Notes under the pieces: generated by a model
The model's input: the letters and a program-made list of their open reading frames with translations, nothing else
What the model was told of the DNA's origin: nothing
Databases searched by the model: none
Part shown: positions 1-38,928 of the stretch, piece by piece
Layout: every line of letters starts with the position of its first letter
Position numbering within the stretch: the first letter of the stretch is position 1
Origin: Cystobasidiomycetes sp. EMM_F5
Taxonomy: Eukaryota
Assembly (NCBI GenBank): GCA_051047955.1
Contig: JBPGPT010000001.1
Coordinates: 1,178,001-1,216,928, forward strand
Direction of reading: 5' to 3'
DNA: 38,928 nt
Made by a program: the position numbers and the translations under genes

Positions 1-44
1 CGATGAGTCAACAAGGATCTATTCTGACGTGAAGTATTCCGCAG

Positions 45-1235
45 CGACTCGAACGACGCGAACCTGAATGTACGAGCACCAGCATACGAAGCTCTATCCA
101 CTCTCGCCACTCACTCTGCAAACGATACCTTACCAGCCGTCTCGAAGCTGTTGCTAACCATACTCGACCGGTCTGAACAGCTTCTGGGCATGCAAAACCA
201 GATTGTGTCGTCGGATGACCGCAACAAGTACAATGAGCTACAAATCAGCTTTTGTGGCGTGCTGAATGCCATTGTCCGACGTCTCGGCAAGCAAATTCGA
301 CCGTTAAGCGATAGAATCATGAACCTTCTCCTACTTCTCATTCAATCGTCTGCTCGTTCTTCTCCTATCCTCGAAGATGCTTTCCCGTGCGTTGGTACTA
401 TGGCAAGTACCCTCGAAGCCGATTTTGCGCCATATGTCCCTCCTTTCCTCCCCTTCCTTGCGAATGCTCTTGCAGCTCACGAAGAGTATACTCTGGTAGG
501 CACCGGCGTAGGTCTCGTTGGCGATATTTGCAGAGCTCTCGGCGAGGCTGCCCAGCCTTACGTCGAGGCCTTTTTGAGCGCGCTAGTTATGGATCTGCAG
601 TCCTCTGTCCTGCATCGATCGGTCAAACCACCCATCTTTGCGTGTTTCGGAGATATCGCTTTGGCCGTGGGTGCCAATGGCTTTGAGCCGTACGTCGAGG
701 CGACAATGTCCGTCCTCGCTCAGGCAGGCGGTATGCGAGCAGATCCTACAAACTACGATATCATCGAGTATGTCAATGTACTGCGAGAGGGCCTCATGGA
801 AGCGTATACTGGCATCGTCGGTGCCTTCAAGCAGACGCCAAAATGTAAGTAATCCACGTCGGATGCCGTGGTACATGGGCTAATCGCGCTCATCGCATCG
901 CATAGCCCCACTCCTCATTCCCTACATGCCAACCATATTCGCCTTTTTGCATATCGCTCTGACGGATCCTGAACGTTCAGAAACGATTGTCAAGTCTGGC
1001 GTCGGTCTCATTGGCGATTTGGCATCTGAGTACCAAAAAGGCGAAATTCGCGAACCGTTGATATCAGAATGGGTTCAGGAGAGCATAAAATCTGCAAGGA
1101 CCCGCAGCGGAAGTCAGGAGATCAAGGCGCTTGCCAAATGGGCAAAGGAGGTATGTCATGATGTGAAGAACACGGTATGTACAATCTGATGCTGTTCTCG
1201 TAATTTCACAGATGGTGCGGATAGCAACCAGATAG
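45..1235 (+). CDS. KAP95: Importin beta-1 (karyopherin beta), 3' part; gene starts before the window
   Basis: Exons 45-844, 906-1150, 1212-1235 splice in frame through GT-AG introns. HEAT-repeat C-terminus: RAPAYEAL, LHRSVKPPIFACFGDIALA, YVNVLREGLMEAYTGIV, GLIGDLA; ends WAKEMVRIATR*. Confidence 0.92.
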
Positions 1236-1659
1236 CCGGACCGCGTGCCTTTATGCCATTCTTCCCATACACCAACACTTGTAATTCTCTTGCACTCTCA
1301 TCATGGGACTCTCTAATCACGCAGCCTTCGTCAATTTCCGCAACATCTTACACCTATAGACAACGTCGGTATGGACAGGCAATAGACTCTTCGACAAAAC
1401 ACCCTCTCCTGACGGGACCGGGCGACACTCGAAGAACGCGTCCTCACATCTCAGGACTCTACATAGCGATTGCACTGCTTGTACATCGCATAACCAGTCC
1501 AATTGGCTATTCCTCAATAGAGAGCCCATCAGCATCCCTCCACTGTAGCAAGGCTTTCACGCAACATCGTGTGTATCACCAGACAGTAAAACGACAAGCA
1601 GCCGACTAACGGTCCATTCTGCCAAACATTTACGAAAATATCCTTCTTGTCGTGGACTG

Positions 1660-2275
1660 TATCCAGCAAGAATACGCCCCGCGAAAAGCTCAACAGCCGG
1701 TTCATTAAAGAGACCGCAGCCGAGTGTACGCCTCAGATGAGTTTGACGCCAGCATCGCGTACTACTCCCCTTCATTTTCACATCTTTCGCTTTCGCTTTC
1801 TCCCTGCAAGGTGCCTTGCAGGCTTCCCCTTCGTCCGGTCCGCTAGTCTCTACTACCGAGCCTCCGTGCAGCCAATACATTTGGCTACTATCACGCTAGC
1901 GGCGAAAAAGGCATGCATCGTGGGCGGACGAACAGGACACTGACTGAGGTCATCTGGACAAGGTGCCTCCTTCTTGTTCAGCCGACGCACCTCGGGTGTG
2001 GTCTCAAGATCTCGGTTTTAGGAGATAGTAGGTCGTTGCGCTACAGCGACTATATTCTTACTACTCTCCTCTTTACTGTCTCACCCCGCAAAATGCGGGT
2101 GAGTTTGTGATTGTGAGGCAGCCGTACGTGCTACAGTAGCTAGCGGGTCATGTAATGGATGAACTCAGGCATGCCAGGGCTGCGTTTGATTTAAGCCTCT
2201 CAGTTTGCCCTTTAATCCATCTCGGATCCCGCCTTTTTGCCGCCGACCCTTGCCTGACGCTTTTCGTGCCTGGAC
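1660..2275. ncRNA. Candidate structured non-coding RNA or foldback element, family unidentified
   Basis: Dense hairpins at 1803-1822, 1955-1980, 2022-2068 and 2080-2103, plus nested long-range inverted repeats 1682-1689/2259-2266 and 1899-1912/2231-2243. No credible CDS in the region. Confidence 0.4.
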
Positions 2276-2416
2276 CGCCAGGCCAGCGCCCAAGGTCCAA
2301 CCTCGCATCACACAAACACACGAAAATATCGGACGACAGCTTAGCAGGACGGTGGGATACCGGAGCAGTGATCCAAGATCCGACAACCAGCCCACTTCAA
2401 CCGTGCCATCTTCGCC

Positions 2417-4001
<1,585 letters not shown>

Positions 4002-4255
4002 ACATTTGTATGTCACAGCAAGTTGGTGCATATACTATTCTGCAAGAACAAGACGTCAGAATTGCATACTTAGACGAGTCGAGCCCGAAAAGCTACATGG
4101 GATATTCACTTCAGATTTATGTGTATCGCCAAACGGTTGTAGTTCAGGATGCAATAGCAAGTGGCTTAATGACGACCAACGTGGATGTGCGATGTATGCG
4201 CATGTTGGCGACCATGTTCTGACAGTTAATTTGCGACTTCTCACCAATCACTGCC

Positions 4256-5668
4256 ATGTCTATGCATGATCTTGATGCGTGGCTGTCGCAGATCAGAGCA
4301 TGTAATCCACTGACTGAGCCTCAGATGAAGCGGCTGTGTTCTATCGTCAAGGCCCAACTGCTTGAGGAAAGCAATATCCAACCAGTGTCATCGCCAGTCA
4401 CGGTCGTCGGCGATATTCATGGACAGTTCTGGGACGTTCTCGAGCTGTTCCGGATAGCAGGAGAATGCCCAGATACCAGCTACGTCTTCATGGTATGTCG
4501 CGCATAGAAAGTATCGACGTTAACTTGACGGAGGCATACATGGAACAGGGCGACTTTGTTGACCGCGGGCATTTTTCGCTGGAAACCCTCACTCTGCTGC
4601 TAGTACTGAAAGCTAGGTGTGATAAGGTCTCTGAATGCGAAAGCTTCGCAAAGCTGAGGCAATCGCATTGCGCTGTGGGCATAGATACCCTGATAAAATA
4701 ACACTTATACGAGGCAATCACGAATCAAGGCAGATCACACAAGTGTATGGGTTTTACGGTACGATTCTGTCCTTTGCGCTGGTAGGAAGAGGCGAGCCTT
4801 GACGACTATCCTAGACGAATGTCAACAGAAATACGGCAATGCGAATGTCTGGAGGTTGTGTTGCGATGTGTTCGATTATCTTAATCTGGCGGCTGTACGT
4901 ATTTGCATACTTCTGCAATACTTTCGTATTGATGTTTGAATCTTGTAGATTGTCGATGGCGAAATCTTATGTGTTCACGGAGGCCTGTCGCCTGAAATAC
5001 GGACACTAGACCAGATTCGAGTCATAGCTCGTGCGCAAGAAATACCACACGAAGGTGCTTTCTGCGGTAAGTCCTTCGGCCCTATTTTGCCAAGCGCGAC
5101 ACTTACGCTTTATCTCGTATAACAGATCTCGTATGGTCAGATCCTGAAGACGTGGAAGCTTGGGCGGTTTCGCCTCGGGGCGCTGGATGGTTGTTTGGTG
5201 CCAAAATTACACAAGAGGTACGTGATAAGTGGTATGTATTGGTATATCACGCGTTTGACAATGTCTTCGCGAACGGCGTTTCCCAGTTCAATCACGTAAA
5301 CTCCATATCGCTTATTGCGCGGGCTCATCAGCTCGTTCAAGAAGGCTTTAAATACATGTTCGCTCCCGAAAATAGCTTAGTGACGGTCTGGTCAGCGCCG
5401 AACTACTGCTATCGCTGTGGCAATGTCGCCTCTGTTATGGAAGTGCGGGACGGCGGCCAAGTCGATGCCGAGTCTTTCAAAATATTTGATGCTGGTGAGG
5501 CGTTCACCGGGTATGAGTCAAATCAAAAATGTGCTGAGACACTATGTGCTGCAGTCGCTGGGCAAGACCGGATGCCACCCAACCGTTTCAATCCTCCTGC
5601 TTCGGTAAGCGCAGAAGAATGCTCGACGCGCAAAGTTCTGAGCTTGGTTCCAGCAATATTTCTTGTGA
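4256..5668 (+). CDS. SIT4: PP2A-related phosphatase Sit4/PP6 catalytic subunit
   Basis: Multi-exon. [18 protein letters not shown] plus Sit4-type segments [57 protein letters not shown]. Final exon 5654-5668 encodes QYFL*. Confidence 0.9.
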
Positions 5669-5865
5669 TTTCAGGCTTTCTCGTCAGTATCTGTCGTTGT
5701 ATCACATCCTCTAGCGTCCTATTTGCGCAAGAATTGGTCGCTTGCCCTAACTAGTAATATACTGGAAAAGACCGGCAGTGCTCCAGGACATAGCTCACGC
5801 GGTTCTGAATACAAAGTACAGCAACGGAAATGGTTTGGTACAGCGATGACGCTGAGACAACCGGA

Positions 5866-8182
5866 CTAGCTCTCTCTGGCAACCTCTCGCACCGCGTCCT
5901 GGAATATTTTGATACCTCTCGCCATGTCTTGCTCGGAAATATTCAAAGGCGGAATGAAGCGAATCGTTTCGTAGACCGAGGTGGTCAGGATGAGCATTCC
6001 GCTCTCCATGCATTTAGCAGCCACGCGCGACGCCAGCTTCTCTGGCGGTAAACGCTCGGAAGAAGCTATCGCCACATTGTCAGAAGCGTTCGCGTCCTTC
6101 GGCAGCGCGAAGCCGAAGGCAGGCTTTGGCGAGTTGAATTCTACGCCGATCATTAGACCCAAACCGCGGACATCTGCAATGAGGTGTGATGTTTCTGGCG
6201 ACTGAACGAGTTCACGGAGTCCAGCCAGTAACTGTTTCGACCTTCTCACAGCGGAATCAGTGCGAGCATCCTGCACGCGCCTGTTACATACCTTGCCTGA
6301 ACGTTGTCCAAAATGTGCTCTTCCCGCATGACCTGGGCGCACGCAACACCAGCTGCGCAGCTGACTGCGTTACCTGCGTATGTTCCGCCTTGGGATCCTG
6401 CTGGCTGCTTGTCCGCGAGGTGCTTGGCAGTCACAATGCCCGACAGCGGGAACCCCTGCATCCACCGTCAGCGCTTAAGCTTTACTATGGGTACGAAGTT
6501 GTGACAGACGTTCGCAATACCTTTCGCCATGATCATTATGTCAGGTCGCAAACCAGGCGAAATAGTCTCAATCGCGAAGTAGGTTCCACACCGACCAAAC
6601 CCCGATTGTACCTCATCAATGATGAGAAGGATACCCTCCCTGTCGCATATCTTGCGTAGTCCTTCCAAGAAGTACTTGTTTGCCGGGACATAGCCTCCTT
6701 CGCCTCTGCATGGAATCGTCCGAATAGATGGTAAGGCGCTAGGCAACCGCAGATTTGCCCACGCTTACAAGACAGGTTCCAGTAGGATAGCAGCAGTGTC
6801 TTTCGCCGACGTCTGTTGTGCCAAGATTAACTCTACTTGGTACAAACAGCTCTCCGCCATTTCCTTCGCTGATGTCGACTTCGGCACACCCATTTGCCTC
6901 CAATACGGGAAAGGCACTGTGTATGTACCGGGCTGCGTATACATGTCAGTTGCCGTAAAATGTTGAGAAGCGATGAAGATAGAGAGTGTTCTCACCATGA
7001 CAGGGTGAAAGCCGGCTGAGTAGATAGTCTTCGAGGTGGTGAGTGCCATCGTGCCAAATGTACCTGTACATGCTGTCTTTAGGCAAACGCGATCTGGGCA
7101 CGAGCTGACTTACGCCCATGATAGCTGCCTTGTACGTTAATAATGTTCTGTCTGCCAGTCGCCATTCGAGCTAGCTTTACTGCCGCTTCTACCGCTTCTG
7201 CGCCCGAATTCCACAAGAAGAACGTATCCAGGGACGGATCTAGATTTCCGTTGCGTCAGACTTATCGAAGGAGCGGCCCAGCACTAATACCACCGACGAG
7301 GCATTACAGGAAGGAGACTGTTGAGCAGTTCCTGGAAGGCGGATGTGTTTAGACTCGCATTGAGAACCTACTCTATCATCTTACCAGATACGGCTTCGAG
7401 AAGCCAATATTCACCTTGACAAGAGATTCGAGATGCGAAGCGTCAGAAGCTGCATGTTCCGTTACAACGCGAAAGCTCAGGGGTGTGTGGTTACCTGGGC
7501 GTGTACCTGCGCAAAATACGTTTTCAGCGCTTGTAGACCTGAGATTGCTGTGCTGGATTGATACACACTATCTCTCCACATTGCTTTTGAGCAGCCTTTG
7601 TCACGGTTGGATGACAATGACCTAGATTCGCTACTCCAATACCGGATGTGCTGCACAACAAAGTTGAGGTACGTCAGTCAATGACTTCAGTAGAAGGCAG
7701 CATTCGCACAAGTCTAGCATGCGGCGTGTATCAGCAGTACCGTTAGTTGTGAAGCCTAGAGATACGAAAGACGAGGGGGAGCGTCAGGACTACGATTAGG
7801 ATGAGTATAACAGGGTTCCTCAAACTTGCTCGCGTCTGCAGGCGCAGTAGTGACCCAAGATCCTAAGAAGAAGGCTTAGCTTCTGTCCCGCTGCTCTTGC
7901 GTTTGCGGAGTTTACCTTCCCCCTTGACCTGCGTCCGGCGGCATGATATCATGGGTCAGTGTTGCCGAAAGACTTGCTAGGCCTGAGCAGAGCCGAAAGA
8001 GCACACCATGACATATTCGCTGGATCTTCCGACGCCTTTGACGACGTGCTGCCGCTGTCACGACCCCTCAGCTTCCGTGTCTGCCTTCGTTACTCTGAAT
8101 AGCAAACCCCAAAGTCCACCAGCGTTTGTGTAGCTGCTCGTGTGCGACCAGTCGTCGACAGAAGCCGCTGAATCGTCTTCAT
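5866..8182 (-). CDS. Class-III PLP-dependent aminotransferase (4-aminobutyrate/ornithine aminotransferase-like), probable mitochondrial leader
   Basis: Spliced reading MKTIQRLLSTTGRTR...MLDFTSGIGVANLGHCHP...NSGAEAVEAA...SYHGRT...DEVQSGFGRCG...MAKGIANGFPLS...VRGLGLMIGVEF...IRFIPPLNI. Contains 12- and 13-nt micro-exons. Confidence 0.9.
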
Positions 8183-8485
8183 TATGCAGCACGCGAATGC
8201 CTTTGTCGGTCAAACCAATAGGCAATTGCAAACAAGCAACCAACTTGCAACATGAGACAAGTTCAGGAGCAGAAAGCTTCGTCCGACAAGTGATATTCTG
8301 ACGTGCTACAATCCATTGCTAGTAAGCTACAAAATATTAGTGATACTACTCAGGGGACGAGCTACATAGATCTCCGTTGATCATGGCAACAACTGCGAAA
8401 GGCTTGGGCGAAACAAGGGTGGTCGCCATGTAGAGTCTGTCGACAGCAGAGAGGGCGAAGGCAGTGTGGCATCTACGCGAGTTCA

Positions 8486-9578
8486 TCATTTCTTCCCTGG
8501 AAGAGTTCCAGGCTTGACGAAGTCTTTGCTGAGATCAATACCCATTTCCTTGAGATGGACATTTTGTATTTTTATACGACGATTTGTTCCCTTCTTTGCC
8601 TTGCCCTTCTTCTTATCCGTAACGACAGGTGTATCAGTCGCAATTGTCGCTGTAGTTTTCATGCCACCTGTAGAAACATCATCCGGTTTTCAACTTTGTT
8701 AGGTTCCGTCGCGACAATTGAAACCAGCAAAACGAGCGTACCTTCTTCCAGCTGCTGACCAATAGATATTGCGTCGGGCAGCTTTAGTCCATGCCACATA
8801 GAATGAAACTCTGTGCAACACCTTCTGTGTCAGTGAATTTTCTGCACGTTGACCAGATGCAGGGATATGACGTACCGGGATCCACCCCAGGCTGTCGACC
8901 GAGTTCGTCCCAGAAAGCAAACTTCATCTGTCCTTCACGCTCTGCGGTGCCTGCACTCCGCCACACCAACACTTTACCATCTGACTCCAACTCCCCGATA
9001 GCTTGTTTGGCATTCGGCCACGATTCTTGCAACTTATTAACTGACATGCCGCCTCTCGGACTGTACCTCCGCAAAAGTGCTAGTAGTTCGTTGTTGTTGC
9101 GAATCTCATAGTCCGGCTGTTCGAAAGTACGGCGGCCATTCAGTATACAAAATACAAGCAACATATGCGACGGGCAAACACACCTTGTAGCTGAAAAGCC
9201 CGAGCTTTTCATCGTACTTCACTTTGTCATGAGCTTTGAGAGCCTCTAGGAGCTCAGTGTTGTGCAGCAACGCCTCGACCCGCGAATGAACCGCTAGATC
9301 GTCCAACCGTGTGGGTGCATTCTTCTCCTTTAGATAGCCAACAGCGTAGATGAGCTGTGTGTGAAAGTGGTGTCCTACTCCTGAACTGTTAGGCTGAGAC
9401 GTTGTCGCGCCTGTGCAGCACTTCGATGTCAGAACCTGAAGGCAGCCGCTGTTATACGAGTGGATTGACCAGCTCCAACTCTGGGTTTCTTGGGCTTTTG
9501 GGCCGAGGTGTTCTGGGCATCCTTAGCATCTCGCTTCACCCCAGGTGAAGCCTGATTGTCTGGCTGATTGGCTGACAT
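8486..9578 (-). CDS. TFA2: Transcription initiation factor TFIIE beta subunit
   Basis: Spliced exons give HFHTQLIYAVGYLKEK...FSYKPDYEIRNNNELLALL...LQESWPNAKQAIGELESDGKVLV and a basic C-terminus RRIKIQNVHL, typical of TFIIE-beta. Confidence 0.88.
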
Positions 9579-9743
9579 GGCATTTGGCAGGAGCCTAAGC
9601 CTGATGACTCCTGCAGCAGCAACAATAACCATTGCCACCGTACAGCGCACACAATAAGCTGACACTCGCATAATAACGAGTGTAAAGGCAATTCATGGTC
9701 ACCAGCGGTGACTCACCACATACAAATGACAGATTAACAACAG

Positions 9744-11509
9744 CTACGAAAACGTGTCAGACTGAATGATTGACCGCAAGTTCGGTATTCGCGGTGCGAT
9801 ATTCGCCGCGAAGGGATTCGGGTGCGTGAGATTCGAGTTGCGGAAATCCAAGTCGTCTACAGGTATCTCTATGCCACTCGCGTCCAGCATGGGCTTGATC
9901 GAAAACGCCCACAGGATATTGGCCGTGTTGATGAATATGGAGGCTTCCGCTACGTGTCGACCTGGGCACGACCGTCTTCCAAACCCAAAGTCGTAAGTCT
10001 TCAGCTCGTCGTTGAACTTTACGTCGTCCCCTTTCTTCATCAAGAATCTATCTGGGCGGAAATTCTCGACGTCCTCGCCGTAGTATGCAGTATCGCGATG
10101 TATCGCCCAATGGTTGCCTTGTAATGTAGTCCCAGCTGGTATGAAGTACTCCTCGTACGTAATATCGGAAGTTGCCTTGTGCGGCGTTCCAGTAGCACTG
10201 ACCGGCCGCCAGCGTGAGCTCTCACTGATGAAGGCCCGAAGTTGGCTGTGGAGACCTGACATCAGGAAAGACTCTTGTTGAGGGGTATTGGACACTCACT
10301 GCAGCTCATCGAAATCACTGAACGAAGGCATTCTTTTCTGTCCAACCACACGGTCCATTTCGTGCTGGACTACTTTTTGAGCTTCCGGGTACTTCAAAGC
10401 CGCGAGAATGCAGACATTCAAGGCTGCGCTTGTGGTGTCACTACCCGCGCCAAATAGTGAGCCACATGCTGCGGCAAGCTCGTCATCTGTGAGCTCGAAT
10501 TCTGCCTGTCGTTGCGACATCCAGCTGACAAAGCACGGATCGGCTGTGCCAGCGCTGAGCCTTTGGCGCGCATCCTTCAGTTGATCTCGGAACAACGTTA
10601 ATTCTTCCTTCGACCACTGTTTGACCTGATTTGTATACCCAGGCACGTCTGAAGACCAACGATGCCAACGTTCTGCATCAGCGTGTACCAAATAAAATGT
10701 CCGAAAGCGCCTACATCGCAGAAACGGCAGCGCTTCCACCCAGAATGCTCCGTTCCGCATGCACAGACCGAGACGGTACAATGTCTCGACAATTCTGGTG
10801 ATGTCATAGTCCGTATATCGTGCTTGCGTGGTGCGTCCGTACGCCAGATTTAACACGACCTACAAGGTCGTGGCTCAGCCTTGCGGACATTCGCACAATA
10901 TCACGAAACCAACGGAGGCGGCATATGTGCGAGTATGCGCTTGGAACTCGGCAGGGTTGTCGAGCAGATCGAGCATCAGTACCCGCGAGTTCTTAGTCTG
11001 TACCGGTCTCATCTGCTTTGCCTGGTCCGGCTGCAGCGGGTGATGCATCGCTTTCCGCAGACGACCTGCAGTTCACTTAATCAGCCACGAGTCATGTTGA
11101 TGGAAAACTGTATCATACGCCATTGCTCATTATGGTCCACTAACAATATACGTTGTCCTCGCGACAATAGCTCGCCAGCCATAATTGCCCTGGGCCGACC
11201 CGCAGTCTCCCCAGCGCGTTTATTCAAGATTCCTTCCGCATCCTTCACGGAAGATATGAATATGGTTGGCCGACTGCCTATCCAAATAGTCAAAAGCGGT
11301 CCATAGTGTTTCGACAGATCGTAAAAGTGGCGCCAAGGATGGATCTCAGGTATCCTGTTACCCAGGACGGGTAGAGGCTTCGGTCCAGGCGGGAGGCGGC
11401 TATATATCCCGCGAGAGCGGCGACTGAATGTTAGGATGCTGAAGACGGCTCCAAGAGCCAAACTAAGCAGCAATGGCGTAGTTGATACGGTTAAGCGTAT
11501 ATCAAGCAT
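9744..11509 (-). CDS. Cytochrome P450 monooxygenase
   Basis: N-terminal TM helix and PPGPKPLPVLGN hinge, I-helix AGSDTT, ExxR (ESSRWRP), FRPDRF, heme motif FGFGRRSCPG; several introns. Confidence 0.93.
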
Positions 11510-12471
11510 GGTCGAACGATCAGATAAGGCGGCTTTCGATACAGAAGAGGAGGAAGGAGCAGTGAGAAACCCGTAGGTGGAGCATTATCGACCCAGGCGG
11601 ATGCGACACCGATATCTTCTCGGTTGCCGGTTCGCCGTCACCGTCGCGTTCCCGAACACGTCACGTGCAACCTGAAAGCGAGGAAGAATAAAGTGCCGGC
11701 GTATGCCGTTTTTATTTGGTGAACAGGGTCTTCCGGTGCTCTGCAGGATCCTTTCGCTGCAAGACTGTGCTGTGTGTCAGCTCTCAACCCTCCCTGACTT
11801 ACTATGAATTCACACCTTCAAACCCACAAGACATGACCAGGGCAAGATTAGTGTTTTCAGATCAACAAAAGGCGGAAACGCCGATATTCCGAGCGATAGT
11901 ATGGACAGCCTAGCCGCAATTAAGCTCATACGCAGCCATAATTGCGGTTCCAGAAGAATGGACTGTGATGATCACCCGCTTAACGGGTCTATGCACTACC
12001 AGAAGATGCGTTTCTGACAATGGGCTCAATGACACGGACAACTTGACACCGCTCGCCTGCACCCAAATCAAAGAAGACCTTCTTCTGTTGTCATCGTCAT
12101 CATCCCGCCTTCGCCAGTCCTACCGTCGAGACGACGGGAAGCTCTGGCTCTGCAAATAAGAACGTCGAAAGCCGGAGAGGCAGGCACATCTTCGGCTTAT
12201 CTTTGAGGGCAGTTTATACCTTCTGTCAAGCACGCTTTCAGTGTCCGCTGGGCCAACATCGGTGTTCCTAGAAATTCGGCAACCTCCTAGACGATCTCAG
12301 CCAGCGACGGAGATAGAGCAATACCACAGGCTTCAGCAGATTTCGATACTCGCCGTTCCTTGCTTAATGCATGTACATTACAGCCGCATTTTATGTCAAA
12401 CGCTGCACGTTTGGGAGGGAAAAGCAGAAGAATAATAAACGAAGTCCAAAACTTCACTGAACGCCAACAAG

Positions 12472-14105
12472 ATGGGTAATTGCGGGTCCAGCCCAGAGGC
12501 TTCTGCTTCCTCTGCTCAGATGGGGCAGGTCACCTCGTTTTCTGAACAGGAAGATGCCGAACGTCGGAGTCGAGCTCTGGACAAAGAATTGAAGGACCTC
12601 CAATGTCGACTTGACAGTGAGATAAAAATACTACTATTGGGTGCTGGAGAGTCGGGAAAGACAACTGTGCTGAAGGTGAGTAATCCGATTCCGATATTCA
12701 ACTTCGTTGGCTGAGGAATTTGTGCGGGCAGCAAATGAAGGTCATTCATGCGATAGGCTTTTCCACAGAAGAGCTGGAAGAGTATCGCAAGCAGGTCTTT
12801 CGTAATCTATGGGATGGCATGCGGACTCTGCTGGAAGCAATGCAGGAATTGGAGCTACGACTGTCAAGCGAGCAAAACCGAGTGGGTACCAAGGCCAGCA
12901 GTTTACTCGAGCTCGCTAATGTTGTGGTGTGCAGGACTATTTATATCTGTTTGAGGACATGCCGCACCTAGCTGACGGACAAGCATATCCTCTGGAGTTC
13001 AAAAGACCATTACAAGAGCTATGGTCTGATGCCGGAGTACAAAGTGTGACACAGCGGTGGAGCGAAGTAGTCCTACCAGATAGCTTGAGCTAGTACGTAC
13101 GAATGCATGTGACTCTGGACTCGAGCTCATGTTACTGCAGCTTCTTCTCCGATATTGACCGGATATTTCATCCTGAGTTTATTCCCACGTACGACGATGT
13201 AAGCAGCATTGCGTAGAGTTTTGATTGTGGTCTGGGCAATTGACCCAGCCTCTCGACAGATCTTCCGCGTCAGAGCGAAGACGACAGGCATCACAGAAAC
13301 TATATTCTTACACAACTCCATCACGTACAGGTATGATTGTTCCACTTGAGCAGTCTTACAAACGTGTTGAGCAGTTACCACAGAATGTTCGATGTCGGCG
13401 GTCAGAGAAGCGAGAGGAGAAAGTGGATACATTGCTTCGAGAATGTCACTGCCGTACTATTCTTGGCGGCGATTTCAGGTTACGATCAAGGTCTTATTGA
13501 AGATCGGGACTCGGTGAATCTCGATTAGCTGCTCCTGTGCGCATGACATGCTTACTCTACCATCGTAACAGAATCAAATGCAAGAAGCGATCATGCTTTT
13601 TGACTCTATCTGCAATTCAACATGGTTCGTTAAGGCTTCAATGATCCTGTAAGCATCGCGTGCCCCTCCTTATCAATTCTAGGCGTGTTGGCAAAGCTGA
13701 CCGCTCGACGACAGCTTCTTGAACAAAATCGACGTGTTCCGAGAAAAAATTCTAACAAGTCCTGTCTCAAGATATTTTCCGGGTACGAAGTCGTTCTGTC
13801 AGAGGTTTGATGATAGTGTACTCACGAAGCCATTACCTTAAACACAGACTACAAAGGTCCGGAAGGGGATCTGAATGCGACTCGCGAATTCTTCAAAACG
13901 AAATTTATGAAACTGAACCGTACGGCCACCAAAGACGTATACTGTGAGCAGAACAACCACGCGCCTCCGTTGAATGGGACTTTCCCTTATTCGTTGGTGT
14001 TCAGGTCAATTCACTACTGCAATCGATACGACCTTGTTACGGGTCGTCATGGTCAGCGTTCAAGATACGATATTACAAAAGAACCTAGCAGCTATTGCAT
14101 TCTAA
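12472..14105 (+). CDS. Heterotrimeric G-protein alpha subunit (resembles fungal group II)
   Basis: MGNCGS acylation-type start; P-loop [45 protein letters not shown]; ends [11 protein letters not shown] (TAA 14103-14105). Confidence 0.93.
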
Positions 14106-14339
14106 GTACGAGAGCAAAAGACTGGTGAGGAGAAGCCCGAAGGACCTCTATTGTGCCTCACCCTATAGCTAGTTCACGATATGCCAAATGCCTGCCTGTA
14201 TCAAGAAGACCGGCGCAACCAGTGTGGAGTACTGTTGTTGTAATAGCTAGGACACTACGGAGAATACGCTGTTGATTTACAGCAAATTGCTGTCCTCCTT
14301 GACGCGCCTTGTTGTCGTGATCGAGACATCACAAGCCCC

Positions 14340-14345
14340 ACGCGT
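14340..14345. promoter_or_regulatory. Possible MCB (ACGCGT) cell-cycle element upstream of the kinetochore gene
   Basis: ACGCGT lies ~150 nt upstream of the Dsn1 ATG. A 6-mer can occur by chance. Confidence 0.25.
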
Positions 14346-14497
14346 CTCTGTTGGCAGCAGGAACACGCCAAATCAAGTAAATTGTGAACACTGCGCAATC
14401 AGGTCGACCTTCAAACGCTGCCTTGGACGGGACGTGACATTTGTGTACTCTGGCGGAGTGGCAGCGATTTGGCCAGGCTGGCGGGAATTAGGGCAGC

Positions 14498-16881
14498 ATG
14501 CCACCAGCTGGCAAACCAAATGCGACCAGCAAGCCCAAGCCAAAAGGTGCAGGAAAAGCACCGAGACTGAGACAGTCACTGGCATTAGATCCAAACCTCT
14601 TGCAGTCCTCTGGCAGCGACGGTGAAGGCGACCAGATATCTAGAAAGCTTGTCCAGCCGTTACGGGAAAGGACAACCACGAACAGCAGCAGCAATGCAGT
14701 CAATACGACCAAGGCCTCCGTTAACTCAACTTCATCGAGTCGAATGGCCGCAAGGCTTGAGCAGCAACTCAGCCCATCCAGACGATCACGGCGTATATCC
14801 AGTGATGGCTTGCGGGCAGAAGGCGACGCACATACCAATGGGGACGCCGACGCACATACGGTTGCCTCGACAGCACATAATGTGATGCCGACATTGAAAC
14901 CTCGTAAAAAGGCGAACAAGCCCGATAATGCCAGCCAAAGCCAACGCAAAGCGGCTCAGACGATAAATAAACAGCCGACACCTCCAGATTCTGATGTGGG
15001 AGAAACAATGGACGATGATGAGCCAACGATTCATGTCTCTGCAAAAAAGACTCGACCACTCAAGAAGGTCAAACCAGCATTACCTCTCAAGGTAGGTTGT
15101 TCGGCACAAGCCGATATCTCGAGCTGCCAATATCAATTTGCTAATGCACGGCCATGTCATAGAAGAATCCCGCCCTTCCGCTCCTATCGACGTCCGATAA
15201 CAGTGATGATTTCGCCTTCACGATAGAACAGCCATCCCAATTCTCTCAGACGGCCTCCCAACAAGGCTCGCATCACGCCTCCACCAGTGGAACTAGCGGC
15301 ATACAGAAACCAACGAAAACTCAGCTGAAGAAGAATAGTCGGGTCCAGCCTACGGCTCTTGAGGCTGAGGGCGCGTTGGACATTTCGCAGGCTGTGCGGC
15401 CCTATCAACCTGGGAAGCGCATGGACACCGAGCGATCACATAACGCAGCAGATGTCGGTAACCCACATGACAGAAAAGGAAAACGGAAGGCGGATCATGC
15501 GGTCGATTCTAGCCAAGAGACGGGGAGTCAGCGGGAGGGAGTATCTAAGAAAGGTCGCTTGGCGGGACTTGGACACTCGACCTTCGAGGTATGCCGTCCC
15601 TTCTATGGCTGCGCAACGCACGCTGCTGACTCGTGCGAGATTCCTCCGTTGCCACTTTAGCCTGGAACACCCCCCTCCACCATTCCAGTCTACACGCAAG
15701 AAACACCTGCGATACAGCGTAATTTGGCGATGAGAGCCGGCCTTCCGCCAGGGACGCCACGTACTCTGACCAGGCGCACTAGCAGTGACATGCGAGGTCG
15801 TCGAGGAAGCAGTATAGGCAATGGTTTTGAAGGTCAGTTCTGATGATAGCTTACAGGCGTATGTGCGGACTAAAGCAACTTGGTTCTGCTAGCCTTACCG
15901 CATCCGAGCCTTCCAACGAACACTCTTTACCGTCATATAAAAGCAGACGATCCTCCGGTCATTCGCTTCAGAACGCTCGTTACCTGGTCTTCTCATCGCT
16001 TGAAGGAATCATTAGATCAGTCAAAATCTACATCAGACTCGGTACGGCGGAAAGCGAGCAAGGCTTTAGAAGGCTTGATAGCCGACCTTGCAGAGAAGCG
16101 GCTGGATTTCAGCTGGAATAGCTCAATTGCGGACGAGGAGGATGGCTTGTCACTGGGAGCTATGGCTAAACTTCCGCCAAATCCAGTTAACGAGGCAAAT
16201 TCGGCACGACTAGCTGCGTGCCAGGCGTGGACAGCGCGCTTACAGGCCGAAGATGCTGCTCGAAACAGTCGGATCAATGCATATAAATCGATGACCGAGA
16301 ACATCACTCGCCTGACGTCGGTCATTCCACCGGCGCCTGCCATAGACGCTGACGGGACGCCTGGCATCGTTCCCGACCTTCTCCAACCGAATTGGCAGCT
16401 ACCTGTGCCTCGAATGCAGACAATGGAGGATGCACTGGCATATGGGAAGCGGCTGCTGCAACCCCCTTCCTCAAATCGAGACATCAACGATGCGCGAAAT
16501 CGGCGCAAGTCGGTCGCAGCCAGCAGCCAGCCTCCCGTGGACGATCGTCCGGACCAGGATCCGGATGTCATCGACGCCCACCAGGAACTTGGCACCTCCT
16601 TGGAACATATCACGTACGATGCTGCAAATATACACCAACTCGCATACAGGCTTGATCAGTTTCTCAAGCTCAGCAATACATACCTTAAAAACCACCTCGC
16701 TACATCATACATGGATCTCACGCACCTCTCGGAGCCACATACTTCGTCCTCGTCGGCACTATTACCTTCTTCGACGGTGCCAGGCTCAACCGCAGCAAAG
16801 CGTTCAATAGACTACCGCAGTCTCTTACGAGCTATATCGCGTGCAGACTCAGCTTCGACACAGAAATTGCAGCCTAAGTGA
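14498..16881 (+). CDS. DSN1: Kinetochore Mis12-complex subunit Dsn1/Mis13
   Basis: Exons 14498-15091, 15163-15588, 15661-15832, 15893-16881. A long disordered N-terminus is followed by ETPAIQRNLAMR...RRTSSDMRGRRGSS...PHPSLPTNTLYRHIKADDPPVIRFRTLVTWS and PNPVNEAN, the Dsn1 signature. Confidence 0.82.
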
Positions 16882-17287
16882 TCTGCGTAAAACAGTTTTC
16901 GTTGTATATAGCAGACTTTGACAGCAGAGTAATGTGAGTCTATAGGTTATCTGTTGTTGTGCCGGTATCATTGTCAGTCGCGCCTTGGTTGTATGTACAG
17001 ACCATCAGCTGGTTTGCGAGTCTTGCCTTGTCCTAACTGTGGTTGTGCTGCGCGCTGTGCGGGCACTTATGTCCTTCGCGTGGCTGCTTCATCCGAAAAA
17101 GCAACGTCCTGCTTTCACCGTAGTCTGGTGTCGGGATAAGCAAGATTGAATCATGTCTTGTTTTTGAATAAATTCTAGTGCGCAGTTGCCGGTATCTGAA
17201 TACAGTATCCGTGCCTGTCATCCCAGCTTCTGTCGAAGACAGAGACATGTTTACGTGAAGATTCAGTCGTTGAGCCGATAGCAGTCT

Positions 17288-17679
17288 TCATCCACCAGAG
17301 ACAGGGGGAATGATGGCAACCACATCCCCGCTCTGCAATACGCAAGCTGTTTGCTCGTCCAGCACAATCTCCTCATTTACGCTCCATGCGCTTTTATCGA
17401 TGACTGCCTGAAGCTCCGATGCTCTGTCCTTGTGAGATGCTAGAAGGTACTTGATGAGCACGGCAAGAGTGATGGGCGTCCCGTCGTGTGGTCGTGAAAG
17501 GGTGATCTTCTCGCTCTGAACATCCAAAGCGGTCCGTGCTGATGCGAAATACAGCATCGTGATCTGGGCAAAAAGGGAGTCAGCATTCGACTATACGATG
17601 CGCATATTGCGCTCGCTGCGGAGGAGTGAAGGATTACGTGTATGCTGCCATCCTCCGAATTCGAAAGAGCTGGCGTCAT
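17288..17679 (-). CDS. MOCS2A: Molybdopterin synthase sulfur-carrier (small) subunit, MoaD/ThiS ubiquitin-like fold
   Basis: Exons 17638-17679 and 17288-17563 give MTPALSNSEDGSIHITMLYFASART...SVNEE...LQSGDVVAIIPPVSGG*, with the C-terminal GG. Confidence 0.9.
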
Positions 17680-18303
17680 TGCTTTTGGTTGCCCTGACAA
17701 TGGGTCGGAAAGTCGGGGTGTTTGGGATTGCAGAGTTTAGTGAAGCCTCCAACAGCGGCTGAGAGCAGCTGCAGCAACTCATGCACAATAGATCCGGTTG
17801 ACAAGCGGACGCGAGGTGTTTAGACGCGTAAAGAGAGCCGAAGCGCGGTCGATCATTGTTTCGAGTAAATAAACACCAACTTGTTGACTGGCAGGTCGTA
17901 GCTGGCTGCTCGGACAACATGTGCCATTTGGTCACCACACATCGTATCGCTAGAGCAGCTATGTGGTTGGAAGCATGCCACGCTAGTTGGACTTGCCAAA
18001 TATTGACGCGGTCAAAGCTCGGAAAGCGGTCCGTGATGAGATGCCTTTGAATATGTACTTGTGCGTGGCGTGCGGGGTGGTGCACGACTCTTAGTTACAC
18101 ACTGCAGCCCCGCCATTTCGTCAGTAGGCTGTGGAGTTACGCTGCCGCCCTGCCATCCCATTCAACTTTTCACATCTCTCGCCAGCCCTGGTTTGCCTTT
18201 CTTCAGTTTGACATCGCTAAGCGACAAAGGCTGCGATACCAACCTACCATCAGTACTGCACCACACTCGTTCACTCAACCAAGCGGTACTGCGCTGCCCA
18301 GTC

Positions 18304-19008
18304 ATGAAGCTCTGCATGGCCATTCATATGGCTATTATCGCGGTCCTCTCTGTCGTTGGCGGCATCATGGCAACACCCTCCCCGGCAGTCTCGCAACCAG
18401 CCAGTCTGCACTTGTACGAGCGCGACGCAAACTACGGATACCCTACAACAATCAACGGACAGCAATGCCTTCTCGCAAACCCGCCCAATCTGTGAGTCCG
18501 GCCGAACCAGCTGTTTTGCCAGTGGCGTTGTGTTTTTTTTGGCTAATGTCGTCAATGATTGTCCAAAACAGAGCAGCTGGATCTTTGACTGTGGAGGAGG
18601 GATGCGTACGTTGATATCAAAGACGCGTCCTGGACTGCTCGCTGATCTCCCTTGCCCTTTACCGATGCTCACCATCCCACAGACCGCCTTTACAACCGCC
18701 GTCTCTGGAGACACCTGCTATGGCCTGCTTCACGTTGACTACGACCCTGATCTCCTTTCGGATTTCTACATGAACAACCCCGCCGTAGGCAAGTGCAGAG
18801 CGGTAACAGCAAAGGGGCACATTTATCTGACTTGATATACTTGGTCACAAATACAGGCTGCGGATGCTACGATCTGCAAATTGGGACTGCGTAGTAAGCG
18901 TTGACCACGTACTCCGTATGTTCCTGTGTTTGCACTTTTAATTGACCATTTCTTCCCTGCTCTCGCTGCTCATCTTACAGTTGCGTCTCGGACAATCTCG
19001 TCTATTAG
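18304..19008 (+). CDS. Small secreted single-LysM protein 1
   Basis: Signal peptide. Exons 18304-18491, 18572-18605, 18683-18788, 18857-18893, 18981-19008 give GCTAFTTAVSGDTCYGLL...DFYMNNPAVGCGCYDLQIGTAYCV, a fungal Cys-containing LysM. Confidence 0.82.
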
Positions 19009-19922
19009 AACTGGCCATATTCAGCGCCTCAGCAGTAGTCATTTCGTCGCACGAAGTTACCCTCGCTCGTTCTCTCGTATGCTGCATTGCATTACATTGC
19101 ATGACAGCGGCATGACAGCTCGCCAGTTACCCTCGCATTTCGTTATCTTCGGTCTGCGTGCCCGTCTCCAAATCCGTGCTAATTCCCTGCTACAAGACCC
19201 TGCTGTATTCTAGGAGAAACATTTCACTAGATGCACAAGTTATCATGCTTTCTTGGTCGTACATTGTTTGCGTACTCTTCAGCGGCATGCGCCATTCTTC
19301 GTATGACGTCGTATTGCTTTGCTCCCTTGCCGTGCATTCTACATGTCTGTGGCTCTTTATCATCGTGGACTCTAAGCGCATGCATGGCGCCTCTTTAAGA
19401 CACCCTCAACGGTCGATATCGTGTGGGTGGCTTTTGAGCGGGGTCTTTTTTGCCACATCTGTTCCCCTTGCGCCAATTCATGCCAGGTAACAAGCAAGTA
19501 GTGGTGAAGATACATGCAATGAGAATGATATTTCTTATTCTATACTTTCACAAGTCGACCCTTTGGGCAGTTCCCCTTTCTTCCCGACTTTGTCCCTGTT
19601 CCCCCCTGACCTTCTCAGCCGTTGGACCCGTCATGTTTCTCCCCCTGTCGAAAAGGCTCAACCTCAGCTTTTGTGTTTGTTGCGTCAATCGAGGTCGGCG
19701 TCGTCAGGCTGTGGACTGTTCTGCTCTGACTGCACTGTGCGCTTTTGACACTCACATTCTCGACACTCCCATCGCTGTGTTCCCACTCCAACCCCCTCCC
19801 ACTGTCGTTTCATCCAACACCCTCGCTCAGGCCTACCCCTTGCAGCCCTCTCAAACTAAACCCAGGCAGGTCCTTGAACAATCCACAAACCCCACAAACA
19901 ACCAACACAAGATTCTCACGAC

Positions 19923-20735
19923 ATGAAGGCTGCTACTGCACTGCTGTTTGCTGTGGCCGTTCTCATAACACGCGCTGCTGCTCATCCCTCGAGTGCAGAC
20001 CAGGTCGAGCTGTTTGACCGATCCATTCTCAACGGCGCACGGGCCCTTCTGCCGCCGTCTGTCCCGCTCGGCGCAAACATTGCCAAACGCGACGAGCAGA
20101 TTACAGCAAACACGAGTCGAATGCTCAAGCGACGTGGTGCTGGACTGATTGAGGCTCGTGATGTCGATGGCGACGTGTCTGCCTTGGTCGAGAGGGGCAG
20201 CACCGCCAAGAAGGATAACGAAGACGACTGCGACGATGAGGATGACGCAGATGACGACGAGCAGTGTGATAGCGGCAACGACGATGACGAAGACTGTGAG
20301 GATGAGGATGACAAGCCAGCAAGTAAGCCAGCAAGCAAACCGGCCGACAAGCCAGTCACTTCGCCAAAGTCCAACGGTGTCGGATCAAAGGTTGTCGGCG
20401 TCAATGCTCAACCCGCAGTAGCTCAAGCAGCTGTGGCAGCTTCCAGCTCGTTGTTGAAGACTCCGAGCAATCTGTAAGTGTCGCTCAACCCCTTCCGTCA
20501 GTCAATTTCCTGATGCCGTTGTTTGCCCATTAGCTCAAAAGGTTCATTCACGGTTGAAGACGGCTGCACGTCCTATTACGTTCCCGTATCCGGCGACTAT
20601 TGCTACAAGGTCATTCAGGGCACCAAGCTGTCGCTCGAACAATTCTACTGTCTCAACCCGGATCTCACCTCGGACTGCCAGAACCTCAACATTGGCGTCT
20701 CGTACTGCACCGGCTTTTCGGGAGTATGGCCATGA
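19923..20735 (+). CDS. Secreted single-LysM protein 2 with acidic Cys-containing linker
   Basis: Signal peptide MKAATALLFAVAVL; intron 20474-20533; LysM GCTSYYVPVSGDYCYKVI...LEQFYCLNPDLTSDCQNLNIGVSYC. Confidence 0.88.
20313..20360 (+). repeat. Four imperfect 12-nt coding repeats (KPAS KPAS KPAD KPVT)
   Basis: aagccagcaagt aagccagcaagc aaaccggccgac aagccagtcact. Confidence 0.75.
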
Positions 20736-21833
20736 GCTATACCTGAACAGAGCTGGAGTCAAGTCAACAGTGCAAGTTGGAGATTGGTTGTCAGAAGGAA
20801 GGAATAGGAGAGGAGGTGATGTGACTTGATGTCTTAATTGCCTCGGATGGCCGTCATTTTGTCGTTTCTGTAGGGTAATATCCTGGTTAGCCGTCACTTC
20901 GTTCTAATGCAAGGCATTTTCGCGCGTAAAGGATTGACTTTGGCCGCGGGCATGTGAGCTGCGGCATGTTCTGGCCATTCAGCGACTTCAGAGCGTAGTC
21001 TGCAGGAAGCATTGTTGCAGTGGACAGCCTGCACTATGTTTGGCTTATCGTTCTTTTGAGAATCTATCATGGTAGTCGCATCGTTCGCGATAAAGTCGGG
21101 CTTTGAGAAATCTTCCGCCTCTCTGTTCTGCGTCTCTACACTGCTGTACAGCACATTCGCTCCTGCAGACGCTGAAAGACGCACGATCCGTATGTTCACA
21201 GGATGCTGACTTCGCAACACTGTGACTTTGCGTGCAAGACCAAGATGCGCCCGCGTCCAAAAGAGCATTCCTCCTCGGACCTTAGAGAGAGGAATGCCGC
21301 AAGAGCATTTCAAACGCGCATATAGCCCTTCTACGCCTACTATCACGCGTACAAGCCTAACATGCCTGCCTACTGCGCGTAAAATTGCCATGAAGCAGCT
21401 TGATTTGGTAATCTAATTGCCTCGACATACCGCAACGTGTACCGAAGACTGCGAATTATACATGTTTTTCAGTGTTTACTGACGAGAATTTGTTTTGAGC
21501 GAGTGTACCTTCGCAAGCCCTCGTGTCGCACCACATACTCCTTCTTTTCTTCTTTCTCTTACGAACTACCTGACATCCGACCATCTTACGCTCTACGCGC
21601 ACCCATACACGTCACTAACGAGTGACACACTTGTTCCCACCCTTCGACAACTACCTCTAGTATCTACGCCCGCACGGCACCCACATTCCCTCCCCAAATC
21701 GCTACCCTATCCAGCAAGTTCATTGTTATTAACTATCGGGACTCAAAAACCTCAAATTCGACACCGAACCTCTCTACTTGATACTCAATACTGCGTTGGA
21801 CTCATTGACGCCGCACTTACATCGAAATCAACA

Positions 21834-23162
21834 ATGTTCACTCACTCAAACCTGTTTGCCGCCACATTGGCACTCTACCTGGCGACTGCCGTATCTGCTA
21901 ACTCTGAAGCCCGTCTACACGGCCTCCTGCAACGCGAACGTCTTCTCGATCGTGCCGACTTGCCGCCTATGCGACCTGCCGTCCTTCCAGATGGTATGAT
22001 AGTACAGGAAGCTCCCTCCTCGTCCTCCAACGTCTGGACCGGTCGTCGACGCGGCGAGTCGAGCAGGCGCTCTTCAAGAAGAGTCGCCTTTGCACGTCAT
22101 GCTTTCTTTGAATCTCGCAACTCCCCCCGCGATGCAGACACAGATGATGACGCACAAGACCTCATTTACCGCCAGATAAACATGCCTTTACCTATACAAA
22201 TACGCGCTGCGTCCGCGAATGACCACGACGACGATATCGAAGACAATTATGATTGCGTCGAAGATATTCCTTCCTCTGTCCCCTATACCTCTGCGAGCCA
22301 TGTACCAGTCACCAGCTATAGTGAGCGCGCTTGGTGTGCAACTCCTGCGATGCGAACGTCGCTGATGCAAAATCTGATTTTTGTAGCCCCTTCTATCACC
22401 ACGTCATTCCCTGTCACCTCAGCGGCAGTGTCACCAAGCTCCTCATCCCAGTACTTCCCGGCTTCTACGTCCAACCCTAGTCATACCTCCGCCGCCATTA
22501 ACGCTGCCAACGCTGCGGGACTGAAAGCCGCATACGCTGCACCAGCACCTTCTTCCTCTTCTCCTGCATCTTCCGCTGGCCCTGTTTCATACAGTGCACC
22601 TGCTCCTCCAGCATTCACGCCTCAGTTTCAGCCCAAGAACGCCAAAAACACTACCACCACCACCATTTCAAAGCTCTTTACTCCAAAGACAATGTAAGCT
22701 CACTTCTGGTGAAGCCAGACGAGTATTTGTGAACGAATACTGACTCGGTGCTCCAGTGCAAACGGAACACTTACCGCCGAGAAAGGCTGCCAGCGTTACC
22801 ACACCGTCCAGCAAGGCGATATTTGTCTCAGTATCGTCGACCAGGCCCGAGATCTCAACCTTACTCTGGCCCAGCTCTACATTCTGAACCCTGCCATCAA
22901 CAGTGAGTGTACAAATCTGCAGATTGGTTGGAGCTTGTGCCTCGGCAAGAAGTCATCTCGGCTGTTTAGCCCTAGCGCATCCGCGAAGAAACACTTTGCG
23001 CCATCCGCGCCAGTCAGCACTACTACTGTCATCAGAACCTCCACGCAGACAGTTCGGACCGTCGCAGCTGTTATACAGACCGTCAGCGATGAGTCAATTT
23101 TCATCGTGACCAGAACATCAACCATCACGCCGACTGCTAAACCATCCGCTCGTCGACGATGA
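21834..23162 (+). CDS. Secreted single-LysM protein 3 with long Ser/Pro/Ala/Thr-rich region
   Basis: Signal peptide MFTHSNLFAATLALYLATAVSA; introns 22321-22386 and 22694-22756; LysM GCQRYHTVQQGDICLSIV...LTLAQLYILNPAINSECTNLQIGWSLC. Confidence 0.87.
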
Positions 23163-23421
23163 ACGAGACGATAACGGAAGAACAAGCGTGATTGACTCTC
23201 GACACCCTGGCGGTAAATGGAGACACGTAGTAGATTCCACGTTGAATTCGTTAGCCTTAATACCTTCCTTGGCTGCGTAGACCCTTAATGCACTCCTTTA
23301 TGACTACATCTGCCGGTTTCCGTAAGGCGATCTCAAGCGTGACCTGCGACTTCTTGCATTGCGCCTGACTACTGACATTCGGTCTGACATTGTACAACGG
23401 TTACAATTGCGGTCCTGAACC

Positions 23422-26400
23422 TCACGTCGCAGGGTACCACCTCTCCTTGAGCGATTTACGTTGAACCTGGAGCGTAAGAAGCCAGTTAATCAGCATTCCT
23501 CCAAGATGGCAATGCCGAGGACCGCCACGTACGATTGGCCTCATGACACCAATAGCAGCCAGTAATGCCAGCGTTGTCGCCAGCAGTTGTACCTTATTGA
23601 AGTCCCTGCTCAGCACGTCGAATCGTCCACTGGGACTAACAGAGCTGCCAAAGAGGTCAAGACCATATGCCAATACCTGGCTCGTAGATTCGAGGATGGT
23701 GGGTGTTGACGCTATCCCGCGCACTCCCGCAACCCGGACTTTGTGCGTGATGACCCATTTCGGATCAATAGTGATAAGTGGATCGTATGGCATGAGCATT
23801 TCTTCCATATCAGCCTTTGTAGGTTTTTGTGTTGGCCGTCGAGGATCCAGGAAACGCCGTGGTATGGCTATGATCTGGTCTTGCGAGGTGCTCACTGCGT
23901 CGATTGTTCGGGATAAGCATATCAACACGCAGCAAGATCTTGGTCCGGCTTACCCAGAAGTGTTTTTGTGGAGATACCGTGTACAGTCTGCGATGTACTG
24001 AGCGAAGTAATGCGTACGGGCAGAATGAAAGCTTGTGAGATGGCGTAAGGCATGGTCTCGTTCGTATCGCGTCCAAAACGACTGTAAAACAATGCAATGA
24101 GTTCTGGTATATTTTTTTTTGGAAGTCAGCTTGTCCTACGGAGATTCAGAAGTGCAAGTAGTCGGCTTGAACAGCTCCACGGACGTAATTCGCGTACGAT
24201 GGCCTTCGGAAGACTGGTCGCTAAAGGCGTAGACCAGCCAATTTTCGGTCAGCGTTACATGAACCGTTGTTCCAGCTGGTGCTACGCCTTCATATGTAGT
24301 AGACCACTGTAGTGTGCCAGTGAGACCATCGACGAGTAGCACGGTAAGTGTCTCAGCCGAATCGTCGATCAGTACAAGAGCGTAGAGGTGCGGATTGAGG
24401 TATTTATGCAAGGTACTCCGATCGCCGAGTACGCGACCGACAGAGGCGACTTTCCCTTAGGATGCATCATATTCAGGCGACGTTTGAATTGTGTTGGCGT
24501 TAGTCGTTTGCGCTCACCTCGTGTCTGCCTCTCAGAAGCTACTATGCGACGTCCATGGGATTGAGAGTACTGCCATACCCCTTGCAGCGGAAGATCCTGT
24601 AGATTGCTGTTGATCAGACTTTTCATCATTACCATCAGACGTATCATACCTTGTCATAAGCAGCCGAAGCAGCAGTAAAGCCCGTCAAGGTATTGGGTAC
24701 CGTCAATGCCGTTAGCGACCAGTCACGTATGTCGCTCGTCCCAGGCTCAGATGGCGACATGGGTTGCGGGGGCCTATGCAAGCGGATCGTCTGCGTGTTT
24801 TTGTCAGCTGCTGTGATTGCCAATGATGAACAAACCCAACCTTTTGCGCAAAATCCGCAATGGCAAATGTCGATTGTGTGGACTCGCCGACTGTATACAC
24901 TTCGTCGATGCTTGATCTCGATATCTCTTCCTGCGAGACCGTCTTGCTGAACGCTTCTCCCGTTAACCCATCCATGTAGTATGCGTACGTATGGGACCCG
25001 TCCTGAAGCACTGCTGTCAGTAAAAGCGCGGTAGTATCGAGGCTTGCGGCTCACATGCGCATCTTTCACGACAGCGAAAGCCGTAAGAAGAACCCTGCCG
25101 TCCTGTCGATCGTTAGAGACGAACAGCCGGCGCCACGTGCATGACTGATAACCTGTCTTGGGATCGTTCGATAGAGGTAACAAGATGCGCTCCCAAAGAA
25201 TGGTGCCACCATTACCTACGTCTACTGCATATAGCTTGCCCAGTTCGGATGCCACGTAGGCAATCTTTCTATAACCAAAAGCGTCTGACAACCAATCTCG
25301 ACTGTGGCTTGTTGACACTGCATTGACGGGATTTCGAAGGCCTATTGTCCGCAAGGCAATGTCGAGTGAGTACTTCAGGATGTCGACGGCTTGCGACGGA
25401 GATGTAGGAATGGATAAAGTGCGGATGTCACTACTGATCGATCCGTTTCGCCTTGACAAAGGCAAGAAAGCTATGCTATCGATGCCTTTGGCGCTGTACG
25501 ACAGGTGCGCAAGACCCTCTTCACGAGAGAACTGCAGACCTCCCCCAAGCCACCCCTGGAACGCGCCAGAAGTTGATGTAACAATCATTCTCGCGATAAG
25601 GCTCGGTCCTGTTCGTGGCGCCACTTCAGCTGTGGCTGTCACTAAATCGCCGTACTTGCTAGGAACGTATGGAAAGGTGGACCCAAAGACGACCCCAGCT
25701 GCCGAGTGCTCGGTCGCGTCTCGGGTCCACGTAGACATGCTTGCCATCTGCGTGAGCAATACATTAGCATAGCAGCTCATCATGTCTGCGCTTTGCCTAT
25801 TCTGCTCACTCCAAGCACCTGCGAAATATGGAAGCGAGTGACGTGAGAGTTACCTGCACGATCCAAGATGCCACTGTACAGGGCATGTTGTTGAGAATCG
25901 CCATACGCATACAATTGCTTGATGATGCCATCGCTTGCGCATACAAACACTACGGCCGTTCCGTCTTTGCGTTTTGCTACGAATATTCCCTCCTCTTCGA
26001 GATCTACGCTGACGAGCTCGATAAACTTGGTGACCGCGTCCCCGCTGTACTTGCTAATGATAGGAGGGGAAGAGCCATCTACGAAGAGGAAAACGCTATG
26101 GAGCTGACCGGCCTTGTCGAGCGTGATTATGCGAGACTCGGCCGTCCCGAAAGCGGGCGGTAGGATCAGTAGAGACTCTAGGTTGTCGACCGATACGCCT
26201 TGGATGGGTCGTGGTGAGGGGTTGTACGCAGTGCCGTCTATCGTGTTGATGTTGATTGTCAGCAGACCGTATGAGCCTGGATTGCGTTTGATTAGCAAGA
26301 GTTGGAGGAGGGTTGCATCCTGTGACGGGGGCAGTATTGCGTGAATCTGGGCGAGGGGTCTTCAGATGTGCACGACTTGATAATCAGCCAGTGTACGACG

Positions 26401-27186
26401 AAGCGGACGCTATCACTCACTCTGTTGGTAGATCAATGGTATACTCCCATACAACATCGCCAGTCTTTCCACTGATCAAGCGCACATCCCTCCCGTTTGC
26501 CAAGGTAAATACATCAGAGTCCTGAGACGTGGACGCAAATACTGCATCGGCAGCGATTGAACCAGGCTCTGGAAGGAGACCGCGTTCTGGGGAATGCTGG
26601 TTGACACTCCAGGCAAGATGACCTGTGCTCGCGGAGAAGAGGTGAACCTGGGAAGCGGCGGGTCCGGTCAAGGCGAGGATTGCTGTATGCGCATTGTAAC
26701 GGTGACGATAAGACGAGTGACGCGTTAGCTTTACTGATAACTGTCTTGCGGCGTCAAATGTCAATTGCGGTACATGCAAACGCACAATCTCCCTGGAGGG
26801 CAAAACGGAGGATAGGCTGCTCGGTAGGGAATACTTGTCTCCAGACTGACAAAGGAAATGGTTTGAACCATAGACGTGAATTCAATAATTACTCCTCAGC
26901 GGAAACTCGACATGCTCTCTAGCCCGCACCCACCGAGTCCGCCAGCCCGGGGGTCTATGGCCGCCAGGACGTTCCTCTGAGTCGCAGTGTAGACGAGTGC
27001 CGATACGTGCGACTGCTTTCTCCCAGCCGCATAGTGGAAGCGAGGCCGCTTTCCAGCCTCGACGGACGGCTTTCCAATGAGGCTCAGGTGCCAGTCGTGG
27101 GAGCCTGCGTCGCGCTGGGATATGGCATTGACGAAGAGGCAGCCATGCAGGACGGCGAGGAGCGACAGCAGCGGTGCAGTGCGCAT
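23422..27186 (-). CDS. EMC1: ER membrane protein complex subunit 1
   Basis: Signal peptide plus DAGSHDWH, beta-propeller-like body, DAFGYRK, KYLNPH, TENWLVY, LDPRRP, TILESTSQVLAYGLDLF...PSGRFDVLSRDFNKVQL, a TM helix and a basic tail. Confidence 0.92.
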
Positions 27187-27511
27187 GGTTTGGGTAAACG
27201 GAGACAGCATATACGATATCATTACAATTCAACTGCCATAGTAATGGCTGTAATAATGGCGAATAAAACCAATACTCTTCCTCACGTCTGCTACTTGTAC
27301 TTGACGTTGCTGCCTGACCATATCGTGCCCACGTTTGCCATGTTACCCACGTTGCCCGGTTGTCTGATCTGATTGATACCAGGTTGTCAGTGCACCATCT
27401 TGCACCAGTCTGCAAGTCCTCTGAGTCCCTTGAGTCCTGCCCAGCAACTCTGCCGTTTCCGAGCTAGTTCCCTCTGCCGGCAGCCTGCATCGCTCCTCCT
27501 CCTTGCATCTT

Positions 27512-30500
27512 ATGCGAAGAGACGGCAACACTTCAATCAACAGAGACCATCCAAACTACAAAGACTACGACTACGAAGATTCTGACCAGCATGGCATCGT
27601 TGAGAATGGGAGCAGACGCGGTGGCCGCTTCTCGGCTAATATCGCAACGAGCTTATCGAAGAGCCCGCGAACGCACAACAAGCACAGGTATGCTTGTACG
27701 ATGTTCATCGTAAGATCGTGCGTGCTGAATGTGCGGTCGTCACACAGCACTACCCTAGGCAAGGCTGCCCCTGTCCAATCCTTTATACAGCGATTGCCGC
27801 TCGAGAACCTTGCTCAAGTGTTTGCGCGCCTGCCGCCTGTCGCCCTGCAGACGTGTGCACTCGTGTGTCGCGCATGGTGGGTCTCCATCACCCGACACCC
27901 TGACCGTGGCTGAAAAAAACCTCTTGAATAGGCATGACCTTGTTGATAACGACACAACTTGGAGGGTGTGCTGATGCAATGTCCGCTCGCAATTATGCAT
28001 CTGATAGCTCCTCCTTTACAGGCTGCACTACTCCACCACTTCAATCTGGAGGGGCGGAATCTGGACGAAATCCCAGGCAAGCGCCTGTCGAGACAGAGCT
28101 GGAGAAGCGAATACGCAATGCGATATGTGCTAGCTCAAGGATGGGCCAGATCTAGGCTACCCACAGTCACGCACGACCCGCATATCGGCAACATCTCCCT
28201 CATCCATGCCGACATAGCGCTCCGCACACTGATGCAATCCCGCAACAAGGCTACCGCGCACAACAAACAACGGTCTGAGTTTGCAAATAACCATGGGAAC
28301 GCTCCTTCGATGCTTGCAGTCTCGATTCCCCGTGGTATTGCTGCCCGATCGGATCCGTTCAATGGCAAGGTTGCAAAGGGTGGGCCAATTGAGGGTGTAC
28401 CAGTTCCTGCTCTGCTCGGTGCTATGCTAGGAAATATCGATGCGGTCACATGTGCCGCCATCTCGTCAGACGGAGCAACGATTGCTTGGTGGGGATGAAG
28501 CATTGGGCTCCGTAATTCCACTGACTTGCAGCCACTAGGGGAATGGCCAATGGCGCCGTGCATATTTCTCGCACAGGTATTGCAGGTCGAAATGTGCCCG
28601 TCCAGGGTCAACGGACTGCGCTGCCTGTATCTCTAGGTACCCCGATGGACAACCATTTAGGACCTATCACAGCCATGGCATTTCTTCCAGACTCCGATTA
28701 TATAGCAACTACTGCCACTGACAGTCAAGCGAAATTATGGAATGTTGGCTCTGCAGCTTGCATATGGACTTCGACTGCAGCTCATTCGGAAGGCATGACG
28801 ATCGATGAAGGTTCCTGCTTAGCTATCTCGCGCAGTCGCAATGACTGTATAATCATAGCTGTTGGGACAAATCTCGGAGCCATCAAGATCTGGAAGATAG
28901 ACACTGTCAAGTACACAACTCAATCCGCAATCAAGTTGGACCGAAATACCATCACAAAACAGCCAACAATTGGCGGGCAACGTACCGCCGTCAAGTATCT
29001 GGCTTTGAGCGCAAATGACAGTTCCGTTCTGTTGCAGTATCAAGGCGGATGTGCCTTTTACCGTTTGCAAGCTATCGATAGACTCTCCACCACTGTTACC
29101 ACATTCGGACACACCCTAGATCACATCGCTTGCATCACGGCCTTTGCATACGATTTTGGCAGCGGCATGCCAGCTGTTGCCAGCACTATTGATAACGGCA
29201 TCAAGGCATCGCTACTGAACACGTCCGACGATGCGAATAGCACAACATTCGGGACACTGGCGTACGTCATTGCTGGAGACGACCACGGGAGGATGTTTCT
29301 CTGGAACTGGAACGCCAAAGATTCCGCCAAAGGAGAGTCGCTAGTCAAGCCAATACGACAATTGCAAGGTTTCGAACACCGAGTGACAGCGATAGCTATT
29401 ACAGACATGTTGCACATAGTGGGAACGTGAGCTCTGCTCGTACATTCACGCAAGCGCAATGCTAACACCATCGACGTTCTGCAGAGCGGACGGCATTGTC
29501 CGAGCCTACGACATCCTGTCGGGACGTCTAGTCCGGTTGTTCAATGAGCGTTCTGCACCCCGACAAGCGCTCCTTCACATGGCGCATGTTGAGCATGATG
29601 TTGATGAAGCAGCCAAGTGGGCCGTGTCGCATATCGCAGCTACCGGCGAAGGCTTTGTGGCGAGCATTGGAGCTAAAATTCTAGCTTGGTCTATTGGAAG
29701 CGAGACAAAGCATAAGAGTATGTTTTCTGAACATTGAATCTACCTTGGCTGATAGTTCCACAGAGAAAACCAATCGAGCCGGGGGGAGACTCTCCGCCCG
29801 AGCGGACCGCTACAGAGGTATGTTGCACAATATAGGTGTGTGACGCGTTCCTGACCGACACTTCATGTTATCAGCCGATCTAGAGATGAGGCATGACATT
29901 CGCGAATCGTCTACGTCGCTTGCTTTCGAGCAGGAAGAACTTGCTCGCCAGCAGAGACAGTATCGTGCTGCACAACATGTTGCCGGTATACCCAGAGCGT
30001 TGGGCGATATGACTGAAGACGAAGCTGTGAGACCGCTTACTTGGTAACATGAAAGCATGGCTAAGCATTACTACATTGCAGGTTGCTTTGGCAATTATGC
30101 TTAGTCGGCAGGACGAAGAGGAACGGCAAGTCGAGCGGTCTATGGACTTATCGCTGGATGGGGACATCGACCATCTGAGACTAGACGAAGAGCTCAGTGA
30201 CGAGGAGGAAGATTCCAATGATGATACGTCAACAACATCTTCTCGCTTCTCCAGGAGCGGGCCGACTTCGCCTTATGGACAAGCTGGTTCTAGCAACTAT
30301 CCTTACATACGGGATGGACATATATCGCCATCCTTCAGAGCTGGAACGCTCTCGCCCTTGTCGAGCTCGGTTCGCTCAAATGGCAACAGCCGACTACAGA
30401 TAAGTCCGCGATTGAGTCCTCAGTATTGGCCGGCGAGGCAGCCGCCTCCGCAGCTGGATCTCAATGAGGCGTCTGCTTGGCCGTTACCATCGCCTATCGC

Positions 30501-30789
30501 GGTAGCTCAATATTCTGCTTCCGCACCTCGCGGGGCGTCCTGGACATCTCGGCTGCCGTCCCCTCGTCTGGATCACGGCAGCAGCAGTACTACGTGGAGC
30601 AATATCGCACGGTCAGCAGGTACGACTCCGCCGCAATGGAACGTCGTGGCAACAACGGCTGCTAGCAGCACTTCAGCGTTTCGCCACAACTCACATGTTG
30701 GACATGAACTTGACGATGACCTCCGCTTTGCAATAGAGTTGAGTCTTGCAGAGGAGCAGTCTAGGACTGCGAATGGCCAGAAGTTATAG
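27512..30789 (+). CDS. F-box/WD40 protein with C-terminal UIM motifs (Ufo1/Pof10-like architecture)
   Basis: F-box RLPLENLAQVFARLPPVALQTCALVCRAW; WD repeats (HLGPITAMAF...DSQAKLWNV; GDDHGRMFLWNW; DGIVRAYD); UIMs EDEAVALAIMLS and DDDLRFAIELSLAE. Start codon position is approximate. Confidence 0.85.
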
Positions 30790-32052
30790 CGGATCAGGTT
30801 GTGGGAGCTCGAGAAGACGATAGAAATCAGCGACCAAGTACAAGCTGCCGCAAACGACAATTCTTCTGGACCCGGTAGCCTCCTGTAAAGCTGTCGCAAT
30901 TGTCGTCGTTGTAGTACAACTCCACCCAAGCCCCGTGGCAGCCTGTGCAATCTTTTGCGGTTCGACAGCTTGCACCCACGGCATACCCTCGGGTGTAGTG
31001 AACGAGGTTGCCACCACCCGATGGGAGTTTGTATCCTTTACTAAGACTTCCAATAGAGCCTGCGGGTCACGCGGCGCAGACTGAGCGATAATGAATGTAG
31101 TGGGCGCGGACTGCAGGGTTTCGAGGTACTCGCGTAAAGCTTGCAATGATGCAGGATTATGAGCGCCATCGACCAGTATCTTTTGGCCTTTGTAATCGAC
31201 CCAATCCAGTCGACCGGGCCATCGAGTGCCAGATATGCCTTGTGCGATATGTGCGTTTGTGATATGGGCGAATTTATTATTGGCGGACCTACGCAAAACA
31301 TCGACTGTCAGGGCAGCGGTTGCTGCATTGTCTAGTTGATATGCGCCCGGCAACGGCAGCTGAACGGTCAGACTATGCCCTCCGATATCAATTTTGCCTG
31401 AGTGTGTAAGCCCAGCGTTCCTCGATGGACTCGACACTGTGTGCACTACGGCCTCGACAGAGTTGGCCCTATCTTTCACTACCTCATGAACAGCAGAGTA
31501 GGCTTGAGGGGCAACAACACAAGGCGTGCCCTTTTTGATGATACCCGCTTTGACTGCAGCAATTTCCTCAATCGTGTTGCCCAGGAAAGCTTGATGGTCC
31601 AAATCAATAGCCGTGACGACAGTGACCAGAGGTTTGGGACACACATTGGTCGCATCGGTTGCGCCGCCCATCCCGACTTCGACGACTGCGACATCTAGGA
31701 GTGTTCGGCTGTCTTTAAAAGCTTGGAAAGCGGTCGCCGTTAGCAGCTCGAAAGGGCTAGCTTGAGCGCTAGATTCGGAATCTGCTTTATGGACGAGTGC
31801 CTTTGCTGCGTCGTAGTCATCTTGCGGTATAGTCACACCTTGTATGTGTATCGAATCACGGACAGTGATGAGGTGAGGGCTGGTGAATCTGCCCACCCTC
31901 AATCCGGATACGCGAAGTATGGAGTCCAGATACGCACACACAGAACCTTTCCCATTAGTACCAGCGACATGGATAATGGGGACTGTAGTCTGTGGGTTGC
32001 CGAGCTTGGCTAGCAACCTCGTAATGCGCTCTAAGCCCAATTTGATGTTCAT
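30784..32052 (-). CDS. FOL3: Dihydrofolate synthase / folylpolyglutamate synthase (FolC family), intronless
   Basis: MNIKLGLERI, IHVAGTNGKGS, FTSPHL, EVGMGGATDATN, DHQAFLG, KAGIIK, WPGRL, VDGAHN, VCGSLYLV. Alternative in-frame ATG at 32085. Confidence 0.92.
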   Translation of the reverse strand: MNIKLGLERITRLLAKLGNPQTTVPIIHVAGTNGKGSVCAYLDSILRVSGLRVGRFTSPHLITVRDSIHIQGVTIPQDDYDAAKALVHKADSESSAQASPFELLTATAFQAFKDSRTLLDVAVVEVGMGGATDATNVCPKPLVTVVTAIDLDHQAFLGNTIEEIAAVKAGIIKKGTPCVVAPQAYSAVHEVVKDRANSVEAVVHTVSSPSRNAGLTHSGKIDIGGHSLTVQLPLPGAYQLDNAATAALTVDVLRRSANNKFAHITNAHIAQGISGTRWPGRLDWVDYKGQKILVDGAHNPASLQALREYLETLQSAPTTFIIAQSAPRDPQALLEVLVKDTNSHRVVATSFTTPEGMPWVQAVEPQKIAQAATGLGWSCTTTTTIATALQEATGSRRIVVCGSLYLVADFYRLLELPQPDPL

Positions 32053-32456
32053 AGTTCCCTCGCCCTCTGACACGGCGAGCTCCATCTCATCCGAAGAAGC
32101 AATATTGTTCAACTGCCATACATGTCATATTCAGTGGTGCTGGAGCCTTCATGTAGGCATGATTTGGAGATGACGACAGCCACGTCTGATACAACAGTCT
32201 ACTAAGAAAAACTAGCAAATCTTTGGCGGTGCTTCTGCAACAGCATCCTTTTCATCATACCCAGCATTGTGACTTTCGTGGGCTGGCGTAGGATGCTTAC
32301 CAGTGACCCTCGCGAATGCGGAGCATTCTGTTCTGTGCTATAATGAAGAAACTCGGCGTGAATCTACGGCGTAATGGCAGTTGCACGTCGCACATCACTG
32401 GGTCAGCCATAGTGACGAAGCCCTACGGCAGACGCAGTACCGTGGTCAAAACTGAC

Positions 32457-33147
32457 TCACTGCTGTCGTTTCTTAGCAGCCAACTTGCGCATATACTCGC
32501 AGTGTTTACATTTGCCAGTGGGCAGTGTAAAGTACTCGTTGTCTCTTCGACCGATATGGAGAACCTAACGTAACATTGTCAGTATGCCGCTGTGGGGTGA
32601 TGAACATAAACTCGCTATATGTTGACAGGGCCTGCGGCTGTTGTTGATTTCGGCGCTCTCGGATACCAAATGCTCTCGAATGATACACAGCGTCTGATGG
32701 CAGCGATGAGATATGTGCCAACCACCACCCGGAGCATCTGACGTAGCCGTTGAAGCTAGAATGTTTGCTCCTTGCTTTTCTTCATCACTGTATCTGATAA
32801 TTGAGTAGAAGAAGGCCTAGAGAATGTCTGGCAGATATTTTTGACGATCGTTAGTTTAGTTTCGGCGTTCACGGTGTTATGTTTTTTGAAATTTTTACCC
32901 AGCTGGCTGTCTCGGATAGATACCTGGATCTCTCCTATCGGCCCTGGGCGACAGCAAGGCGAGTACACCATCTTGCACGTTGTCAACGATGTTATAGCTT
33001 CTCAACTTCAGGCATCCGACGACACTGAGAGGTCTTCAGGAGTCAGTTGGATTAGATATGTCCTTTCTGTCGCGATGCAATGCCGTTATACTGACTGGAC
33101 GAGTCGAAGAGTTGCACGGCTACGTTTCTAGCTGCAGTCTGGCTCAT
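32457..33147 (-). CDS. His-Cys box (His-Me finger, I-PpoI-like) homing-endonuclease-like protein; possibly a pseudogene
   Basis: Exon 32616-32816 encodes SHRCHQTLCIIREHLVSESAEINNSRRPC, with the same spacing as I-PpoI [29 protein letters not shown]. Flanking introns 32817-32872 (56 nt) and 32565-32615 (51 nt, GC donor); last exon 32457-32564 contains CKHC. The 5' structure is uncertain because of two in-frame TGAs at 33002-33010. Confidence 0.65.
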
Positions 33148-33269
33148 TATACCATCTGCCTCTCTACTGCTCTTCTAGAGCTGACATCGCAGTAGACAGG
33201 CAGGATCTGCTAGGGATAGCGCCTGGCAAGATGGGAGAAAGAAGACACGTTTGTCAGGAACTAGCAGCC

Positions 33270-33276
33270 TTTTATA
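33270..33276 (-). promoter_or_regulatory. TATA box (TATAAAA) upstream of the His-Cys box gene
   Basis: Canonical TATAAAA on the minus strand, followed by a pyrimidine-rich stretch, ~80-120 nt before ATGs at 33187 and 33147. Confidence 0.45.
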
Positions 33277-33692
33277 GCGAAGAATGCGTGGGTTGATATC
33301 TCGCTTAGTTAAAGGCATAAGTATGGGGGAGACATGTCAGACACTGCTGACGCGCGAGGCAGAAGGATGATGTGGGGGTGGAAGTGTCAGACAAAGTCAT
33401 GGCGTGTGGTGGATAAAGGCGACGAAAGCCAGAGTTTAGTAGCTTGCAGTCCATAAGCTGCATCGGAAGGCAGCGTATTTGAGTGATTCACGGCATTCTA
33501 GAATGCTGTCTATGTATGACACCACGAATTCCACTGTTGCATTGACCTGTTTGCCAAAGGAGAGCTTCGAACCACTCAACGGCACTTCGCCACTCCTTGT
33601 TTCCTTAGTATACCATATTGGTGGCCGAGCTAGACGAACATCTACCAGATGTCTGTATCGCTCCGGGCCGCGGGAACGTCGAAACGATAACT

Positions 33693-36600
33693 TTAAGCAG
33701 CGTCACGAGCCGGAACACGGACGGGCTCGACGCTCCAGATCTCGTCAGCGTATTCTGTGAGACGAACAAGCGAATCAGCATTCAAAGCAGTAAAGTTGAG
33801 CGAGATCGTGCGAACCGAGAACACATCGGTCAGACGAGAATTTGCCCATGCGGGCAGTAGTGAGGATGCAGCGCTTGGTCCAGCCACGCTTGTCAATAAA
33901 AGCCTCGTCAATCATCTGCTGAGCTTGCAGGACTGTGATGTCTGCAATCAGCGTGGCCCTGATGGTATGTCAGGCGAACGACGTACATGACTCGAAGCTG
34001 TGATTACAGGCATTGCTTGAGGTCAGCATTAAATGAGACCGTTGATGACGAAGTTACGCACTCATCAGTGATGCAGTAGTGGTCGCGACCCTCGATGACA
34101 CTGCTGATCAACGGCTGGAAAGGCGATGGATCGCCAAACACGCCTTGGCGGATAGCATCAATGGCTTCTTGCAGAGGTTGCTAAATTATGACATCAGTAA
34201 GCTGCTCGCTCGGTACCGTGCTATACATACAGGAATGACAAGTTCGCCGTAGTGGTGTTCGTGGCGGAGACCTGCGATGTTGTCGGCGGTGTAACCGAAG
34301 AAGAAACACTGTACACGATGTCAGCTTGGAAGCCTAGACAATCGATGACAGAAGAATCACTGACCTGGTCATCTCCAACCTCCTCCGCAATCTCGATGGT
34401 AGCACCATCGACTGTACCGAGCAGAAGACCACCGTTGAGGGCGAACTGGCACAAGCAGACACTATCAGTGAATGCCGACTGCACAGAGCCGCTGCGAGCA
34501 TACCTTCATGTTACTGGTACCACTGGCCTGCAAATTCGAAGATGTGTGAGATACACATCGCATTATATGTTCCCGATGAGGTGAGCTTACCTCGGTACCT
34601 GCCGTGGAGATGTGCAGAGAAATGTCGGATGCTGGAATGAGCAGCTCGGCAAGTGAGACGCTGTAGTCTGGCAGGAAGACGACCTGGTAGATATCAGTCA
34701 TGTCCTTGTCGGCATTGACGATGTTCATGACTGCCAGTAGTCAGGTTAGCAGACCGCGGCGCACTCTAAACAGTGAAACGCACTGGCATTGACAAGTCGG
34801 ATGATGAGCTTAGCAATGTAATAGCCTGGAGCAGCTTTTCCTGCGAAAATCTCTACACGAGGAACGACCTTCTTTCGCTCAGCGGGCGACATCTTCTTGA
34901 GAGTCAGGTAGCGGTGAATGCATCCAAACGCATTCATGAGTTGACGCTTGTACTCGTGGATACGCTTGACTTGGATGGAGAAGAGCGAGTTGGGGTTGAT
35001 TGGAATATTGAGAGTTCGCTCAATGTACTCTGCCAATCGGACCTTGTTTTGGTACTTGATGTCGTAAAATCGCTTGACGAAGGCAGCGTCATCAACTTTA
35101 GCCTCAATCTTGCGGAGCAGTGTCGCATTAGTAAGCCAGGCATCACCACCGAGGGTCTCGGTGATCAGCTCTGCTAGACCAGGGTTGCACTGGAGAAGCC
35201 AGCGACGGAAGGTGACACCGTTGGTGACATTCTTGAATTTGTCGGGTCCGCTATTGACGATGGAGAGGTGTCGTGTCAGTCACATCTCAGATCAGCTTAT
35301 CAAATGTAGCCTCACTAGAATTCTACAAAGTCCTTGAGCATGACGCGAACGAGCTGAGAGTGAAGCTCTGCTACACCGTTGACAGCATGCGATCCTACAA
35401 TAGCAAGCCAGGCCATTCGGACTTGCTGTGGTGACCCCTCTGTGAATGTGAAAAGCAAGCCTCAGAATCGTTCTCGCATATGGTAGGACCGACACTACAA
35501 CGCACCCTGAATGAGTGACATGCGACCGAGCCTGTCCATGTCCTTTGGATACTTCTTCTCGACCTGCTTGAGGAACATGAGATTGATGTCGAAGATGATC
35601 TGCATGTGACGCGGCAGGAGGTTCGAGATGAGTGGGACGGGCCAGCACTCGAGCGCCTCTGGCAGGACAGTGTGGTTTGTGTAGGCAAAGGTCTTTTGCA
35701 CAATTGCCCAAGCATCGGCAAACTCGATGTTCTCCTCGTCCACGAGGATACGTTGCAGCTCGACAATAGCCAGGGTAGGATGAGTGTCGTTGAGCTGAAT
35801 AGCAACATAGTGGGCTGTGATGATGGACCATGATCAGAGAAACGCCAAGGTGCATCAAAAGTTGATATTTACGGAACTCGGACCAGGGCACTCCGATCTT
35901 CTTCCATCGTCTGATGATATCCTGCAGGGAAGCTGCAGTCCAGAAGTACTGCTGCTTGAGGCGGAGTTCCTTGCCTGCCCAGAAGCTACCCAAGCGATTG
36001 TTATTTTCGCGTTGAATGCATCCGCTCAAATACTCTCACTCACTTGTCATTGGGATACAAGACTCGAGTGATGGTCTCTGCATTTTCAGCTTCGCGCACA
36101 GATCCATCATAATCTCCGGCGTTGAAAGACTGGAGGTTGAAGCCTCTCTTTGGCTGAGCCCTCCAGAGACGGATGTTGTTGGTGTTGACCGTGTTGTAGC
36201 CAGGGATGGGGACATCGTACGGCACTGCGAGTACCTCTACGCCGCTGGTCCAGCGATTGTTGCCGGCTGCGTCACGATTTGCGCTACCGTACAGCTTGAC
36301 GGAGACGGTGTTGTCGAGACGAGCTGATACAAAGCTAACGTCAGTCTGGAAGATAGCCGGGCAGACTTCCTCAACTCACGAACTTCCCAAGGGTTGGCTT
36401 CAGATAGCCATGGGTCTGACAATTGTATACTTCAGCATCGATTAACACAGAGCATCTCATTGCATCAAAGTTACCTGGAATCTCAGTCTGTTGGCCTTGC
36501 TGGTCGATTGCCTGCATGAAGACTGCAATACGACAAACATTATTAGTTCACTCCTGTGGAAACACCGAGGCGATTCATCACTTACTGCCGTACTGGTATC

Positions 36601-37795
36601 GTAAGCCATAACCCCAAGCGGGGATGTCCATCGTCGATAGCGAGTCCATGTAGCATGCAGCAAGACGGCCGAGACCACCATTACCTAGGCCTGCATCACG
36701 TTCGGAATCGAGGAGATCCTCCATGTTGAAGCCGAGCTGATTTACCGACTGCTCAAACTCCTTCTTGAGACCAAGGTTGAGAATGGCATTGTCTAGCGAT
36801 CGTCCGAGCAAAAACTCGAGCGAAAGATAGTATACGCGCTTTGGTGTCTTTTGAGTGTGATAGACTGTTCGTAGACTGGTTCAGAATGTGTGAAAGCAAG
36901 CGAGGGGAAGCCATGACTTACTTTGTGTGTCATTCCAGTCTGTTTGTGGCACAAACTGTCAGCTGACCATTCTAGGGCTATGGTAAATAACCATGACCAG
37001 ACTAACCCTGAATGAGACGATCGCGAGTGGCCAGCGCAACAGCCTGGTAGGCACCGACTGTATCGAGATTGTAGGGTGCTCTTGCCAGGGACGAGTGAAC
37101 GTGCTAAGAGAGACGCAAGGAGTCAGTATTACATTCGTACAGAAGAGTACCAACACGCAAGCTCACTTGGACAATACTGATCAAAGATTGGCACAGTGTT
37201 AGTTTTGAGACTTCCGTTTCGCACTGTTTTGTATATTCCTCGTTGCCACCTCTCCTCACCTGGCTTCAATGTCATCTACACCATTCTTGAGCTGAGTAGC
37301 CGCTACTGCCTTCTTCCATGCTCCGGAATCGGAACCCTCTGGGAAGATTGCCTTGAGTGATTCGCCCGGAGCGACAATCATCCCTGAAAGCAATGGATGA
37401 GATTGTCTAGAGCACAAGCGATATGGCTCGCACCCACCGGTAGCACTACGCTTGTGCATCTTTGGACGGTGCGTCGCAGTCGAGTGCGAGGCCTGCGGGA
37501 GTATAGATATCGGACATGTCAGGAACGAGGCACGACTGGGAGCGACGATGGACAGACGGTGAGCGGGTTGGCGGAGTTCATGGGGTTTGCGCCGTCGAGA
37601 GTGATTCCTGGGGACGGCATGGGCTGAGGCTTGTCCTTCTTTGCGGCTGCAAAGCGCAATCATCAGCACAACTTGACTTGGACGCGTCGGACACTGTTGC
37701 CAGGACTCACCCGATGGGGCAGCTGCTGGGGACGCTGCCGGTGCTACGCTGGCTGGCAGCACCTTGCTCACTACGTCCTTGATGACCGATGCCAT
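33693..37795 (-). CDS. GPH1: Glycogen phosphorylase
   Basis: Many exons: [98 protein letters not shown] (PLP lysine), FSSDR...EYADEIW; ends RDAA*. Confidence 0.96.
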
Positions 37796-38067
37796 GGCTG
37801 TGGGTGTGTCTGTGTATTGCAAAGTCGACGTCGACTCAACCCTCCCTCTCCCAATCGACTTGGACTTCGCGGAGCTCCAGCGGGCATCTTCGTTTGCCAA
37901 AGCAATGACGGTCAGATGACGGGGTGTGGGGCATTCCAATAGCATACTGTATTAACATTAATGCAGATAGAAATGTATGCTTCTATTCCATTCCTCGCGT
38001 TGTATTCTTCCCTGCAAGCTGGAGTATACGCCACTCTTCATATTCACAGCCCAACTAACTGCAAACA

Positions 38068-38928
38068 ATGGCTGATCCTGACATCTCCGCAATATCTGAC
38101 CATGACCTAGAGACATCCCTCCAGCCCATACGCAGAACCGGCGTAGTCTTCCACAACTGGGCAAAGACGTACACTTGCGCACCACGATGTACATTCTATG
38201 CGAGAAACGAGCAAGATGTGAGAAGGGTGCTGCTGCTCGCAAGGAGGCAGGGCAGAGTAGTCCGGGCAGTAGGGGAGGGGCACAGTCCAAGCGATCTGGT
38301 GTGCGTTGGATCGCAGGACTGGCTCGTCAACCTCGATGCGCTGAATGAAATCATAGAGGTGCGATAGTCGTACACTAAGCTTCAGCAGTCATTGACCTAT
38401 CTGCATCGTCTAGATCGACAACGACAATCACACCGTCAACGTCCAAGCTGGCATCAGACTCAAACACCTCCATCCACTACTCAAAAAGCACAATCTCGCA
38501 ATGTCGTCCCTCGGTTCAATCTCGGATCAATCGCTTGGAGGTGCAATATCTACGGCTACACACGGCTCCTCACTACGCTACGGCAATCTGTCTTCCACGG
38601 TACTCCAACTCACCATCGTCACGCCAGACGAACAGTGCTCCGTCATCACGTGCAACAAGAACAACAATGCCGACGTCTTCCAGACAGCGCGATGTGGACT
38701 CGGATTGATAGGCATCATCACCTGCGTTACCATACAATGCGAGCCCGCCTTTAGATTGGAAGAAGAGGAATTTTGTATGACTGCCAACGACTTTTTCGAT
38801 GCAGTGGGAAGTGGCGATGAGGCCAGTACATCATCACTACCAAACTCCGCGCAACACGTCCGTGCATGGTGGTTTCCTCATTCCCACCAAGTCCGGGTAT
38901 CCCGGATGAATCGCACAAGCCTGCCAGA
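38068..38928 (+). CDS. ALO1: D-arabinono-1,4-lactone / L-gulonolactone oxidase, 5' part; runs off the window end
   Basis: FHNWAKTY, VRAVGEGHSPSDL (covalent-FAD His), intron 38359-38413, then VQAGIRL, SSLGSISDQSLGGAISTATHGS, RCGLGLIGII, HVRAWWFPH. Confidence 0.92.

Follow-up and report, generated by a model that had tools for sequence, protein, structure and literature searches.

Genes for His-Cys box enzymes have been described from group I introns of nuclear rDNA and, from 2022 on, from a single transposon lineage of animals as well (PMC9587614). Those of the I-PpoI type constitute group 12 of the His-Me finger nucleases (PMC5714182). In a stretch of 38,928 nt from the basidiomycete yeast Cystobasidiomycetes sp. 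EMM_F5 (contig JBPGPT010000001.1, positions 1,178,001 to 1,216,928; hereafter the window), a core of this type was noticed in the 1.4 kb that separate a glycogen phosphorylase gene from a folylpolyglutamate synthase-type gene. The question raised by this locus is whether the core belongs to an intact free-standing nuclease gene, to a decayed one or to a mobile element, or whether the resemblance arose by chance. The central features are as follows.

33693..36880, minus strand: upstream neighbour, glycogen phosphorylase gene (GPH1) with several exons; PF00343 matches in five ORF pieces
32616..32816, minus strand: predicted His-Cys box / beta-beta-alpha-metal core, exon 3 of the gene model given below; conserved part about 32619-32738, ORF residues 27-66
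30784..32267, minus strand: downstream neighbour, folylpolyglutamate synthase-type gene with Mur_ligase_M and Mur_ligase_C domains

The core lies on the minus strand within a stop-to-stop frame of 83 aa (32565-32816) and reads as quoted in the sequence-only reading, which had made its proposal dependent on a significant His-Me profile match. Such a match was obtained: the frame scored 43.6 bits (E 4.3e-11) against Pfam PF05551 (zf-His_Me_endon), whose curated gathering cut-off is 27 bits, the proposed exon 32616-32816 alone scored 41.3 bits, and no competing Pfam family matched the frame up to E 10. Against a profile built from 17 relatives, the frame reached 70.4 bits; among the 1228 ORFs in the window with 20 aa or more, the runner-up scored only 6.1 bits, by which measure the core is single-copy within the window. 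The sole match of phmmer among PDB sequences was I-PpoI (1evw_A), which is weak by itself (E 0.49). The gapless alignment to the I-PpoI core given in the sequence-only reading was recovered in this search, with ORF residues 34-65 opposite chain residues 95-126 and the equivalents of H98, C100, C105, H110, N119, R122 and C125 all kept. In full, S36, H37, C39, C44, H49, E53, N58, R61 and C64 pair with I-PpoI residues 97, 98, 100, 105, 110, 114, 119, 122 and 125, and the same residues occupy invariant columns (nearly invariant for N58) in alignments with 12, 17 and 41 relatives (13, 18 and 42 rows). According to PMC9587614, H98, H110 and N119 form the catalytic motif, S97 and E114 are conserved, and eight His/Cys residues make two zinc sites. 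The set S97/H98/H110/E114/N119, made up of the catalytic motif and the two conserved residues, is completely matched by S36/H37/H49/E53/N58; four of the eight zinc-site residues, the equivalents of C100, C105, H110 and C125, are found in exon 3, and the others would fall in putative exons. Foldseek structure searches gave no significant match. The profile and residue alignments show a predicted catalytic and zinc-binding core that is intact in the central exon, and by these criteria the central frame is one encoding a true I-PpoI-type His-Cys box nuclease core.

The surroundings of the core agree with the earlier placement between FOL3 and GPH1 and with the absence of rDNA or a group I intron nearby. 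The stop codon of the glycogen phosphorylase gene was read at 33693-33695, and the ATG of the folate gene follows about 190 nt beyond the stop codon of the nuclease model. The product of the folate gene is identical at 387 of 389 positions to an NCBI protein named folylpolyglutamate synthase (FPGS) from an unclassified Cystobasidiomycetes species, the first five residues of which fit 32261-32267 plus 32178-32185 by eye, and the exact ORF product is present in the protein collection searched. Since the same library contains this near-identical neighbour product yet yielded no matching protein for the nuclease locus, the latter is probably unannotated. A search with Rfam over both strands of the window gave no rRNA or group I intron match at the gathering score, whereas the same search was positive at the loci of six of 33 relatives. 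Residence within a nuclear rDNA group I intron, the mark of classical homing endonuclease genes, was thus not found at this locus. As judged from domain match and gene order, the locus is a genuine free-standing, probably unannotated member of a known nuclease family in ordinary nuclear chromosomal DNA.

For the core, a library of 1.84 billion representatives gave 18 matches at E <=0.001, of which ten were looked up; two of these bore a name, in both cases that of a 'zinc-binding loop region of homing endonuclease' protein, and a PF05551 match, precomputed or scanned, was present in five (P0008, P0011, P0012, P0017 and the ORF of P0012 in locus L001). No orthologue and no relative beyond 47-56% identity over 34-48 residues was found among the 1.84 billion representatives, and the ESM Atlas gave no usable match for the core. 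Word-indexed protein searches yielded none of 45 candidates in the 'longer' mode and no candidate in the 'near' mode, and a protein search with a 13-row alignment yielded 4 of 362, each an already known relative. With a 6-row alignment, the loci of 33 metagenomic relatives were found, six of which fall within rDNA or group I introns; 17 loci adjoin a Mutator-like transposase (18 PF20700 ORFs in those 17 loci, convergent to the nuclease). In a tree of 57 rows and 42 columns, from which P0004, P0019 and P0012 (the same protein as L001) were left out, 37 of 52 inner branches were open and the window core fell into no supported clade; the relative closest to it by tree path was L001, a group I intron gene. 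An origin by escape from rDNA would be compatible with these data, albeit without a supported clade in the tree.

Since the core frame contains no ATG, the core could be expressed solely via splicing. A reading with four exons and 161 codons is feasible, in which all exons are open (486 nt in total) and the splice signals are mostly typical.

33269..33276, minus strand: TATA-like box TATAAAAG located 122 nt before the putative ATG, read directly from the sequence
33096..33147, minus strand: proposed exon 1 with its ATG at 33147, comprising 17 codons and one further base, without homology support
32998..33095, minus strand: proposed intron A, 98 nt, splice signals GTCAGT...AACTGAC...AAG
32873..32997, minus strand: proposed exon 2 with Cys (TTCKMV) and His (KKHNT), spacings compatible with the N-terminal motifs of the family
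32817..32872, minus strand: proposed intron B, 56 nt, splice signals GTGAAC...ACTAAC...TAG
32565..32615, minus strand: proposed intron C, 51 nt (17 codons), GCGAGT...TACTGAC...TAG, with a rare GC donor
32457..32564, minus strand: proposed exon 4, 35 codons plus TGA (32457-32459), C-K-H-C and basic tail, from sequence reading

The elements on which the sequence-only reading had built its split gene could all be located: the TATA-like TATAAAAG (33276-33269), the ATG at 33147, the 56-nt element (32872-32817), the 51-nt GC-AG element (32615-32565), and the C-K-H-C with basic tail in the frame 32457-32564 are present as sequence. The length of 161 codons compares with 163 residues for I-PpoI and 131-172 aa for the relatives. 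Exon 1 is the most tentative element of the model; no other simple route to a start codon for exon 2 was found. With lengths of 51-98 nt and branch motifs of the CTAAC or CTGAC kind, the proposed introns look similar, by eye, to those of the adjacent GPH1 gene, in one of which the GTCAGT donor type also occurs. At intron B a change of frame is required because the core frame meets a stop at 32817-32819 and there is no ATG upstream of the core; its donor GTGAAC is without the +5 G seen by eye in all five clear GPH1 introns, and an alternative in-frame donor, GTATCT at 32923, would create a 107-nt version. Intron C, one of ten signal-compatible candidate introns, is in frame with exons 3 and 4, and its sole in-frame stop is formed by the last three bases (TAG 32565-32567), so that a product with intron C retained ends after C-x6-C-x3-H. 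When the spliced protein was scored against custom family profiles, the own-profile scores were nearly equal for intron C retained (72.4 bits) and spliced (71.5 bits). In the second zinc site, the last Cys of the family, a few residues past C-x-H, is missing at that spacing in exon 4, where a Cys stands immediately behind the His only (C-K-H-C).

Homology and codon tests of the model flanks gave the following picture. The flanking exons add merely about 1-4 bits to the scores against family profiles, and with overall gains of -2.5 to +4 bits shuffled sequences were not beaten: the observed profile score of exon 2 was reached by 54 of 300 shuffles, that of exon 4 against the long-C-terminus profile (+4 bits) by 18 of 300, and with a 41-sequence profile the corresponding numbers were 411 of 500 (exon 2) and 459 of 500 (exon 4). 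BLASTP of exon 2 and of exon 4 against P0012 found no similarity. Matches to E-x-M-R-K and LPTG in exon 4 had been considered as family support and were dropped, the shuffle tests being against them. The codon usage of the model is not host-like, its log-odds amounting to 0.66 bits versus 13-44 bits for equally long pieces of known coding sequence in the window; the two off-frames scored -44 and -47.

Taking these results together, we see an even chance that the locus is an intact gene, that is, a free-standing nuclear His-Cys box nuclease expressed via splicing. The core would then form exon 3 of a minus-strand gene with four exons, three short spliceosomal introns and about 161 codons. The protein, if made, would act like I-PpoI: its beta-beta-alpha-metal fold would be stabilised by zinc, the His of the S-H pair would activate water and the conserved Asn would hold a divalent metal. 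The outcome would be a site-specific cut in double-stranded DNA, and the possible role that of a selfish element cutting an empty allele or another site, or that of a host-recruited nuclease. The PF05551 match, the retention of all conserved core positions and the free-standing context argue for an intact gene, as do the open exons, the family-like length, the GPH1-like splice signals, the preference for the model frame and the low frequency of extension by chance, which in a random-flank control occurred upstream in 97 and downstream in 319 of 2000 trials. Against it stand the flanks without significant family similarity, the codon log-odds close to zero, the donor of intron B without G at +5, the rare GC donor of intron C with its nine other candidates, the last zinc-site Cys off the family spacing, and the lack of a close relative among the sequences searched.

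Alternatively, the locus might be a relic, which we regard as a serious possibility without favouring it. A His-Cys box nuclease gene, originating in a transposon or in a group I intron of rDNA, would have landed in the spacer and then decayed, so that the 40-residue core alone is recognisable. The 'introns' would be due to chance or to mutations that broke the frame, among them the in-frame TAG at 32565-32567, and no functional product would be made. This is consistent with the confinement of significant family similarity to the core, exons 2 and 4 being no better than shuffles, with the near-neutral codon usage and with the weak or rare donors of introns B and C; moreover, exons 3 and 4 share a frame that is split by a single TAG, as a nonsense mutation would leave it, the frame changes directly upstream of the core, and the locus is missing from protein collections that include the product of its neighbour. 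Against decay stand a core in which every conserved family position is intact, three required frame corrections at each of which splice signals of the kind used locally (donor, branch, acceptor) are present, the low joint chance of upstream plus downstream extension in random flanks, and a total model length that fits the family.

For the intact gene, a further distinction concerns activity. 'Intron-less homing' is known for free-standing endonucleases of phages, and the HO endonuclease represents a domesticated counterpart among the LAGLIDADG enzymes. By analogy, the locus might be an active free-standing nuclear homing-type gene that spreads because its product cuts unoccupied phosphorylase-FPGS spacers or a different chromosomal site, or one that was recruited by the host; we consider such activity rather unlikely. 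Under it, the in-frame 51-nt intron C, retained or removed, could give two products.

The core might also be cargo of an unrecognised mobile element, such as a degraded KolobokP-like transposon with its ends and transposase lost or undetected. The nucleases of 17 of the 33 metagenomic relatives are convergent to a PF20700 transposase ORF, which is the KolobokP layout (PMC9587614), and the tail produced by retention of intron C (C-x6-C-x3-H) is similar to the short C-terminal end of transposon-linked nucleases. That tail, however, is not significant (77 of 500 shuffles reach its score), and the convergent DDD/E transposase within terminal repeats that distinguishes KolobokP-type elements was not found at the locus: PF20700 or another transposase domain is absent from all 97 ORFs of 100 aa or more in the window, and a search around the gene gave only repeats of chance size (12-19 nt), neither terminal inverted nor long direct ones. 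As, in addition, the housekeeping genes are just about 1.4 kb apart and the core belongs to no supported transposon-type clade, we judge a cargo origin to be very improbable. A chance resemblance of non-coding spacer to a Cys/His-rich motif, for which the shortness of the match (about 40 residues) and structural searches that are not significant alone might speak, is effectively refuted on the profile results, i.e. a PF05551 score 16 bits over the curated cut-off and the distance to the runner-up ORF with the 17-relative profile, along with the 18 library matches, five of them with PF05551.

What does such a locus mean for the family? The sequence-only reading saw an escaped nuclease; the free-standing setting stood, but the novelty of a life outside rDNA introns was overstated, as shown by KolobokP (PMC9587614), the 17 transposase-adjacent relatives and the annotated nuclear proteins of Lipomyces. 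In the open-access literature searched, PMC9587614 is the only source found for a non-intron setting of free-standing or domesticated His-Cys box genes; its alignment files may list fungal chromosomal members. A single-copy member between basidiomycete housekeeping genes with its predicted active site intact would constitute a third setting, so far visible merely as unnamed domain matches, for example in Lipomyces. If expressed, it would provide a small, naturally nuclear, sequence-specific nuclease and a test case for homing nucleases leaving introns; if a relic, it would date an earlier move out of rDNA or a transposon into a chromosome arm; and if host-recruited, it would be the first domesticated His-Cys box nuclease. 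Either way, short multi-exon genes of this kind would be missed by gene callers.

Among known systems, I-PpoI is encoded in an rDNA group I intron of Physarum polycephalum (PDB 1a73, 1a74, 1evw), whereas the window locus lies outside rDNA and group I introns. The similarity between the two is confined to the core, with nothing detectable beyond, and the putative second zinc site of the window locus would have a far longer loop (C-x21-C-x-H with intron C spliced), with its last ligand off the family position. The nearest relative found is L001 (protein P0012), an antisense His-Cys box gene in a metagenome group I intron, with 54% identity to the window core over 39 residues (E 4e-12, BLASTP) or 65% over 31 (tblastn). 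On the strand opposite L001 there is a complete group I intron (Rfam, 87.6 bits), which the window gene lacks; L001 seems by eye to have a spliceosomal intron close to its 5' end and possesses the long-hairpin C-terminus typical of five of the six rDNA-linked relatives (L012 is incomplete). The flanking exons show no pairwise similarity to it, and the tree supports no sister relation.

His-Cys box genes with spliceosomal introns have already been described, because the I-DirI and I-DsqI genes of myxomycete rDNA introns are split by small spliceosomal introns (47-nt class); according to PMC9548176, such split genes yield polyadenylated mRNA and splicing was demonstrated for I-DsqI. These genes remain within the group I introns of rDNA and carry a single small intron each, whereas the window gene lies in a chromosomal spacer with three predicted introns. 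The KolobokP transposons, which were reported from animals and encode I-PpoI-like nucleases (PMC9587614), and the 17 transposase-linked loci share with the window core the nuclease family and the S97/H98/H110/E114/N119 set. Their nucleases are convergent to a DDD/E (Pfam Mutator-like) transposase, which the window does not have, the transposase-linked nucleases end in a short C-x5-C-x2-H-x5/6-C tail, and the window core groups in no supported transposon-linked clade. The Lipomyces proteins P0013, P0018, P0020 and P0021 are only weakly similar to the window core (E 3.7e-4 and 9.2e-4, 37-40% identity) and differ in being annotated proteins of ascomycete yeasts, with one to three tandem domains and 111-507 aa, whereas the window locus is unannotated. 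They have the long-hairpin C-terminus, with E-x-M-R-K past C-x-H as likewise read in exon 4 of the window, and they are fungal, encoded on contigs of nuclear size (up to 1.98 Mb) and named by their PF05551 domain alone.

The minus-strand reading quoted in the sequence-only reading is present as an 83-aa stop-to-stop frame (32565-32816), which matches the Pfam family PF05551 (zf-His_Me_endon) with an E-value of 4.3e-11 and 43.6 bits, above the curated cut-off of 27 bits; the proposed exon 32616-32816 alone scores 41.3 bits, and no other Pfam family matched the frame up to an E-value of 10. I-PpoI is the sole match of the frame among all PDB sequences and is weak by itself (E 0.49). The alignment to the I-PpoI core is ungapped, as had been claimed, and pairs residues 34-65 of the frame with chain residues 95-126. 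It retains all the residues that had been listed, namely the equivalents of H98, C100, C105, H110, N119, the arginine and C125, and the full set of equivalents is S36 (97 in I-PpoI), H37 (98), C39 (100), C44 (105), H49 (110), E53 (114), N58 (119), R61 (122), and C64 (125). These nine residues form invariant columns, N58 being nearly invariant, in alignments with 12, 17, and 41 relatives. According to the account of these enzymes in PMC9587614, the catalytic motif of I-PpoI comprises H98, H110, and N119, S97 and E114 are conserved, and eight His/Cys residues form two zinc sites in nucleases of this type. The locus carries an intact His-Cys box core at a free-standing chromosomal position, and the family membership of this core rests on its sequence.

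Two AlphaFold2 models of the 83-aa single frame, based on 18 and 42 aligned sequences, reached mean pLDDT values of 64.9 and 67.1, with 80-94 in the core and disordered ends; the predicted core consists of a strand (33-37), a second strand (50-54), and a helix (55-60). Of the 45 rows of one Foldseek comparison with the PDB, the top four were I-PpoI chains, as were three of the five rows of another, at E-values of only 0.7-6. The modelled fold is thus compatible with I-PpoI and points uniquely toward it, but carries no independent significance.

Because the core frame contains no ATG and is directly preceded by a stop codon, it could be expressed only via splicing. The proposed model and its borders are as follows.

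Features of the nuclease locus (window coordinates)
33693-33695, minus strand: stop codon of the glycogen phosphorylase gene
33276-33269, minus strand: TATA-like TATAAAAG, read in the sequence upstream of the model ATG
33147-32457, minus strand: span of the nuclease model
33147, minus strand: ATG
33147-33096, minus strand: proposed exon 1
33095-32998, minus strand: proposed intron A, 98 nt, GTCAGT...CTGAC...AAG
32997-32873, minus strand: proposed exon 2
32872-32817, minus strand: proposed intron B, 56 nt, GTGAAC...ACTAAC...TAG
32816-32616, minus strand: exon 3, which bears the core
32615-32565, minus strand: proposed intron C, 51 nt, GCGAGT...TACTGAC...TAG
32564-32457, minus strand: proposed exon 4, stop codon included
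about 32267, minus strand: ATG of the folate gene, from the first residues of a named near-identical protein matched by eye

The TATA box and the 56-nt and 51-nt (GC-AG) intron-like elements of the sequence-only reading are found in the DNA. Downstream of the TATA-like box, and still ahead of the model ATG, comes an upstream ORF of seven codons (ATG...TAG, 33164-33187, minus strand). The four exons total 486 nt or 161 codons, near the 163 residues of I-PpoI and the 131-172 aa of the relatives.

Whether the locus is an intact gene is in our judgement an even question, and a decaying relic is a serious rival with a somewhat less than even chance. The model is favoured by intron sizes and branch motifs which, by eye, are like those of five introns of the neighbouring phosphorylase gene, and by a codon log-odds of 0.66 for the model frame versus -44 and -47 for the off-frames. 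With Markov-random sequence on both sides of the genuine exon 3, the frame could be extended upstream via an intron by 40 codons or more in 97 of 2000 trials, and downstream by 30 codons or more in 319 of 2000, which likewise speaks for the model. Against it stand the same 0.66 bits compared with 13-44 bits in known coding pieces of equal length, the donor of intron B, which lacks the G at +5 present in all five neighbouring introns, and the GC donor required by intron C. Nine further signal-compatible introns lie downstream of the core, three of them ending in the same final frame, and a 107-nt version of intron B is likewise in frame. Including the flanking exons moves the family-profile score by between about -2.5 and +4 bits. 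With a long-C-terminus profile, the scores of exon 4 and exon 2 were reached by 18 and 54 of 300 shuffles, respectively (both non-significant), and with a 41-sequence profile by 459 and 411 of 500; BLASTP of the flanking exons against P0012, the protein of the nearest relative, gave no match. Intron C measures 17 codons, shares the frame of exons 3 and 4, and has the terminal TAG as its sole stop. The layout can therefore be read as a retained intron, giving an isoform that ends after C-x6-C-x3-H, or as a once-continuous frame hit by a nonsense mutation; the spliced and retained forms score nearly equally (71.5 and 72.4 bits). If the gene is intact, a small spliced mRNA would yield a protein of about 161 aa, which would bind two zinc ions and adopt the beta-beta-alpha-metal fold of a nuclease, with His37 as general base and Asn58 binding the catalytic metal, by analogy with I-PpoI, a dimer described as making staggered double-strand cuts (PMC9587614).

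Genes are densely packed in the window, which is part of an ordinary nuclear chromosome (importin beta, PP-type phosphatase, aminotransferase, TFIIE beta, P450, Mis13, ThiS-family protein, EMC1, F-box/WD40 protein, Mur-ligase-type folate gene, glycogen phosphorylase, ALO-type oxidase). The placement of the nuclease between the folate and phosphorylase genes, all three on the minus strand, was confirmed by domain matches and by the folate-gene product, which has an exact match in the protein collection and agrees in 387 of 389 residues with an NCBI entry that bears the name folylpolyglutamate synthase and comes from an unclassified Cystobasidiomycetes species (Basidiomycota, Pucciniomycotina). 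By eye, the N-terminus of that synthase fits the window only via a 7-nt first exon (32261-32267, minus strand) and an 8-nt micro-exon (32178-32185, minus strand), after which the main exon starts at 32112. The G+C content is 0.47-0.48 across 32600-33199 and 0.50-0.57 in the flanking genes, a dip compatible with spacer DNA or foreign origin. No Rfam match reached the gathering score on either strand of the window, in agreement with the asserted absence of rDNA and group I introns. That the locus is cargo of an unrecognised mobile element appears improbable; none of the 97 window ORFs with 100 aa or more carries a transposase domain, and the locus is not flanked by terminal repeats.

In a search of about 15 billion proteins, reduced to a single representative for each 50% cluster, only 18 matched at E <=0.001 (the best with E 5.7e-6 and 47% identity over 47 residues), so the locus seems to have escaped gene calling in these collections. 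With a profile built from 17 relatives, the frame reaches 70.4 bits and is the one match in the window (1228 ORFs of 20 aa or more), compared with 6.1 bits for the runner-up, and a chance resemblance to the family can be dismissed almost with certainty. A library protein of 1978 aa (P0004), excluded from every alignment, matches frame residues 16-47 with its residues 537-568 (E 3.2e-5) and may represent the domain in fused form.

Scanning metagenome contigs with a pattern gave 106 matching stretches, 33 of which were confirmed as relatives. Six of these loci lie inside rDNA or group I introns according to Rfam (L001, L007, L012, L021, L028, L030). The relatives' loci contain 98 ORFs that reach 110 aa; a domain scan of 33 of them revealed 18 PF20700 Mutator-like transposases (335-765 aa), convergent to the nuclease, in 17 loci (L002, L005, L006, L008, L010, L011, L014, L015, L016, L018, L019, L020, L022, L024, L025, L027, L032). 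The convergent layout is that published for KolobokP transposons (PMC9587614), and these loci resemble KolobokP-type elements in environmental eukaryote DNA. Ten loci have neither context; of these, four either match a transposase-linked locus exactly or share a starred clade of the tree with one. The transposase-linked type has a short tail, C-x5-C-x2-H-x5/6-C, and the rDNA type a long hairpin ahead of C-x-H-x3-C; if intron C is spliced, the window nuclease would have the long tail.

The nearest relative, also by tree path, is L001, whose protein P0012 shares 54% identity over 39 residues (E 4e-12) and is encoded antisense to a complete group I intron; the features of this gene and intron fall at L001:31-175 (plus strand) and L001:694-1041 (minus strand). 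In the tree, built on 42 columns, 37 of 52 inner branches are open and the window falls in no starred clade. An origin from an rDNA intron, as the proposed escape implies, is therefore plausible and no more than that. By eye, the P0012 gene shows an ATG and then GTAAGT...CAG ahead of the main frame, likely a spliceosomal intron of an antisense homing endonuclease gene. In L012, a PF05551 ORF (1666-2040, plus strand, 50.2 bits) lies antisense in what should be ITS1, flanked by the SSU rRNA 3' end (2155-2312, minus strand) and 5.8S rRNA (603-755, minus strand); Rfam detected no group I intron at that position, and the setting would be an rDNA spacer rather than an intron.

Searches of the open-access literature yielded no account of His-Cys box genes that stand free on fungal chromosomes. 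The family itself is already known, the I-PpoI group of the 2017 His-Me classification as given in PMC5714182 holding 62 eukaryotic (fungal) sequences, and members whose genes carry small spliceosomal introns are on record (PMC9548176). Life outside rDNA introns is known for animal transposons and visible in Lipomyces, whose nuclear-size contigs encode proteins named 'zinc-binding loop region of homing endonuclease-domain-containing protein'. What is modestly new is that a spacer between housekeeping genes of a basidiomycete yeast harbours an apparently unannotated member, single within the window, whose model has up to three introns. On the boldest reading, which has a low probability, the nuclease would be active and free-standing, either of the homing type or domesticated; if true, this would be considerably more interesting.
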